Assembly: GCA_947481115.1 (NCBI GenBank)
Contig: CANKEI010000002.1
Location: forward strand, 1-39,511
Direction: 5' to 3'
Length of the DNA stretch: 39,511 nucleotides
DNA from: a bacterium
GTDB lineage: Bacteria; Babelota; Babeliae; Babelales; JABDEC01
Both the position numbers and the translations under genes were made by a program. This document shows positions 1 to 39,511 of the stretch, one piece after another; positions within the stretch are counted from its first letter, which is position 1; each line of letters starts with the position of its first letter. The notes under the pieces were generated by a model. The model was not told the DNA's origin and made no database searches. It saw only the letters and a list, made by a program, of their open reading frames with translations.

Positions 1-31
1 TAAACCATAATTAGCGTAATGAGTCAATGTT

Positions 32-2500
32 ATGAAATTATCGATCGCCTGGATTTTTGAGCATATTAAAGCTGTTGATTGGCATAAAATTAATCTAGCA
101 GAATTAGTAGCTAAATTTAATCAAATCACCGCTGAAATTGAGAATTGCGAGAGTTTAAAGTTAAGCCTCGAGAATTTTACCATAGTCGAAATATTAACTG
201 AAAATAGATTTTTTAGCGCAGAGTTAAGTTTAGATTTAGAATTGCCAGCGCGAACTCAGCTTAAAGTTGGCGAATTATATTTAGCTTGTAAAAATATTTC
301 TAGTAGTAGTAGCGCTAATCACAGCACTAATAATATTGGTAATAATAAATATAAATGGGCTAGCTTAACTGATCTTGGTAGCACTAAAGATGGTTTATTA
401 ACCCCTGTCAGTTGCGCAATAGAATTGCGTGCTGGTCTCTGGAAAGCTAAAATCATTTGGCAAGATGCGATTTTAGAAATTGATAATAAGTCGATTACGC
501 ATCGGCCAGATTTATGGGGTCATCGTGGTATTGCCCGTGAAATTGCAGCGATTTATGATTTTGAGCTAAAAGATATCAACGAATTTATAAATAAAATCCC
601 AGTGCTCCAAAATTTAAAAAACTCAAAGCAAGAAAAATTAAATTTTGGGTGCCAGAAGTTTAGTAGTTATCTAATAACTCACACTGAGAATCCGGCCACT
701 GATTTATTTCAAGCATTTATGTTAGCCAGACTAGATCAGAAGCCGATTAGATTACTAGTCGATTTAACCAACTATGTCATGCTCGATTTAGGGCAGCCGA
801 TGCACGTTTTTGATGCTGATAAGCTAGTTTCCAATAGTGTTGGTGTGCGTTATGCCCACGCTGGCGAGCAATTAGAATTATTAGATGACCAAAAGATTAA
901 TTTACTGCACTCTGATTTAGTAATTACATCTGGCGATCAGCCGGTATCGTTAGCGGCAATTATGGGTGGTAAAAATTCTGGAATTAGCGAGATAACTAAC
1001 AGTATATTATTAGAGGCGGCCAATTTTGAAGCTGGTGTAATTAGACGCACAGCGGTGCGCTTAAAGTTGCGCACTGAAGCATCTACTAGATTTGAAAAGA
1101 GTTTAGATCCGGCGCAAACTGAGTTAGCCATTGAAAGATATGTAAAATTATTAATAGATCTAAATGTTAATTATCAAGCCGCTAAATTTATTAATTCTAG
1201 TAATAATAGTTTTAATAATAATAATTCTACTGAACCTAAAGACGCTACAAGCTGTCCAGACCGAGTGCTTAAAGTCACGCATGATTTTATTGAACAGCGT
1301 TTGGGGATTACGCTTAAGCCAGAATTCGTGCAAGCAACTTTAACCAAGTTGGGCTTTGGTGTAACCCAAGAACTTATGCCAGAATTAGCTGATAAAGATT
1401 CTAAGAGTGCGCTGCTATATATTATCTCAGTGCCTAGTTATCGGGTAAGTAAAGATATCAGCTTGCCGGAAGACATTGTCGAAGAAGTCGGCCGTTTTTA
1501 TGGCTATAGCAATATTCCAGCACAGTTGCCAGCGAAAGCACTAATCCCGTTTAATAATCAGCGGGTTTATAATTTACGTAAAATTAAACAACTATTAGCA
1601 ACTACGGGCCAGATGCACGAAGTTAATAATTATCCATTTTTTGATGAACAGTTTTTGCGTGAATTACAATGGTTGCCTGCGGATAAAACTTATATTCAAG
1701 TCGATAATCCAGTTTCAGAAAACTGGTGTCGTTTAGTTACATCATTGGTGCCGCACTTAATTAAAAGTGCTTATCAAAACTTAAATACTGGCGTAGATCA
1801 GCTTAATTTTTTTGAGTGCAATAAAACTTGGATCTTAGAAACTCCGCAAAAAGCACAAGAAAGTTTCAGTTTAGCTGGCATAATAGCTACTACTAAAATT
1901 AATCGCAAAAATATTAATCATAATAATTTTTACGAGCTTAAAAATATTTTCACCCAGTTGTTTAAACTTTTAAAGTTAGAAATTAATTGGGAATTGGTTT
2001 TAGCAAGTGAATTAAATAGTTTGCCAGCTTGGTATGATCCAGCTCAAACTGTGGTGCTAGTGCATAAAGTTAATAATAATAATTATAAAATTGGCTTAGT
2101 TGGTAAGTTAGTCCCAGAATTTTGGGCTAAGCTCTCTGATACAGAGCTAGAAGGCTTAGTTTTCGAGTTAAATTTAGATTATTTATTAGATTATAATGCG
2201 CCGGCTGAAAAGTTTGTGCCGATATCTAAATATCAAATAAATTATTTGGATGTGACAGTTTTGGTTGCGCCAAAATTAACTCTGGCCCAATTAACCGAGG
2301 TCATTAAAGTTGCGCATAGTTTAATTCAGTCAGTTGAATTAATCGATAGTTTTACCAAACCAGAATGGCAGGGGCAACGGGCATTAACATTTAGATATAA
2401 ATTTGTTGATCCTCAAAAAACTTTAGTTAAAGCTGAAATTGAGCAGATTCAAGCGCAAGTTGTCGGGGCGCTAAAAAATCTGGGTGTTGAGATTAGATAG
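32..2500 (+). CDS. pheT: phenylalanine--tRNA ligase beta subunit
   Basis: 822-aa ORF with PheT-type core motifs ([35 protein letters not shown]) and a C-terminal anticodon-binding-like domain. Contains Asn/Ser-rich low-complexity inserts. Confidence 0.9.
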
Positions 2501-2504
2501 TTAT

Positions 2505-2561
2505 GCTCGCAACATCCCTTGATTTCACTCCAGACTTTGCTAAAGCTACGCTGAGAGCGAG
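2505..2561 (-). repeat. degenerate copy of the GC-rich palindromic repeat family (outer terminus GCTCGCAACATCCC)
   Basis: The first 14 nt are identical to the terminus of the 14508-14565 copy. The remainder is diverged (..ACGCTGAGAGCGAG). It forms an inverted pair with 2657-2691. Confidence 0.45.
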
Positions 2562-2634
2562 AAATTATTTTTTTAAAAAAAATTACGAAAAAGTTCTAAC
2601 ATGCAATTGCTTATAAGAGTGCCTGGGAAATTTC

Positions 2635-3615
2635 ATGAGATTAAATAATCTATCTCCCGCTCGTCCCGAGCGCAGTCGAGGGATGTTGTGGGCACAGCTT
2701 TTACTGGCGCTATTATTACTCAGTTCAGATCAAGCAACTAAATTCTGGGCAGTTAAATATTTAGTTAATATTATGCCAGTATTTAATTTTTTAAATTTGA
2801 TCAAGCTCGATTTAGAGCTAGCTTTTAATCAGGGTGTTAGTTGGGGTTTATTTAGCGCGCATAATTTAATGGCACGATTAAGTTTAATAGCGGCAATTTC
2901 AGTTATTTTAATTTATTTGATTTTTTATACTAAGCAGAGATTGCGGGCTGGCAAAACTATTTTAGCTGAAAGCTTAATTATTGCTGGCGCAATTTCTAAT
3001 TTAATTGATCGTTTATATTATGGTGCGGTAATCGATTTCATACACGTTAGTTTTAAATTTAATAATTTAAATTGGGACTTTCCCATTTTTAATTTAGCTG
3101 ATGTGGGAATTTTTATCGGTGTTTGTTGTATGTTATTTAGGGAGTATTATCCTGAAAAAAATAATCTTTTTTGTAAAAATTTAGCTACTTTAGGTGATTT
3201 GGGTAATTGGCAAGCGCCGGGAACTTGGGGAACATTAGCAGCTGTACCAGTGGTGTTTTTAGCTAGGCAATATTGTAATAATTTAATTTATTTAGGTTTA
3301 GTTATTACGGTAATAATTAGTGCGTATTTAATTATTTATAAATCTAGTAATTATTTCCCAGTTTCTGATGATCAAACAATTATCATCGATGAATTTGCAG
3401 GATTCTGGTGTTGTTTTATTATTACCTGCAAATTTAGTTTACTAGTCTTAGTTTTAAATTTTTTAATTTTTAGATTTTTTGATATTTCTAAAATTTGGCC
3501 CGTCAATTTAGCTGAAAAATTACCAGGAGCACTAGGCGTTTTAGCAGATGATCTAGTCGCAGGCTTATTAACAAATCTTAGTTGGGTGATTTGTGTTAAA
3601 TATATTTTCTGCTAA
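2635..3615 (+). CDS. lspA: fusion protein: lipoprotein signal peptidase II (LspA) N-terminal half plus phosphatidylglycerophosphatase A (PgpA) C-terminal half
   Basis: The N-terminal half has LspA motifs (DQATKFWA, FNQGVSWGLF, ISNLIDRLYYGAVIDFI, FNLADVGIFIG). The C-terminal half has PgpA motifs (PGTWGTLAAVPV, IIIDEFAGFW, FRFFDISKIWP, GVLADDLVAGL). The true start may be ATG 2683 (MLWAQLLL..), which lies inside the repeat. Confidence 0.85.
   Translation: MRLNNLSPARPERSRGMLWAQLLLALLLLSSDQATKFWAVKYLVNIMPVFNFLNLIKLDLELAFNQGVSWGLFSAHNLMARLSLIAAISVILIYLIFYTKQRLRAGKTILAESLIIAGAISNLIDRLYYGAVIDFIHVSFKFNNLNWDFPIFNLADVGIFIGVCCMLFREYYPEKNNLFCKNLATLGDLGNWQAPGTWGTLAAVPVVFLARQYCNNLIYLGLVITVIISAYLIIYKSSNYFPVSDDQTIIIDEFAGFWCCFIITCKFSLLVLVLNFLIFRFFDISKIWPVNLAEKLPGALGVLADDLVAGLLTNLSWVICVKYIFC
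2657..2691 (+). repeat. short variant of the GC-rich palindromic repeat family
   Basis: CCGCTCGTCCCGAGCGCAGTCGAGGGATGTTGTGG. It equals the long copy minus an internal 16-nt segment and a shorter G run. It overlaps the 5' end of the lspA-pgpA ORF. Confidence 0.75.
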
Positions 3616-4336
3616 TTATTTTAATTTAAAATTTATGCAGAAAATTATGCAGCCCATTTTGGCGCCTGCTTACTGCGAAAGCTGCTATCGACCAGTTGTA
3701 CCTGAACAATTTTTTTGTGCAGATTGCGCTAGATTAATTTTACCAGTCGCAAATCTTGATTTAAAAGTTAACAGTAAATATAGTGCTCCTGTGTTAGCAA
3801 TTTCGAACTATGCAGACCCACTCAAAAAATTAATTTTAGCTAAAAATGGCGGTAATCGTTTGGCCAGTAAGCAGTTAGCGCAGTTAATTTGGGAGCAAAC
3901 TAGCTTACGATATCTAGAAATAGATTATGTTATACCAGTGCCATTACATTGGACCAGATTAGTCACTAGGGGCTTTAATCAAGCAGAAATTATTGCTGAA
4001 AATTTAGTTGAATATAAGCAAGCTTTTGACCAAGAAAGATTGGCTAGTCTAAAAAGTAATCCTGCAAATAAATCTGTCCAAGTTGCCCATTTGCTTAAGC
4101 GTTCTAAGCGTACTAATTATCAAGCTGAGTTAAAAACTGTAGCCAGATGGCAAAATGTGCAGACTGCTTTTAGCTTAAATACTGAGCTGTTAGCTAATCA
4201 TATTTTTGCTAATAAAAATTTAGTTTTAGTTGACGATCTAATGACCACTGGGGCAACTGTAATTAGTGTGGCTAAGTTATTAGCTACGTTAAAACCTAAA
4301 TCTATTACAGTAGTTGTTGCTTGCCGGGTAGTATAA
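3593..4336 (+). CDS. comF: ComF-family phosphoribosyltransferase-domain protein
   Basis: N-terminal Cys pairs (CESC..CADC) and a C-terminal PRTase motif (LVLVDDLMTTGATV). The start is ambiguous: GTG 3593, ATG 3635 or ATG 3647. Confidence 0.75.
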   Translation: MLNIFSANYFNLKFMQKIMQPILAPAYCESCYRPVVPEQFFCADCARLILPVANLDLKVNSKYSAPVLAISNYADPLKKLILAKNGGNRLASKQLAQLIWEQTSLRYLEIDYVIPVPLHWTRLVTRGFNQAEIIAENLVEYKQAFDQERLASLKSNPANKSVQVAHLLKRSKRTNYQAELKTVARWQNVQTAFSLNTELLANHIFANKNLVLVDDLMTTGATVISVAKLLATLKPKSITVVVACRVV

Positions 4337-4365
4337 ATACAGAAATTTAAATTAGGAGTTTATGT

Positions 4366-5568
4366 ATGTTCAGATTGCCACTTGGGCTGAGTACTTTTGC
4401 TAAAATTCGTAAAGCTAGTTATTTATATATCGATAAAACTGAGCATGCTTATAATTTAATTACGCAAGGGCATCGTTATTTTCTTTCTAGGCCCCGTAGA
4501 TTTGGTAAATCTTTATTAGTATCGACATTAAAAGAAATTTTAGCAGGCAATCAAAGTTTATTTACAGATCTATGGATTTCCAGAAGTAACTATCAATGGC
4601 AACCACATGGAATCGTGATGCTCGATTTGTCTGCCATTACGGTAACTAATGTTGAAGATTTGCGTAGTGGCTTGTGTGCTTTATTGCAAGATATTGCAGA
4701 TGATTATAAGTTAAATTTAAAGTTAAATAGTGCCAAGCCAGACATTGCATTAAGAGCATTAGTTAGGGCGCTAGCTGCTAAATTTGGCCATGTAGCAGTT
4801 TTAATCGATGAGTATGATAGTCCGATTTTACAAGTCTTACACAAGCCGCAGCAAGCTCAAATTGTACGTGATGCAATTCGTAGTTTTTTCACCATAATCA
4901 AAAGTTTAGATGCGCTAGTTGATTTTGTGTTTATTACTGGCGTTAGCTCATTTGCTAAAGCAGGTTTATTTTCTGGGATTAATAATTTGCGAATTCTCAC
5001 CATGGATCACAGGTGGGCTACGATTTGCGGCTATACTGATAGCGAAGTTGATAATTATTTAAAATCACAGCTACAAGCTTGGGCTATTGCTAAAAATATT
5101 ACGTATGAACAGTTAAGACAGCAGGTTAAATATTGGTATAATGGATACCGTTTTTGTGCAGATAGTATTACTGTTTATAATCCATTTTCGCTTATGAACG
5201 CTCTAGATCTACAAGAATTTAAAAATTTTTGGTTGCAATCTGGCACGCCAGCTTTTTTAGTGGCTGAATTGGCCAAAAAATATCGTCAATCAGAGCATGA
5301 AATTTTAAACTTAGAGCATTTTGAGACTACGGAAGATGCCTTAGGTATCTTTGAAATTAGTGCTATGCCATTAACGGCTTTAATGTTTCAAACAGGTTAT
5401 TTGACGATTACAGCTTATGATAGTGAAAAAAGAGCTTTCCAATTGGGGTATCCCAATTTTGAAGTTCGCACGGCCCTGCAAAAATATTTATTGGGCGTAT
5501 ATGCTAACTTAGAACTTACAGAGGCTGAGAGCTTTGCCTTAAAGCTATATTCGGCACTTAAGAAGTAG
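4366..5568 (+). CDS. AAA-ATPase-like domain protein, apparently truncated before its PD-(D/E)XK nuclease-like domain
   Basis: The N-terminus (GLSTFAKIRKASYLYIDKTE..FLSRPRRFGKSLL, VLIDEYD) resembles the predicted AAA-ATPase-like family that normally carries a C-terminal PD-(D/E)XK domain. The ORF stops at 400 aa. Confidence 0.6.
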   Translation: MFRLPLGLSTFAKIRKASYLYIDKTEHAYNLITQGHRYFLSRPRRFGKSLLVSTLKEILAGNQSLFTDLWISRSNYQWQPHGIVMLDLSAITVTNVEDLRSGLCALLQDIADDYKLNLKLNSAKPDIALRALVRALAAKFGHVAVLIDEYDSPILQVLHKPQQAQIVRDAIRSFFTIIKSLDALVDFVFITGVSSFAKAGLFSGINNLRILTMDHRWATICGYTDSEVDNYLKSQLQAWAIAKNITYEQLRQQVKYWYNGYRFCADSITVYNPFSLMNALDLQEFKNFWLQSGTPAFLVAELAKKYRQSEHEILNLEHFETTEDALGIFEISAMPLTALMFQTGYLTITAYDSEKRAFQLGYPNFEVRTALQKYLLGVYANLELTEAESFALKLYSALKK

Positions 5569-5711
5569 CTTTACAGCAGATTGAAGATCGTAAATATTAT
5601 GAAGTTTTGCAGTATCAGCGCAAACCAATAGTTTTGTTGGGTTTAGCTTTTCAACGTAAAGAAAAATTTTTTGATATCGAATATTTAGCTAAAGTGATCG
5701 ATGTTGTTTGA
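5568..5711 (+). pseudogene. out-of-frame C-terminal remnant of the preceding AAA-ATPase-like/PD-(D/E)XK gene
   Basis: A different frame reads ALQQIEDRKYYEVLQYQRKPIVLLGLAFQRKEKFFDIEYLAKVIDVV*. This resembles the usual C-terminal tail of that family. The catalytic core between the ORF end and the tail is missing. Confidence 0.5.
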
Positions 5712-5798
5712 AACCAGCTTTAAACTTATTTTTGCTTGTGCTAATATGTTGAAAATCTGTTTGTTAAATAATCTCTAGTTTCAGCGAGAAGCGAATAT

Positions 5799-7082
5799 AT
5801 GAAGCCTGTTTGCCAAATTCAAATCAAAAACCAAAATAAAGTTATAAATAAGTTTAGCTTAGTTGCACTACTATTAATTTTAAGCTCTTCAGTGGGCGAA
5901 TTACTAGCTAAGAAAAATAAACAGCAATTAGTAACTACTAAACAAAATAATTCTAAAGTAAACACAGCTAGTACTACTAAAGCTGCTAAATCACAAGTTC
6001 AGGCTATTCCAGAAGAAAAATTAGCAGCAGATACAAATGCTAACACAATAACAGCAAGTTCTGATAAGTCAGATCATGCTAGTTCACCAGCTGGTACTAA
6101 TAATTCCGTTAGTTCAGGTGACGATACGGTTTTATTATCTATGGCGGGTAAGCCAGTTTTAACGGTCAAAGAGTTCGATGAATTTCTAGCTGAAGTAGTT
6201 AGTAACGATCCGCAGATTGGCTTTGTTTTACAATATGACCCAATTCGCGTGAAAGAAGGGTTATTCGAAAATAAAGTTCAGTTGATGATCATGGGCGAGT
6301 GGGCTAAAACTAGTGGCATTCGCAATACTGAAAAATATCAAGCTGAAGAGCAAAAAAAATTAGAACAAATTCGTTTAATGTTAGATGTACAAATCTTTAT
6401 TCAAGATCATAAGGTCGAAGTAACCGAGGCTGACCTGAAAGAATATTATGAGAAAAATAAAAACACTGATCGTCGTTTATTATTATCGCCAGCTGGTATC
6501 GAAGCCAAAGCCGTCCGTTTTGAGAAAGAACAGCAAGCTAAAGCAAATGAATTTGCCCATAAGTTAAAAACTAATTCCAAAGAGACGCTAGAAAATTTAG
6601 CTAAAGCTAGTGATCTAGATGTTAGTAATTTGGGTATTATTAATGATGATAGTACTAATGTAATGCCAGAAATTAAAAGTGCGATTTTAGCAGTCCAAAA
6701 GTTTCCACATGTGGCAGTTGTGAAATGTGAAGATGATTATTGGGTGATCAACGTCACTGGTAAAGTAGCTGTCAAATATCGTCCATTAGAGCAAGTGCAA
6801 GATGGTTTACGTGAACTGTTATTACCAGAAAAAACTAAGCAAATGATCGATGTTGAACTGCCTAAATTAGCGCAGAAATTCAAAATCGTAGAAAATAAGC
6901 AATATTTTGAAGAATTAAAAAAACAGCAAGCCGCCAAAGTAGGGCAAGCAGAGATGATTGATTTAACCGAAGATCTTGATGGGCTAGATAGTAATATAGA
7001 TAATGCCAATGAGTTTGATGATATTGGCGAGCTAGATGGCAATGGTTTGTTGGAAGATATCGAACTAGAAGTGCAACAGTAA
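5799..7082 (+). CDS. secreted SurA/PpiD-like periplasmic chaperone-like protein with an acidic C-terminal tail
   Basis: Hydrophobic leader, Ser/Thr/Asn-rich linker, SurA_N-like segment (GKPVLTVKEFDEFL), a degenerate parvulin-like region, and a C-terminal D/E-rich tail. Assignment is by pattern only. Confidence 0.4.
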   Translation: MKPVCQIQIKNQNKVINKFSLVALLLILSSSVGELLAKKNKQQLVTTKQNNSKVNTASTTKAAKSQVQAIPEEKLAADTNANTITASSDKSDHASSPAGTNNSVSSGDDTVLLSMAGKPVLTVKEFDEFLAEVVSNDPQIGFVLQYDPIRVKEGLFENKVQLMIMGEWAKTSGIRNTEKYQAEEQKKLEQIRLMLDVQIFIQDHKVEVTEADLKEYYEKNKNTDRRLLLSPAGIEAKAVRFEKEQQAKANEFAHKLKTNSKETLENLAKASDLDVSNLGIINDDSTNVMPEIKSAILAVQKFPHVAVVKCEDDYWVINVTGKVAVKYRPLEQVQDGLRELLLPEKTKQMIDVELPKLAQKFKIVENKQYFEELKKQQAAKVGQAEMIDLTEDLDGLDSNIDNANEFDDIGELDGNGLLEDIELEVQQ

Positions 7083-7129
7083 TTTAGACACAGTAATTTA
7101 GATCATAAAAAATTAGAAAGCAGCAGCTG

Positions 7130-7978
7130 GTGTTAAATAAGAATTTATGGTGGCTTTGGTTATTTAGTTGCTCGAATTTAATAATTGGTGCGCAGCTAGT
7201 CGAACTAGATAAAATCGAAGCCGTAGTTAATGGGCAGCCCATCACGACTAAATATATCAGTCGAAGAGGTTATGATGGCGAAATTTACCAGCTGACTGAT
7301 TTAATTGATTTTTATTTGGCTGATCAGCTAGGCGAACGCTTAAAAGTTGATGTCACTGATGATATGATCAATCGCTATGTTCAGAATTTAGGGTTGACGC
7401 TGCAAGATCTGAGCAATGTTGCGACACATTGGGGCTATCCTGATATCAATGAATTTAAATTTGATCTAAAGATGATGTATCGCGGTAAAACAGCTATGCA
7501 ATATGAATTAGATGCTAAGATGGTAATCTCAGAAGAAGAAATCGCGCACTATTATAATGCCCATCCGATGACTACTGAAATACGCTATGTCATGCGAACA
7601 GCGTTCGTGTCCCAAGCAGATGATAAAGACGCTCAAGTGCAGCAAGCTGAGTTAGAGCAATTAGTGCAAAAATATAGTGAAAACTATGAGCGTTCAGCTT
7701 GGGATTGGGATCCAGTCGTGGAAGTTTTAGCAAGCGAGATTTCTGCTGGTAATAGCTTTTTGTTTAAGCTGGCGCCGGGCGAAATGTATGTTAAGCCGGT
7801 CCCTACAGGTTTCGATATTTTCGTGATGATGCAAGTTATTCCGGCTGGTGTAGTGCCATTGGAAAAACGGCGCAATGAAATTGTGAAAATATTAACTGAA
7901 CAACGTTATCCGGCGATCGTGGCAGCAGCTAAGCAAGAATTACGGGATCAAGCTGACATTGTATACCCAAATAGTTAG
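7130..7978 (+). CDS. secreted SurA-like chaperone-domain protein
   Basis: GTG start and signal-like N-terminus. Has a SurA_N-like segment (LDKIEAVVNGQPIT) and a degenerate parvulin-like C-terminus. Adjacent to a similar gene. Confidence 0.4.
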   Translation: MLNKNLWWLWLFSCSNLIIGAQLVELDKIEAVVNGQPITTKYISRRGYDGEIYQLTDLIDFYLADQLGERLKVDVTDDMINRYVQNLGLTLQDLSNVATHWGYPDINEFKFDLKMMYRGKTAMQYELDAKMVISEEEIAHYYNAHPMTTEIRYVMRTAFVSQADDKDAQVQQAELEQLVQKYSENYERSAWDWDPVVEVLASEISAGNSFLFKLAPGEMYVKPVPTGFDIFVMMQVIPAGVVPLEKRRNEIVKILTEQRYPAIVAAAKQELRDQADIVYPNS

Positions 7979-7997
7979 TTTTTAAGTGGGGGCGCAT

Positions 7998-9239
7998 ATG
8001 ATCACTTTTACACATACTGCGGACATTCATTTTGGGGTTGAAAATTATGGCCGCATCGATCCTAAAACTGGCATACACACTAGATTGCTAGATTTTCATA
8101 AAGCGCTGTCTTTTTGTATTGATTATACGATTGCTAATCAACATGACCTGTTTATTTTTGCGGGTGATGCTTATAAAACAGCTAACCCCAGCCCCACACA
8201 ACAAAAATTATTACTCCAATGTTTTTTAAAATTATACAAAGCTAATATTCCGGTAATTATTGTAGTCGGCAATCATGATAACCCCTTAAGTTTTGGCAAA
8301 GCTAATGCCCTAGATTTATTTAGTGATTTACCGGTAGATGGGTTTTATGTGATTAATAAACCTCAGAGTTTAAAAATCACAACTAAAAGTGGACCGGTGC
8401 AAATTGTGGGAATTCCATGGCCGACTCGCAACACAATTTCGATCTCTAATCGTTATATTTATCAATCAGCAGAAAAAATCACAGAACATATTGCCCAGTC
8501 TGTGGGCAATATAATTCAGCATTTAGCTAGTCAACTAGATCCCAGTTTGCCAGCTATTTTAACTGGCCACTTAACAGTTAGTTCAGGCATATTTTCGGGC
8601 TCAGAAAAGCGCGCAATTTATGGGACTGACCCAGTATTATTGCCTTCGCAATTAGCGATTGCGCCATTTGATTATGTAGCATTAGGGCATTTGCATAGAT
8701 ATCAAAATTTAAATTCAGAGCCAGGCGGTATCCCAATTGTTTATGCCGGCTCGATTGAACGGGTAGATTTTGGTGAACGCAAAGAAGACAAGGGTTTTTG
8801 TGTAGTCACTATCCCAGAAAAAATCCAAAACAAATTGCCTGTTACTTGTAAATTTATTACTACGCCGATGCGACCTATGATTCAGTTAGATATTGAGTTG
8901 CATGATCAAGCTGATCAAACAGAACAGATTTTGGCTAAGATTAAGCAAGTAGATTTGCGCGATGCGATTGTTAAAATTAAATATTATTTACCAGAAAATC
9001 TTAAAAGTAATTTAAATCTAAGGGCAATTACACAAGCTTGCGCCGCAGCAATGGAACTAGTCGGGGTATTTCCCGTGCAAAAAATTAGTTTGCGCCCAGC
9101 TCGTTCAGTAGCTAATTCTGAAATGGATTTAGCGCAGTTATTAAAAAATTATTTCACGGGTAAACAGTTGAGTGATGCTAAACAAGCTAGTTTGATCAGT
9201 AAAGCTTTAGATCTGCAAGATGATTTAAATAATCTTTAA
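7998..9239 (+). CDS. sbcD: SbcD/Mre11-family metallophosphoesterase nuclease
   Basis: Calcineurin-like phosphoesterase motifs in order (HTADIHFG, GDAYK, VVGNHD, GHLT, LGHLH). ATG 7998 is preceded by GTGGGGG; the ORF track starts at GTG 7986. Confidence 0.8.
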   Translation: MITFTHTADIHFGVENYGRIDPKTGIHTRLLDFHKALSFCIDYTIANQHDLFIFAGDAYKTANPSPTQQKLLLQCFLKLYKANIPVIIVVGNHDNPLSFGKANALDLFSDLPVDGFYVINKPQSLKITTKSGPVQIVGIPWPTRNTISISNRYIYQSAEKITEHIAQSVGNIIQHLASQLDPSLPAILTGHLTVSSGIFSGSEKRAIYGTDPVLLPSQLAIAPFDYVALGHLHRYQNLNSEPGGIPIVYAGSIERVDFGERKEDKGFCVVTIPEKIQNKLPVTCKFITTPMRPMIQLDIELHDQADQTEQILAKIKQVDLRDAIVKIKYYLPENLKSNLNLRAITQACAAAMELVGVFPVQKISLRPARSVANSEMDLAQLLKNYFTGKQLSDAKQASLISKALDLQDDLNNL

Positions 9240-10435
9240 GTCTGGTAAATATTATCGGTTTTCTTGGCAGCTACAAAGTTTTTATCGAGCTGGTTTTCGG
9301 GCTGTTTATTAGCTGGTTTAGTTTTACTAATACTCTTGCTTTTTTTGGTGTGCGAGATTTTAGTTTTAGAATTTAAATTTAAATTATTAATATTATTATT
9401 CTGGAGATGACTAAATGGTTTTAAGTCTGTATTGTCAGCTAAAACACTGTTCTCGATAATACAAGTCGATGCTATATGACAATTTTGTCCGAGCTTAGTT
9501 GCACCATATAGTTCTACGCCGGCACCAATGTAACTACCGGCACCAATTGTAACATCGAGATCAACATGCGTGTTTTGGGGTGCAAAAAAACGGACTCCAT
9601 GATCCATCCAGTAGTTAATTACCTCGGCGCGTTTCAGTTGTTCAGCGATCCACAGTTCACGCATAGTATTAATGCCACGCAAAGTATCAAATGGGCCAGT
9701 AATTGTATTAACCATTAAGTTTTGTTCGGAAGCCAAGTTTACTAAATCTGTAATATATAACTCGCCTGTGACAGAGCTTTTTTGTAATTTTTCGATTGAA
9801 TCGCGTAAAAAACTGGTTTTAAATAGATAAATACCAACGTTAATACAGCAACCATCTTCATTTGAATTAGTCGCACTAGTCACGGATTGATAGTAAGCTT
9901 TATTTTGTTGGTAATCTTTAGCTTCAATAATCTTGATCTGTTGATTGATCTTTAAAATTTTACCCAAACTATTAATCGTAGGATCAATATTATGGGCAAT
10001 CACAAAACTAACCGCAGCTTGATTAGCTAAATGTTTTTGGTATAGCTGTTCGATTAAATCAGCTGAAATTAATGGTACATCGCCATTTAAAATTAAAATA
10101 TGCTCTCTGTCCCAATTTTGCTTGGTGCATAATAGTGCATGGCCGGTGCCCAACTGTTGTTCTTGAGTGATAAATTCTAAATTTAAATTTTCTAAATTTA
10201 AGTTATTAGTATTTAATTTTTTAGTAGCTTGGTAATTTTCTAGCAAACTAATAATTTGCTCTTTTTGATAGCCAACTACTAAAGTAGTTTTAATCGCCAA
10301 TTGCTCCAGTAATTTAACTGGATATAGGATCATGGCTTGGCCACATATTTTTTCTAATAACTTAGATTTATTTGATTTAAAACGGGAAGATTTTCCAGCA
10401 GCGAGTATAATAGCTTGTAATTTATTTTTAATCAC
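9236..10435 (-). CDS. glmU: GlmU-like sugar-1-phosphate nucleotidyltransferase with a truncated left-handed beta-helix domain and a Lys/Asn-rich tail
   Basis: Nucleotidyltransferase motifs (AIILAAGKSSRFKS, QLGTGHAL, ILNGDVPL). Only about 70 aa of hexapeptide repeats follow (VTIGAGSYIGAGVELYG..), then low-complexity sequence. Confidence 0.7.
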   Translation of the reverse strand: MIKNKLQAIILAAGKSSRFKSNKSKLLEKICGQAMILYPVKLLEQLAIKTTLVVGYQKEQIISLLENYQATKKLNTNNLNLENLNLEFITQEQQLGTGHALLCTKQNWDREHILILNGDVPLISADLIEQLYQKHLANQAAVSFVIAHNIDPTINSLGKILKINQQIKIIEAKDYQQNKAYYQSVTSATNSNEDGCCINVGIYLFKTSFLRDSIEKLQKSSVTGELYITDLVNLASEQNLMVNTITGPFDTLRGINTMRELWIAEQLKRAEVINYWMDHGVRFFAPQNTHVDLDVTIGAGSYIGAGVELYGATKLGQNCHIASTCIIENSVLADNTDLKPFSHLQNNNINNLNLNSKTKISHTKKSKSISKTKPANKQPENQLDKNFVAAKKTDNIYQT

Positions 10436-10648
10436 AATTTAACTCCCATAAGCACAATTTAGCATCCATTCAGCATTAATTTAGCAGCCATAAAAATTTT
10501 TTTAACATTAAATTAGAAGATAATCTAATTTTGGTAATTGTCTATATGTGAGTTTTTGCTTTTAAAAACTGCAAAAAAAGCTATTATTTTATCTGTGGGT
10601 AATTTATAAAATATATTCTAATTTTGGTTAGTAGTTTTAAGTAATTAC

Positions 10649-10740
10649 GGAGAGATGGCTGAGTGGTCGAAAGCGACCGTCTCGAAAGCGGTTATTTTGT
10701 TAACGCGAAATCGTGGGTTCGAATCCCACTCTCTCCACCA
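10649..10740 (+). tRNA. tRNA-Ser (anticodon CGA), CCA encoded
   Basis: Acceptor stem GGAGAGA/TCTCTCC, anticodon loop CTCGAAA, long variable arm, T arm GTGGGTTCGAATCCCAC, 3' ACCA. Confidence 0.9.
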
Positions 10741-10756
10741 TCGAAGGTTTTAGAAC

Positions 10757-12007
10757 GTGCATTCAACAGGGATTCTTTTAAGATTAATTTTAATTAGTGT
10801 GGTGCTTGATCTAAGCGCTGGTGTCATAGATAACCGTTATTTGCCACAATTTGATCCAATGTATTTGCGTAAAGCAGAGCCAGTTGGTTCATTTGATTTT
10901 AATTTATTGGCGATGTCAGGTGAGCGTGGGCATGACCAAAATGGTAAAAAGGTTAATTATCCAGAAATTTTTGGTCAATACAATCTTTCGCAAATAGCTT
11001 TAGGATTACAAAAAACTCAGGGGATTAATTTTTTAAGACCAGAGTGGCAGCCTTTAAACGACATTATTTGGGACATGGAAGGTAAATTACAGGCGCAAGG
11101 TGTGCATTTAGGTGTTGAGCGTCAAATCGCAGATTGGTTAGCGGTTGGGATGCAATTTGATGTGTTACACGTCAGTTCGCGCATCGATTTTTTAATTAAT
11201 TCAGATACTAGATTTATGTTGAAATTAGATCCCGGCAGTTCATTAGAGCTATATCGTGCTTTAAGTGATACCAATCGCGCACTTGGCTTAGCTGCTGATC
11301 AATGTAGCCAATCTGGAATTTCTGACATCGATCTTTATGTTAGATTTTCGATCATTCGTGAGTATATTTTAAAATGTCGCCAAGTAGATGCAGGTGTTAA
11401 GTTGGGTACCTACTTACCATCCGGAGTTTGTCGAGATCTTAATAATCCCGCCTCGGTGCCATTTGGCGGCAATGGCCATACAGGTTTATATCTTGAATTC
11501 GATTTAAATTTAGAACTTAAAGAAGATTGGTTTTTGGGTGTTTGGGCGCAAGTTGTGCATCGCTTTCCATTAACACAAGCATTACGCATGCCGGCCGCAT
11601 CTTCAGACAAGCCAGAAATTATCACTTTTGGCGCAATCACTGGCCGAGGTTGGGTAGATGCAGGAACCACTTTTGGAATTCAACCATTTTTAGTATTACG
11701 TGATCTTTCGGATGGCTTTGGTGTCCGTTTAGCCTATACTTATCGCCATCATAGTGGCGATTGGTGGGGTGATTTAAGATCAGACAAAACCATGCCGGTT
11801 TTTTTGAATGGTGTGCGTGCTTTAACAGAATGGCAAAGTGAATATGTCACCATTGGTTTAATCTATAATCTTTGGGAAACTGATGATGAACGGCGGGGAC
11901 CAGTGCCCATGTTTTATTTAAACTGGGATCAACCAGTGGGATTATTTGGTGATAGTGGTTCTGTGGCAACGCATCGTGCGACCATGGGAATAGAAGTTGA
12001 TTTTTAA
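10757..12007 (+). CDS. outer-membrane beta-barrel protein, family unassigned
   Basis: Signal peptide, alternating amphipathic strands, and a C-terminal ..GIEVDF ending in Phe. Shares a VPFGGNGH-type motif with the 18148-19962 protein. Confidence 0.6.
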   Translation: MHSTGILLRLILISVVLDLSAGVIDNRYLPQFDPMYLRKAEPVGSFDFNLLAMSGERGHDQNGKKVNYPEIFGQYNLSQIALGLQKTQGINFLRPEWQPLNDIIWDMEGKLQAQGVHLGVERQIADWLAVGMQFDVLHVSSRIDFLINSDTRFMLKLDPGSSLELYRALSDTNRALGLAADQCSQSGISDIDLYVRFSIIREYILKCRQVDAGVKLGTYLPSGVCRDLNNPASVPFGGNGHTGLYLEFDLNLELKEDWFLGVWAQVVHRFPLTQALRMPAASSDKPEIITFGAITGRGWVDAGTTFGIQPFLVLRDLSDGFGVRLAYTYRHHSGDWWGDLRSDKTMPVFLNGVRALTEWQSEYVTIGLIYNLWETDDERRGPVPMFYLNWDQPVGLFGDSGSVATHRATMGIEVDF

Positions 12008-12032
12008 TAAAAATAATAGCTATAGGAATTCT

Positions 12033-13088
12033 ATGGAGAGCTTTAAAAAATTTATACCATCTCGCCGGATCTTTGGCGTATTTTCAAACGATTTAGCGAT
12101 CGATTTGGGTACCGCTAATACTTTAATTTATGTTGAAAAACGGGGCGTGATTTTAGATGAACCGTCAGTAGTAGCTGTCAAAGCTGGCACTAATCATGTT
12201 TTAGCAGCTGGGCGGGTCGCTAAAGAAATGTTGGGCAAGACGCCAGAAAGCATTATTGCTTGTCGACCATTAAGAGACGGTGTGATTGCTGATTTTGAGT
12301 TGGCTGAAAGCATGTTGCGTTATTTTATTCGCGCTGTGCATAATAATAAACGTTTCTTTAGGGGGCCACGGATGGTGATTGGCGTACCATCTGGAATTAC
12401 GCAAGTTGAATGTCGCGCAGTGCGTGATTCAGCGGAGCAAGCAGGTGCACGGCCGGGCGATGTTTATACGATCACCGAATCATTAGCTGCTGCTATTGGT
12501 GCGGGGCTACCAGTGCATGATCCATGCGCTAGTATGATTATTGACATTGGCGGTGGTACTACTGAAGTAGCCGTGATTTCACTTAAAAATATTGTCTTCT
12601 GTAAATCGATTCGCGTGGGTGGTGACGAGATGGACCGCGCCATTGTGAATTATGTTAAGCGTAAATACAATTTATTAATTGGTGAACGGACTGCTGAAAA
12701 TATTAAAATTAATATTGGTTCGGTGATGTTCGATACCAGAATAGAATCAATGGCCATTAAAGGTCGCGATTTGATCTCAGGTGTGCCTAAGACGCTTAAT
12801 TTAACCAGTGCCGAAGTGAACGAAGCGTTATTAGAAACGATTCGCAGTATCGTTGATGTAGTGCGTGTAGCATTGGAAAATACACCCCCAGAGTTAGCCG
12901 CAGATTTAGTAGATCGTGGCATAGTTATGGCCGGTGGCGGTTCATTATTACGTGGCCTAGATAAATTATTGTCACGAGAAACTGGTTTGCCAGTTAGAAT
13001 TGCGGATGAGCCATTGTTGTGTGTGGTTAAAGGTGCTGGCAAAGTCTTGAAAGAACTCGACTTCTTTAAAGAAGCATTGATGAAATAA
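12033..13088 (+). CDS. mreB: rod shape-determining protein MreB
   Basis: Actin-like ATPase motifs (DLAIDLGTANTLIYV, IDIGGGTTEVAVIS, VMAGGGSLLRGLD). ATG 12033 avoids overlap with the upstream gene. Confidence 0.93.
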   Translation: MESFKKFIPSRRIFGVFSNDLAIDLGTANTLIYVEKRGVILDEPSVVAVKAGTNHVLAAGRVAKEMLGKTPESIIACRPLRDGVIADFELAESMLRYFIRAVHNNKRFFRGPRMVIGVPSGITQVECRAVRDSAEQAGARPGDVYTITESLAAAIGAGLPVHDPCASMIIDIGGGTTEVAVISLKNIVFCKSIRVGGDEMDRAIVNYVKRKYNLLIGERTAENIKINIGSVMFDTRIESMAIKGRDLISGVPKTLNLTSAEVNEALLETIRSIVDVVRVALENTPPELAADLVDRGIVMAGGGSLLRGLDKLLSRETGLPVRIADEPLLCVVKGAGKVLKELDFFKEALMK

Positions 13089-13117
13089 AAATAAAATAAA
13101 AACTTAGCGAGATTTAC

Positions 13118-13891
13118 GTGTCAGAATTTATACCACGCCATAAGAAACAATATGGGCAACATTTTCTAAAAGAACAATGGGTGCTAGATGAAATTTTTAA
13201 GCGGGTAAAACTAGATCAAACTAGTTCTGTTTTTGAAATTGGTGGTGGCGCTGGTTTTTTGACACGTACAATCTTAGCCGAACAAATGGCCCGTTTGTGG
13301 GTTTTTGAAATTGATCCAGAATGGGCGGAATATTTAGCTAACCATATTAAAGATGCCCGGCTAAAAATCTTAATCCAAAATATTCTAGATTTTGATTTTA
13401 GAGAATTAGAGACGCATAAACCTTGGGTATTACTGGCTAATTTGCCATACCAGGTGACTTTTCCAATCTTATATTTACTGCAAGCTAATCGCGATTTATT
13501 AAAAGAAGGCGTGATTATGGTACAAGAAGAAGTTGCACAAAAATTATTGAAAAAATCGGGCCGTGATTATGGTTATACTTCTTTATTTTTCCAGCACTAT
13601 TTTGAATTAGAACTGCTAGCTAAGATCCCGCCAACCGCCTTTGTACCGCCCCCGAAAGTTTATTCTAGGTTAGTTTACTTTAAACCTAGAGCTAATTTAA
13701 TTGAAATCCCTGATGAATTAAACTTTTGGAAGTTTATTAAACTCTGTTTTAAGTTTCCCAGACGGACATTAAGAAATAATTTTGCGTCAACGCATTATAA
13801 TTTAAACAAACTAACTCCAGAAATCTTAATTTTACGGGCTCAGCAACTTACTATTACAGAACTATTAGAGATCTGGGAATTAATTCGCTAA
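13118..13891 (+). CDS. rsmA: 16S rRNA (adenine1518/1519-N6)-dimethyltransferase RsmA/KsgA
   Basis: KKQYGQHFL, EIGGGAGFLT, LANLPYQV motifs. GTG start. Confidence 0.88.
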   Translation: MSEFIPRHKKQYGQHFLKEQWVLDEIFKRVKLDQTSSVFEIGGGAGFLTRTILAEQMARLWVFEIDPEWAEYLANHIKDARLKILIQNILDFDFRELETHKPWVLLANLPYQVTFPILYLLQANRDLLKEGVIMVQEEVAQKLLKKSGRDYGYTSLFFQHYFELELLAKIPPTAFVPPPKVYSRLVYFKPRANLIEIPDELNFWKFIKLCFKFPRRTLRNNFASTHYNLNKLTPEILILRAQQLTITELLEIWELIR

Positions 13892-13984
13892 TTAAGCTCA
13901 AAATTATTATGCTTGACTAAGTTAATGGCAAGTAAGTACTCTCTGCGATATTTGTCTAGCGATTATTTACTTAGGGCTTAAATT

Positions 13985-14500
13985 ATGAACCTAAAACCAA
14001 AATTGACACCTAGACTTTCAAATAGCTTATTTAATCAGTTTTTACAAAAATCCAGCTGGGGTTTTACTCTAATTGAACTAATGATCGTAGTGGCGATTAT
14101 CGCTTTTTTATCGATTATTGCAGTACCTAATATCATGAATTTTTTAGCAAAAGCCAAACGCACCGAAGTTTATGTAAATCTCGGGGCCATTTGGGCTGCT
14201 GAAAAATATTATTATAGCGAGCATGGTCGTTATTCTGATGCCTTAACTGGACCTAATGGGATTGGTTGGCGCACCGAAGGTGAGCCGTTATATACTTATG
14301 GTTTTGCGGGTTCTGAAGGCGTAAATTATATGATCGGTAAATTAAAAGCTAGCGGGGCAGATTTAGGTAAATATTCCAGCGCTGGATCAGACGGGTTTAC
14401 TGTAGTCGCCATCGGTGATATTGATGGGGATGGTAAATTAGATGTGATTACCATGAATGATCGGAAGCAGCTTAAAATTGTCGAGGATGATTGTGCTTAA
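13985..14500 (+). CDS. prepilin-type N-terminal cleavage/methylation protein (type IV pilin or GspG-like pseudopilin)
   Basis: A 26-aa leader ends in G, followed by FTLIELMIVVAIIAFL. The mature part is about 145 aa with a C-terminal DxDGDGKLD acidic loop. Confidence 0.85.
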   Translation: MNLKPKLTPRLSNSLFNQFLQKSSWGFTLIELMIVVAIIAFLSIIAVPNIMNFLAKAKRTEVYVNLGAIWAAEKYYYSEHGRYSDALTGPNGIGWRTEGEPLYTYGFAGSEGVNYMIGKLKASGADLGKYSSAGSDGFTVVAIGDIDGDGKLDVITMNDRKQLKIVEDDCA

Positions 14501-14507
14501 ATCACTT

Positions 14508-14565
14508 GCTCGCAACATCCCCCCCTCGACTGACGCTCGGGGTGAGCGGGGTTCGGGACGAGCGG
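14508..14565 (-). repeat. long copy of the GC-rich palindromic repeat family
   Basis: GCTCGCAACATCCCCCCCTCGACTGACGCTCGGGGTGAGCGGGGTTCGGGACGAGCGG. Its reverse complement is identical over 55 nt to 28944-28998. It sits between convergent genes. Confidence 0.9.
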
Positions 14566-14657
14566 ATCAGTATCAATTCCTGAGGTATGTACAGAGAGTT
14601 ATTTTTTATAATCTAAAACCCGAATTAGAAATTTTTTTATAATTAGCCAAACATTTC

Positions 14658-14903
14658 TTAACAGTTCCAGCAGATTTGGCGGCAATAGCCACGTACGCCT
14701 TTATGCTCATCAGTGATGGCACCAGTCGAGGCTACCTTGCATTTCCAACCACTGCCATAATCGCCATATGCCGCTACTAGATCATTGCAATTGTCGACAG
14801 CTGTCCAACATGGCACACCTTCAATTTCGCTATCATGATGATGATAATGGGCTGATAAGTTAGCAGCTGATAATAATAACAATAAAACTAATAATTTTTT
14901 CAT
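14658..14903 (-). CDS. small secreted Cys-rich protein (6 Cys) with a His-rich segment after the signal peptide
   Basis: GGAG SD plus ATG 14903. MKKLLVLLLLLSAANLSA, then HYHHHDSEIEG and a 6-Cys mature part. The 5' module is shared with the 15576 gene. Confidence 0.75.
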   Translation of the reverse strand: MKKLLVLLLLLSAANLSAHYHHHDSEIEGVPCWTAVDNCNDLVAAYGDYGSGWKCKVASTGAITDEHKGVRGYCRQICWNC

Positions 14904-14916
14904 GATAATCTCCAAA

Positions 14917-15274
14917 TTAATCTTGTGTTAATACGCAAATGCCAGAATTTTCAGAATATGACTCGCAATGTAAATCATTTAAATAACCACTACATGGATT
15001 TAATAAATTTGTTTTACAACTATTAAATAACCCCGGAATATTTTTAGGGTTTTGATAAAATTGGCTATTATAACTGGATGGTATACAAATCTTTTCACCA
15101 TTGCCATTTCCTAATGTTTGACAGAAAAACAATGCCCCGGCAACACTGCCATCACAATATGTTGGATCTTCAGTTTTACATAAAGTAAAGCCGATATCAG
15201 CACCTAAATTTGTGTGTGTGTGTGTGTGTGTGTGTGATTACAACCATTATAGTTAAAGCCAATAGTTTTTTCAT
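14917..15274 (-). CDS. small secreted Cys-rich protein (8 Cys), frame-split at a (CA)13 tract (candidate phase-variable, currently OFF)
   Basis: ATG 15274 gives MKKLLALTIMVVI(TH)4KFRC*. Another frame is open from the tract to 14917 (97 aa, 8 Cys). Confidence 0.65.
15211..15236. repeat. perfect (TG)13 / (CA)13 dinucleotide microsatellite
   Basis: Counted directly: 26 nt of uninterrupted TG on the plus strand. Confidence 0.97.
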
Positions 15275-15331
15275 AATACTCCCAGAAAACATATGACAAA
15301 TTATTTTTTAGTATTAATTTACAAAACTCAA

Positions 15332-15576
15332 TCAAGTACAAACACCTAAAGGGTTGTCGTTAGCCAAGAAGCCACAGGGTATACATTTTTTTCCTCCGTA
15401 TTGTTCTTCACAATTAGTATCTGGCATCGGGTTAGGTGGTCCTAGCAAAGGTGTCCCATAAGGAGGGGAACAAAGCACAACCGTATCTGAAGAGGCAGGA
15501 CAGTATGCTTTTACGTTGTGTGTGTGTGTGTGTGTGTGATTATAGCCATTATAGTTAAAGCTAATAATTTTTTCAT
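15332..15576 (-). CDS. small secreted Cys-rich protein (6 Cys), frame-split at a (CA)11 tract (candidate phase-variable, currently OFF)
   Basis: GGAG SD plus ATG 15576 gives MKKLLALTIMAIITHTHTHTT*. The frame carrying the Cys-rich part (NVKAYCPASSD..GVCT) has no leader of its own and only a TTG at 15622. Confidence 0.65.
15517..15538. repeat. perfect (TG)11 / (CA)11 dinucleotide microsatellite
   Basis: Counted directly: 22 nt of uninterrupted TG on the plus strand. Confidence 0.97.
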
Positions 15577-15683
15577 GATAATCTCCAAATTTTGCATAAA
15601 ATATTAATAAACGGGGCCCCAAATTTATAAAACTTAATTTATAAAAAGCAGCCCCGTAGATTAATTTATGCTAGTTAATTGTC

Positions 15684-16106
15684 TTACTTTATAACGTATT
15701 GGCAAGTGCCTGCCATGCCCCATAGGGTCATAGCTTCATTTTTATCAGGACTGCAAGTAAGATTTGATGGTTTTTCTTCGCCAGCACCACATGCACCTCT
15801 TTCACCCACGATACACGGCGAACCATTACCATAAGCTTTATTTGAGTGCTTTCTAGTCCATCTTTGCTTTTTAACTTTTTGCACCTCTTGCCATTGAGCT
15901 TGAGTTACACAGTGGCCAGGTTTGCCATCACCCTTAATATCGCCATAACTAAGTAACGGTACACAAACTCTATTAACTGTAGAGCTAATTAAACCACAGC
16001 TATTTTGGGCACCCTGGGTACATTTATTTAATTTTGGAAAGGGTGAAGTGGCCTGTAAACCGGCTGCTGAAAGCAGCGCAATTGATAAAAATAATAACTT
16101 TTTCAT
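15684..16106 (-). CDS. small secreted Cys-rich protein (8 Cys)
   Basis: GGAGG SD plus ATG 16106. Signal peptide MKKLLFLSIALLSAAGLQA. The mature part is about 120 aa with 8 Cys and a basic central segment. Confidence 0.75.
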   Translation of the reverse strand: MKKLLFLSIALLSAAGLQATSPFPKLNKCTQGAQNSCGLISSTVNRVCVPLLSYGDIKGDGKPGHCVTQAQWQEVQKVKKQRWTRKHSNKAYGNGSPCIVGERGACGAGEEKPSNLTCSPDKNEAMTLWGMAGTCQYVIK

Positions 16107-16415
16107 AAAAGTAACCTCCGTATAATTAATGGGGCGGGGTTCCAAATATTGGTACCCCCATTGTTACTACACTCCCCGTAACATAAATGGTAGCAAAACC
16201 GGTATTTAGAAGGCAATAGTTTTGTTTAAAAAGTTACAGAAAATTAAATTTACAGGTTTAAAAAATGGTTTCAGGGGTCACTTTGACCCATTTAATATGC
16301 TTTTTTTTCTGAATAGTTTTATATTCGGTGACTTCTTGCATAATATTTTTATAAATATCTAAAGGTACAATCAGGTGCGTTACTTCGTTAATAGATTTGT
16401 TTTGTTGTTACAATA

Positions 16416-17168
16416 TTAAAGCATAATTCTGAGTATTAAATCTTGCCAGTAAATATAAGTTATAGCGCCGAGGGCTAAGTAGGGGCCAAAAGGTATTTTA
16501 CCAGAAAATTGGTTATTGCCAGCGAGAATTTGCATGATACCTACTAAAGAACCTAAGAGCGAGCCTAGCAATAAACTTAACCAGCAGCCTATTGGGCCGG
16601 TAAATGAGCCGATAAATGCCAATAAAAATAGATCACCGGTGCCTAAGCCCTGTTTGTTAGTAAAGTAAGCAAACATAAAATTAGTCAGCCAAAGTAAACT
16701 ATAGCCTAAAATAGCGCCCAGGCCGCTATTAATAACTGTGACGGGTAGATAATTAAAATAACTAAAAATTAAACCCAGGGGGATTAAATAGATTGAGACT
16801 AAATTAGAAATTAAAAAAGTCTCAAGATCCGTACGAATCGTGATAATTAGTGCTGAGCAGAAAATAAAATAAGCTAGCCAATATGTGACTGAAAAGTAAT
16901 AAAAGATCGGCAAGATTGTAACTATTGTGAGTAGTTCGATAATGGGATATAAAATCGAGATTGAATGTTGGCATGAACGACAACGGCCCCAAAGTAAGCA
17001 CCAGGACAATACTGGAATTAAGTCACGAGCTTTAAGATTAGTTAGACAGTGGGGGCAAGTGGAGCGTGATTTACTTAATGTGATATTATCGTGCACTAAG
17101 CGATAAGCTAGTTGATTTAAAAAGGATCCCCAGCAGAGTAGCATTATGATTAAGACGATAAGTGTCAT
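16416..17168 (-). CDS. pilD: prepilin peptidase (A24 family, PilD/GspO-like)
   Basis: N-terminal CPHC..CRSC zinc-binding pairs, multiple TM segments, and a GLGTGDLFLLAFIG aspartyl-protease motif. Confidence 0.88.
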   Translation of the reverse strand: MTLIVLIIMLLCWGSFLNQLAYRLVHDNITLSKSRSTCPHCLTNLKARDLIPVLSWCLLWGRCRSCQHSISILYPIIELLTIVTILPIFYYFSVTYWLAYFIFCSALIITIRTDLETFLISNLVSIYLIPLGLIFSYFNYLPVTVINSGLGAILGYSLLWLTNFMFAYFTNKQGLGTGDLFLLAFIGSFTGPIGCWLSLLLGSLLGSLVGIMQILAGNNQFSGKIPFGPYLALGAITYIYWQDLILRIML

Positions 17169-17181
17169 GATAATCTCTTGT

Positions 17182-17216
17182 CCTCCACATCCCTCGACAA
17201 GCTTCGGGACGAGCGG
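17182..17216 (-). repeat. short variant of the GC-rich palindromic repeat family
   Basis: CCTCCACATCCCTCGACAAGCTTCGGGACGAGCGG. It pairs in inverted orientation with 17281-17329 across a 64-bp AT-rich spacer. Confidence 0.75.
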
Positions 17217-17280
17217 TAATTAGTTTGCTTTTTTATTATAATAAAAATGTTTTACTAAAGCAGAAACAGACAGGTCATCT

Positions 17281-17329
17281 GCCGCTCGTCCCGAGTGTAG
17301 CCTTATGGCGAAGTCGAGGGATGTGGCGG
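17281..17329 (+). repeat. variant copy of the GC-rich palindromic repeat family
   Basis: GCCGCTCGTCCCGAGTGTAGCCTTATGGCGAAGTCGAGGGATGTGGCGG. Both conserved termini are present. Confidence 0.75.
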
Positions 17330-17387
17330 ATATAAGTGTTTGTGCTAAAAGATATTACAAAATGTGTTATTGTTGAATTCGCGCTAA

Positions 17388-17795
17388 CTATTCATCAGAT
17401 TCGTCAAAGGCGGGCGCCTTAGGTGTATCTTCCTGCTTAACCTTTTCCAGCAACTCTTCAATGGCCTGCACTCTTTCAAATTTATCATCAAACTTGAACA
17501 TTAAATTAGGGGTATAGCGACCCTTAATCTTTTGCGAGAGCGCTTTGCGTAAAGAGGGCTTATAAGCTTTTAGTAAATCTAGTTGCTTAATATATGCAGC
17601 TTCGCCGCCAGCTGTATAAACATAAATCGTACAATGACCTTTGTCTGGTGATAGTTCAACGCGATTCACAAAGAAACCATTTAAAGCTTTATTTTCCCAG
17701 GTAGTAGCCTGAAAAAGCGTGGCAATTTCCCGAAACAGGAGTGCCTCTTTCTGGTTTTTTTTGATAATACTGACTGGTAACAGTCGGCGGGTCAT
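17388..17795 (-). CDS. rbfA: ribosome-binding factor A
   Basis: 135 aa with an RbfA-like layout (..REIATLFQ.., CTIYVY, RYTPNLMFKFDD) and an acidic tail. Adjacent to rpsU. Confidence 0.72.
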   Translation of the reverse strand: MTRRLLPVSIIKKNQKEALLFREIATLFQATTWENKALNGFFVNRVELSPDKGHCTIYVYTAGGEAAYIKQLDLLKAYKPSLRKALSQKIKGRYTPNLMFKFDDKFERVQAIEELLEKVKQEDTPKAPAFDESDE

Positions 17796-17808
17796 AGAGG
17801 CCTAGCGA

Positions 17809-18024
17809 TTAGCGTTTGCTGCTATTTTGTTCGATTTCTAAAAGATTTATTTTAATGGCACGCATAATACGTTTACGACGTTTTAAGCTGTTTGGCTCAA
17901 AGTAAACTTGGCGTTTCATATCACGTACGATGCCTTCGCGTTCACATTTTTTCTTTAGTTGACGTAAAGCTTTTTCTACGTGACTAGTAACTTGGACGGT
18001 AATATTAGATTTTTTCTTACTCAT
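17809..18024 (-). CDS. rpsU: 30S ribosomal protein S21
   Basis: 71-aa basic protein matching the S21 pattern (ALRQLKKKCEREGI..DMKRQVYFEPNSLKRRKR). Confidence 0.85.
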   Translation of the reverse strand: MSKKKSNITVQVTSHVEKALRQLKKKCEREGIVRDMKRQVYFEPNSLKRRKRIMRAIKINLLEIEQNSSKR

Positions 18025-18147
18025 TTAGAGTCGCATCGCTTTCGTATGATTTAAATAAGATTCAAAATTACTGGTGCTTGAGAAGTGTAGTTCACTTAAA
18101 CACGATAAAGCAAGTATAGCTGTCTAGTATATCTTGTAAAGTATGGG

Positions 18148-19962
18148 TTAATGCACAAATTCGAGTGAGAACGAGATTGTATTAGTCTTATAGACATTCG
18201 CACCACTAAATGGCATCTGACCTTTAACTGTAATCATGCAGCCTGGTGAGACATCGTAAGAGAGTGCGATATTACAGAGCTGAGTCTTCCAGGCACTATT
18301 ATCTTCTAAGCGATCGACATTAAAAGCATGAATGTCAGTTGGGCTATTGTTTTTATATAAGAGCGTATATTTATCTTCCATGTGATTAACATAGAGATAT
18401 TGGAAGTGCATCGAGAAGTGATTATCAAAGTGTCGGGAATTTAAATAAGCGCCGATATGCCAAGTTGTGCCTGGGGCCACGCAGACTGAAGTCTTATATG
18501 GGTAAATAATATTTTGGTAGATATTATTAGGTACGCGGAAACCGTCAAACTCTTTTTTCATAAAGAATGTGCCGCCACCTTCAAAACCGACTTCGCAACT
18601 TTCATAGAAAAATAAACTAATCCCAGTATTAAAATCACCGGCATTATGGCCATTATTACCGAAAGCCACGGATAATGGTTGATCTGGGTTGGTGCCTTTA
18701 GCTGCGCCAAGAGTATAACTTGTGGCAAAGAAGGGCATTAAGGCGCAATCTGGCCAAGCGCTGTCATTGTTTTTATTTAATTCAATCATATAGCGCCAAT
18801 AAAGTTCAGCACGAATATCATCGATCGAAGTAGCTTCGTAGTCGTCTAAATTAATTCCAATTGCTTGGGCCATAGTTGGATTAAATTGTTCCATGAGTTG
18901 CGTATGCAAACAGCTAACCACTTGTTTCCATTGCACGTGTGTTAAAGCATCGACGGTGTTGCTTGAGGCACTACTGCCAGAGCTAGTACCAGTGCTATTT
19001 GCAAAAGGATTTATGGCGCCGGCGACAGTATAGCTATAAAGACCGGTTGAGGCCGAAGCGCCATCATAAAGAGGCAAAGGGTCTGGTTTGGGCGCAGTTG
19101 GATCAATAAATTCGGCACAGTTAGTTAAATGTGAGATACCAGTGGTGACAGACAAGCCAAAACCTTTAGTGAGCATGCCAGCCGCTCTAAAGCGCGCCCC
19201 TCTTTTTTGAAATTTCGTTTTGACCGACAAGAAACCAAAAGTTTCACGCCCATCGCCTTGTAGTTCTAATAAACTTTGTACGGTGTTTAATACGGGGGGA
19301 GTTACAGTAGAGATGGCACCAGTGATCCCGCTAATGCAAGCGAGTGTGTCTTGCGCAATTTGGGCCAGAGTATTGGAAATAGCATAAGCACCAGATGGTA
19401 AATCAGTGCAAGTTTGGCAGTCGCCAAAGCAAGTTGTGCCAGCGCAGGTGCATGGTGCAGTAGGATTAGTAGTTGGGCCACAGTTATACACAGATGGGCA
19501 ATAAGTTATGAATGGTTGGTTAGGTGATGTACAATTTATTGCATCGTAAATACCATATGGCAAGAGTGCTAAGATATTCCAACGGCCAGCGATATCACCG
19601 AGATAAAAACGATCGATTACGGGTAATGTTGGAGTTGTGCCAGCTACTGGAGTTACACCAGTGGTATTAGTGTCGTTAACTGGATTTGGGCCAGGATATT
19701 TGGTGCCGCATTTATTCCAACCGCCATTCGCCTTGTCAAAATAAGGCGTAATCGAAAACTCAATCCCTTGTTCCCATAATGTACTTGAATCACGATTCAA
19801 GAAATCACGTGTGCCATCATATAGGTAGGCAAAAGGGAAATTGCTATCATAAATTGGCGCAGGATCGCTGTTATTCAGCGTAGTGATGACTGATGAATTA
19901 ACTAATGTTGCACCACTGAGTAAGCAGACCAGAAGCGCGAGTCTGCAAAATATCTTTTGCAT
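18148..19962 (-). CDS. large Cys-containing outer-membrane protein, paralogous family with 10757-12007
   Basis: Signal peptide MQKIFCRLALLVCLLSGATLVNS, a Cys cluster (CTCAGTTCFGDCQTCTD), a beta-strand-rich C-terminal half, and a shared SVAFGNNGH motif. Confidence 0.55.
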   Translation of the reverse strand: MQKIFCRLALLVCLLSGATLVNSSVITTLNNSDPAPIYDSNFPFAYLYDGTRDFLNRDSSTLWEQGIEFSITPYFDKANGGWNKCGTKYPGPNPVNDTNTTGVTPVAGTTPTLPVIDRFYLGDIAGRWNILALLPYGIYDAINCTSPNQPFITYCPSVYNCGPTTNPTAPCTCAGTTCFGDCQTCTDLPSGAYAISNTLAQIAQDTLACISGITGAISTVTPPVLNTVQSLLELQGDGRETFGFLSVKTKFQKRGARFRAAGMLTKGFGLSVTTGISHLTNCAEFIDPTAPKPDPLPLYDGASASTGLYSYTVAGAINPFANSTGTSSGSSASSNTVDALTHVQWKQVVSCLHTQLMEQFNPTMAQAIGINLDDYEATSIDDIRAELYWRYMIELNKNNDSAWPDCALMPFFATSYTLGAAKGTNPDQPLSVAFGNNGHNAGDFNTGISLFFYESCEVGFEGGGTFFMKKEFDGFRVPNNIYQNIIYPYKTSVCVAPGTTWHIGAYLNSRHFDNHFSMHFQYLYVNHMEDKYTLLYKNNSPTDIHAFNVDRLEDNSAWKTQLCNIALSYDVSPGCMITVKGQMPFSGANVYKTNTISFSLEFVH

Positions 19963-20037
19963 TACTAATTCCCTCTTTGTTTAGCACTGATTAAAACTAC
20001 TTATAGTACTGCTGTCTTAAAACGTCAATTAGGTAAT

Positions 20038-21234
20038 TTAAAAAAGTTTGGCAATTTCGGTAATTAAGCCAGCAGTGGCAAAAATTATGATCGCTAAAAC
20101 CGTACCTAGTCCTAAGTATGTTTTAATTAAACTGTTAAAATTACGTTCAGTTTTAATTTTCAATAACGCTACAATCGATAAACCATACGTTAAAACAATA
20201 AAAAGTGCAGTTAAATTAAAAAACATATTAATATTATTTAGCGTTAAAAAAGTGGTTAAGATTAAAAGCCCAATTAATAAAACAGCTGTTCGGTGATTAA
20301 ACCATTTATTTTTACACAACTGCTTAGCCCATGGACTGGCTAACTTATTAGTTAATGAGACTAATAAGTTGCTTGAACTCCAGATCATGGCGTGAATTGT
20401 GCCAATAATTGAAATAATAATCGATAGACTAATCATTTGAATTAACCACGTAGCTGTCGGGAAGATCTGTAATAAAATTGTAGCTAAGGGCACACTGGCG
20501 CTAGTAAACAGATTTAGTGGTACCGCTAAAATAATTGAGCCGATAAATAATAAATAGATTAATGCTACTAGCATAACTGAATAAGCGGTAGCTTTCGGCA
20601 CATTTTGTTCGGGATTTTCGACTATTCCAAACAGTGAAGTGATCGATTCAAAGCCGAAAAAAGAGAAAATTACAATTTGGCTAGCAGTTAAAATATTTAA
20701 CCAGCCAAAAGGCGCGAACGGCGTTAGATAATTTAAATTAAGTTTAGCTAAACACAAAAATATGGTCGCTAATAGCGGGAAGACAGTTAAGACAATTAAG
20801 ACATATTGTCCGAGTGCAGAAACTTTTATGCCACAAGAATTTAAAAATAGCACTACTGCTAAAATTACTAAGCCTAAAGTTAGCACTGAGTAATCTGGAT
20901 AGTAATATTGCAGCGCATAACTAGCTAATCTAATTAGTAGACCTAAGGCGATCATCAGGCCGGTTAAATAAGCATAACTAGCAATTACGCCAGCAGTATG
21001 GCCGCCCCACGATTTAGCATAAGTATAAAAAGAGCCGTCTTTAGGAAAAACTTTCGCTAAACGTGCGAAAGCACCGGCCATAAACCAAACTCCCAGCGCC
21101 ACTAGCAATACTGTAATTATGCCAGCAGGGCCAGTTTTAATGGCTAGTGCAACCGGGATAGTAAAGATACTAGCGCCGATCATAGCGTTCATGCTAACAA
21201 TTGTGGCGGTTGATAAACTAATTTTTTGAGACAT
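20038..21234 (-). CDS. APC-superfamily amino acid/polyamine permease
   Basis: 398 aa, about 11-12 TM segments, N-terminal ..ATIVSMNAMIGASIFTIP.. typical of amino-acid permeases. Confidence 0.7.
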   Translation of the reverse strand: MSQKISLSTATIVSMNAMIGASIFTIPVALAIKTGPAGIITVLLVALGVWFMAGAFARLAKVFPKDGSFYTYAKSWGGHTAGVIASYAYLTGLMIALGLLIRLASYALQYYYPDYSVLTLGLVILAVVLFLNSCGIKVSALGQYVLIVLTVFPLLATIFLCLAKLNLNYLTPFAPFGWLNILTASQIVIFSFFGFESITSLFGIVENPEQNVPKATAYSVMLVALIYLLFIGSIILAVPLNLFTSASVPLATILLQIFPTATWLIQMISLSIIISIIGTIHAMIWSSSNLLVSLTNKLASPWAKQLCKNKWFNHRTAVLLIGLLILTTFLTLNNINMFFNLTALFIVLTYGLSIVALLKIKTERNFNSLIKTYLGLGTVLAIIIFATAGLITEIAKLF

Positions 21235-21351
21235 ACTTAACTCTAATCTTAACTCTAATTTAGTTCTAAAATTGTAAATAAAAATTTTAATATCATAAGA
21301 ACTATATTAAAATTAAAAAAAATTAAAATTAAAATAATTCACGAGGGGTCT

Positions 21352-21603
21352 GTGAGCTACTGTATTTATTATCAAGCGCAGGTCAAACAGGCTTGGTTAT
21401 TAGCTGCTTTGTTAAAAAGTTATGAGCATGTCGCTTTTGATCGCACATTAAATGTTGAACGACAAATTTTTGAATTTTTTGTACCAGTCGGCTGTCAGGC
21501 CCAGTTTTTAGAATTTATGCACGTGATGGTCGCTGATGATGTAATCTGTGACTTGGTAGAGTTGCCGAATCGGTTAATCACAGCAGAGAACATTTGGGTG
21601 TAA
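21352..21603 (+). CDS. small hypothetical protein (DUF4911-like pattern)
   Basis: 83 aa with a GTG start. The YYQAQVKQAWLLAALLKSYEHVAF..F.VPVGC pattern resembles that family. Weak call. Confidence 0.35.
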   Translation: MSYCIYYQAQVKQAWLLAALLKSYEHVAFDRTLNVERQIFEFFVPVGCQAQFLEFMHVMVADDVICDLVELPNRLITAENIWV

Positions 21604-21605
21604 AT

Positions 21606-22709
21606 TTACTTAGCTTTTAATTTCTTTAAATAACTTTCAGCATTCAAGCCAGCTTTATAGCCTTCACCAACGGCTGTCGGAATCTGGTGCATCGACTTAT
21701 CAGTCACATCGCCAACCGCCCAAACCCCAGGCACTGAAGTCTGGAGGGTTTGGCAATCAACTACGATTTCGTTTTTATCGTTGAACGTAACTTGATCTTT
21801 AAAAATATAACTATTTGGGATCTGGCCGAGTGCTACAAAGACCCCCTCAACATTCAGTGTTTTAATTTCTTTAGTTTTTAAATTAGTATATTTTATCGCA
21901 CAAACCTTAGTTCCATTTCCCACTATCTCGTTTAAATCACAGTTATTTAAAACCGTAACTTTTGGATCATTGGCATGATTCAATAACATATCCGGCCCCT
22001 TTAGTTGGTCGTTTTTGTTAATTATAAAAATTTGGCTGGCAAACTGCTTAAGTTGCCCAGTTTCACGTAAAGCTCCGTATCCTCCCCCGATCACCGCAAT
22101 CACTTTATTTTTAAAAAATGGTCCATCGCAATTAGCACAAAAAGCTACACCTTTACCAATATGTTCTTTTTCGCCAGGGACATTAGTGGAGATTGGCTTG
22201 TTGCCAGTGGCGATAATCACAGCTGGTGATTTAATCGTTTGGCCACCACTTAGTTCTAACTTAAATGGCGAGCTAGAAAAATCGACTTTGGTAACTTTCT
22301 GGGGCACAAACTGAACATTGTTTTGCAGGGCATGTTCACGCATGCTGGTCATTAAATCCGGACCTTCGATATCTGGGATGCCGGGATAATTTTGAATGGT
22401 GCCAGCCTTCATGGGCGTACCTCCAGCTAATTCGCCTTCGATCACCATAATATTACGTTTAGGACTATCGCCATTAGCACGGCCTAGATAAATCGCGGAA
22501 CCCATGCCACTGGGGCCAGAGCCGATGATCGCGACTTGTGGATCAGAAATTAATTCAGCTTCAGGTAGGTTAATTTGTTTAGCGGGGCAGTGCGATATGG
22601 TACTAGGGGTTAGGCTCGTATGGTGTCCGGATTTACTAAAAAGTTTAGTGTAACCAGTTAAGCTTAGGGCTAAATTTAAAATTAAGATTAAATTATTTAC
22701 TAGCTTCAT
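21606..22709 (-). CDS. trxB: thioredoxin-reductase-like FAD-dependent disulfide oxidoreductase with an N-terminal hydrophobic leader
   Basis: VAIIGSGPSGMGSA (FAD), redox-active CANCDG, VIGGGYGA, GVWAVGDV. An extra segment of about 55 aa starts MKLVNNLILILNLALSLTG. Confidence 0.75.
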   Translation of the reverse strand: MKLVNNLILILNLALSLTGYTKLFSKSGHHTSLTPSTISHCPAKQINLPEAELISDPQVAIIGSGPSGMGSAIYLGRANGDSPKRNIMVIEGELAGGTPMKAGTIQNYPGIPDIEGPDLMTSMREHALQNNVQFVPQKVTKVDFSSSPFKLELSGGQTIKSPAVIIATGNKPISTNVPGEKEHIGKGVAFCANCDGPFFKNKVIAVIGGGYGALRETGQLKQFASQIFIINKNDQLKGPDMLLNHANDPKVTVLNNCDLNEIVGNGTKVCAIKYTNLKTKEIKTLNVEGVFVALGQIPNSYIFKDQVTFNDKNEIVVDCQTLQTSVPGVWAVGDVTDKSMHQIPTAVGEGYKAGLNAESYLKKLKAK

Positions 22710-22804
22710 TAAGACCCTCGTTAAAGATGGCTTTGTTTGATAAGGGTTAACGTTAATATACTACAATTAGAAATTTATTTTTCTCAAGAGTTTAAAATTT
22801 AAAT

Positions 22805-24307
22805 TTAACTAATTACTTGCTGCAAGCGTTTTTGAGTTTCAGCTAGACCTAGAGTATCGATTAGATCAACAATGTGCAGGCCTGCAGGTTGGCCAGTTAA
22901 AATTAATCTTAGGCTGGGGAAGAAAATTTTAGCAGGAATTTTAGCCTGATTAGCTTGTTCTTTTAAACAATTTAATAATTGTTCAGGGGTATAATTATTT
23001 AAATTATTATTATTTATAGTATTAGCTATAGTTGTGTGATTTAAATTTTGGGCTAATAAAAACTCTTGAATTAGCTGCTTTACTTCTGGGGCTAAATTTT
23101 GGCGAATAAAATTATAGTCCGGTTCACAGAAATAAAATTTAGTTTGGAGCACGATCTCAGCTAGCGTAACTAAATCTGTATGCACTAACTTAATCAGTTT
23201 TAATAGCTGGGTATTATTATTTGGGCTTAGCTGGTCTGGGTAAGCTGCCGCTAAGAACGGGCGACAAAGTGGCACTAGCTCTTCCGGGGTAAGTTTATTA
23301 ATCCATTTGTGGTTAACCCACTCTAGTTTTTTCACGTCATATTTAATTTGGCCAGCACTATGAATATGTTCAAAGTCTAGCGCTTGACTTAGGTCACTAA
23401 GTGACAAAATCTCTTCGGTAAAAGTAGCCCCAATAATGCCCAAATAATTATTAATGGCCTCTGGTAAGAAGCCAGCTTTTTGCAGATCACCTAGCGAAAA
23501 ACCAAAATCGCGTTTAGACAATTTTTTGCCATCCAGATTGCAAATTAATGGTAAATGCCAAAAAAAAGGCACCGGTTTTTCAAAAGCCTGATATAACAAA
23601 ATTTGGCTAACGGTATTAGTCAAATGATCGTCGCCGCGCAAAACATGCGAGATGCGCATCAGAATATCGTCTACTAAATTAGCAAATATAAAAGTAAAAC
23701 TTTGGTCTTGGCGCGTCAGTGGAAAGTCGGAAAAATGTTTAAGCTCGAACTCTAATTCACCTTTGGCTAAATCATAAAATTTAGCTTGAGCTGCTTGGTC
23801 TACCGCAAAACGCCAGATAAATTTTTCAGCTTGATCTAATTTTGCTTGAATTTGTGGCGCCGTTAGTAGTGCACAAGTGCGATCATAGCGGGGCGCTAAA
23901 TGCATCGCGATCTGTAATTCACGTTTACGTTCTAACTCTAAATTAGAGCAAAAACAGCGGTAAACTAATTTTTTTTGAATTAGCTGCTCTAGAGCTGTTT
24001 GGTAGTAATTAGCTCTTTGAGATTGAAAATATGGTCCTTCTTGAAACTTTAAATTTAACCACTCTAAATCTGCCAAAATCTGTTTAGCGCCAACATCAAA
24101 GTTACGTTCGGCATCGGTATCTTCGATGCGCAGCACAAAAGTCCCCTGATATTTTAGTGCAAACAGATAGTTCAAAACGGCAGTTCGGACATTTCCGAGG
24201 TGCATCAGGCCGGTCGGTGATGGAGCAAAGCGGACTCGAACTTCATTAAAATTTGCATTTACGCTAGGTTGACTTAAATTATGGTGATTTAATTTTTTTG
24301 TGGACAC
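22805..24307 (-). CDS. gltX: glutamate--tRNA ligase
   Basis: RVRFAPSPTGLMHLGNVRTA (HIGH region), KLSKRD (KMSKS region), 500 aa, GTG start. Confidence 0.92.
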   Translation of the reverse strand: MSTKKLNHHNLSQPSVNANFNEVRVRFAPSPTGLMHLGNVRTAVLNYLFALKYQGTFVLRIEDTDAERNFDVGAKQILADLEWLNLKFQEGPYFQSQRANYYQTALEQLIQKKLVYRCFCSNLELERKRELQIAMHLAPRYDRTCALLTAPQIQAKLDQAEKFIWRFAVDQAAQAKFYDLAKGELEFELKHFSDFPLTRQDQSFTFIFANLVDDILMRISHVLRGDDHLTNTVSQILLYQAFEKPVPFFWHLPLICNLDGKKLSKRDFGFSLGDLQKAGFLPEAINNYLGIIGATFTEEILSLSDLSQALDFEHIHSAGQIKYDVKKLEWVNHKWINKLTPEELVPLCRPFLAAAYPDQLSPNNNTQLLKLIKLVHTDLVTLAEIVLQTKFYFCEPDYNFIRQNLAPEVKQLIQEFLLAQNLNHTTIANTINNNNLNNYTPEQLLNCLKEQANQAKIPAKIFFPSLRLILTGQPAGLHIVDLIDTLGLAETQKRLQQVIS

Positions 24308-24431
24308 AGGATTTTTCGAATAATTTTAGAATAATTATTAAAGTTTAAATTATATTTGATTTTAATCTTGATTTCGATTAAGTCTAGAGTCCCAAAAGCT
24401 AATTTCAAATAAAAGAGGAGTGTTTTTAGCA

Positions 24432-24710
24432 ATGAAGCGGTGTGTAAAGATAGTAATGAACTTTGATGCCAGCAATGATATTTTACGTAATTTTATTCAA
24501 AAAAAAGCGGCCGGATCGCAAATTGAAGGCTCGGTTCAAGCATTAGAAAATAATAAAATTCGGATTATTGCTTGTGGTGACAGTGCCACTTTAGACAGTT
24601 TTATCGATGAATTATATCGGGGTTATAAGAAAGCTTATCCACAAGGTGTGACTGTCGAACCATTTTTGACGACAGCAGATTATCGGGGGGTTTTTCGAAT
24701 TATTGAATGA
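24432..24710 (+). CDS. small acylphosphatase-fold-like protein (catalytic motif not evident)
   Basis: About 92 aa. Spacing is like acylphosphatase (..IEGSVQALENNKIRIIACGD..LDSFIDEL..) but it lacks VxGxVQGVxFR. AGGAG SD upstream of ATG 24432. Confidence 0.3.
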   Translation: MKRCVKIVMNFDASNDILRNFIQKKAAGSQIEGSVQALENNKIRIIACGDSATLDSFIDELYRGYKKAYPQGVTVEPFLTTADYRGVFRIIE

Positions 24711-24771
24711 CCCTAGTTTTTACTTTTAGCCGAGAAAGTATTATAGTAGTTTTTATTATAAAAATATTAAT

Positions 24772-25476
24772 ATGATTACTATAAATGGGGATCTCCAAAT
24801 GTCAGATCATGCAAAATGTGCTGGACAAGAGAATAAAGCTTGTCGGCCTACAATTTATGATGAATTAGTTTGCCATTTTCCATATGCCGTATTTTCGGTG
24901 GCACTAAGTTTAATTATTTTAAGTTTCGTAACTTTTTTTGGCATTGATAAGCAGCCAGATTTAGTACACGGCTTATGGTTACAGTTATTTCATAATTTCC
25001 ACTTTATACATATTATTTTTGCTACGGTGGGCTGTTTATTAACTTACATGCGTTTTTCGACCAATATTTTCAAGGGAATTATAGTTTCGATTTTCTCCGC
25101 AACAGTCTTTTGTATACTCTCAGATATTGCGATGCCCTATGTTGGCGCTAGATTATTGGGCGTGAATATGCATCTGCATATTTGTTTTATCTCAGAATTG
25201 CATAATATTTTACCATTTTTATTTGTGGGTATTTTAACTGGTTTAGCCATGATGCGACACCATAGTGAAGCTGGCAAAGAGATGGGCCTGTGGTCACATT
25301 TTGCCCATATTTTAGTGAGCTCGCTAGCCGCAAGTTTTTATTTGGTATCGCACGGATTTACTAATTGGGCGCCTTCCATTGGCATGGTCTTCATGGTCTT
25401 AGTTGGTGCAATTGTAATTCCATGTACGCTTTCAGATGTGGTAGTGCCCATGTTCTTTGCTGAAAAGAAAAAATAA
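24772..25476 (+). CDS. His-rich polytopic membrane protein of unknown function
   Basis: About 6 TM segments with His clusters (HNFHFIHIIF, HLHICF, MRHHSE, WSHFAHIL). The stop lies 2 nt before the potA start. Confidence 0.5.
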   Translation: MITINGDLQMSDHAKCAGQENKACRPTIYDELVCHFPYAVFSVALSLIILSFVTFFGIDKQPDLVHGLWLQLFHNFHFIHIIFATVGCLLTYMRFSTNIFKGIIVSIFSATVFCILSDIAMPYVGARLLGVNMHLHICFISELHNILPFLFVGILTGLAMMRHHSEAGKEMGLWSHFAHILVSSLAASFYLVSHGFTNWAPSIGMVFMVLVGAIVIPCTLSDVVVPMFFAEKKK

Positions 25477-25478
25477 TA

Positions 25479-26579
25479 GTGAACGGAATTCGTTTAGTTA
25501 ATATCGATAAAAAGCTAAGTGGTGCGCAGGTGCTGCAGGAATTTAATCTTAATATTCCTGGCGGCAGCTTTTTTGCATTACTGGGGCCCAGCGGATGTGG
25601 CAAAACTACGCTTTTGCGCTTAATGGCTGGCTTTGAACATGTTGATGCCGGAAAAATTTTTCTAGGCACCGAAGATATTACTAATATGCCGATTAATCAA
25701 CGTCGCATAAATACCGTTTTTCAGAACTATGCTTTATTTCCCCATTTAAACGTTTTCGATAATATTGCTTACGGTTTAAGGCTAAAAAATTTTAGCCTTA
25801 AAGATATTAAAATTAAAGTTGAGCAAGTATTAACCGCCGTGCATATGGAACAATTTGCTGATCGCGATGTAACTTTACTATCCGGTGGCCAGCAGCAGCG
25901 GGTAGCTTTAGCCCGTGCAATTGTAAATGAGCCGGCAGTTTTATTGCTAGATGAGCCTTTGGCAGCGTTAGATTTGCAGCTACGCGAAAAAATGTTAGTT
26001 GAATTAATTGAACTCCAGTCACAGCTTAAAACTACTTTTGTTTATGTTACGCATGATCAAACTGAAGCGTTAGCTGTAGCAGATTACATGGTCATTATGG
26101 GCCCGCAGGGTGTCATTGAGCAAGTAGGTGCACCGAAAGATATTTACGAATATCCGGCGACCAGTTTTGTGGCTAACTTTGTTGGTTCTTCGAATGTTTT
26201 TAAGGGTACACTCTTAGCGAGCGAGGTCGAAGAACATTGGGAATTAATGGTTGACCAAGTGGGTAACTTTACGATTGCTACTCATCAAAGTGAATTTTGG
26301 ATGAAAGATGGCGCAGAATTATTAATGAGTGTGCGGCCAGAAAAGTTAGTAATTAGTAAAATGAGCTTAACTGGTTTCGATAATAGCGTAACGGGCATAG
26401 TGATCGCAATTATTTATCATGGTCGTTCTACGGAATATAACGTACGTTTAAAAATGGGCCAATTGATCCAGATTTTTGAACAAAATGATCAGCATGTAGC
26501 TAGCGCTGACCTCATTGATTATGATGATCAAGTCTATGTTTATTGGCATAGCAATGCTGCTACTTTAATGCCCAGATAG
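25479..26579 (+). CDS. potA: spermidine/putrescine ABC transporter ATP-binding protein
   Basis: Walker A GPSGCGKTT, signature LSGGQQQRVALARA, Walker B LLLDEPL, and a C-terminal TOBE-like domain. Confidence 0.88.
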   Translation: MNGIRLVNIDKKLSGAQVLQEFNLNIPGGSFFALLGPSGCGKTTLLRLMAGFEHVDAGKIFLGTEDITNMPINQRRINTVFQNYALFPHLNVFDNIAYGLRLKNFSLKDIKIKVEQVLTAVHMEQFADRDVTLLSGGQQQRVALARAIVNEPAVLLLDEPLAALDLQLREKMLVELIELQSQLKTTFVYVTHDQTEALAVADYMVIMGPQGVIEQVGAPKDIYEYPATSFVANFVGSSNVFKGTLLASEVEEHWELMVDQVGNFTIATHQSEFWMKDGAELLMSVRPEKLVISKMSLTGFDNSVTGIVIAIIYHGRSTEYNVRLKMGQLIQIFEQNDQHVASADLIDYDDQVYVYWHSNAATLMPR

Positions 26580-26586
26580 CACGATT

Positions 26587-27510
26587 TTGGGTCGGGTAGA
26601 AACTGTTAGTAGGTTTAATATGTTAGATTTAAAAAAAAAGTTTCTTAATCAACTGGGCTTCTTTGTAGGAACGCCGGCGATTTTATGGCAACTTTTATTT
26701 TTGTGGATTCCGCTAATTTTTGTATTTTATATTAGCTTTACGCCCGGCGCTACACCCATAATTAATCATTTTACTTACTTAAATTTGACCATTAATAACT
26801 ATTTAGAACTATTAGATTTTACGCATTTAAAAGTAATCTTGCGCTCATTATTTATAGCTAGTATTAATACACTGCTGTGTTTAACTATTGGCTATCCAGT
26901 GGCCTATTACTTAGCATTATATTTAAAAAGACTAAAAAGCTTGGCGCTATTTTTATTAACGTTACCTTTTTGGATTAATTTTTTAGTACACATTTATGCT
27001 TGGTTTTTTATTTTAGAACGGGGCGGATTATTAAATCAGCTTTTAATTTATTTGGGTTTGATCTCTGAGCCATTAACTTTTATTAACAGCCAATTTGCGA
27101 CAGCGCTAGTCATGTTTCATGTTTATTTGCCATTTATGATTATGCCAATTTATACGGTCCTAGAAAAATTTAATAAAACTTTAATCGAGGCTTCATTGGA
27201 TTTAGGGGCGACGCACTGGCAAACTTTTTGGCGGGTGACTATCCCCTTGTCATTTAGTGGTATTCGCACTGGGGCACTATTAGTATTTGTGATGAGTTTT
27301 GGTGAATATGCGATTCCAATTTTAATGGGCGGCAGCAAAACTTTTTATGTGGGTGGTTTAATTACCGAATATTTCTTGATTGCCCGCAATATGCCTAAGG
27401 GGGCTGCTTTCATGGTATTAAGTACACTGGGCTTAGGATTAGCTTTATTATTAATGTTAGGTTTTAACTTGCCAAATAAAACTAAATCTAAAATTTCAGG
27501 GGCGAGTTAA
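26587..27510 (+). CDS. potB: spermidine/putrescine ABC transporter permease
   Basis: Six-TM permease with an EAA-type loop (IEASLDLGATHWQTFWRVTIP). The probable ATG is at 26620. Confidence 0.85.
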   Translation: MGRVETVSRFNMLDLKKKFLNQLGFFVGTPAILWQLLFLWIPLIFVFYISFTPGATPIINHFTYLNLTINNYLELLDFTHLKVILRSLFIASINTLLCLTIGYPVAYYLALYLKRLKSLALFLLTLPFWINFLVHIYAWFFILERGGLLNQLLIYLGLISEPLTFINSQFATALVMFHVYLPFMIMPIYTVLEKFNKTLIEASLDLGATHWQTFWRVTIPLSFSGIRTGALLVFVMSFGEYAIPILMGGSKTFYVGGLITEYFLIARNMPKGAAFMVLSTLGLGLALLLMLGFNLPNKTKSKISGAS

Positions 27511-27514
27511 GCTT

Positions 27515-28279
27515 ATGCGAATCTCTAATCGCTTAATTTTGCCATTAATCGCGCTAGCCGTGTACAGTTTTTTATATTTACCAATTATTGTGCTAGTAAT
27601 TTTTTCGTTTAATAATTCTAATATCTTATCTTATTATTGGTCCGGCTTTACTTTAGATGCTTATGTTAAAGTTTTTCATAATCCGGAATTATTAGTCGCA
27701 TTAAAAAATTCTTTAATTGTAGCTACCAGTTCAGTTTTGCTAAGTGTCACCATGGGAGTATTACTAGTCTGGGGTTTATTTCAACAAGTTGGTCGTTGGT
27801 TTTCCGCTTTTTATATTACGGTCATGGTCCCAGAAGTAATTATTGCGGTAGGTTTACTAGGCTTATTCACACTACTTAATTTACCACTGGGGTTTCTCAG
27901 TTTAATTATTGGGCATACACTCATAGGACTAGGTTTTGTGATCCCCCTGATTTATGGCCGCATGCGTGAATTGGATTATCGTTTAATTGAAGCTTCATTA
28001 GATTTGGGGGCTACCAAATGGCAAACTTTTAAATTTGTAATTTTGCCGTTATTAGCACCAGCGATTATTTCAGCTAGTTTATTGGTATTTATTATTTCGC
28101 TCGATGATTTTTTAATTTCGTTTTTTTGTGCTGGGGCCGCTTCACAGACCTTGTCACTTTACATTTTCTCGATGATCAGGGCTGGTATTTCGCCAGAGAT
28201 TAATGCGCTATCAACGCTCATGTTATTAGTTAGCACAATTTTAGTGAGCGCTTTTTCAATTTTGGGTAATAAAGAATAA
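27515..28279 (+). CDS. potC: spermidine/putrescine ABC transporter permease
   Basis: Permease with an EAA loop (IEASLDLGATKWQTFKFVILP). Directly follows potB. Confidence 0.85.
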   Translation: MRISNRLILPLIALAVYSFLYLPIIVLVIFSFNNSNILSYYWSGFTLDAYVKVFHNPELLVALKNSLIVATSSVLLSVTMGVLLVWGLFQQVGRWFSAFYITVMVPEVIIAVGLLGLFTLLNLPLGFLSLIIGHTLIGLGFVIPLIYGRMRELDYRLIEASLDLGATKWQTFKFVILPLLAPAIISASLLVFIISLDDFLISFFCAGAASQTLSLYIFSMIRAGISPEINALSTLMLLVSTILVSAFSILGNKE

Positions 28280-28327
28280 AAATCATAAAAATAATAGTGG
28301 GACTAGATTACTAGATGGGATCTAAGT

Positions 28328-29566
28328 GTGTTTAAATATTTAATTCGTTTAGCCAGTATTTGTTTTTGGCTAGTTATAATTTTAGGTAGTTTGTATACCG
28401 CTAATTATTTAACGCAAAATATTTCTGAACCTAAAGCGATTAATATTTTCACCTGGGTTGACATGATCAATCGCGAGAGTGTTAGTGAATTTGAGCAGCA
28501 AACTGGTATCAAAGTTAATTTAAGTTATTTCAGTAACGCCGAAGAATTATTAACTAAGTTACGTTTAACTAATAGTCAAGATTACGATTTAATTGTCACC
28601 AATGATTATGCTATCGAGTCTTTAATTAAACATGATCTAGTGCAAAAAATTGATCATACTAAATTAAATTTTTGGTCACAAATTGATCCAAATTTATTAA
28701 ATTTTTATTATGATCCGAAAAACTTATACTCGATCCCGTTCTATTGGGATATTTATGGGCTGGGTTATGTTACAGAAAATTTAGGCCAAAAGCATCACCA
28801 ACAAAATTTACAGAATTTAATTTCGGATAATCACACACCAGCTTTAAAAGTTAAATTAAATACTGGAAATATACTAGATACCCCAGAGCTTAGTTGGGGC
28901 TTAGTATTTAATTCAGCACATAATTCACAAAATAATCTTTCTACCGCTCGTCCCGAACCCCGCTCACCCCGAGCGTCAGTCGAGGGGGGGATGTTGCGGG
29001 TACCTAATTCACAAATTGCTATGTTAGACAATGGCTTAGAGGCGGTACTGTGTGCCGGACAATATTTATTTGGTTCATCTGATAGTTTGCAACCAGCGCA
29101 ATTGCCGAAAATTCGTACATTATTAATTCAACAGAAAAATTTTATCACAGCCTATACTGACGAAAAAGCAGGCTTTTTACTAGCTGCTGGTGACGTACAG
29201 TTAGCAGTCACGCAAAGTGCTTTTATTCATCGTGTGATCAAACGACAGCCGGAGATTAAATTTGGGATCCCTAAAGAAGGGGGCTTTATGGTAGTTGATG
29301 CGTTTGTGATTTCCAAATATAGTACTAAACTTGACTGGGTCTATAAATTTTTAAATTTTATTTATCAGCCTAAATTTATTGATCAAACTGTGACTCAATT
29401 TGCTTATCTACCAGTTTTGACTAGCAGTTTACAACAAGCAGATTTAAATTATCTGGGTGGCTTTGATAAGTTGTTTAAGCAAGATTTTAAAAAGTTACAA
29501 TTTTTTAAGCGCAATTTACCATTACAAGAAGTAAATAAAATTTGGGTTGATGTTAAAGCTGCATAA
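28328..29566 (+). CDS. potD: polyamine-type extracellular solute-binding protein carrying a repeat-derived insertion
   Basis: Operon position after potABC, an N-terminal anchor, and a PotD/PotF-like N-terminal half (INIFTWVDMI..). The insert ..ARPEPRSPRASVEGGMLR.. is encoded by the repeat. Confidence 0.75.
   Translation: MFKYLIRLASICFWLVIILGSLYTANYLTQNISEPKAINIFTWVDMINRESVSEFEQQTGIKVNLSYFSNAEELLTKLRLTNSQDYDLIVTNDYAIESLIKHDLVQKIDHTKLNFWSQIDPNLLNFYYDPKNLYSIPFYWDIYGLGYVTENLGQKHHQQNLQNLISDNHTPALKVKLNTGNILDTPELSWGLVFNSAHNSQNNLSTARPEPRSPRASVEGGMLRVPNSQIAMLDNGLEAVLCAGQYLFGSSDSLQPAQLPKIRTLLIQQKNFITAYTDEKAGFLLAAGDVQLAVTQSAFIHRVIKRQPEIKFGIPKEGGFMVVDAFVISKYSTKLDWVYKFLNFIYQPKFIDQTVTQFAYLPVLTSSLQQADLNYLGGFDKLFKQDFKKLQFFKRNLPLQEVNKIWVDVKAA
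28944..28998 (+). repeat. long copy of the GC-rich palindromic repeat family, in-frame inside potD
   Basis: CCGCTCGTCCCGAACCCCGCTCACCCCGAGCGTCAGTCGAGGGGGGGATGTTGCG. Identical over 55 nt to the reverse complement of 14508-14565. Confidence 0.9.
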
Positions 29567-29592
29567 TAATATAGAACCATTAGAGAGCAAAT

Positions 29593-31743
29593 ATGTCAGA
29601 AGAAAATAAGTTTCAGTCGCAAAAATTTTATGTCACCACGCCGATCTATTATCCGACGGCTAAGCCACACCTAGGTTCATTATATTCGACGTTACTAGCT
29701 GACGTAGCTGCGCGTTGGCATAAATTGTTAGGTGCCCAAGTTTTTTTCTTAACTGGCACCGATGAACATGGTCAGAAGATTGCCCAAGCTGCCGAAAAAG
29801 CCGGAGTTGCGCCTCAAACATTTGTAGATAATCTAGTTGGTGAATATACCAGTATGTGGCATAAATATGAGCTGGCTTATGATAAATTTATTCGTACAAC
29901 AGATCCAGAGCATGTGCAAGCTGTGCAACTGTGGTTACAAAAATTAATCGATCGCGATCTAATTTATAAAGCTAATTACGAAGGGTATTATTGTACCCCC
30001 TGCGAAACTTTTATTACCGAAACTGCTGTGCGCGAGCAAGATCTAGCAGTAATTTTATGCACAGCATGTCAACGTCCAACCAGTTATTTAACTGAAGAAA
30101 ATTATTTTTTCAGATTAGCTAAATATCAGGACCAGTTATTAAATTTTTATGCGCAAAACCCCAATTTTATTGTACCAAAAGAGCGTCTCAATGAAGTTAT
30201 AAAATTTGTCGAATCTGGCTTAAGAGACTTATGTTTATCGCGTAGTACAGTCACTTGGGGTATAAAATTTCCGGGCGACAGTAAACATGTCACTTATGTC
30301 TGGGCCGACGCACTAAATAATTATATCTCTGGTGTAGGCTACGGTAATCCCCATAAAACAGTCGAATTTAATTTTTGGTGGCCCGCTGATTTGCATGTGA
30401 TGGGCAAAGATATTGTACGATTCCATGCGGTTTATTGGCCTGCATTTTTATTAGCTAGCGATTTGCCATTACCCAAGCAACTATTAGTCCATGGTTGGCT
30501 GAAAATCAACGATCAGAAAATGTCTAAGTCATTAGGTAATGCCGTTGACCCGGAAGAGTTATTAAAAACTTATGGTGCTGATCCAGTGCGCTATTATTTA
30601 GTTAGCCAAATGGCGATTACGCGCGACTCTGAGTTTAGCATTTTAGATTTAGAGCAGAAAATATCTAGTGATTTAGCGAACGATTTAGGAAACTTATTAA
30701 ATCGCACGGTACAGTTAGCAGCACAAAATAACTGTCTTAATTTGCCAGTAATTACTAATTGGTCTGAGAGTTCGCAAAAATTAAAACTTAGCGCACTAAC
30801 AATACTAGATAATTATGCCCAGTATATGCACGATAATTGTGCTTATTTAGCGTTAGCTGAACTTTGGAAATTAATTAAATTAACTAATGCTTTTTTTCAT
30901 GAACAAGCACCTTGGGTATTAGCTAAAACTGATAGTGTAAAATTTATCGAAGTTTTATCAGCAGTTTGTCACATCTTGCGTGCCATAGCGATCTTAAGTT
31001 GGCCCGTTTTGCCAAGCAAGTCACACGCACTATTACAACGCTTAGGCCAAAACAATTTAGCACTAAATTTAGCAGATATACATAACTTACTCCCGCTCGC
31101 CCCACAACCCGCTCATCTCGAGTGGAGCGTAGCGCAGTCGAGGGAGGGATGTGGCGAGCACAAACGTACTGTAGTTTCTAAAAATTTAATTCTCGAGTTA
31201 AAAAATAACCACTGGGATTTAGATTTTAATTTACAAGCTGGCGAGCCATTGTTTACGCGTTACGATCAAGTGAAAACTTTTATTAACCCGCTCACCCCGA
31301 GTGAAATTGAGGGGCGTTTAGGGTTAAGTAAAAAAAATAACTCAGAAAATAAAAAAGTTATCGAAAAAACCATTATGTCCACTGAAAATATTAATCAAGA
31401 AAATTTAATACCAAATTATATTACCATCGAAGAGTTAACTAAAGTTGAATTAGTAGTTGGCACAATTATTGCTTGTGATCCCATCGAAAAATCTGACAAG
31501 CTTTATAAGCTACAAGTTGATTGTGGTACTTACGGCGTCCGCCAAATTTTATCTGGTATAAAACAACATTTTGCGCCAGCAGATCTATTAAATCGGCAAG
31601 CGCTATTTGTCTTAAATTTGAAGCCTAGATTAATGCTAGGTTTAGAATCTCAGGGCATGATGTTATTAGCTAAAGACGCGGTCGGTAATTTACAAAGCAT
31701 GGCGCCGCTAGGAATTGTCCCTAATGGCACTAGATTGTCATAA
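29593..31743 (+). CDS. metG: methionine--tRNA ligase with a C-terminal tRNA-binding (EMAP/Trbp111-like) domain
   Basis: YYPTAKPHLGSLYS (HIGH-like), KMSKSLGN, zinc-knuckle Cys pairs, and a C-terminal VELVVGTI..KLYKLQVDCG domain. Repeat-derived inserts lie in the linker. Confidence 0.92.
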   Translation: MSEENKFQSQKFYVTTPIYYPTAKPHLGSLYSTLLADVAARWHKLLGAQVFFLTGTDEHGQKIAQAAEKAGVAPQTFVDNLVGEYTSMWHKYELAYDKFIRTTDPEHVQAVQLWLQKLIDRDLIYKANYEGYYCTPCETFITETAVREQDLAVILCTACQRPTSYLTEENYFFRLAKYQDQLLNFYAQNPNFIVPKERLNEVIKFVESGLRDLCLSRSTVTWGIKFPGDSKHVTYVWADALNNYISGVGYGNPHKTVEFNFWWPADLHVMGKDIVRFHAVYWPAFLLASDLPLPKQLLVHGWLKINDQKMSKSLGNAVDPEELLKTYGADPVRYYLVSQMAITRDSEFSILDLEQKISSDLANDLGNLLNRTVQLAAQNNCLNLPVITNWSESSQKLKLSALTILDNYAQYMHDNCAYLALAELWKLIKLTNAFFHEQAPWVLAKTDSVKFIEVLSAVCHILRAIAILSWPVLPSKSHALLQRLGQNNLALNLADIHNLLPLAPQPAHLEWSVAQSREGCGEHKRTVVSKNLILELKNNHWDLDFNLQAGEPLFTRYDQVKTFINPLTPSEIEGRLGLSKKNNSENKKVIEKTIMSTENINQENLIPNYITIEELTKVELVVGTIIACDPIEKSDKLYKLQVDCGTYGVRQILSGIKQHFAPADLLNRQALFVLNLKPRLMLGLESQGMMLLAKDAVGNLQSMAPLGIVPNGTRLS
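31093..31159 (+). repeat. diverged long copy of the GC-rich palindromic repeat family, in-frame inside metG
   Basis: CCGCTCGCCCCACAACCCGCTCATCTCGAGTGGAGCGTAGCGCAGTCGAGGGAGGGATGTGGCGAGC. Both termini are conserved. Confidence 0.7.
31287..31316 (+). repeat. possible core fragment of the repeat family inside metG
   Basis: CCCGCTCACCCCGAG matches 15 nt of the long-copy core and is followed by ..TGAGGGG. Confidence 0.35.
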
Positions 31744-31789
31744 GTTCGTGTCTTTATATTTTTTGGCACTATTTATTTTAAATTTAAAT

Positions 31790-32644
31790 TTATTTTAAGC
31801 TTGATGCTGTGCAAATTTTAGTATTTATCCCAGGGCCGTTACTACAAATTGCACCAGTAACACAATCACTGGAACTGTTATAACAACTGTTGCCTATTTT
31901 AATTTTGCATTGATTAGTGCTTGAATCACAACTTGTGCCAACTGCACAATTATTGTTTGGTGGAGTAGTATTGCAAGTACCATTCAATGGGATAGGGCAG
32001 GTGCTAGTATCACATTGCAACAACTCTGGAGTTTGGCAACAATCTTGATTATATAAACAAATAGTACTAGCTGTTCTGCAAGTGGTTACTGGTGGCAATA
32101 GAGCTGCAATAGTTGCTTGGTCAGTCTGATAGTCTATGGTACCTGGAGTAGCTGAATTAAAATGAATAATCACCCAATCTAAAGCAGTAGCGTCCATGAA
32201 CTTAGGTGGATAATTTACAATTGTATCTGGGTTGGCTCCACAAGCTAAAAATAGTTGGACTGCAGTTTGTGTGGGAGTTTTATTATAATAGATTCCATTA
32301 TTCGCTGCGATTATTAATGGTGGAAATCCAGATGTATTATTGGTATTCAGTAGGTCCAGCAAACAGTTATTATTTAACCAGTTTTGCTGATTAGTAGCGG
32401 GAGGTGCTACAGGTGTTGTTATGCCATAACCTTCATATAAATTGCGATTAATGTTGCTATTTATCCCGGTAAATACATTATAGAGTGTTATCAGATCGCA
32501 ATTAGCTGGAATCACAGTAGTAGAGCAAGTAGTCGATAAACTAGCTGGTGCTAGAGTACTAATTAATATAAGTATACTAATCAGTACTCTAGTCAAAAAC
32601 ATAGCATCTGTTTTTAGCAAAACCTTATATTTTAGCTTTGCCAT
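31790..32644 (-). CDS. secreted protein with one ankyrin-like repeat and a Cys-rich C-terminal module
   Basis: Hydrophobic leader (FLTRVLISILILISTLAPA), ANK-like PLIIAANNG..LFLACGANPD, and a C-terminal 90 aa with about 17 Cys in CxxGxxC-like spacing. An alternative start is at 32602. Confidence 0.6.
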   Translation of the reverse strand: MAKLKYKVLLKTDAMFLTRVLISILILISTLAPASLSTTCSTTVIPANCDLITLYNVFTGINSNINRNLYEGYGITTPVAPPATNQQNWLNNNCLLDLLNTNNTSGFPPLIIAANNGIYYNKTPTQTAVQLFLACGANPDTIVNYPPKFMDATALDWVIIHFNSATPGTIDYQTDQATIAALLPPVTTCRTASTICLYNQDCCQTPELLQCDTSTCPIPLNGTCNTTPPNNNCAVGTSCDSSTNQCKIKIGNSCYNSSSDCVTGAICSNGPGINTKICTASSLK

Positions 32645-35313
32645 AAAGCCTCCAAGTGGCTAATTAAGGCAACATAATCTTTAGGTGTAATTTCTGGCCA
32701 ATTAAAACCTCTATTAGATTTAAGATAAATAAAAGCCAGCGCTGATAATTTAACTGGCGAAGCTGATGTTTCAGCGCGTACTTGATTAATGATGTCCGCT
32801 AAAATATTTTTGTCCCCAGAATCTTTATAGGCGGCAACTAATTTAATATAGCCCGGACCTTTACCAGCTACTTCACTAGTATTCATTCCTAAAGGCCACT
32901 TGGCTGGACCAGGCACGAATGGTGGCTTAGCACTTGTGCCACCGCCTGAGCCACCACCAGCGCCAGAACTTGCATCCGCCGCAGGAGGACTACCTTTAGA
33001 TTCAGCAAAGCCGCCACCTGAGCCACCGCCGCCAGCGCCAGATCCACCAGTACTTGCTCCAAAAATTTTGGCAAATTGTTGATTAGCTTGCTCAGATAGG
33101 TCAGCAATTTCAGAGATTACATTTTGAGATATAACATCGTCTTTAGTGAAACCTAGTGTCAACGATTTAGCTACTATGGCTTCAAGTTGGCTTAATAAAA
33201 ATTCTGCCCTGCTTTTATCTCTTGACATGACTCCACTATGCAATTGTGCCCTAAGTTCTTTGGCATCTTGTAGTAATTTTCTTAATGCTGTCCAGGCTGG
33301 AATTTCACCGCTGCCAGCGCTAGCTTTAAGTCCTTCAATGCGTGCGCTTAAAAGAGCTAGTCTATCATTTATTTTAGTTATAAAACGCGTTTGAACTTGT
33401 GTTATCATAGAATTTAATTGACTAGCAATTGCGGCTAGATTATTTGGATCAATTGCCGACGGAGATGATAGCCCCGTGCTCCAATAAGCCTTAGTAGCTT
33501 CACTGATTTGGTCCACCGATCTTTTAGCATTATCTAAATCTGTAGTTATCTGCTGCCTGACGGCAGCTTGGACTTGCCCGATAGATGCTAGGAGGTTATT
33601 CAGTTTGTGTATGTCAGCAGTTGTTGGTTTAGCTTCATATGTTCCAATATATTTCTCGATATCTAAAATAAACGTATCCAAATCTTTCATACCTATCGTA
33701 ATTGTAATTTTTTCCAGCGCTGTATCTTGAATCTGTTTATATAAGTCTTTGATATTTTGCGTTACACCATTCAAGCTAGTTTCTATTCTGGTGAAATAGT
33801 CAATATCCACCGGAGTCCATGTATATTCAGCTCTTATTTTTGTAAAGAACTGCTGCGTTTTTTCTATTAATCTTGCTAGCAAGAAAGATGCACTTTGGTC
33901 CCTTAGGCTGATTAAATTTATTTCAAGCAAGCTTATGAAATCAGCGCTACTTATCGTGTCAGCAGTAAGTTTGTCGCTGAGAGCTGTGATCTTGGACCTT
34001 ACTTCATTAAGCATACCATTAAAATTTCCATATAAACTATGCAATTCTATTCGCACATCATCAAAATTTCCTACAGATCCACCACCAGCAGATCCACCTG
34101 ATAAAATCCCAATGATTTTTTCAAGTGCAGGTATATCAGCGGTTGGTGCTTCGCTTCTACTTAGAGCTGATTTCACCAATTCTAAACTTTCATTAGCAAT
34201 GTCGAGTGCAGTTTTACCTGTGGCATCTTTTATACTAACATTAGCGTTCTTTCGCAGGAGCAGATCTATTTTATTTTCAATATTTGATTGCCCTTTAAAA
34301 GCTGCCAAAACAGCTAGCATTAGTGGGGTGTGACCATTTGTATCTTGTGCATTAATATCAGCACCATAGTCTATTAATAGTTTGAGATACTGGGTAGCAT
34401 TTAAGCTTGGTGAAATAATGGTATACATAATGGGAGTTTGTTGTTCATGGTTATTTGGAGGTGTGAAATTAACCCAAGCTGCGCGTTGTGCAACGGTGGC
34501 TCTTTTTAAAAAAGCCACTAAATTATTGAAAATTTCCAGACTTTCAGCAGCTTCTCTGTCTTTATTTTCCTGGAGTCTGTGCTGTTCAGCTTCGGCATGT
34601 TCTGCTGTTTCATGTTTTGCGTCTCGATGAGCGTCAGCGTCCACCTCAGTTAAAGTGCCAGATAAGTTAAGTAAAATAGCATGTATTAAAACAGTTTGGC
34701 CATTTAAATCACTAGCATTTAGTATCTCATAAGCGGTGGCATTTGTAGCTGCATCGTGACCGAAAGGGGGGATATTGCTAATTAATAATTTTACCATGTC
34801 GATGCAATTAGCATCGATCGCTAGCATTAGAGCTGTTTTATTTCCTAACTTAATAGCAACACTGTTAAGCTTGGCGCCATAACTTAACGCTTCTCTAACA
34901 TTGGCTATGCCGATAGCATTACATACGCTGGCGAATTTTAGCAATTTTTCAGAAGATTGAGATTCCGGCGTGGCAAATCCATTATCTAAATCATAGGCTA
35001 GCTTTAAAGCATCATCTGTTAAAATTCTTCTTGCTTCGCCAACTTCTTTCCATTTTTTTGCTTGAATAGATTGCTCATCGATTGTAAGCCTGTTGGAAGA
35101 ATCGGGATGCCATTTTCTTAGAAGCTTTTTGATTGCTACATCAATTTCTCGATCAGAAGCGCTTGTAACTAGATCAATAGCTGCATAAATATTAGCAGCC
35201 GGTTTGAACATAGCTAGCAAGTTGACAGAGCCTAGTAATAATGGTGTTAAGATTAAGATATATGTTATGGCAGACAGTGTCTTAGTCGCCAATTTGTTAT
35301 TTAATACTTTCAT
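32632..35313 (-). CDS. signal-anchor plus J-domain (HPD) plus ankyrin-repeat plus long helical region plus Gly-rich protein
   Basis: MKVLNNKLATKTLSAITYILILTPLLL.. then a J domain (IYAAIDL..LRKWHPDSS..ILTDDALKLAYD). ANK repeats follow (GNKTALMLAIDANCIDMVKLLI; NGHTPLMLAV; TGKTALDIA), then poly-Gly/Ser linkers. Confidence 0.75.
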   Translation of the reverse strand: MKVLNNKLATKTLSAITYILILTPLLLGSVNLLAMFKPAANIYAAIDLVTSASDREIDVAIKKLLRKWHPDSSNRLTIDEQSIQAKKWKEVGEARRILTDDALKLAYDLDNGFATPESQSSEKLLKFASVCNAIGIANVREALSYGAKLNSVAIKLGNKTALMLAIDANCIDMVKLLISNIPPFGHDAATNATAYEILNASDLNGQTVLIHAILLNLSGTLTEVDADAHRDAKHETAEHAEAEQHRLQENKDREAAESLEIFNNLVAFLKRATVAQRAAWVNFTPPNNHEQQTPIMYTIISPSLNATQYLKLLIDYGADINAQDTNGHTPLMLAVLAAFKGQSNIENKIDLLLRKNANVSIKDATGKTALDIANESLELVKSALSRSEAPTADIPALEKIIGILSGGSAGGGSVGNFDDVRIELHSLYGNFNGMLNEVRSKITALSDKLTADTISSADFISLLEINLISLRDQSASFLLARLIEKTQQFFTKIRAEYTWTPVDIDYFTRIETSLNGVTQNIKDLYKQIQDTALEKITITIGMKDLDTFILDIEKYIGTYEAKPTTADIHKLNNLLASIGQVQAAVRQQITTDLDNAKRSVDQISEATKAYWSTGLSSPSAIDPNNLAAIASQLNSMITQVQTRFITKINDRLALLSARIEGLKASAGSGEIPAWTALRKLLQDAKELRAQLHSGVMSRDKSRAEFLLSQLEAIVAKSLTLGFTKDDVISQNVISEIADLSEQANQQFAKIFGASTGGSGAGGGGSGGGFAESKGSPPAADASSGAGGGSGGGTSAKPPFVPGPAKWPLGMNTSEVAGKGPGYIKLVAAYKDSGDKNILADIINQVRAETSASPVKLSALAFIYLKSNRGFNWPEITPKDYVALISHLEALWQS

Positions 35314-35373
35314 AAAAACCCCCAAAAATTATAAGTTTAAAATTATTTTACTAATCTATATCTGAATCTTTAT

Positions 35374-36180
35374 TTACCTGTCACCAGCTCCTGTACTACC
35401 ACTACTAGCTTCTAATCTAGCAATTTTAGCTGTTGCTAATCTTGACAATTCTCTGAGCTCACTAAAAATTTTTGCATCACTGGTAGTACTAGTACTACCA
35501 GAAATAGCACTAGCGTTTCTAACTATATCATTGAGCTCAGTCAGTAATATTTTAGCTTCAGCTAGATGACCTAGCCTAGTCGCTCTGTCGATCTCGCTAG
35601 CTGTTGTTTTTGCTAGTTGTGACAAGATACTCATTCCGTTGGCGCTAGTAGCCATAGCTTGTTTTGCCATTTTTAATAATCTCTCAATTTCACTTTTACT
35701 AACGCTTGTTTTAACACTACTAGCAGAACTTATTTCACTGCCAGCACCACCACTACTAGCGCCAGCACCATAAGAACTTGTTCCACCGCCAGCACCACTA
35801 GCACCAGCAGATCTTGTTCCAGTACCAACACCAGCACCAATACCAATACCAGCAGCTTCCAATTGAGTTTCTTTAGTTTGATTTTTAAGAATATTCCAGG
35901 CTTCGGCGATTTCTAACCATTTATCTCGCTGGATAGCTTGTTCTTCAGCAGTCAGCCGTAAAAATCTATCGGGATGCCATTTTCGTGCAAGCTGTATGAA
36001 AGCTGCTCTAATTTGAGAGTCCGTAGCATCTTCAGTTAGACCTAGTGCGGCATAGTGATCTCTTGCGGGGGTAAACATAGCTAGTACATTAATAGAGTTT
36101 AGTAGCAATGGCGTTAAGACCAAAATATATGCGATAGTAGACAGTGTCTTAGTCGCCAATTTGTTCTTTAATATTTTCAT
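35374..36180 (-). CDS. signal-anchor plus J-domain (HPD) plus Gly-rich linker plus helical region protein, paralog of 32632-35313
   Basis: MKILKNKLATKTLSTIAYILVLTPLLL.. then DHYAALGLTEDATDSQIRAAFIQLARKWHPDRF. The N-terminal 45 aa are near-identical to the neighbouring gene. Confidence 0.75.
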   Translation of the reverse strand: MKILKNKLATKTLSTIAYILVLTPLLLNSINVLAMFTPARDHYAALGLTEDATDSQIRAAFIQLARKWHPDRFLRLTAEEQAIQRDKWLEIAEAWNILKNQTKETQLEAAGIGIGAGVGTGTRSAGASGAGGGTSSYGAGASSGGAGSEISSASSVKTSVSKSEIERLLKMAKQAMATSANGMSILSQLAKTTASEIDRATRLGHLAEAKILLTELNDIVRNASAISGSTSTTSDAKIFSELRELSRLATAKIARLEASSGSTGAGDR

Positions 36181-36184
36181 GAAA

Positions 36185-36193
36185 CCCCCCCCC
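36185..36193. repeat. C9 (G9 on the coding strand) homopolymer, with 4 nt between it and the ATG of the J-domain gene
   Basis: Minus strand reads TTATTTTGGGGGGGGGTTTCATG. The paralog has G5 at the equivalent position (35319-35323). Confidence 0.9.
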
Positions 36194-36676
36194 AAAATAA
36201 TTTAAGCTGTAGCTCTATTTCTACTAAATTATAAGTTTAAAATATTATTTTTTATAACTATTTAACTATATTAATTCATAATTACAGGTTAATGGATTGG
36301 TTAAGTGAAAAGCAAGAGTTTAGTTTTTTTGGAATAAATATTTAAAACAGGGTTTAATTTTATATATAAACCGTTGCTTTTTTGTGGGTGAGTAGTCTAC
36401 TCTGAGGAAGAGGGTAGAATATTTGTGGTGGTTATGTTTATAAAGTCGCTCTACTTCACTAAAGTTTCGTAGGGCTGCGGTGAGCCGCGGGAGGTTATGA
36501 TGACGCAATTTGTAATAATTTTATGCATGCTATTATCTGCTGGATTTACAGTAAGTCTATGCAATTTAGGGCTTAAATAGTAGTTCCAGGCAGGTTTATT
36601 AAACTATGTATTGGTTTAATGCTATGCTTACAGGCAGTCTATATTAATAGACTTCTTCCGTAATTCACAGTTTCTA

Positions 36677-36735
36677 CTCGCTACATCCCCCCCCTCGACT
36701 GACGCTCGGGGTGAGCGGGGTTCGGGACGAGCGGG
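36677..36735 (-). repeat. long copy of the GC-rich palindromic repeat family
   Basis: CTCGCTACATCCCCCCCCTCGACTGACGCTCGGGGTGAGCGGGGTTCGGGACGAGCGGG. Differs from the 14508 copy by one extra C in the homopolymer run and one substitution. Confidence 0.9.
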
Positions 36736-36869
36736 AAAAAATTTTATTTCAAGATAGTTACGGAAGAGCTCTATTATGCAAATCCAGAAGCTTAAAAAAT
36801 CTTAATCTCGCTTAATTTTATTAGTAATTTTTCTAGCAGCTACTTTTTAATACTTGGCTTTATGAGTGC

Positions 36870-39362
36870 TTAGGATTTAGAACTTTTAGTGGTCTTGTTA
36901 GCACTGGTTTTACTAATTTTAGGTTTAGCAGCTGGTTTAATGGTACTAGGCTCACTGGTATCAGCTTTAGTTTTAGCTGTTTTAGTTTTACTGCTAGCAA
37001 CACTCTTACTTTTACTACTGCTCTTACTGCCAGACTTGGTTTTGCTGCTACTTCTAGCTAAATAAGTGGCTTTTGAGCCATCAGAACTATAAGTGCAAGT
37101 CTTTGCGCCACAGCTATAAACATCTTGGCCAGCACGGTCAGTTTTTTTACTTAATATGGGTAACTGACATAATGGACAAGCTTGTTCGACTAGTTCGCCA
37201 AAAATCGCAAATTGACACTTCGGATAATTATTACAGCCCCAGAAACTGCCGCCACGCCATTGCCGTTTAATAATGTCGCCCGTTTTACAAATTGGACAAC
37301 TAATACCCAACTTTTCGACCTGAATATATTTACAAGCAGGATAGCCTGAACAAGAAATAAATGGTCCAAAGCGACCGACCATTTTACGTAATTTATTAGC
37401 ATTGCACTTGGGGCAAGTTTCTTCTAATAGCTCAGCTTTATTAATCTGTTTTTCTAGTAATTTAAGTTCACCAGTTTCAGTTTTTTCAAAATTACAAGTG
37501 AAACTACAATCTGGATAACCTGCGCAACCTAAAAATTCGCCATTTTTACTAAATTTAACGACTAGTTTACGATCATGGCACTGGGGGCAGGCGATATCAG
37601 TCATTTGCGGTGCCCGGGCGCCAGATTCTTGAAAGCGTTCTAAATCAGCCTTAAAGTTAGTATAAAATTCGTTTAATAAACTATCGCGTGCAAGTGTACC
37701 GTCCGCGATCTTATCAAGATCTTCTTCCATATGGGCTGTGAACTTAGGGTTCATGATATGGGGTAAATTTTCGACTAATAATGTTGTCACGGCTAGACCC
37801 AATTCGGTAGGCACAAAACGTTTTTTGTCATTTAAAGTGGTATAAGAACGTTCCCGAATGGTATTTAAGATCGTAGCATAAGTACTAGGACGACCAATGC
37901 CCTCTTTTTCTAGCTCTTTAACTAAAGTTGCCTCAGAATATCTGGGTGGCGCTTGCGTAAAGTGCTGCTTAGGGTCGATTTTATTTAAATCTAAATTTTG
38001 TTGGGCGGCTAAATCTTTGGGGATTTTAACAATTTGTTCAGTATCTTCTTCGTCAAGATTATAGACTTTTAAGAAGCCCTCGAAGATCAAAGTAGAGCCT
38101 GTAACTTTAAATTCGAAGCTGTCTTGCAGGCTAGTGTGATTAGTATTAGCACTAGTGCCATTAATAGTCACTTGACGTTGGGCATAGACCGCTGGGTTCA
38201 TTTGAGTTGCGACAAAGCGCTGCCAAATTAGGCGATACAGCTTGGCTTGGTCAGTAGAAACATATTTTTGGACAATGTCAGGATGCAATTCAGTTTTAAT
38301 AGGTCGAATTGCTTCGTGCGCATCTTGGGCTTTACCAGCTTTAGCATAAACTTTGGCGCTAGCCGGCAAATAATCTTTGCCATAGTTGCTAGAAATATAT
38401 TCACGCGCTGATTTTACCGCGGAGTCAGCAATTCGGAGTGAATCGGAACGCATATAAGTGATTAGCGCAATCGGCGAATTAGGGTCATCTAAGGTGACGC
38501 CTTCGTATAAATTTTGCGCAATTTGCATAGTTTTTTTAACCGAAAAACCTAACCTGTTATAAGCAGCTTGCTGTAAAGTACTGGTCATAAAGGGTGGTAA
38601 CGGATTTTTTAGGCGTTGCTTATCTTCAATCGAGCTAACAGTATATTGGGCCTGCTGTAATTTACTGGTGATAGCTTCAGATTCAGCTTGGGTTTTAGGC
38701 TCTGCTTTTTTATTGTTAACTTTAGTTAATTGGGCGCTGAATTCAGCTTTAGCGGCTTTAAAAATCGCATCGATGGTCCAATATTCTACGGCTTTAAAAT
38801 TTAAAATTTCAGTTTCTCGGTCACAAATTAAACGTAAGGCGACTGATTGAACGCGACCAGCAGATAAACCCTTGGAGATTTTACGCCATAAAATTGGGGA
38901 AACTTGATAGCCTACCCAACGATCTAGCACCCTCCTGGCTTGCTGGGCAGCAACTTTGCGTTCATCAATTTCGCCAGGATTAGCGATGGCTTCGAGAATG
39001 GCTTCTTTAGTGATTTCGTTAAAAGTAATTCTAAAAATCTTAGTGCCCTTGGGGATCACTTTGGCAATATCTTGACCGATATGCCAGGCAATAATCTCTC
39101 CTTCACGATCAGGATCGGGTGCCAAATAAATCTCACCACATTTTTGGGCTTCTCGCACAATCTCAGTAATTACTTTTTGTTTATCTTTAAGGACATCATA
39201 TTCTAGTGTGATTTCACCAGACTTAGCTATCTCGACCCCGATTTTACGGGGAGGCAAATCTTTAATGTGTCCAATGGTGGACATCACCCGGAAATCACGA
39301 TCTAAAAACTTGGTGATAGTTTTAATTTTGGCAGGTGATTCGACAATCAATAATTTTTTCAT
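36870..39362 (-). CDS. topA: DNA topoisomerase I with four C-terminal C4 zinc-finger motifs and a Ser/Lys-rich tail
   Basis: Toprim start MKKLLIVESPAKIKTI, DPDREGE, catalytic region ..ITYMRSDS.., and four CxxC..CxxxxxC fingers. Confidence 0.93.
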   Translation of the reverse strand: MKKLLIVESPAKIKTITKFLDRDFRVMSTIGHIKDLPPRKIGVEIAKSGEITLEYDVLKDKQKVITEIVREAQKCGEIYLAPDPDREGEIIAWHIGQDIAKVIPKGTKIFRITFNEITKEAILEAIANPGEIDERKVAAQQARRVLDRWVGYQVSPILWRKISKGLSAGRVQSVALRLICDRETEILNFKAVEYWTIDAIFKAAKAEFSAQLTKVNNKKAEPKTQAESEAITSKLQQAQYTVSSIEDKQRLKNPLPPFMTSTLQQAAYNRLGFSVKKTMQIAQNLYEGVTLDDPNSPIALITYMRSDSLRIADSAVKSAREYISSNYGKDYLPASAKVYAKAGKAQDAHEAIRPIKTELHPDIVQKYVSTDQAKLYRLIWQRFVATQMNPAVYAQRQVTINGTSANTNHTSLQDSFEFKVTGSTLIFEGFLKVYNLDEEDTEQIVKIPKDLAAQQNLDLNKIDPKQHFTQAPPRYSEATLVKELEKEGIGRPSTYATILNTIRERSYTTLNDKKRFVPTELGLAVTTLLVENLPHIMNPKFTAHMEEDLDKIADGTLARDSLLNEFYTNFKADLERFQESGARAPQMTDIACPQCHDRKLVVKFSKNGEFLGCAGYPDCSFTCNFEKTETGELKLLEKQINKAELLEETCPKCNANKLRKMVGRFGPFISCSGYPACKYIQVEKLGISCPICKTGDIIKRQWRGGSFWGCNNYPKCQFAIFGELVEQACPLCQLPILSKKTDRAGQDVYSCGAKTCTYSSDGSKATYLARSSSKTKSGSKSSSKSKSVASSKTKTAKTKADTSEPSTIKPAAKPKISKTSANKTTKSSKS

Positions 39363-39511
39363 AAGCCAGTACTCCCCCTAATGGAATCCCCGTTTTCATA
39401 ACTCTGTGCTAAGTACAAAGCTAATTTAGCTCTAATCTATCAACCAGTAAGTTACACATAAACTATAATTTATAATAAAAATATATTTTATAATAAGGTA
39501 ATTGTTTTCTA

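Follow-up and report, generated by a model that had tools for sequence, protein, structure and literature searches.

The opa genes of Neisseria recombine with each other. Each of them carries CTCTT repeats in its leader-peptide region (PMC3745409), and in oipA of Helicobacter pylori CT repeats in the stretch for the signal peptide, ahead of a conserved cleavage motif, set the gene On or Off by their number (PMC10564699). The locus described here, a short array of four genes (g1 to g4), looks like these on/off surface-variation loci of human pathogens. It lies in what we call the window, the whole 39.5-kb stretch of DNA that was analysed, and two of its genes, g2 and g3, contain a non-triplet simple repeat in the 5' coding region whose length sets whether a full or a truncated product is encoded. 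As in oipA, and also in sabA and babA, the frame depends on a dinucleotide repeat at the 5' end, in the signal-peptide region, and strains differ in the number of units; as in opa, several genes appear to be switched independently, each by its own leader repeat, the leaders are conserved and the mature regions hypervariable, and there is recombination among the genes. The repeat is CA here as against CT in H. pylori, and unlike the porin-like Hop proteins the products of g1–g4 are small, soluble-looking and Cys-rich and have no similarity to them; searches of Pfam, NCBIfam and PDB sequences gave no homology of g1–g4 to either Hop or Opa proteins. Opa proteins are homologous β-barrels, whereas here the leader-repeat module precedes mature domains without detectable homology to one another, and two genes are switchable as compared with about eleven opa genes. 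In contrast to H. pylori, the organism is a Dependentiae bacterium with protist-parasitic relatives, and its switching is predicted from the comparison of strains.

Dependentiae are widespread parasites of protists, mostly never cultured, and the known members of Candidatus Babeliales parasitise protists. The host organism of the locus is an uncultured freshwater Candidatus Babeliales (Dependentiae) bacterium and probably a protist parasite; the source samples are lakes, and one member of the g1 cluster (HLB94078.1) is annotated as Candidatus Babeliales. A positional parallel is offered by tcpF and cofJ, which adjoin prepilin peptidase genes in their operons and encode Sec-exported proteins that are released by type IVb pili. 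The array resembles these in position only, in that predicted Sec-type exported proteins are encoded beside prepilin peptidase and pilin genes; it differs from them in having no sequence similarity by Pfam scan and no pilus assembly operon in the window. In Chromulinavorax destructans 44% of the coding sequences have signal peptides, with an enrichment in orphan genes (PMC6561590), and the array genes are like such orphan secreted proteins of Dependentiae in being restricted to a lineage, in carrying a signal peptide and in belonging to a host-dependent bacterium. In the literature we found no report linking Dependentiae to phase variation or contingency loci, and none on repeat-based switching, cassette exchange or Cys-rich scaffolds in this group.

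Gene array and 5' modules

The array is located between a prepilin peptidase gene and a pilin or pseudopilin gene, and is listed here with these flanking genes, in the direction of transcription of the four genes.

16416-17168, minus strand: pilD, prepilin peptidase gene directly upstream of the array (Pfam A24_N_bact and Peptidase_A24)
15684-16106, minus strand: g4, intact 140-aa gene with ATG at 16106, leader MKKLLFLSIALLSAAGLQA, mature part of 121 aa, Lys-rich in the middle and with 8 Cys
15332-15576, minus strand: g3, ATG at 15576, out of frame as sequenced, mature part of 61 aa with 6 Cys
15517-15583, minus strand: module of g3 formed by leader and tract; 91% of its 67 nt match the g2 module at 15215-15281
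14917-15274, minus strand: g2, ATG at 15274, out of frame as sequenced, mature part of 97 aa with 8 Cys
14883-14918, minus strand: g1 5' module, spanning the ribosome-binding site, the start codon and the first codons; 97% of its 36 nt match the g3 module at 15556-15591
14658-14903, minus strand: g1, intact 81-aa ORF with ATG at 14903, leader MKKLLVLLLLLSAANLSA, mature part of 63 aa with 6 Cys
13985-14500, plus strand: pilin/pseudopilin gene, convergent with the array (Pfam N_methyl), 26-aa leader with a G/FTLIE motif

The four start codons, the MKKLL leaders, the mature lengths and the Cys counts (6, 8, 6 and 8) reported in the first-pass annotation were all verified. Of the four genes g1 and g4 are intact, but the mature parts of g2 and g3 are frameshifted by their tracts as sequenced. 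The types of both flanking genes were likewise confirmed, with the correction to the picture of an array set between a prepilin gene and its peptidase that the pilin gene is on the opposite strand and convergent. The pilin/pseudopilin sequence contains a single conserved C-terminal Cys, and its matches to the NCBIfam PilA and GspG models are below the cut-offs.

The 30-mer ATTTGGAGATTATCATGAAAAAATTATTAG is present at two places only, the starts of g1 and g3, as had been claimed, and 100 shuffles gave no match. The near-identity claimed for leader and tract of g2 and g3 was also borne out (identity listed above). The similarity of the leaders is far above chance. MKKLL is all that the fourth gene has in common with g1–g3; at the nucleotide level its leader is dissimilar, and a His-Thr tract is absent. 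The (His-Thr)n stretch that had been ascribed to every gene except g1 is present in g2 and g3 but absent from g4. In g1 the N-terminus of the mature part is an invariant HYHHHD. The g2 stop and the g1 ATG are separated by a gap of 13 nt. All four leaders are of the Sec type, with MKK followed by a hydrophobic stretch, and the prepilin motif (G, then FxxxE and a hydrophobic helix) is absent from them; we infer that the proteins are exported by Sec and then acquire disulfide bonds in the periplasm.

The mature parts, which had been found impossible to align by eye, gave no significant match to one another by BLASTP either, and the best pair in a profile-profile comparison with hhalign (g2 and g4) reached a probability of 16%. 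A four-Cys module common to the mature parts was considered and dropped, having no support in the profile-profile comparison. No credible match of g1–g4 was found in Pfam, NCBIfam or PDB sequences. AlphaFold models of g1 (pLDDT 55) and g2 (pLDDT 61.7) are of low confidence, and Foldseek with the low-confidence g2 model returned no match at E < 1. By these comparisons the four mature domains are without detectable homology to one another or to any known family or fold, and what is common is a recombining 5' module; the term four-gene family was accordingly abandoned.

Repeat tracts, strains and related arrays

Two dinucleotide tracts, the only ones in the window, interrupt the reading frames of g2 and g3.

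15517-15538, minus strand: (CA)11 tract within the leader of g3
15211-15236, minus strand: (CA)13 tract where the hydrophobic leader of g2 ends, preceding a likely cleavage site NLGA/DIGF

Both are perfect repeats that start at codon 13 of their genes and are situated where the hydrophobic core of the leader ends. The two genes are broken at the tracts and have no further lesion, each being one unit away from an in-frame length. When the frame was restored in silico, g2 was found to be in frame at n = 11, 14 and 17, giving 117, 119 and 121 aa, and g3 at n = 7, 10 and 13, giving 78, 80 and 82 aa; other repeat numbers result in truncated peptides of approximately 19–50 aa. The frames following the tracts are open for 97 codons in g2 and 61 codons in g3, for which the chance expected from base composition is 0.0013 and 0.016, respectively. 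These reading frames are confirmed by intact orthologues in related lineages.

Whatever the frame, a (CA)n tract is translated into alternating His and Thr. Both tracts are upstream of likely signal-peptidase sites (NLGA/D in g2 and NVKA/Y in g3), so the His-Thr stretch is probably outside the mature protein, and in-frame changes of length would only extend the part of the leader that is cleaved off. The suggestion that the His-rich part binds metal is thus unsupported, and a selected His-Thr metal-binding motif was rejected on these two grounds.

The number of repeats differs between strains of the same species, with in-frame and out-of-frame states, which supports the switchable expression that the first-pass annotation proposed. 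In a conspecific strain (L022) both genes are in frame: g3 has a (CA)7 tract, and the g2 allele, with (CA)8, encodes 131 aa. A further sequence from the same sequencing project (L027), taken as the same strain, is 96–97% identical to the window across the common backbone. For g3 the comparison is thus 11 units (off) in the window with 7 units (on) in L022, and at the g2 position 13 units (off) in the window, 8 (on) in L022 and 11 (off) in a third strain, L019. Perfect tracts with lengths of 7–13 units are kept in three sub-lineages, and the corresponding g2 tract is of about 3 units in lineages B and C.

Lineage B (L005 and L006) has g4, g2, g3 and g1 all intact, with THT or THTH at the tract positions, and lineage C (L008–L015) has g2, g3 and g1 and is missing g4. 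Orthologues of g1 in these two lineages are 88–89% identical, and those of g3 are intact with 80–84 aa. The g2 orthologue in L005 is intact with 116 aa, and alleles of other strains have 128–138 aa. The only homologues of g4 are P0002, from lineage B (62% identity), and two strain variants. Three species-level lineages keep the array between pilD and the pilin gene, and the order and content of its genes vary between lineages.

Word-indexed searches of 5.8 billion proteins with g4, g1 and a g2 profile gave matches in this Babeliales clade only. When 1.84 billion representatives were searched exhaustively with HMMER, a single true homologue was gained, the distant g2-type protein P0020, which is encoded on an unassigned lake-metagenome contig in an unrelated gene context and is the only match outside the lineages with the pilD–pilin array; P0019, also returned by HMMER, was rejected as a spurious match to a repetitive protein. 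In neither set was a homologue of g1–g4 found in a named free-living bacterium. The PilD alignment, used to scan a genome collection, picked up nothing but an irrelevant Thermoguttaceae locus, and a metagenome scan with the g1 alignment gave no array contig beyond those already known. Two tests had been proposed in the first-pass annotation, one on the leaders and one on the mature parts; the leader similarity exceeds background, as given above, and the mature parts are not ordinary conserved proteins with free-living orthologues, their homologues being confined to one narrow Babeliales clade. As both attempts at refutation failed and related species carry the array intact, g1–g4 are, on this comparative evidence, real genes.

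The four genes differ in their rates of evolution. The dN/dS of g1 is 0.05–0.1, similar to that of pilD and the pilin gene, and indicates strong purifying selection, while g2, g3 and g4 evolve fast by the same kind of comparison. Between close strains g3 has 12 non-synonymous and 2 synonymous changes (Fisher p = 0.003 against neighbouring genes), and g4 has approximately 16 and 8, respectively. Lineages C1 and C2 have the same g2 leader, but the g2 mature part has a dN of 0.58 with dS saturated; in this pair dS is 0.02 for g1 and 0.05 for pilD. The mature cassette of g2 appears to have been swapped between strains exactly at the leader boundary. In lineage A, to which the window belongs, g2 carries a g3-type leader that is not found on g2 in lineages B and C. 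The description of a conserved leader with a hypervariable mature part fits g2 and, more weakly, g3 and g4 in the strain comparison, but it does not fit g1.

Switching model and alternative explanations

We consider it probable that the array is a contingency locus that is switched by slippage of repeats in the signal-peptide region, in the manner of oipA and opa. Slipped-strand mispairing that adds or removes one CA unit would switch g2 and g3 on and off, independently and reversibly, and the strain of the window would have both off. The premature stop in g2 may also reduce the expression of g1, given its start just beyond the g2 stop. The shared 5' modules would serve as recombination sites, and in lineage A the leader and tract of g3 would have been copied onto g2. 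In such a locus g1 would be a conserved core component, while g2, g3 and g4 would be exposed and evolve quickly, acting most probably as ligands or adhesins in contact with the host cell, a function suggested by lifestyle, rate of evolution and analogy. These three proteins may leave the cell through the adjoining pilus or type II secretion apparatus, a link that is one of position. Contingency loci have hitherto been studied mostly in animal pathogens, and the model would extend them to a probable protist-infecting bacterium; a locus with switching, cassette exchange and fast protein evolution would also supply specific candidate genes for host contact. We offer more tentatively the idea that the leader with its (CA)n tract is a portable switch that has been grafted onto unrelated exported proteins, with cassettes swapped between strains and species and Cys-rich ligands, delivered by the pilus or type II apparatus, setting the protist host range. 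If true, this would be the first phase- and antigen-variation system described in Dependentiae and in a bacterium–protist arms race.

It is unlikely that g2 and g3 are instead young pseudogenes, in which a mutable leader repeat has slipped out of frame and loss is under way in this strain with no adaptive switching. In every assembly with the alleles of the window the tracts have 11 and 13 units, both out of frame, although some assemblies may stem from the same samples and hence not all are independent; the out-of-frame g3 ORF, possible only at n = 11, was found on 7 contigs, and exact look-ups in approximately 15 billion proteins gave no in-frame version of the window's g2 or g3 allele. Decay does happen at the array, since the copy in L019 starts with GTG, is put out of frame by its tract and carries a second frameshift, and L019 lacks g3, and the lack of g4 in lineage C points the same way. 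Slippage at a dinucleotide tract of 11–13 units is, however, inherently reversible, and the single-unit distance from an in-frame length without other lesions, the persistence of perfect tracts in three sub-lineages and the in-frame state of both genes in L022 all argue against loss. That the frameshifts are errors of assembly or sequencing is extremely improbable: dinucleotide repeats are prone to error and Logan contigs break at the leader repeat, but the same tract lengths occur across several assemblies made with different assemblers from different samples, the tracts of 22–26 nt are shorter than a read, and two independent tracts are both out of frame.

Two further proposals concern the function of the products. 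It is possible, though doubtful, that g1–g4 are cargo or partners of the adjoining type IV pilus or type II secretion apparatus in the manner of TcpF and CofJ, a proposal that would complement the contingency locus and not replace it. The retained pilD–pilin position is in its favour, as are the long 26-aa leader and the conserved lone C-terminal Cys of the pilin, and TM6 genomes are reported to have genes for type II secretion and perhaps also for a type IV pilus, gspD standing in for pilQ (PMC4776705, PMC6561590). The window, on the other hand, has no pilus assembly genes, g1–g4 have neither a prepilin motif nor a match to a known family, pilus-secreted proteins included, and the distant g2 homologue P0020 is in an unrelated context; toxin–antitoxin, GIY-YIG and other insertions also occur within the locus and are tolerated. 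Being small, Cys-rich, leader-bearing and variable, the products could also be taken for antimicrobial or toxin-like peptides of the defensin, knottin or bacteriocin type, directed against competitors or the host, and the top Foldseek match of g2 in the PDB is a spider double-knot toxin. We regard this as very unlikely, since that match has E = 3.4, the structure models are of low confidence, no fold or sequence match is significant, and near the array there is no immunity gene, ABC exporter, modification enzyme or double-glycine leader. For the toxin or defensin pattern originally noted there was no evidence of such a fold, in the low-confidence g2 model, or of a bacteriocin-type gene context.

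Non-coding elements and neighbouring genes

Two non-coding elements were observed in the array locus.

16107-16262, minus strand: conserved non-coding element, approximately 150 nt long, that precedes the array's first gene, with most columns identical in lineages A, B and C
15594-15671, minus strand: long hairpin in the g4–g3 interval, with a U-rich stretch after it (−31.6 kcal/mol, z-score −4.5, none of 200 shuffles folding as well)

Rfam gave no match in the array locus, including the conserved element, and a promoter scan performed no better than on shuffled sequence. The conserved element is probably a promoter with a structured 5' leader; it has kept its sequence in the three lineages although in the genes next to it synonymous changes are almost saturated. 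The hairpin is likely to be a terminator or attenuator. The neighbours of the array comprise pilD, rbfA, an S21 gene, the pilin gene, ksgA and mreB, and an ankyrin-repeat protein is also encoded in the window.

Gene content and leaders of the array

Four minus-strand genes encoding Cys-rich proteins (g1–g4) are flanked by the prepilin peptidase gene pilD (16416–17168) on one side and by a convergent pilin gene (13985–14500) on the other.

Genes and (CA)n tracts of the array
15684–16106, minus: g4, intact, 140 aa; mature part 121 aa, 8 Cys
15332–15576, minus: g3, out of frame at (CA)11; mature part 61 aa, 6 Cys
15517–15538: (CA)11 tract of g3
14917–15274, minus: g2, out of frame at (CA)13; mature part 97 aa, 8 Cys
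15211–15236: (CA)13 tract of g2
14658–14903, minus: g1, intact, 81 aa; mature part 63 aa, 6 Cys

MKKLL followed by a hydrophobic stretch is found at the N-terminus of all four (4/4). Reading-frame continuity between leader and Cys-rich part is broken in g2 and g3, in each case at a perfect (CA)n tract; no other dinucleotide tract occurs in the 39.5-kb window (the analysis covers about 40 kb of the genome). Since g2 is full length with 11, 14 or 17 CA units and g3 with 7, 10 or 13, each gene is one CA unit from being in frame. The open stretches following the tracts span 97 codons in g2 and 61 in g3, for which the chances given the base composition are 0.0013 and 0.016.

The nucleotide repeats described in the first-pass annotation were borne out: a 30-mer around the ATGs of g1 and g3 is found exactly twice (0/100 shuffles), identity is 97% across 36 nt between the modules of g1 and g3, and 91% across 67 nt between the leader-plus-tract segments of g2 and g3, with the likeness of g4 to the others limited to the amino acids MKKLL. 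The accompanying description of a four-gene family did not hold, as the mature parts are without detectable common ancestry: BLASTP among the four gave no significant match, and the top pair in the profile-profile comparison, g2 and g4, reached 16% probability. These are real genes, not a single family, and what they have in common is the 5' module (the shared start and leader sequence) and not a detectable ancestry. When 5.8 billion proteins were searched with g4, with g1 and with a profile of g2, matches came only from one narrow clade; HMMER, run exhaustively on 1.84 billion representatives, added two. One of these (P0020) is a distant g2 homologue whose signal peptide is ordinary and whose gene neighbourhood is unrelated to the pilD-pilin setting; the other, a match to a repetitive protein, was rejected as spurious. 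Nothing was found for g1–g4 in Pfam, NCBIfam or PDB sequence searches. Confidence of the AlphaFold models was low (pLDDT: g2 61.7, g1 55), and Foldseek with a low-confidence model as query gave no match with E below 1.

All four leaders have the n-region and h-region layout of Sec signals, and every allele carries, after the tract or what is left of it (TH), a short segment whose last residue is A or G (NLGA, NLKA, NLQA, NVKA, GLKA, NLNG). This segment fits the −3/−1 rule of signal peptidase I, and the proteins are probably exported. The His-Thr repeat would be cut off together with the leader, and in-frame changes in its length would be harmless. Because (CA)n can encode nothing else in any frame, we infer that His-Thr is not under selection.

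Related arrays and tract-length differences

Contigs of several lake metagenome assemblies match the window at 100% identity; one matching run came from the Rimov reservoir and a related-lineage run from Lake Zurich (PMC10244341). The g1 protein cluster includes HLB94078.1, a hypothetical protein of the Candidatus Babeliales MAG GCA_035287785.1.

Lineages carrying the array, with nucleotide identity to the window
A (window, L001, L002, L020, L021), 100%: pilD-g4-g3-g2-g1-pilin; tracts of 11 and 13 units, both genes off
A2 (L022; L027 and L028 taken as the same strain), about 96–97%: g3 (CA)7 in frame; g2 allele (CA)8 in frame, 131 aa
A3 (L019), about 95%: g4-g2-g1, without g3
B (L005, L006), about 85%: pilD-g4-g2-g3-g1, GIY-YIG gene, pilin
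C (L008–L015), about 82–84%: pilD-g2-g3-g1-pilin, without g4

In lineage B all of g1–g4 are intact, with THT or THTH alone at the tract positions, and g2 precedes g3, the reverse of the window; in lineage C the array genes are likewise intact, with TH alone. With such short remnants in both, tract expansion is confined to lineage A. The A2 allele of g2 is about 45% identical to that of the window, and the g1 protein of this strain is identical (99.6% in DNA). The g2 copy of A3, with a GTG start, an out-of-frame (CA)11 and a second frameshift, looks decayed.

Tract length thus varies between lineage A strains, with in-frame and out-of-frame states both present, in agreement with the earlier proposal of switchable expression. 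The array is most likely a repeat-switched contingency locus, the tract differences being known between strains, from assemblies. By slipped-strand mispairing, g2 and g3 would each be switched on their own, and a premature g2 stop could lower expression of g1, which starts 13 nt downstream of the g2 stop. The off states could also reflect a recent, possibly reversible inactivation, as assemblies alone fit both this and active phase variation. In favour of inactivation, all window-strain assemblies carry 11 and 13 units, some possibly being re-assemblies of the same samples, and no in-frame versions of the window-strain g2 and g3 alleles are on record.

A contingency locus of this kind would be alike in mechanism to the oipA-type genes of H. 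pylori, where the signal-peptide region carries CT repeats ahead of a conserved cleavage motif (PMC10564699), and to the Neisseria opa genes, where the leader-peptide region carries CTCTT repeats (PMC3745409), although the g1–g4 proteins lie outside those families. They are not pilins, since they are without the prepilin motif, and the array resembles TcpF and CofJ of type IVb pili only by its position beside pilD and a pilin gene. Less usual are the leader-plus-repeat module common to unrelated Cys-rich proteins and the occurrence of the locus in a protist-associated candidate phylum; no paper linking Dependentiae with phase variation or contingency loci was found in the literature. Published Dependentiae genomes are described as those of host-dependent parasites of protists, with many ankyrin repeats and orphan secreted proteins, type II secretion genes and possibly type IV pilus genes (PMC4776705, PMC6561590); an ankyrin-repeat protein with a J domain is also encoded in the window. 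By lifestyle, evolutionary rate and analogy only, the exposed or released proteins might contact the host cell. Overall, the first-pass annotation was confirmed in its observation and supported in part only in its interpretation.

Selection and exchange of cassettes

Pairwise Nei-Gojobori estimates gave a dN/dS of 0.05–0.1 for g1, equal to that of pilD and the pilin gene. Between lineages C1 and C2, the g2 leader has 0 differences in 15 codons, whereas dN of the mature part is 0.58 with dS saturated, against a dS of 0.02 for g1 and 0.05 for pilD in the same pair; window versus L022 gives the same picture. The expected pattern of conserved leader and variable mature part therefore holds for g2 and fails for g1. 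Between A and B, g2 dS (0.37–0.44) is below pilD dS (1.13), so the history of the g2 alleles conflicts with that of the genomes. In g3, two close lineage C strains differ by 12 non-synonymous and 2 synonymous changes (Fisher p = 0.003 against neighbouring genes), and in g4, A and A3 differ by about 16 and 8, respectively. These estimates show g2, g3 and g4 to be fast-evolving and, judging from their alleles, exchanged as cassettes, with g1 constrained.

The g2 leader is MKKLLALTIM, the g3 type, in lineage A and MxKLFLTLTL in lineages B and C, which argues that leader and tract were copied from g3 to g2. The lineage A g2-g1 junction equals the lineage B g2-g3 junction as far as the shared ATGAAAAAATTATTAG, the scar that would be expected from recombination at the 5' module, and these modules could be the route by which shuffling happens. 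Logan assemblies break exactly at the shared repeat holding ATGAAAAAATTATTAG. In at least four runs examined, short-read Logan contigs (L003, L004, L027, L028) stop inside the g3 leader (window about 15551–15562); the repeated leader module thus breaks assemblies, and the locus is probably under-represented in MAGs. One strain encodes a 166-aa g3-g1 fusion (protein P0014, Logan contig of 1266 nt) in which the g3 stop is lost and the 13-nt spacer read through. Insertions are tolerated in the locus: in lineage B (L005 11417–11999) g1 and the pilin gene are separated by a GIY-YIG nuclease gene and a 24-nt tandem repeat, and in one lineage C strain (L015 1946–2633) a toxin-antitoxin pair of the ParE type separates pilD from the array.

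Non-coding elements and other features of the window

g4 is followed by a strong hairpin (−31.6 kcal/mol, z-score −4.5), which suggests partial separation of its transcription unit from that of g3-g2-g1. A non-coding element of ~150 nt that lies upstream of the first array gene is kept in lineages A, B and C (window 16107–16262, minus; L005 9846–10000; L008 9133–9287). It is nearly invariant in these three species-level lineages though synonymous sites are close to saturation, has no match in Rfam, and is probably the promoter and 5' leader of the array. It contains the hairpin GGGGGTaCCAatatTTGGaACCCC, which in L014 and L011 is separated from the ribosome-binding site by a 75-nt insertion.

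The prepilin leader of the pilin (13985–14500, plus) is long (26 aa), and the C-terminal region of the protein is weakly FG-GAP-like. The only Cys of this pilin, its last residue but one (EDDCA), is kept in lineages A, B and C; being unpaired, it could be of significance next to a group of exported Cys-rich proteins. A GC-rich palindromic element of about 55–60 nt (gctcgtcccgaa...cgagggggg), resembling REP or MITE elements, is repeated between genes. Its copies flank the pilD-array block on both sides, and one assembly contig ends in the element.

Intergenic copies of the palindromic element
14511–14565
17181–17330
28944–28998
about 36700–36760

A J-domain protein gene (35374–36195) has a G9 tract (36185–36193, minus), unusual for a genome of 37% GC, 4 nt before its ATG; this may be either a ribosome-binding site rich in G or a second mutable tract. 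The product of the adjoining gene (32632–35325; J domain and ankyrin repeats) has a closely similar N-terminus. A signal peptidase II (LspA) domain and a phosphatidylglycerophosphatase A (PgpA) domain are encoded together in one ORF at 2635–3615 (plus).

Follow-up and report, generated by a model that had tools for sequence, protein, structure and literature searches.

A pair of CA-tract genes for putative secreted cysteine-rich proteins: candidate translational phase switches in a Candidatus Babeliales (Dependentiae) genome

What is to be made of a gene in which the signal peptide runs into a long and perfect dinucleotide repeat, of precisely such a length that the remainder of the putative secreted protein is left out of frame? 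A gene of this kind, here called gene A, lies on the minus strand of the 39.5-kb stretch of DNA analysed below (the window), and the original prediction was that its tract is a candidate slipped-strand ON/OFF switch standing one repeat unit from ON. The window is chromosomal DNA (it carries pheT, gltX, metG, topA, mreB, ksgA, rbfA and genes for ankyrin and DnaJ proteins), and its MreB shares 99% identity with the one encoded by a Candidatus Babeliales MAG, with the next matches falling to TM6/Dependentiae and Babeliaceae MAGs.

On direct reading of the minus strand from 14700 to 16260, gene A has an SD-like GGGAG (15279-15283, minus strand) 4 nt 5' of its ATG (15274-15272), and the leader that follows translates on the minus strand as MKKLLALTIMVVI: an MKK start and a hydrophobic core of 10 residues. 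Translation then enters a perfect (CA)13 tract (15211-15236, minus strand; 13.0 copies at 100% match by TRF), which gives (Thr-His)n in the frame of the leader, and passes from THTHTHTH into KFRC and a TGA (15199-15197) four codons past the tract, giving the OFF leader ORF MKKLLALTIMVVITHTHTHTHKFRC (15197-15274, minus strand). A second frame is shut by a TAA (15240-15238) directly 5' of the tract. The mature-domain frame (14917-15210, minus strand) stands at +1 to the leader, begins at AAT 15210 and continues for 97 codons (NLGADIGFTLC...GICVLTQD, with 8 Cys) to a TAA at 14919-14917. On re-reading, every earlier coordinate and reading frame of the gene was borne out, from the GGGAG and ATG 15274 through the (CA)13 and the KFRC-TGA to the 97 codons and their 8 Cys. 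So was the frame arithmetic: when the tract was resized in silico, the gain of one CA unit (to 14) or the loss of two (to 11) fused leader and domain. Over a wider range of lengths the gene is ON, with the leader fused to the 8-Cys domain, at n=8, 11, 14 and 17, other lengths yielding a truncated product, and at n=14 the fused protein has 119 aa and the junction ...THT-NLGADIGF. The length of the tract is beyond chance, because even a CA run of 22 nt had 0.00 expected matches across 100 dinucleotide-preserving shuffles. A genome-wide surplus of simple repeats was rejected within the window, where the only dinucleotide runs of more than 4 units are the gene A tract and a further one at 15517-15538.

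This further tract belongs to a second gene of the same design, absent from the original prediction, which lies 300 nt upstream of gene A on the same strand. Gene B starts at ATG 15576 with an SD (GGAG) upstream, has the leader MKKLLALTIMAII and carries, at the position that the tract occupies in the gene A leader, a perfect (CA)11 (15517-15538, minus strand; 100% match by TRF). In silico resizing places ON at n=7, 10 and 13; at its 11 units the gene is OFF, and its leader ORF MKKLLALTIMAIITHTHTHTT (15511-15576, minus strand) ends at a TAA (15513-15511). The mature-domain frame of gene B (15332-15517, minus strand) comprises 61 codons (NVKAYCPASS...NPLGVCT, with 6 Cys) and closes with a TGA at 15334-15332. 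Leader and tract together form a 67-nt direct repeat of 91% identity (family D3) on the minus strand, with copy 1 at 15215-15281 and copy 2 at 15517-15583. Both window genes are OFF and each stands one unit from ON, gene A by a gain (+1) and gene B by a loss (-1), and the presence of gene B strengthens the case for a switch.

The two genes form the middle of a cluster of four, all on the minus strand and separated by 105, 57 and 13 nt. The first, upstream, encodes a secreted Cys-rich protein of 140 aa with an ordinary signal peptide (15684-16106), and the last, downstream of gene A, a secreted Cys-rich protein of 81 aa (14658-14903) in which an ordinary signal peptide, MKKLLVLLLLLSAANLSA, is followed by HYHHH. 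The start of the 81-aa gene is 13 nt past the gene A stop and the two genes probably share one transcription unit; given this spacing, an OFF gene A may also, by polarity, reduce how strongly the 81-aa gene is expressed. A promoter and terminator scan of the window performed no better than on shuffled sequence and gave no usable transcription-unit boundaries, and an Rfam search of the window returned a tRNA-Ser and nothing else. The cluster is flanked by a pilin-like gene (13985-14500, with an N-methyl motif) and by a prepilin peptidase gene. Genes A and B were considered as substrates of this peptidase and rejected, since the G|FTLIE-type motif and hydrophobic helix present in the pilin-like gene are absent from both.

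Related loci, gathered by exact look-ups of the neighbouring proteins in public assemblies and by homolog searches with the fused proteins, set the pair within a series. Syntenic loci carry the CA tract at the identical codon position with 3, 5, 7, 8, 11 or 13 units; alleles with 3, 5, 7 and 8 units are ON, and those with 11 and 13 are OFF. A more distant relative (L107) has (CA)3 in both genes and both are ON, the leaders reading ...IIVTHAY... in its A-like protein (P0007) and ...VIITHNG... in its B-like protein (P0005). A related species (L099, L100 and L101), with about 86% DNA identity in the flanking genes, has (CA)5 in both genes, again ON and ON: its syntenic gene A ortholog (P0001) has 116 aa at 73% identity and reads MKKLFLTLTLVVVTHT-NLKADIGFTLC, and its B-like protein (P0004) has 84 aa and is likewise in frame. 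The fused junction ...THT-NLG, which had been predicted by hand, is matched by ...LVVVTHT-NLKADIGFTLC in P0001, and the comparison of tract length and frame among orthologs that had been proposed as a check came out positive, with shorter, in-frame tracts at the same spot in relatives. In a close strain (L011, SRR24750914) the tracts are (CA)8 and (CA)7: the gene A position is occupied by a divergent allele, A' (P0002), called at 131 aa and ON, and gene B is in frame on a contig that starts inside the leader, so that its ATG lies off the contig. All four alleles of 5-8 units are thus in frame and called as full-length secreted proteins (P = (1/3)^4 = 0.012 for a random frame), and these alleles are functional genes. 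A non-syntenic distant homolog (P0006) has no tract and an ordinary signal peptide of canonical form, MQKLIYFTLFTSISSFA|A (...SISSFA|ATPG).

At the long end of the series stand the window strain, with (CA)13 and (CA)11 (OFF/OFF in 8 assemblies for gene A and 9 for gene B), and a metagenome contig (L008; JGI Ga0257141_1014340, 545-1005) bearing a single chimeric gene, also OFF, with the tract (CA)11-TA-CA. The chimera opens with the gene B upstream region and leader, passes at the CA tract into an A'-type mature domain and lacks the body of gene B, which suggests recombination between the 67-nt repeats of leader and tract; it starts with GTG besides, its tract is interrupted, and a further 1 nt is deleted from an A-run. 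The three long-tract alleles (window A, window B and L008) are all out of frame, an outcome with a chance of 0.30 and not significant. Within each lineage the tracts of the two genes are alike in length (3/3, 5/5, 8/7 and 13/11), a likeness that gene conversion between leaders could explain, as could a mutational or selective regime particular to each lineage. The gene order of L099 (4535-5880) is swapped, 126aa-A-B-85aa against 140aa-B-A-81aa in the window (14658-16106).

The leader-and-tract DNA pattern had 0 matches in the GTDB species-representative genomes and 2 in JGI metagenome contigs, namely the L008/L097 contig and a chance, eukaryote-like one (L098), and a look-up with the 71-aa internal TTG ORF of gene A returned no further contigs. 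Among species representatives, the nearest two by MreB (L017, with 99% aa identity, and L018, with 98%; about 81-86% in DNA) contain no orthologous tract. In these two genomes synteny ends directly past ksgA, and the arrangement of pilin, Cys-rich and prepilin-peptidase genes is missing there.

Within the window strain itself no length variants were found, gene A having 13 units in 8 of 8 assemblies and gene B 11 units in 9 of 9, although these are consensus assemblies that report the majority allele only, several are possibly re-assemblies of the same reads, and the test is a weak one in either direction. The ON product of either window allele had no match among 5.8 billion clustered proteins. 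Assembly error, raised alongside the original prediction as grounds on which it might fall, proved not to be the case, the 8 tract-spanning assemblies being concordant at 13 units. It was also observed that five short contigs end inside the gene A tract or less than 50 nt downstream of it and that one starts 19 nt past it (L102-L106 and L012, near 15160-15236); such ends could reflect low coverage, the presence together of A and A' alleles, or reads that differ in tract length.

Taken together, the locus is best read as a pair of slipped-strand translational phase switches within a four-gene cluster for putative secreted Cys-rich proteins in Candidatus Babeliales (Dependentiae), a reading to which we give a probability of roughly 0.6. 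Four features of contingency loci coincide here: a perfect tract in the 5' region, toggling of the frame with tract length, an intact OFF frame, and polymorphism among strains that includes both ON and OFF alleles. Under the proposed mechanism, the codons at the signal-peptide end of both genes would have held a short ATC-ACA-CAY proto-repeat that grew into a perfect (CA)n of up to 26 nt. The gain or loss of a CA unit during replication would then move the frame by 2 nt, so that every third length would fuse leader and Cys-rich domain (ON), while at the lengths between them translation would end a few codons past the tract (OFF). Slipped-strand mispairing would in this manner impose a heritable and reversible translational ON/OFF control on both secreted proteins and, were the tracts to vary independently, four expression states would be available. 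At each ON length of gene A the residues T-H-T directly precede the mature N-terminus and could occupy the -3/-1 positions of the signal peptidase site.

The view of gene A as a candidate switch is therefore supported by the ortholog series, and switching within the population is what we infer from it. Length changes would have to be reversible in this strain and frequent enough to be useful, and the switching would presumably be adaptive, for example by varying the proteins exposed to a protist host. Levinson and Gutman (1987) reportedly found that poly-CA/TG tracts of this size undergo frequent frameshifts in E. coli, the more so when mismatch repair is absent. Several observations count against a switch: the assemblies of the window strain are uniform in both tract lengths, neither window allele has an ON product among the clustered proteins, the three long-tract alleles are without exception OFF, and the interruption and 1-nt deletion of L008 look like decay. 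Genes mutS and mutL are present in at least one Dependentiae bacterium (PMC6561590), and mismatch repair, if present in this organism, would damp dinucleotide slippage, which likewise counts against a switch.

The main rival to the switch is recent pseudogenisation, in which a neutral, runaway expansion of CA units, with tracts possibly copied between leaders by gene conversion, has slipped both genes out of frame and left them dead and decaying, with no adaptive switching at all. We consider this unlikely, though it deserves to be weighed with care. It would readily explain why the OFF/OFF lengths are fixed across every window-strain assembly, why alleles of at least 11 units are all OFF, and why L008 combines a GTG start, an interrupted tract and an added frameshift. 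Against it, both tracts are perfect and both downstream frames fully open, the chance of which at the stop-codon density of the window is about 7e-4 for the 97 codons of gene A and about 0.01 for the 61 codons of gene B. The Cys scaffold has also been kept: all 8 Cys of gene A are retained in the orthologs P0001, P0002, P0007 and P0006, and Cys are conserved in the gene B domain too. Gene A has a dN/dS of 0.29 against the L099 ortholog, and when its amino acid changes are polarised with outgroups, 7 fall on the window branch, 4 on the P0001 branch and 8 are ambiguous, so that the window branch carries no surplus and shows no acceleration.

Gene B speaks less clearly. It is 91% identical to its counterpart in L011, from which it differs by 12 non-synonymous and 2 synonymous changes and by two indels that each preserve the frame; the in-frame indels weigh against pseudogenes, whereas the 12:2 ratio could represent relaxed constraint and would, as a pattern of substitutions, fit either that or diversifying selection. 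Between the window and L011 (14622-15530) the mature domain of gene A has no DNA match at all, being replaced by an allele of 45% protein identity, while the 81-aa gene is 99.6% identical. The divergence of the two strains is confined to both tract-bearing genes, a localised pattern typical of contingency loci or of diversifying selection. The open frames, perfect tracts, kept Cys, dN/dS of 0.29 and lack of acceleration argue against long-standing decay. Two further points count against the pseudogene explanation: each gene stands exactly one unit from ON, and a perfect dinucleotide tract of 22-26 nt is prone to slippage, so that an inactivation of this kind would be reversible.

A second alternative holds that the OFF alleles are in fact expressed, either by translational recoding or by RNA polymerase slipping by one CA unit, and that the tract sets a low and noisy level of product. 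The codons of the tract lend themselves to this, as tRNA-Thr (on ACA) and tRNA-His (on CAC) could each find a perfect match again after a shift of 2 nt, gene A being rescued by a -2 slip and gene B by a +2 slip; moreover, leaky expression that depends on frame and repeat length has been described from frameshifted (AG)n mod1 constructs (bioRxiv 10.64898/2026.04.01.715767). That study, however, concerned a different repeat in an E. coli reporter, and rescue was weaker under a native promoter (bioRxiv 10.64898/2026.04.01.715767). At the present locus there is neither a stimulatory structure nor a known slippery heptamer, Rfam found nothing, and the short-tract orthologs are plainly in frame, so that recoding is not a conserved feature. 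It appears an improbable explanation overall. That the tract length or frame is a sequencing or assembly artefact is very improbable indeed, for although dinucleotide repeats are prone to PCR stutter and a number of short contigs terminate less than 50 nt from the tract of gene A, a 26-nt tract sits well inside read length and identical lengths recur in 8-9 assemblies from at least two pipelines, covering the records of six BioSamples and further ENA assemblies.

The switch reading can be extended, at the price of being distinctly more speculative, to a combinatorial variation system in which independent slippage of genes A and B is coupled to gene conversion that keeps the tracts of their leaders alike in length and to recombination at leader and tract that shuffles or deletes mature-domain cassettes. 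The cassette shuffling and deletion are proposed because L008 is chimeric, L011 has another allele in place of gene A, and L099 has the two genes in swapped order. Such a system might, in addition, include leaky decoding of OFF alleles by slippage of plus or minus 2 on the CA repeat. On the evidence of these few loci we think the extension rather doubtful.

To our knowledge, slippage-based phase variation has been described almost entirely in cultured animal pathogens. The closest parallel in mechanism is found in Helicobacter pylori, where CT repeats in the signal-peptide coding region of oipA switch the gene on or off (PMC10564699). In oipA (hopH), as in sabA and other Hop genes, a perfect dinucleotide repeat in the 5' signal-peptide region sets the frame and control is translational, and for oipA both the repeat number and the ON/OFF status differ among strains, as they do here (PMC10564699). 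The differences are equally plain: the unit here is CA rather than CT and there is no sequence homology; the products are Cys-rich, presumably secreted proteins of 60-100 aa rather than beta-barrel outer-membrane proteins; and the organism is an uncultured, probably protist-associated member of the Dependentiae, with switching proposed on the strength of sequence whilst that of oipA has been observed. No homology to Hop proteins was found with Pfam (E <= 1) or with a profile search of 1.84 billion representatives, and the likeness is one of mechanism only.

The opa genes of Neisseria offer a second comparison: CTCTT pentamers lie in the leader region of 11-12 scattered paralogs that switch independently, and recombination among them generates new alleles. 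As with opa, the locus described here has several paralogs with a repeat in the signal-peptide region of each, and independent, combinatorial switching is proposed for them; unlike opa, it consists of two adjacent genes with dinucleotide tracts, and recombination between leaders is suggested by the chimeric contig L008 only. The type III mod genes of Mycoplasma, with their (AG)n tracts, resemble genes A and B in having a dinucleotide repeat inside the ORF and frameshift ON/OFF control in a reduced-genome bacterium (PMC3498834; bioRxiv 10.64898/2026.04.01.715767). Their product is a cytoplasmic methyltransferase (the basis of a phasevarion) and the repeat is not at a leader/mature boundary, whereas the proteins here are presumably secreted. 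A full-text literature search for phase variation in Dependentiae found no paper on the subject, the two terms co-occurring only in a review of bacterial methyltransferases. The mechanism is a familiar one; what is new is the phylum in which it is proposed, together with so clean an evolutionary series and the occurrence of the tracts as a pair.

Dependentiae are widespread and mostly uncultured; the few cultured isolates all depend on protists as obligate parasites, and their predicted secretomes are very large (PMC6561590). A switchable, fast-diverging pair of secreted proteins, if that is what genes A and B encode, would point to molecules at the host interface of these bacteria, and would suggest that bet-hedging by hypermutable repeats plays a part in interactions between bacteria and protists in freshwater. 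If the combinatorial system were true as well, it would be the first contingency locus described in the candidate phylum, and the first in an environmental bacterium that probably lives inside protists. The graded series of 3, 5, 7/8 and 11/13 units at one codon position provides a clear natural example of a switch arising from a proto-repeat in a signal peptide.

The proteins themselves belong to a narrow family. Pfam returned nothing for the four small cluster proteins at E <= 1 other than one sub-threshold chance match, and the profile search of 1.84 billion representatives with the gene A family found 5 relatives only, four of them of about 116-131 aa. An AlphaFold2 model of the gene A family, built on a 3-sequence alignment, had a mean pLDDT of 50.9 and a pTM of 0.34, a quality too low for comparing folds. 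One large protein (P0008, 2397 aa) contains 21 separate stretches that match positions 20-42 of the gene A profile, a segment containing Cys, and may consist of repeats with this Cys motif as their unit. In the neighbouring 81-aa protein the mature N-terminus is His-rich (HYHHHDSEIEG) and kept in all relatives; it echoes the (Thr-His)n of genes A and B, and a His-rich N-terminus may have a role in the proteins of the cluster, such as the binding of metal.

Two further repeats in the window merit a brief description. On the minus strand a G9 homopolymer (36185-36193) lies at the RBS position 4 nt upstream of ATG 36180, the start of a gene for a DnaJ-domain protein of 268 aa whose N-terminus is hydrophobic. 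The homopolymer is G9 in each of three assemblies and might act as another repeat-based site of regulation, or be just a G-rich SD. The other is a short, GC-rich dispersed repeat, of which the 11-mer core GGGACGAGCGG has 6 exact copies in the 39.5 kb (at 2657, 14555, 17206, 17282, 28944 and 36724) against 0.1 expected, with a larger element at about 14505-14600 and 17181-17330. One pair of copies forms an inverted repeat, the copy at 14538-14563 is where contigs are broken in several independent assemblies, and at the equivalent spot in L099 a GIY-YIG ORF is flanked by the same element, which may be a REP- or MITE-like element of this Babeliales lineage.

Follow-up and report, generated by a model that had tools for sequence, protein, structure and literature searches.

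Pentameric CTCTT repeats lie in the signal-peptide code of the Neisseria opa genes, where they contribute codons to the hydrophobic core. The family numbers roughly 4-11 dispersed copies, which have been proven to switch independently. Membership among the contingency loci demands that high-frequency reversible switching be demonstrated, and to our knowledge phase variation driven by simple sequence repeats (SSRs) is known almost solely from animal pathogens and commensals. In Helicobacter pylori oipA, CT repeats occupy the signal-peptide region before the invariant FWLHA at the cleavage site (PMC10564699), and SSR-mediated host adaptation has been described in Bartonella (PMC11466379). Long mono- and dinucleotide SSRs are mostly selected against in prokaryotes, and an excess of them at N-termini has been put forward as a genomic mark of phase variation (PMC3315296). 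The Dependentiae (TM6) are known from genomes and a few isolates and are intracellular parasites of protists (PMC4776705, PMC6561590); Chromulinavorax, a cultured member, has mutL/S (PMC6561590). Mismatch repair bears on how stable dinucleotide repeats are. The phylum is mostly uncultured, with amoebae and other protists as hosts, and the literature that we searched held no report of phase variation or of SSRs in Dependentiae.

Here we describe two adjacent genes, A and B, from a stretch of 39,511 nucleotides that was analysed as a whole (hereafter the window), in which a signal-peptide leader and a Cys-rich body are separated by a long CA tract that places them in different frames (Table 1). 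It is certain in our view that A and B are real genes inactivated by SSR frameshifts, reversible in principle through their 11-13 pure units, and we put the probability that this reversibility serves as a phase-variation switch at about 0.5. The window (37% GC) also encodes PheT, LspA-PgpA, MreB, RsmA, GltX, MetG, TopA and Ankyrin/DnaJ-domain proteins. Its gene C and RsmA proteins are at least 90% identical to the NCBI 'Candidatus Babeliales bacterium' proteins HLB94078.1 and HLB93774.1, which puts the window in the Dependentiae, the lineage was not found among the GTDB species representatives searched, and the assignment to a freshwater habitat rests on BioSample SAMN08331091, a sibling of the samples that carry the strain. 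The latter are BioSamples SAMN08331093, 097, 098, 099, 103 and 105; the strain is also present in the runs behind ERZ27263687, ERZ27263731, ERZ27263733, ERZ27263779 and ERZ27277814 and in ERR3761201.

Table 1. Positions of the tract-bearing genes, their signals and their neighbours in the window.
Feature	Position	Strand	Remarks
Gene B: signal-peptide leader, (CA)11 and 61-aa secreted domain with 6 Cys	15332..15576	minus	OFF in the window strain
GGAG Shine-Dalgarno of gene B	15584..15587	minus	7 nt before ATG 15576
(CA)11 of gene B, (Thr-His)n	15517..15538	minus	follows the hydrophobic core and precedes the predicted VKA|Y site
Gene A: leader near-identical to that of B, (CA)13 and 97-aa secreted domain with 8 Cys	14917..15274	minus	OFF in the window strain
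(CA)13 of gene A	15211..15236	minus	upstream of the predicted LGA|D site
Gene C: intact 81-aa secreted protein with 6 Cys	14658..14903	minus	no tract; starts 13 nt past the stop of A
Gene D: intact 140-aa secreted protein with 8 Cys	15684..16106	minus	leads the cluster, immediately downstream of PilD
Prepilin peptidase PilD	16416-17168		Pfam A24_N_bact and Peptidase_A24
Type IV pilin gene	13985-14500		convergent to the cluster; N_methyl motif
Hairpin and U-rich run between D and B	15594..15671	minus	GC stem arms at ~15650-15657 and 15611-15618

A sequence-only reading of this DNA had proposed that the ATG of gene B, preceded by GGAG, opens a leader that runs through a (CA)11 tract and stops right behind it, and re-translation together with TRF confirmed each element of this layout. 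On the plus strand the tract is a (TG)11 (period 2, 11.0 copies, 100% matches by TRF). ATG 15576 codes for MKKLLALTIMAII, next come the perfect (CA)11, an ACG and the TAA at 15511-15513, and the full product of this frame, terminated by that TAA, is MKKLLALTIMAIITHTHTHTT. A frame check likewise upheld the claim that the Cys-rich part lies in another frame with a TTG as its only start: the body of B (NVKAYCPASS...PLGVCT, 61 aa with 6 Cys, 15335-15517) occupies the +2 frame, which ends at 15332, and its sole start, TTG 15622, yields a 96-aa ORF (15332..15622). When gene B was rebuilt in silico with 6-17 units, it was full length at n = 7, 10, 13 and 16 only (78, 80, 82 and 84 aa, respectively) and truncated at all other lengths. 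At 11 units the gene is OFF, and its frame is restored by the loss of one unit or the gain of two through the junction ...HTHNVKA, in keeping with the proposed rejoining at 10 or 13 units with an HT-NVKA junction. The tract occupies codons 13-20 and is a perfect SSR inside the 5' coding region of a gene whose body is otherwise intact in the window, with 61 open codons, all 6 Cys kept and a pure tract.

Similarly, gene A (ATG 15274) is full length in silico at n = 8, 11, 14 and 17 only, and its 13 units leave it OFF with the frame restored by one additional unit, as had been stated for the neighbouring paralog. Its body too is otherwise intact (97 open codons, all 8 Cys kept, tract pure). The sequence-only reading had gone on to stress that one gene needs +1 and the other -1 unit, and this carries no weight: with a 2-nt unit and a codon period of 3, the registers are ON, ON+1 (which needs -1) and ON+2 (which needs +1), so that every OFF register is one unit from ON.

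D, B, A and C are four small minus-strand genes between PilD and the pilin gene, and all of them begin with MKKLL. B and A are 57 nt apart, A and C only 13 nt, and C has a GGAG of its own. Gene C carries another copy of the upstream/start block of gene B (36 nt, 97% identical). The hairpin that separates D from B folds with an MFE of -32.2 kcal/mol (z = -4.11; 0 of 200 shuffles fold equally well) and is probably the terminator of gene D. Given the tight spacing downstream of this terminator-like hairpin, B, A and C may form a single transcription unit; the early stop in A leaves ~280 nt untranslated before C, and polarity may lower the expression of C. A scan for promoter and terminator consensus sequences performed at background level (11 promoter-like sites versus 7.8 expected), and no promoter was assigned.

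To place the two genes among their relatives, we searched first with the proteins in their ON form and next with C, D and PilD as anchors, and obtained the orthologous locus from five lineages. In clade 3 (L021-L028, eight contigs, including GCA_035287785.1) the order is D-B-C, A is absent, and B reads 'MKKLLIIILVIITHNGLKA|WNGG...' and is ON without a tract ('IITHNG'). In L007-L009 (three samples) the order is D-A-B-C with an (AC)6 in B and a (CA)5 in A, both ON, and in L010/L030 it is D-B-A'-C with a (CA)7 in B and a (CA)8 in A', again both ON. The L007 lineage is represented in SRR12667319 and ERR3856785. In L013 the order is D-A'-C, the B body is lost, and A' carries 13 units, one of them interrupted, and is OFF. 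The window strain has D-B-A-C with both genes OFF. The in-frame gene A orthologue P0002 has 116 aa and a (CA)5, and the divergent allele P0003 has 131 aa and a (CA)8. In every in-frame copy an MKKLL leader is fused to a Cys-rich body. Because orthologues exist with both parts joined in frame, we regard leader, tract and Cys-rich body as the true gene, and the gene model put forward from the window is thus supported by the in-frame copies of L010 and L007 and by the B of clade 3.

These relatives also bear on the alternative, raised by the sequence-only reading itself, that the leaderless TTG-started 96-aa ORF (15332-15622) is the true constitutive product and that the ATG leader forms a small ORF of its own. 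The TTG ORF is the longest at the locus and is the one chosen by gene callers (P0001). Against this, no relative has anything that corresponds to its first 35 amino acids, and L010, L007 and clade 3 all carry the MKKLL leader in frame with the same Cys-rich body. Moreover, the TTG at 15620-15622 is without a Shine-Dalgarno and falls in the 3' side of the strong D-B hairpin with its U-tail, and a 6-Cys domain devoid of an export signal would stay in the reducing cytoplasm. We consider this alternative highly improbable, and P0001 is, as judged by these comparisons, a frameshift artefact. Gene callers either omit A and B (L011, L012) or call the TTG ORF (P0001), and loci of this type would be invisible in MAG annotations.

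Across the lineages, repeat number and ON/OFF state both differ: B has 0, 6, 7 or 11 units, and A/A' has 5, 8, 13 or again 13 (with one C-to-T interruption). Counted by gene-lineage, all five copies with at most 8 units are ON and all three with at least 11 units are OFF (Fisher 1/56). The Thr-His codon pair (ACA CAC) would appear to be the ancestral seed of the repeat, and the changes of length and of ON/OFF state among lineages, as far as they can be read from these loci, match the prediction of slipped-strand switching. Further searches added little to this set. A DNA pattern of leader plus tract had no match in genome contigs or metagenome contigs, as expected from the variation of the relatives at positions fixed in the pattern; the 604-aa neighbour as query revealed no related locus among GTDB genomes, and gene C as query in the JGI metagenomes returned L013 again and nothing else.

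In the window itself, 16 (CA)5 words were observed, all of them within the two tracts, versus 0.02 expected from dinucleotide-preserving shuffles of the window, and the tracts of B and A, which lie 302 bp apart, are the only dinucleotide repeats of at least 5 units in the 39.5 kb. The window also has a G9 run at 36185-36193. We then asked if tract length varies within the window strain, as the sequence-only reading had anticipated, and found no polymorphism at the level of contig consensus: B had 11 units in 9/9 spanning contigs and A had 13 in 8/8, a weak test since these contigs are consensus sequences that are near-clonal (1 SNP in total), come apparently from one or two freshwater studies and probably include the samples behind the window assembly. 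The exact-protein look-up of P0001 fixes B at 11 by design, and the contigs obtained in this way are informative for the A tract, which had 13 units in 5/5 of those that span it. Gene C, which is conserved (dN/dS 0.0-0.09), served as a tract-independent anchor, and the four spanning contigs that it retrieved (L001, L011, L012 and L014) all had 11 and 13 units. ON alleles (80 or 82 aa for B, 117 or 119 aa for A) were absent as called proteins from a collection of 15 billion proteins. If the clone had expanded recently, a sharp length peak could be seen at many different rates of slippage. A lack of length polymorphism in deep sequencing had been named by the sequence-only reading as a refutation; at consensus level it counts weakly against switching and offers nothing in its favour.

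Several short contigs terminate near the tracts. We considered such ends as a sign of length heterogeneity and rejected them, for the Logan contigs because their breaks are accounted for by exact 31-mer duplications of the leader and the upstream block, and for the ENA contigs because the end positions are scattered. The same ends, along with the susceptibility of dinucleotide repeats to PCR stutter, could be taken to mean that errors of sequencing or assembly conceal tracts that are in reality in frame. The lengths of 11 and 13 recur, however, in 8-9 contigs from at least nine assemblies and two different pipelines, and with the Logan breaks explained by duplication we hold such an artefact to be the least probable of the explanations considered here. 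Transcriptional slippage or programmed ribosomal frameshifting over the (CA)n was set aside as well; transcriptional slippage prefers homopolymers, and the sequence offers no support for either process. Taken together, the explanations other than a switch or gene decay seem to us improbable.

What the two genes encode can be described in outline. In every member of the family the leader has the same order, namely an MKK n-region, a hydrophobic core of ~10 residues, (TH)n and the first AXA-like site. Cleavage is predicted, by the -3/-1 rule alone, at VKA|Y in B, at LGA|D or LKA|D in A and at LKA|W in the B of clade 3, and the leader at the nearest ON lengths would comprise 23-26 residues. With the tract upstream of the predicted cleavage site, in-frame length variants would alter only the cleaved leader and leave the mature protein identical. 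The repeat thus occupies the predicted c-region of the signal peptide, a placement of the oipA/opa type. No Pfam, NCBIfam or PDB-sequence match was obtained at permissive thresholds for A, B, C, D or the neighbouring 604-aa protein, and the same searches disclosed no homology to the Hop/OipA or Opa outer-membrane families. The 604-aa protein, which is also Cys-rich and secreted, is an orphan too. When 1.84 billion proteins were searched exhaustively with a profile of the A family, only 5 representatives emerged; a long in-frame (TH)n was absent from all five, and one match, P0040, sits in an unrelated genomic context. AlphaFold2 gave models of low confidence, with a mean pLDDT of 52 for the B body (single sequence) and 54 for the A body (3-sequence alignment). 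From their sequences, A and B would be small disulfide-rich secreted or surface proteins and lineage-restricted orphans with the profile of contingency genes. Their signals for export, the many disulfides that they could form and the proximity of the pilin gene and PilD hint at a possible role at the envelope or in host contact.

The locus has also been reshuffled. Identity to the L007 orthologues is 73% for A and 44% for B, and 90-97% for the flanking 604-aa protein, RbfA and S21. The window and L010 share 99.6% identity across the DNA of gene C, whereas A and A' are unalignable as DNA and 45% identical. In the A' of L010, the upstream region of gene A (24/24 nt) is joined at the ATG to the leader of gene B (38/38 nt), and in L013 the upstream region and leader of B are fused to the A' body, with the B body deleted. 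The leaders, to go by these mosaics, appear to have been homogenised and exchanged by gene conversion. The 'same leader' of A and B had been cited as if it were an independent occurrence, a view that gives way to paralogy with gene conversion in light of the L010 A' mosaic. Long-range dN/dS values of 0.21 for B and 0.29 for A indicate constraint at the protein level. The dN/dS of B versus L010 is ~1.9, from roughly a dozen changes, a value that either relaxed constraint or diversifying selection would explain; the two indels of B in this comparison are both in frame. Overall, the locus seems to evolve in the fast and mosaic manner of a host-interaction locus.

The A' copy of L013 shows a different fate. 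It has a GTG start, KKSL in place of KKLL (a Leu-to-Ser change) and a tract of +10 nt with one interruption. A second frameshift follows, a -1 deletion 48 nt downstream of the tract, on a single low-coverage contig in which a homopolymer deletion could be an error. We considered this deletion as a rescue of the +10-nt change (net +9) and rejected it on account of stop codons between the lesions. By its sequence this copy appears to be dead, with no tract length predicted to restore it.

On the switch reading, the (CA)n microsatellite would have grown from the Thr-His pair (ACA-CAC), located where the hydrophobic core gives way to the cleavage region. Slipped-strand mispairing would shift n in steps of 2 nt, and the Cys-rich domain would be translated in one register of three. 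With both window tracts OFF, only peptides of 21 and 25 aa would be possible, and either gene would be restored by slippage of a single unit, lost in B (-1) or gained in A (+1). Slippage would presumably proceed at a useful rate in this bacterium, and the ON/OFF heterogeneity would be adaptive, as in a contingency locus, and not a side effect of repeats that expand in genes the cell can do without.

The opposite view is that A and B are repeat-expansion pseudogenes, dispensable genes of a reduced host-dependent genome in which an ACACAC proto-repeat drifted longer until slippage frameshifted them; OFF would then be the first step of loss, and reversion would be possible, yet neither selected nor used. 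The sequence-only reading had held the paired OFF registers to be hard to explain as random decay, and decay is nevertheless plausible, with the L013 long-tract copy and its extra lesions as a case beyond repair by any tract length. A tract of random length is OFF in two cases out of three, so two OFF genes are unremarkable. With random phase, the chance that all three long tracts are OFF is 0.30. The association of long with OFF (3/3) and of short with ON (5/5) would arise just as readily had the tracts lengthened once the genes ceased to matter, and the 11/13 state is invariant across the contigs of the strain with no ON allele in the protein collection. The absence of A from clade 3 and the loss of the B body in L013 mark the genes as dispensable, and the dN/dS of B relative to L010 points the same way. 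On the other hand, all Cys are kept in the window copies, their indels relative to L010 are in frame, and their tracts are perfectly pure with no further lesion, although a dS of 0.02-0.05 versus L010 is too little divergence for missing secondary lesions to inform. In addition, long pure dinucleotide tracts are as a rule selected against in prokaryotic coding DNA (PMC3315296). The two present here both lie at the single place in the gene where an in-frame change is free of cost. On balance, we regard the pseudogene view as a real possibility that falls short of even odds.

Beyond the single switch, we entertain tentatively, and as a rather unlikely extension, that the RBS, the MKKLLALTIM leader and the (CA)n form a portable switch cassette, spread by gene conversion among tandem genes for secreted proteins of Babeliales and serving at the same time as a 5' recombination boundary for swaps of highly divergent effector bodies such as A and A'. 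Such a cassette would combine independent ON/OFF switching of two genes with allelic cassette replacement. It would provide an obligate protist parasite with a stochastic repertoire of surface proteins or effectors and with bet-hedging on host range, and it would be, relative to the literature searched, the first contingency system to be described for the Dependentiae or for any protist parasite from the environment. If the switch itself were confirmed, contingency loci would extend to the arms race between environmental bacteria and protists, and the orphan Cys-rich family beside the type IV pilus genes would become likely host-interaction factors.

An SSR in the signal-peptide code that gives translational ON/OFF states is of an already known kind; new here are the phylum, for which the literature searched holds no such report, the orphan gene families and the unusual CA (Thr-His) unit. 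As in oipA (hopH), sabA, hopZ and babB of H. pylori, a dinucleotide repeat lies in the 5' signal-peptide code, where slippage shifts the frame, and as in this set of genes, both the number of repeats and the ON/OFF state vary from strain to strain, and several paralogs share the tract type. ON alleles of oipA recover FWLHA, the counterpart in the window genes being VKA|Y or LGA|D. By contrast, the unit is CA, encoding (Thr-His)n, and not the CT of oipA. The H. pylori products are beta-barrel outer-membrane proteins of an animal pathogen, whereas those described here are orphan Cys-rich proteins of ~60-100 aa when mature, from an environmental and presumably protist-associated member of the Dependentiae. 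Experiments on oipA have shown that it varies both inside single isolates and from one isolate to another and that its protein has ON/OFF states, whereas no variation was seen here within the strain. Unlike the dispersed opa copies, A and B are two adjacent genes, for which independent switching is a hypothesis only; like the opa family, they are paralogous genes for probable surface proteins that each have a leader-region tract of their own and recombine with each other. Finally, they resemble the contingency loci of Moxon's concept and those of Bartonella in that SSRs lie near the N-terminus of candidate surface or host-interaction genes of host-associated bacteria.

Close strains carry two strongly divergent alleles at the position of gene A, one of the two genes (with its neighbour B) that a CA tract frameshifts within the signal-peptide coding region in the D-B-A-C cluster of small secreted Cys-rich proteins: the allele of the window and a second one, A', present in lineages L010 and L013. 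The A and A' proteins are 45% identical and their DNA is unalignable, with the adjoining gene C being 99.6% identical, and the 5' limit of the swap falls at the leader and tract. The A' allele of L010 has the upstream region of A joined to the exact leader of B, and in L013 the upstream region and leader of B are fused to the A' body, the body of B having been deleted. Given this 5' boundary and the joins in L010 and L013, the leader-tract block thus serves as a substrate for recombination.

Positions of the features discussed (window coordinates unless a contig is named)
Feature	Position	Strand
Gene A, window allele	14917-15274	minus
A' allele, L010	L010:257-652	
A' allele, L013	L013:600-1000	
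Long-tract region of A', L013	L013:600-720	
Gene C, codons 18-24	14844-14861	minus
604-aa protein gene	18148-19962	minus
(G)9 run	36185-36193	minus
(G)5 run	35316-35320	
GC-rich repeat copies	14500-14565, 28944-29009, 36688-36749	
GC-rich repeat, partial copies	2647-2694, 17179-17231	
Insertion between PilD and gene D	L028:1369-2056	

The start codon of the A' copy in L013 (JGI sample 3300028623) is GTG, its leader has Ser in place of Leu, and its long tract, (CA)11-TA-CA, comprises 13 units with one C-to-T change and is 10 nt longer than that of L010. This copy also carries a -1 deletion within an A-run 48 nt 3' of the tract, a homopolymer deletion that could be an error since L013 is one short contig. 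Although the two lesions sum to +9 nt, stop codons lie between them and the gene is therefore dead.

Gene callers disagree on the interval between D and C: the gene tables of long contigs of the window strain (L011 and L012) show no call there, whereas on the short contigs (L001-L006) a spurious 96-aa TTG ORF was called. The frameshifted genes A and B are thus effectively invisible in MAG annotation. Gene C, which is intact and tract-free, encodes a predicted mature N-terminus that is rich in His (LSA|HYHHHDSE) and invariant in all lineages. In relative position this segment corresponds to the (Thr-His)n run in A and B, a possible hint that a motif with His close to the cleavage site is ancestral and shared.

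Elsewhere in the window, a gene for a DnaJ-domain protein (ATG 36180) has a (G)9 run 4 nt 5' of its start codon, in the Shine-Dalgarno position. This run is the sole G/C homopolymer of at least 9 bases in the whole window (37% GC), and the neighbouring Ankyrin/DnaJ paralogue (ATG 35312), whose start is 72% identical over 223 nt, has just (G)5 at the equivalent site. The (G)9 run could be a second hypermutable site, affecting translation initiation.

A gene near the D-B-A-C cluster encodes a secreted Cys-rich protein of 604 aa (e.g. TCTCAGTTCFGDCQTCTD) that has no match in Pfam or NCBIfam and no detectable relatives among GTDB representatives. It is 90% identical to the copy in the L007 lineage, a relative with A and B both in frame, at a dN/dS of 0.08, and could represent a major envelope protein specific to the lineage.

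One clade-3 contig (L028, SRR22388141) carries a ParE-toxin-family gene and two small neighbours between PilD and gene D, a further sign of a plastic intergenic neighbourhood. The otherwise AT-rich genome also contains a GC-rich repeat family, located between genes, with copies ~47-66 nt long that have the core CCGCTCGTCCCGAACCCCGCTCACCCCGAGCGTCAGTCGAGGGGGGG and are found in both orientations; one copy lies immediately 3' of gene C and separates the Cys-rich cluster from the convergent pilin gene. By its appearance, this family looks REP- or MITE-like.

Follow-up and report, generated by a model that had tools for sequence, protein, structure and literature searches.

A GC-rich, CGTC-tagged palindromic repeat lies in frame in the potD gene of a Babeliales genome

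Inside the reading frame of a solute-binding protein gene, in a 39,511-nucleotide stretch of bacterial DNA (CANKEI010000002.1:1-39511, hereafter the window), lies a GC-rich segment that also occurs in noncoding DNA of the same stretch, which raises the question of how a dispersed repeat came to be part of a protein and with what consequence for it. The segment, located at 28944-28999 on the plus strand, is a 56-nt core of about 73% G+C with the sequence CCGCTCGTCCCGAACCCCGCTCACCCCGAGCGTCAGTCGAGGGGGGGATGTTGCGG, placed in a window whose background is AT-rich, with 32-44% G+C per kb. It is arranged as an imperfect nested hairpin bearing a CGTC tag, is in frame in the PotD-family gene and in computed translation reads TARPEPRSPRASVEGGMLR, the stop-free stretch T-ARPEPRSPRASVEGGMLR-V. 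A run of seven G (28984-28990) is located within both the core and the reading frame. The first-pass annotation had set the limits of the element at 28944-28998; the position stands, while the true end is at 28999, the conserved GCGG reaching one base further. An Rfam search over 28850-29100 gave no match.

A 42-nt pattern derived from the core matches the window at exactly three places, 28944 (+), 14524 (-) and 36693 (-), with none expected from 100 shuffles. The second of these belongs to a long-form copy with G7 at 14510-14565 on the minus strand, placed between convergent ORFs. It had been described as an identical noncoding copy at 14508-14565; noncoding it is, but it differs from the potD core in its last base. 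The third is the long-form copy with a run of eight G that had been noticed near 36677, and it is found at 36678-36734 (-), intergenic, within a longer composite repeat located 3' of a gene coding for 830 aa. The window further contains a diverged copy in frame in metG (31109-31157, +), within a 32-codon insert in the MetRS linker that is missing from the genomes L025, L026 and L001; a 35-nt short-form copy (2657-2691, +) that makes up, together with a partial copy at 2508-2530, a head-to-head doublet; and a head-to-head doublet of two short-form copies at 17182-17329 (17182-17216 on the minus and 17282-17329 on the plus strand).

The host gene (28328-29566, +) encodes a PotD-family polyamine-binding protein of 412 aa and, as judged from the ORF, profiles and synteny, is the last gene of a potABCD-like operon. 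It is the only long ORF of the region, and the element lies stop-free within it, leaving the frame uninterrupted as originally reported. The product matches Pfam SBP_bac_8 at 1e-20 and has PotD and PotF as its best NCBIfam matches; a family profile built from 43 sequences matches the E. coli PotD structures 1POT (2.5e-69) and 8Y5H (2.4e-70), and PotF and PotD are also the top Foldseek matches of the modelled protein, with a TM score of 0.84 on target length. Two ORFs of the BPD_transp_1 type (26587-27510 and 27515-28279) are located directly upstream and metG lies downstream; the order permeases-potD-metG is kept in L025 and L026, together with an ABC ATPase gene. The dN/dS values of potD are 0.053 against L025, 0.066 against L026 and 0.139 against L001, at dS 0.85-1.0, and these comparisons indicate that the gene as a whole is under strong purifying selection.

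Comparison with relatives defines the segment as an insertion and fixes its limits. The three closest orthologs, P0001, P0002 and P0003 (88, 92 and 80% identical over aligned residues; P0003 is that of L001, a MAG of the same genus), are all devoid of residues 202-229. The 42 database homologs measure 322-372 aa against the 412 aa found here, none of them being as long, and the match is broken in two, covering residues ~1-155 and ~227-412, in 38 of 41 Babeliales genomes. What had been taken for one longer Asn/Gln-rich insertion consists of two separate features, namely the 28-codon element insert at residues 202-229 and an independent hypervariable loop at ~156-186, which is partly common to the closest ortholog P0002 and contains no repeat core.

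At the level of codons, the empty site of L025 reads GCA CAA AAT TCT CAA / ATT GCG, with the 9-mer present once, and the sites of L026 and L001 are likewise empty, whereas the filled site reads GCA CAT AAT TCA CAA (AAT AAT CTT TCT A + core + GTA CCT AAT TCA CAA) ATT GCT. The net gain in potD is 84 nt, that is 28 codons or residues 202-229, and is made up of an inserted block of 75 nt plus 9 nt of duplicated target. The left copy of the target, AATTCACAA (28922-28930, +), recognized from the three empty sites, is followed by a 13-nt AT-rich arm, AATAATCTTTCTA (28931-28943, +), carried in with the element and resembling the arms that precede other copies, e.g. at 2644-2656. After the 56-nt core come a 6-nt right arm, GTACCT (29000-29005, +), delimited by the codon-level comparison and containing the GYAC motif found after many copies, and the right copy of the target, again AATTCACAA (29006-29014, +), which corresponds to the AAT TCT CAA occurring once in the empty site of L025. 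A direct-repeat scan extends the repeat around the insert to 11 nt (28921-28931). Since AATTCACAA is single at the empty site and double in the window, it represents a target-site duplication.

On these sequence comparisons the segment is a lineage-specific insertion rather than a piece lost from the relatives. The contrary reading, in which the segment would be ancestral and deleted elsewhere, is given practically no weight: neither the three close orthologs nor about 40 more distant PotD homologs of 350-372 aa, spread across Babeliales and beyond, have a counterpart of it, and a 9-nt duplication is what a gain leaves behind. The first-pass annotation had named a homologous segment in orthologs lacking the repeat family as grounds against its reading; no such segment was found among these homologs. 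The insertion had also been called recent, which holds in a relative sense only. The nearest relative with an empty site lies at a dS of ~0.85, so that the time of insertion is loosely bounded, and the insert is common to strains ~1.4% apart; identity among the copies could come in part from constraint on the element or from gene conversion.

The persistence of the insert was followed in Logan contigs from eight runs, compared over 28700-29200, bearing in mind that contigs hide minority variants. These contigs bear as well on the suspicion that an assembly artefact joined a repeat into potD, a possibility to which we attach as little credence as to an ancestral segment. The suspicion draws on the fact that short-read assemblies break at the repeat, with Logan contigs ending within it. 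Against it, a 151-nt piece in run X10 covers 28914-29064 gap-free, running through the whole element with its G7 into unique sequence on both sides, and the contigs that enter the core from either side overlap there, gap-free, with zero differences in X1 and X3 and few SNPs in X6 and X12, which come from other studies. In every covering contig, from at least four studies, the insert is in frame and has G7. Neither G-run length variants at potD nor empty-site alleles were seen in the contigs of the eight runs, in which minority variants would be hidden.

The constancy of the G-run is relevant because the run lies in frame, and slippage there would shift the frame of potD, a prediction of the first-pass annotation that is arithmetically true. 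Its companion claim, that the length of the run differs among copies, is confirmed: among the long-form copies other than that in potD, two have G6, seven G7, two G8 and one G9. Both facts could suggest that potD is phase-variable, the gene being switched off by slippage to G6 or G8 and on again by reversion. We regard this as very unlikely. All the contigs covering potD keep G7 and the frame, even if minority variants are hidden in them, and the contig records with an extra G map to other copies of the repeat. The tract arrived with the repeat instead of being built at potD, and the intragenic long-form copy at C6:12363 has an interrupted run, GTGGGGG. Moreover, the binding protein of an ABC importer in a reduced genome is an improbable target for on/off control. 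As a source of mutational hazard the G7 tract is plausible.

The strains covered by these contigs also provide some variation within potD. Both SNPs located in the inserted block are non-synonymous (A207T and P226H), while four of the five that the same strain has outside the block are synonymous. Tiny as these numbers are, the pattern would be consistent with an unconstrained loop in a constrained gene.

In the protein, the insert would occupy a loop. An AlphaFold2 model computed from the 43-sequence alignment (mean pLDDT 87.5, pTM 0.82) places it between a helix (196-203) and a strand (230-232), with residues 203-212 and 215-226 as coil of pLDDT below 50. Inspection of a model for a surface loop had been proposed in the first-pass annotation; the model gives disordered coil at 203-226, and the insert is predicted to be a disordered Pro/Arg/Gly-rich loop, low pLDDT being no proof of exposure. 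In the profile alignment, I230-E238 of the window protein stands opposite L163-E171 of E. coli PotD, and the positions of E. coli D168 and E171 read N235 and E238 here. We take D168 and E171 of E. coli PotD to be spermidine-contacting residues (Sugiyama et al. 1996). The insert thus ends about five residues before the strand that runs into the ligand-site positions, near the binding cleft, and given this closeness it may have an effect on polyamine binding.

This location invites the reading that the insert has been exapted, as a Pro/Arg-rich loop kept by selection for contact with a host or partner molecule or for altered gating. The adjacency to the strand running into the ligand site would suit such a role, as would the retention of the insert in all the sampled strains and the recurrence of its peptide frame, ARPE...GMLR, in at least four other proteins. 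We nonetheless hold exaptation to be highly improbable. Each of the two strain SNPs in the block replaces an amino acid, the loop is predicted to be disordered, and no ortholog has anything at this site; in addition, elsewhere the element is read in other frames or in the opposite orientation, giving rise to unrelated peptides.

The potD core is one member of a large family. About 75 repeat loci were found in the genome (882 kb in 70 contigs), with cores ranging from 35 to 86 nt. The basic form, of 35 nt, is CCGCTCGTCCCGA-N6-TCGAGGGATGTTGCGR; in the consensus CCGCTCGTCCCGA the CGTC precedes a CCCGA...TCGAGGG stem. In the longer forms the loop is replaced by nested hairpins with compensatory changes, such as GCCC-TTA-GGGC against ACCC-TTA-GGGT, and the potD-type long form duplicates part of the left arm. 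The fold energy of the hairpins is not exceptional compared with shuffles (z from -0.1 to -1.8); the argument for a palindrome is thus based on family conservation and on the compensatory inner hairpins, with no support from fold energy. Among the doublets nine are head-to-head and one is head-to-tail, with no tail-to-tail case. Of 41 Babeliales genomes, 12 contain the conserved arms of the repeat, the inner hairpins being very unlike one another. A conserved upstream flank of the repeat, GAGGCTATGCCGGAC, was considered as a gene end, a reading rejected because unrelated ORFs lie upstream; the flank belongs to a longer composite repeat.

Insertion into genes is not peculiar to potD. Eighteen ORFs of 250 aa or more contain twenty copies between them, lying in either orientation and in every phase. 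By Pfam, the hosts include MutS, Fpg, an ATP-dependent DNA ligase, a PBP transpeptidase, a secretin, an ABC ATPase, a flavoprotein oxidoreductase and a glycosyltransferase, and the MetRS gene is a further host inside the window. Orthologs from the same genus lack the inserts found in metG, mutS, fpg and an NlpC/P60-like gene. The genome is gene-dense, yet only about a quarter of the copies are genic, which fits a removal of most insertions into genes by purifying selection.

We consider it very probable that potD received a REP/RPE-like, CGTC-tagged repeat by insertion with target duplication, and that the protein tolerates the product as a loop. In the model that we propose, a dispersed GC-rich imperfect palindrome would have entered potD in the ancestry of this species, either through a staggered break and fill-in or by copying, primed by microhomology, from another locus. 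Inspection shows five of the six frames of the long-form core to be without stop codons, so that the copy would simply have been read through, the 84-nt gain keeping the frame and adding a Pro/Arg/Gly-rich peptide. The protein would tolerate the insert, which would drift while the gene stays constrained. The survival of intragenic copies would reflect a filter of selection and no function, those persisting being in frame, stop-free and in loops, and the potD insert itself would probably be neutral or slightly deleterious.

Among known repeats, the behaviour described here recalls the Rickettsia palindromic elements (RPE), which, as far as the accounts in these sources go, are intragenic palindromes read as an extra peptide thought to lie in loops (Ogata et al. 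2000/2002; PMC10969869, PMC3733652). The likeness, as drawn from those accounts, comprises dispersed palindromes in a reduced, AT-rich parasite genome, many of them in frame in housekeeping genes. The Babeliales repeat has the features of RPE-like "selfish DNA in protein-coding genes", being a dispersed repeat with frame-keeping intragenic copies that are absent from orthologs. It differs in the length of its cores, 35-86 nt as against ~100-150 nt for RPE-1 (PMC10969869 giving roughly 150 nt), and in its occurrence in Dependentiae, another phylum; the likeness is one of behaviour. In further contrast, the Babeliales copies are read in more than one frame and in either orientation, and the potD copy has a documented target-site duplication.

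In structure, the closest known group is that of the CGTC-tagged REPs (Di Nocera et al. 2013, PMC3733652), to which Neisseria dRS3 as well as RPE-4 and RPE-6 of Rickettsia belong and whose tag may also read TGTC or CCTC. In common with them, the present repeat has an unpaired CGTC just 5' of the hairpin (CCGCT-CGTC-CCGA...), occurs mainly as head-to-head doublets, has intragenic units, many of them in repair or replication genes (MutS, Fpg, ligase), has intergenic copies downstream of genes, and has no dedicated tyrosine transposase in the genome or its genus. The geometry of stem and loop, on the other hand, does not fit. The families described in PMC3733652 have stems of 8-9 bp starting with A-T pairs, loops of 4-5 nt and a CCA-like tail of 3 nt, whereas, compared with the four published families, the stem here is of ~5-6 bp (CCCGA/TCGAGGG, with a bulge), the tail is ATGTTGCGG, and the loop consists of 6 nt or of nested hairpins of up to ~50 nt; the repeat also has an outer CCGC/GCGG pairing as well as AT-rich arms.

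Likeness to REPs and REPINs is limited to short palindromes often arranged as inverted doublets, since the tag is CGTC and not GTAG and no RAYT (Y1, IS200/IS605-like) accompanies the repeat. A search with Y1_Tnp (PF01797) gave no match in the genome itself (G000, 75% complete) or in the genus and family relatives G001-G007 (G001 being 96% complete), and a RAYT partner was thus rejected. As to features of MITEs, the duplication measures 9-11 nt at potD and 9, 7 or ~3 nt, or is absent, elsewhere; the search for a parent IS covered Y1_Tnp only. A parallel outside bacteria is offered by the optional GC clusters of yeast mitochondria, e.g. in var1, which are GC-rich palindromic mobile units of an AT-rich genome, found in frame and with short AT target duplications; they differ in belonging to a eukaryotic organelle and in having unrelated sequence and machinery.

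How copies of this kind are mobilised is the remaining question, and we know of no mobilising enzyme or insertion signature established for CGTC-type REPs. A candidate enzyme is the multicopy single-domain GIY-YIG nuclease. In Neisseria and Wolbachia, CGTC repeats serve as the motifs recognised by Ssn, an ssDNA nuclease with a single GIY-YIG domain (Chenal et al. 2025, PMC11893778), and the present repeats share with the SRM/NTS sequences (PMC11893778) that they are CGTC-type hairpin repeats, abundant in symbiont genomes. Membership in the SRM class was rejected, the pattern HGTCWYN(0-2)YYVSBRHN(0-5)WNVSBRGN(0-2)RNCYNB having no match in the 882-kb genome, with 0-2 in shuffles. The genome contains four single-domain GIY-YIG genes or remnants of ~80-100 aa, whose nearest PDB entries are SLX1 and for which an NCBIfam search gave no match. 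One of the four loci, C9:2012-2251, which encodes an 80-aa protein, is near a repeat, with a composite repeat ~170 nt upstream and none downstream, a frequency compatible with chance. Among the 41 Babeliales genomes, GIY-YIG genes are found in 9 of 11 repeat-bearing and in ~16 of 30 other genomes, a loose link. With a single neighbouring locus and a weak cross-genome link, an association of the GIY-YIG genes with the repeats is at best partly supported.

The other copies in the genome were inspected for the signature seen at potD. Direct repeats of 7 nt or more flank 14 of 60 copies, where controls with mismatched flanks give 10.6 (P = 0.145), and repeats of 9 nt or more flank three copies, against 0.88 expected (P = 0.07). 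These counts do not establish target duplication as a general rule. The apparent lengths of duplication among copies are 9-11, 9, 7 or ~3 nt, or none is apparent; at mutS, fpg and the NlpC/P60-like gene, divergence of the empty sites is too great for the limits of insertion to be fixed. The AT arms carried along with the copies also differ in length, and variable arms together with a variable duplication length argue against a transposase of fixed stagger.

A further observation may bear on the mechanism. Of 60 copies, five have a long tandem duplication (period of at least 12 nt, length of at least 40 nt) directly next to their CGTC end, where 0.28 would be expected, and none has one at its other end; examples are NSPDD repeated seven times in MutS and DFQTVGPIQ repeated three times in Fpg. 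When any tandem repeat within 40 nt is counted (TRF), the figures are 10 against 5.3, which is not significant.

A more specific mechanism than the one proposed above can be outlined, although we think it rather doubtful. In it, the potD copy would be a CGTC-type REP caught in the act of moving, and the duplication, the variable AT arms and the tandems at the left end would point to a polar process of break-and-fill or template switching, possibly started by a hairpin-specific nuclease, e.g. of the GIY-YIG type, with no transposase taking part.

Rickettsia and Wolbachia provide the best-known examples of palindromic repeats lying in frame in genes, with scattered cases among REPs. Searches of the literature for palindromic repeats in Dependentiae or Babeliales found no relevant report. 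The present case would extend RPE-like in-gene repeats to this further lineage of reduced-genome parasites, as a known type of event and not as a new system. It would also support the view that protein loops are gained recurrently from selfish DNA where a reduced, AT-rich genome harbours hairpin repeats that are GC-rich and stop-free. The case is unusually clean, with exact limits, a verified target duplication, an empty site and a well-modelled fold, and potD could accordingly serve as a test case both for the insertion of CGTC-type REPs and for the tolerance of 28 residues beside a ligand site. For annotation, such inserts would explain over-long orthologs as well as contig breaks in Babeliales MAGs; at this repeat, short-read assemblies break and Logan contigs come to an end inside it.

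In the genome to which the window belongs, the CGTC ('left') end of intragenic copies of the palindromic repeat is adjoined by long in-frame tandem duplications, at positions 16966-17085 of contig C6, 583-675 of C19, 5092-5204 of C21, 17680-17725 of C3 and 14406-14459 of C11. They have a period of 15-30 nt and comprise 2-8 copies; at the protein level MutS shows NSPDD x7, Fpg DFQTVGPIQ x3 and a glycosyltransferase KKVSLFCGSV x3. Such left-end duplications accompany 5 of the 60 repeat copies, where chance would give 0.28, and none of the 60 copies has a long tandem duplication abutting its right end. This restriction to the left end suggests a polar instability, or repeated events, at the CGTC end of the repeat.

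The linker of MetRS, encoded by metG, contains two inserts derived from the repeat element (31075-31170 and 31285-31325 of the window), with which the protein reaches 716 aa; its counterparts in relatives have 657-660 aa. The relatives' loci L025, L026 and L001 all lack the first insert. The second site is empty in L025 and L001; in L026 it is occupied by NPLAPSRVEG, which likewise derives from the element and is shorter. Judging from this sequence comparison, the second insert would be either older or of independent origin.

Many repeat cores form part of a more extended repeat of composite structure, TCCGTAACTATCTTGAAATAAAATTTTTTC..[optional CGCTCCAGGCGTCGCCAGAGGCTATGCCGGAC]..core..GTAGAAACTGTGAATTACGGAAGAAGTCTA, in which TCCGTAA/TTACGGA constitutes the outer pairing. 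It is placed 3' of unrelated genes, at 36640-36770 of the window and at C3:374, C3:22788, C9:1785, C9:20964, C12:3875, C19:1083 and C30:12337 elsewhere in the genome. The repeat arms, CGCTC(G/A)TCCCGA...TCGAGGG, are kept across several Babeliales families around an entirely different inner hairpin, as seen in genomes G029, G001, G028, G040, G020 and G033; G029 harbours 39 copies with AT-rich inner stems of 15-30 nt. Their distribution is patchy (12 of the 41 Babeliales genomes).

PotD has a second, repeat-free hypervariable loop at residues ~156-186 (28793-28890 of the window), which exceeds that of most homologs by about 30 residues and has a partial counterpart in the close ortholog P0002 only. 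The whole genome of G001, of the same genus and 96% complete, gave zero potD matches, which points to a pot operon either dispensable or unassembled in this close relative. In sequencing runs X1, X3 and X12, another type of contig shows 9 differences over 28705-28776 and continues into L001-type sequence, and hence an insert-free sister species probably shares the lake samples with the insert-bearing one.

A single-domain GIY-YIG gene of 80-100 aa is present in the genome as four copies or remnants (C9:2012-2251, C58:278-517, C58:2760-2894 and C11:2928-3167), one of the four with an internal TGA. Relatives carry up to 6 copies, several of them interrupted by stops, which makes it look as if the gene is itself mobile or in decay.

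Follow-up and report, generated by a model that had tools for sequence, protein, structure and literature searches.

The HopI1 protein of Pseudomonas syringae is an effector delivered to the host, where its HPD-containing J-domain recruits host Hsp70 (summarised in PMC6802931). Plasmodium falciparum also exports J-proteins (the PEXEL Hsp40s) into its host cell; some of these carry HPD, and in others ('type IV', HxD) the motif is corrupted (PMC6802931). In the Dependentiae, signal-peptide-bearing ankyrin proteins are described as typical putative effectors; Chromulinavorax destructans has 98 ankyrin proteins, signal peptides are present on 44% of Chromulinavorax coding sequences and on 78% of its ankyrin proteins, and the export route proposed is Sec together with vesicles (PMC6561590). 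Type II secretion components, including two copies of gspD, are part of the core of TM6 genomes (PMC4776705).

The locus described here lies in a window of 39,511 nucleotides (the whole stretch of DNA that was analysed) from an uncultured Babeliales (Dependentiae/TM6) bacterium; a syntenic locus is present within a Candidatus Babeliales MAG, with a TopA that is approximately 91% identical. The Babeliales are obligate parasites of protists. Two genes, A893 and B268 (Table 1), have a conserved N-terminus followed by a genuine HPD J-domain, and the coordinates and quoted features of a preliminary description are all reproduced, including LLRKWHPDSS in A893, LARKWHPDRF in B268, GAGVGTGT..GAGGG, and GGSGAGGGGSGGG. 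Contigs from several independent samples carry an identical A893 gene. Its stop codon is overlapped by 13 nt by the downstream gene C284, with which it is probably co-transcribed; C284 is called on loci L001 and L002 but is absent from L005, and has no match in Pfam and NCBIfam profile searches. The family is an orphan one, with five representatives among 1.84 billion proteins, always located between topA and metG, and the only close homolog of B268 is P0122 (87% identical), at the syntenic locus L005.

Table 1. Features of the J-domain locus, with positions in the window.
Feature	Coordinates	Strand	Description and basis
Gene C284	31790..32644	-	Downstream gene; signal-peptide-like N-terminus, one ankyrin-like motif, Cys-rich C-terminus; ORF
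Gene A893	32632..35313	-	893 aa from ATG; N to C: signal peptide, J-domain, ankyrin repeats, helical module, Gly-rich linker, tail; ORF, Pfam, identical copies in several samples
A893 variable C-terminal tail, residues 801-893	32635..32913	-	
A893 Gly-rich linker, residues 752-800	32914..33060	-	Conserved GGGFAESKG motif; mosaic breakpoint against L005 here
A893 family-defining helical module, residues 416-751	33061..34068	-	Long helices, 25-59 residues each
A893 ankyrin-repeat region, residues 121-385	34159..34953	-	Pfam Ank_2, Ank, Ank_3, Ank_4, Ank_5
A893 J-domain, residues 42-108	34990..35190	-	HPD codons 35101-35109; Pfam, PDB matches
A893 signal peptide (predicted), residues 1-34	35212..35313	-	Rule-based sequence analysis
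Exact 18-nt repeat, 5' of A893	35326..35343	-	ATTTTAAACTTATAATTT (minus-strand reading); TATAAT-like -10 box inside; repeat family D11, alignment
Gene B268	35374..36180	-	268-aa class C J-domain protein; N to C: signal peptide, J-domain, Gly-rich linker, ~100-aa helical C-terminus; ORF, Pfam
B268 C-terminal helical region, residues 161-268	35377..35700	-	BLASTP
B268 Gly/Ala/Ser/Thr-rich linker, residues 111-148	35737..35850	-	Translation; GGT/GCT-rich repeated DNA (families D2-D6)
B268 J-domain, residues 41-105	35866..36060	-	HPD codons 35968-35976; Pfam, PDB phmmer
B268 signal peptide (predicted), residues 1-34	36079..36180	-	Rule-based sequence analysis
18-nt promoter-like repeat, second copy, 5' of B268	36226..36243	-	Repeat family D11, alignment
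Conserved non-coding region, between topA and first J-gene	36271..36604	. (unassigned)	

Both J-domains score above the gathering score of 27.8 of the Pfam DnaJ profile (PF00226), at 35.1 bits for A893 and 48.8 bits for B268, which bears out their initial assignment. The B268 J-domain has phmmer matches to J-domains in the PDB with E-values from 9e-9 to 1e-5, the best being to a Plasmodium Hsp40 (6rzy), and that of A893 matches DNAJB8, Sec63, and E. coli DnaJ (E ~2e-6); A893 has a long, Sec63-like loop after the HPD motif, and a single gap suffices in the Sec63 alignment. In these PDB matches neither J-domain is clearly eukaryote-like or clearly bacterium-like, and the sequences thus do not point to a particular Hsp70 partner. 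Pfam searches of the two proteins reveal neither a Sec63 Brl domain nor a class B C-terminal domain. The HPD motif is kept in five of seven family members (B268, P0122, A893, P0003, and P0125), which span lineages with saturated synonymous sites. It is changed to HSD in P0002, and in P0124 the J-domain is unrecognisable; the long open reading frames of both are nonetheless intact, so that J-domain activity is dispensable for at least some members. The B268 J-domain is maintained by purifying selection (dN/dS = 0.22 relative to its L005 ortholog), whereas the remainder of the protein is not (11 non-synonymous and 2 synonymous differences across residues 106-268).

The first 98 residues of A893 and B268 are 60% identical by BLASTP (E = 8e-35), and the shared N-terminus noted previously is evident in the leader (residues 1-35), which is 77% identical compared to 51% for the J-domain. 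Approximately 50 nt upstream of the two genes can also be aligned, and contain the exact 18-nt repeat, its TATAAT-like box, and a G-run ribosome-binding site. A second, weak BLASTP segment (E = 5e-4) relates the C-terminal helical region of B268 to A893 residues 703-761. The duplication had been proposed to be recent, but is instead old: identity between the J-domains is down to 51%, dS is saturated at about 1.3, and both paralogs are kept in the sister strain.

The ankyrin repeats of A893, of which at least three had been proposed, are matched over residues 158-182 and 292-383 by the Pfam profiles Ank_2, Ank, and Ank_3, with 59.9, 48.3, and 31.8 bits, respectively. By eye, about 5-6 repeats can be made out across residues 121-385, interrupted by a charged helical insertion (about 215-285). 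NCBIfam models of Legionella AnkG, AnkY, and AnkH match over the ankyrin parts only, at 31-39 bits relative to cut-offs of 500-600. The long helical regions of the preliminary description are also predicted by AlphaFold2 and DSSP, at low confidence (pLDDT of 47 and of 58, the latter for the A893 helical module). This module is common only to P0002, P0003, P0124, and P0125, within one narrow Babeliales clade; a Foldseek search of its model against the PDB gives no match at E <0.5, and by this model it would be an orphan fold. The A893 tail shares only 26-29% identity with P0002 and P0003, and has no DNA similarity to L005 by blastn.

The locus is mosaic and evolves fast, as a site of cassette exchange. 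Blocks of similarity across the family loci have breakpoints that fall in the Gly-rich linkers (e.g. the blastn similarity of A893 to L005 stops at 32962), and two alternative N-terminal cassettes alternate among close strains. The A893 helical module differs from that of the sister strain at 109 non-synonymous and 21 synonymous positions (Nd and Sd; pN/pS ~1.5), compared to a pN/pS of 0.11 for metG in the same strain pair (p = 1e-10 for the difference); the excess over 1 is not significant relative to neutrality (p = 0.059), and relaxed constraint, rather than diversifying selection, could account for it. The non-coding region upstream of the J-domain genes occurs at each of the five related loci and is 97% identical to that of L008, even though the metG dS relative to L008 is about 1.07; covariation within it is weak, and an Rfam search gave no match.

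Eukaryotic J-proteins of the ER lumen likewise have their J-domain directly behind a signal peptide. Together with the Sec63-like loop, the pN/pS of about 1-1.5 across large parts of A893 and B268, and the J-domain decay in relatives, this would be consistent with degenerating genes, i.e. neutrally drifting and functionless remnants of a horizontally acquired ER-type J-protein (such as ERdj3 or Sec63) with ankyrin repeats. We consider this very improbable, as open reading frames of 268-1243 codons are intact in an AT-rich genome in three lineages with saturated synonymous sites, and identical copies are present in several samples; furthermore, conservation extends to the promoter-like and ribosome-binding elements, both the leader (dN/dS of 0.23 for codons 1-35 in A893 compared to B268) and the J-domain are under purifying selection, and no eukaryotic protein stands out as donor in sequence searches.

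The leaders have the organization of Sec signal peptides. That of B268 has an n-region MKILKNKLATK (charge +4/-0), an h-region TLSTIAYILVLTPLLL, and a c-region NSINVLA in which the -3/-1 rule gives V-L-A, and its best 19-mer has an insertion energy of +2.8 kcal/mol; the corresponding parts of A893 are MKVLNNKLATK, TLSAITYILILTPLLL, and GSVNLLA, and cleavage is predicted before MF in both. The pattern is the same throughout the seven family N-termini: an n-region that carries a charge of +3 or +4 and lacks acidic residues, then 19-28 uncharged residues and, near residues 30-34, an AXA-type site, after which the mature protein would begin neutral or acidic. P0125 (VTLALA/LEE) and P0124 (SLIQA/LDE) provide textbook sites. 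The insertion energies are +1.1 to +2.8 kcal/mol in five of the six leaders scored (P0125 is at 0.0), in the range of the signal-peptide-like leaders of SurA-like and other presumably exported proteins within the window, compared to -4 to +0.7 kcal/mol for most transmembrane helices of its polytopic proteins (one is at +1.4). The charge bias predicts an N-in/C-out orientation, and the export-type leader proposed initially fits, by these rule-based tests and by its conservation in diverged relatives, an N-in Sec signal peptide. In Form-2 relatives the leader and the J-domain are separated by a domain with two or four conserved cysteines, an even number that suggests disulfides made outside the cytoplasm.

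The uncharged stretch is long for a typical h-region (25-28 residues), and an uncleaved signal anchor is therefore possible. The proteins might then be exported but tethered, through a type II signal anchor or association with the envelope or vesicles, and serve mainly as variable structural proteins of the cell surface or periplasm, in which the J-domain is a dispensable, partly decaying appendage and no active recruiter of Hsp70. The intact open reading frames of P0002 and P0124 despite their loss of HPD would agree with this, as would the lack of a fold match pointing to an enzymatic role, and helical modules that, like variable surface antigens, are exchanged between strains and change at a rate equal to or above neutral. 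However, the marginal hydrophobicity, the presence of Pro, Gly, Ser, and Asn in the hydrophobic core, and the conserved AXA-type site favor cleavage, and the retention of HPD and the J-domain fold in most members, with selection on that of B268, argues against a mere appendage; a J-domain is not known to have a role independent of Hsp70. We regard tethering as rather unlikely.

A cytoplasmic role, with the J-domain serving the bacterium's own DnaK either through N-out/C-in insertion or from an internal start at Met35, seems quite unlikely. Met35 is conserved in A893, B268, P0122, and P0003, its putative product MFTPARDHYAALGL... would resemble the DnaJ N-terminus, and membrane-anchored bacterial J-proteins such as DjlA, DjlB, and DjlC are known (PMC8215388). 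However, the G-run lies 5-6 nt upstream of M1 in both genes with nothing comparable in the sequence upstream of M35, codons 1-35 are under selection as protein, and Form-2 relatives have their cysteine-containing domain behind the leader and no equivalent internal start. A DjlA identity, the contrary possibility raised in the preliminary description, does not fit either: the NCBIfam model of DjlA matches over the J part only, with 20 bits where its cut-off is 162, the domain order is opposite (the DjlA J-domain is C-terminal, and those of A893 and B268 directly follow the leader), and the charge bias is contrary.

We therefore favor, with modest confidence, the explanation that this obligate intracellular Babeliales bacterium exports B268 and A893, both class C J-domain proteins, through Sec, and that they serve most likely as secreted effectors to recruit host Hsp70 and activate it. 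As read from the sequence, both genes come with a promoter-like box and a G-run ribosome-binding site of their own, with translation from M1. The Lys-rich, marginally hydrophobic leader would direct passage through SecYEG with probable cleavage after residue 34, leaving a mature protein that begins about five residues ahead of the J-domain, like canonical DnaJ. The periplasm contains neither Hsp70 nor ATP; the J-domain would be inert there, and host Hsp70 is thus the likely target. The steps by which the protein would cross the outer membrane, pass any host membrane, and engage host Hsp70 are ones that we infer. Exit could be through a type II secretion system or outer-membrane vesicles, as the literature on the group and the prepilin peptidase and pilin-like protein encoded in the window suggest, although the window contains no type II secretin or ATPase. 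Within the host compartment, from general J-domain biology, the HPD J-domain would dock with ATP-bound Hsp70 (cytosolic Hsc70 or ER BiP) and trigger hydrolysis, locking Hsp70 onto cargo held by the ankyrin repeats and helical module of A893 or the short helical C-terminus of B268. Fast evolution of the putative partner-binding parts, cassette exchange at the Gly-rich linkers, and J-domain decay in relatives are seen in the sequences; they are typical of proteins that face a host in an arms race, and we interpret them in this way.

Among known J-proteins, DjlA of the Proteobacteria, a DnaK co-chaperone, is likewise a class C protein with an N-terminal hydrophobic segment, but this is an N-out anchor followed by a central domain and a cytoplasm-facing J-domain, whereas A893 and B268 have an N-in leader. 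The eukaryotic ER-lumenal proteins (Sec63 and ERdj3/DNAJB11-type) share a J-domain beyond a Sec-type translocon and an extended post-HPD loop, but their Brl or class B C-terminal domains have no counterpart in A893 and B268, and the sequence identity is that of generic J-domains. Legionella AnkG, AnkY, and AnkH resemble A893 in being ankyrin-repeat proteins of an intracellular bacterium of amoebae, but are secreted by the Dot/Icm type IV system and not with a Sec leader. The signal-peptide ankyrin proteins of the Dependentiae share with A893 the bacterial group, the Sec leader-then-ankyrin layout, and a presumed role in host manipulation (PMC6561590); no J-domain fusion is reported in the literature found on this phylum. 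A893 and B268 may be compared with the exported Plasmodium J-proteins and with HopI1. The corrupted-HPD members of P. falciparum parallel the HSD of P0002 and the J-domain loss of P0124, although Plasmodium is a eukaryote that sends its J-proteins into the ER and on through PEXEL/PTEX and co-exports its own Hsp70-x, whereas A893 and B268 belong to a diderm bacterium and resemble the Plasmodium proteins in sequence only as one generic J-domain resembles another. HopI1 differs in its type III secretion, C-terminal J-domain, and chloroplast target, compared to the Sec-type leader, N-proximal J-domain, and ankyrin repeats or orphan helical module of proteins from a protist parasite of another phylum, and homology beyond the J-domain is not expected. 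It is nonetheless the best functional analogue, by description rather than by sequence comparison, as a host-delivered J-domain protein whose variable non-J region sets its location or target.

Over their first 98 residues the 893-residue and 268-residue J-domain proteins (A893 and B268, respectively) are 60% identical (E = 8e-35), and the ∼50 nt of DNA upstream of the two genes are also related and share an exact repeat of 18 nt that includes a TATAAT-like box; a G-run ribosome-binding site lies 5–6 nt before each ATG. The A893 reading frame is counted from its ATG, a TTG start four codons upstream being judged unlikely, and identical copies of A893 are present on contigs of several independent samples. 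Every sequence string quoted in the preliminary description is found in the two translations, and the canonical J-domain with an HPD tripeptide that it reported in both proteins is confirmed by matches to Pfam DnaJ (PF00226) above the gathering score of 27.8, at 35.1 bits for A893 (residues 42–108) and 48.8 bits for B268 (residues 41–105), with the HPD at residues 69–71 of each. Both proteins match solved J-domains in the PDB (among them DNAJB8, Sec63, Plasmodium Hsp40, DNAJA3 and E. coli DnaJ) that span eukaryotes and bacteria, and the extended loop following the HPD aligns best with Sec63. As to the hallmarks of classes A and B, Pfam gave no DnaJ_C or zinc-finger match in either protein, the Gly-rich linker is without Phe, and the NCBIfam DnaJ equivalogs cover the J part alone, scoring 15–43 bits against cut-offs above 330; no NCBIfam equivalog was found for A893, B268, or C284, the 284-residue product of the gene downstream of A893. 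A893 and B268 are class C (type III) members of the J-domain superfamily, and are not DjlA, DnaJ or CbpA. Ankyrin repeats are present only in A893, as had been described, with matches to Ank_2 (59.9 bits), Ank (48.3), Ank_5 (39), Ank_4 (37.4) and Ank_3 (31.8), all above the Pfam cut-offs.

The A893 family is tiny and is known from metagenomes only. When 1.84 billion representative proteins were searched exhaustively by HMMER with A893 residues 405–893, only five were recovered, namely A893 itself, P0002, P0003, P0125, and P0124, which is encoded at locus L006. A word-index search of 5.8 billion proteins returned only P0002, P0003 and generic ankyrin matches for A893, a single homolog for B268 (P0122, encoded at L005 in a sister strain syntenic with the window), and no match for the leader, Cys-domain and J part of P0125. 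Scans for homologs yielded only an unrelated J-domain in JGI metagenomes and no match in IMG/VR. Among one genome per GTDB species a single related locus was found, L006, in a MAG labelled Candidatus Babeliales bacterium; its family gene lies between topA and metG, and its TopA is about 91% identical to that of the window, which assigns the window to a Babeliales (Dependentiae/TM6) bacterium. All of the family loci are syntenic, adjoining metG, and also topA wherever the contig extends that far.

Two alternative N-terminal layouts are fused to the same helical module (A893 residues 416–751). Form 1 (A893 and P0003) consists of a signal peptide, a J-domain with HPD, and ankyrin repeats, and Form 2 (P0125, P0002 and P0124) of a signal peptide, a Cys-domain, a J-domain, and ∼550 amino acids of helices. 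The J-domain of P0125 is intact, with HPD (Pfam E = 5.7e-13), in P0002 the tripeptide reads HSD and the score of 22.7 bits falls short of the Pfam threshold, and P0124 has lost the tripeptide and has no recognisable J-domain; HPD is kept in P0003 and P0122. To be weighed alongside this pattern of retention and loss is the possibility that these are tethered, variable envelope proteins in which the J-domain is dispensable, which we consider unlikely. The Form-2 Cys-domain contains four conserved cysteines in P0124 and P0125, and two in P0002 after a deletion, in proteins that are otherwise almost cysteine-free; their even number fits with disulfides formed outside the cytoplasm.

The flanking genes define three lineages, the first containing the window and L005 (metG dS 0.07), the second L004 and L006 (topA dS 0.11), and the third L008, the contig encoding P0125. 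Each of the two pairs has one Form-1 and one Form-2 allele, and the divergence between lineages is about equal for both forms (34–46% identity), from which it follows that both cassettes are ancient and have either been swapped or persisted as a polymorphism.

The leaders were assessed using classical rule-based criteria and internal controls from the window, for seven family N-termini (A893, B268, P0122, P0003, P0002, P0124 and P0125). First, the n-region has a charge of +3 or +4 and no acidic residue in all seven. Secondly, each contains an uncharged stretch of 19–28 residues broken by Pro, Gly, Ser or Asn. Thirdly, each has a −3/−1 site at about residues 30–34, followed by neutral or acidic sequence, and those of P0125 (VTLALA/LEE) and P0124 (SLIQA/LDE) are textbook leaders whose sequences are unrelated to that of A893. 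Six leaders were scored on the Hessa biological scale: the best 19-mer is +1.1 to +2.8 kcal/mol in five of them and 0.0 in P0125. The SurA-like leaders of the window, and its other signal-peptide-like leaders, fall in the same range; the transmembrane helices of its permeases, peptidases and pilin are mostly between −4 and +0.7, with one at +1.4. A Tat signal and a lipoprotein signal were rejected by inspection, there being no twin-arginine motif and no lipobox Cys. The export-type leader originally proposed therefore holds as far as rule-based tests of a Sec signal peptide go, an exported J-domain is the best reading of these sequences, and a predicted N-in topology with the J-domain exported is very probable.

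A cytoplasmic location of the J-domain, either as a DjlA-like co-chaperone, the arrangement that the preliminary description set against its own proposal, or by translation from the conserved Met35, is improbable. DjlA has its J-domain at the C-terminus and is N-out/C-in, whereas by the same rule-based criteria the charge bias of the leaders points to N-in/C-out. The NCBIfam DjlA model NF006948 scores B268 at 20.3 bits against a cut-off of 162, over model positions 201–264 only (the J part), and gave no match for A893. A start at Met35 is contradicted by the location of the G-run ribosome-binding site before M1 and not before M35, and by purifying selection on the leader, codons 1–35 having a dN/dS of 0.23 between the paralogs; it also misfits the Form-2 relatives, in which a different domain lies between the leader and the J-domain.

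DNA comparison of the window with L005 reveals a mosaic (Table), with breakpoints located in the Gly-rich linkers. In four family members these linkers contain a motif, GGG[FYTS][AS]ESK[GD], shared across lineages with saturated synonymous sites, whose positions are those of the module boundaries and mosaic breakpoints; it may be where the proteins are processed or modified, or no more than a joint for recombination.

Table. Coordinates of features in the window and, where indicated, in related proteins and loci.
Feature	Position	Strand	Remark
Signal peptidase II-PgpA fusion, one ORF	2635-3615	+	Peptidase_A8 residues 24-168, PgpA residues 183-319
Pilin/pseudopilin-like protein	13985-14500	+	N-methylation motif and FG-GAP-like repeats
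Prepilin peptidase (A24)	16416-17168	-	
Thioredoxin-reductase-like flavoprotein	21606-22709	-	Pyr_redox_2 E = 1e-46
GC-rich repeat, 17-nt cores	2654, 14536, 28957, 31106, 31285, 36705		
metG	29593-31743		
C284	31790-32644	-	
A893	32632-35313	-	
B268	35374-36180	-	
Conserved non-coding block	36271-36604		334 nt
Upstream region, B268, first 23 nt of A893	36677-35291		97% identity to L005
Most of A893 leader (codons 9-34), J-domain, ankyrin repeats	35290-34091		Unrelated to L005
Helical module	34090-32962		89% identity to L005
A893 tail and C284	32961-31747		Unrelated to L005
metG and flank	31746-29000		98% identity to L005
GGG[FYTS][AS]ESK[GD] motif, A893	~32989-33018		A893 residues 766-775
GGG[FYTS][AS]ESK[GD] motif, relatives	P0002 685, 1069; P0003 414, 540; P0124 707, 830		
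Gene with faint DDE_5 match, L008	512-1243	-	

The helical module differs between the window and L005 by 109 non-synonymous and 21 synonymous changes (pN/pS 1.5), in contrast to a pN/pS of 0.11 for metG in the same pair (p = 1e-10); the excess over neutrality is itself not significant (p = 0.059). The B268 J-domain has a dN/dS of 0.22, and residues 106–268 of B268 have 11 non-synonymous and 2 synonymous differences. It is beside these rates, and the Sec63-like loop, that neutral decay of an acquired ER-type J-protein has to be considered, and we regard it as highly improbable. The A893/B268 pair had been taken for a recent duplication and is in fact old: the J-domains are 51% identical with a dS of ∼1.3 (0.54 for the leader), and both paralogs are retained in the sister strain.

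Structure prediction assigns no fold to the helical module. AlphaFold2 gave a mean pLDDT of 47 for full-length A893 with a 3-sequence alignment, which is unusable, and 58 for the module alone with five sequences; these low-confidence models contain long helices only. A Foldseek search of the PDB returned generic helical bundles, none at E < 0.5, and the module is an orphan.

The non-coding block between topA and B268 is conserved at all five related loci and is 97% identical to L008, although the metG dS relative to L008 is ∼1.07. Rfam gave no match to it at E up to 1, it contains no tRNA or tmRNA, and its RNAalifold covariation is weak; it could be a non-coding RNA, or serve as a regulatory leader or as an anchor for recombination at the cassette locus. 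In L008 the gene with a faint DDE_5 transposase match lies upstream of this block, at the position expected for topA, which fits the locus being a recombination hotspot. C284 overlaps the A893 stop by 13 nt and is missing from L005. Its N-terminus resembles a signal peptide, its C-terminus is rich in cysteines, and it contains a single ankyrin-like motif (PPLIIAANNG...LFLACGANPD). It matches no Pfam or NCBIfam family and is probably a further secreted product of this variable locus.

We speculate, tentatively and with considerable doubt, that the topA–metG interval in this Babeliales clade is a dedicated effector-shuffling locus and that the exported J-domain hijacks host Hsp70. Downstream of the conserved non-coding block, the promoter, ribosome-binding site and signal peptide would constitute an 'entry cassette', Gly-rich GGG[FY]AESKG linkers would act as recombination joints, and alternative host-targeting modules (J-domain and ankyrin repeats, or Cys-domain, J-domain and a long helical arm) would be swapped among strains, with long-lived polymorphism in two sister lineages. 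Because the post-HPD loop is Sec63-like, the host Hsp70 could possibly be BiP of the ER. If this reading is true, the locus would encode a family of Sec-delivered J-domain effectors without precedent in bacteria.

Several other genes in the window have functions related to export. SurA-like PPIases with leaders are present, and leader-like starts occur on many of the ORFs. The pilin-like protein and the nearby prepilin peptidase belong either to a type II secretion system or to a type IV pilus, and could provide an outer-membrane route for Sec-exported effectors. It is unusual for signal peptidase II and phosphatidylglycerophosphatase A, both enzymes of envelope biogenesis, to be fused. At its N-terminus the thioredoxin-reductase-like flavoprotein has a hydrophobic stretch resembling a leader (MKLVNNLILILNLALSLTGYTKLF), and it would be unusual for a pyridine-nucleotide disulphide oxidoreductase to be exported or tethered to the membrane. 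We also note a GC-rich repeat, A(A/C)CCCGCTCA(C/T)C(C/T)CGAG, with 6 copies observed in the window against 0.05 expected, three or four of them within coding genes. The two copies in metG coincide with in-frame insertions, two in number, that distinguish its product from the L006 MetRS, and by analogy the repeat resembles Rickettsia palindromic elements, which are in-frame gene insertions.

To our knowledge, cultured Dependentiae/TM6 are all obligate intracellular parasites of protists. Genuine HPD J-domains lie directly behind leaders with Sec characteristics in a protist-parasitic bacterium, within a mosaic, fast-evolving locus. As an overall explanation for A893 and B268, Sec export followed by activation of host Hsp70 is moderately probable. 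The proteins would be exported by Sec, with probable cleavage after residue 34, and would have no J-domain activity in the periplasm, since Hsp70 and ATP are absent there. Release would then be through type II secretion or vesicles, as suggested by the prepilin peptidase in the window and by the literature: in Chromulinavorax destructans, signal peptides occur on 44% of coding sequences and on 78% of 98 ankyrin proteins, and delivery by Sec export and outer-membrane vesicles has been proposed (PMC6561590), and in TM6 genomes type II secretion components are core, with two gspD copies (PMC4776705). Finally, HPD-dependent activation of host Hsp70 would be aimed at targets held by the ankyrin repeats and helical modules.

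Accounts of host control by the Dependentiae, parasites that are widespread and almost entirely uncultured, consist essentially of lists of signal-peptide ankyrin proteins. An exported J-domain would have a specific and well-understood activity, HPD-dependent Hsp70 activation, making it a biochemically testable candidate; because recombinant domains can be assayed in vitro, with no culture needed, it offers a rare opportunity to study the mechanism of a Dependentiae effector. The mosaic, fast-evolving locus would, in addition, be a compact case from nature of effectors diversifying module by module. A limited literature search turned up neither Sec-leader J-domain proteins nor J-ankyrin fusions, whether in Dependentiae or elsewhere among bacteria.

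In layout, the closest known proteins are the signal-peptide ankyrin proteins of Dependentiae (PMC6561590). HopI1 of Pseudomonas syringae and the exported Hsp40s of Plasmodium, a group with HxD 'type IV' variants, are the nearest known counterparts in function (PMC6802931). Homology to HopI1 outside of the J-domain is very unlikely, because the exhaustive HMMER search with the non-J C-terminal part of A893 found only the five family members. A893 and B268 have a Sec leader where HopI1-type effectors have a type III signal. If the proposed export and Hsp70 activation are true, a Sec-delivered bacterial case would join the few pathogens that export J-proteins of their own and thereby take over host chaperones, represented at present by HopI1, the Plasmodium exported Hsp40s and viral T antigens.
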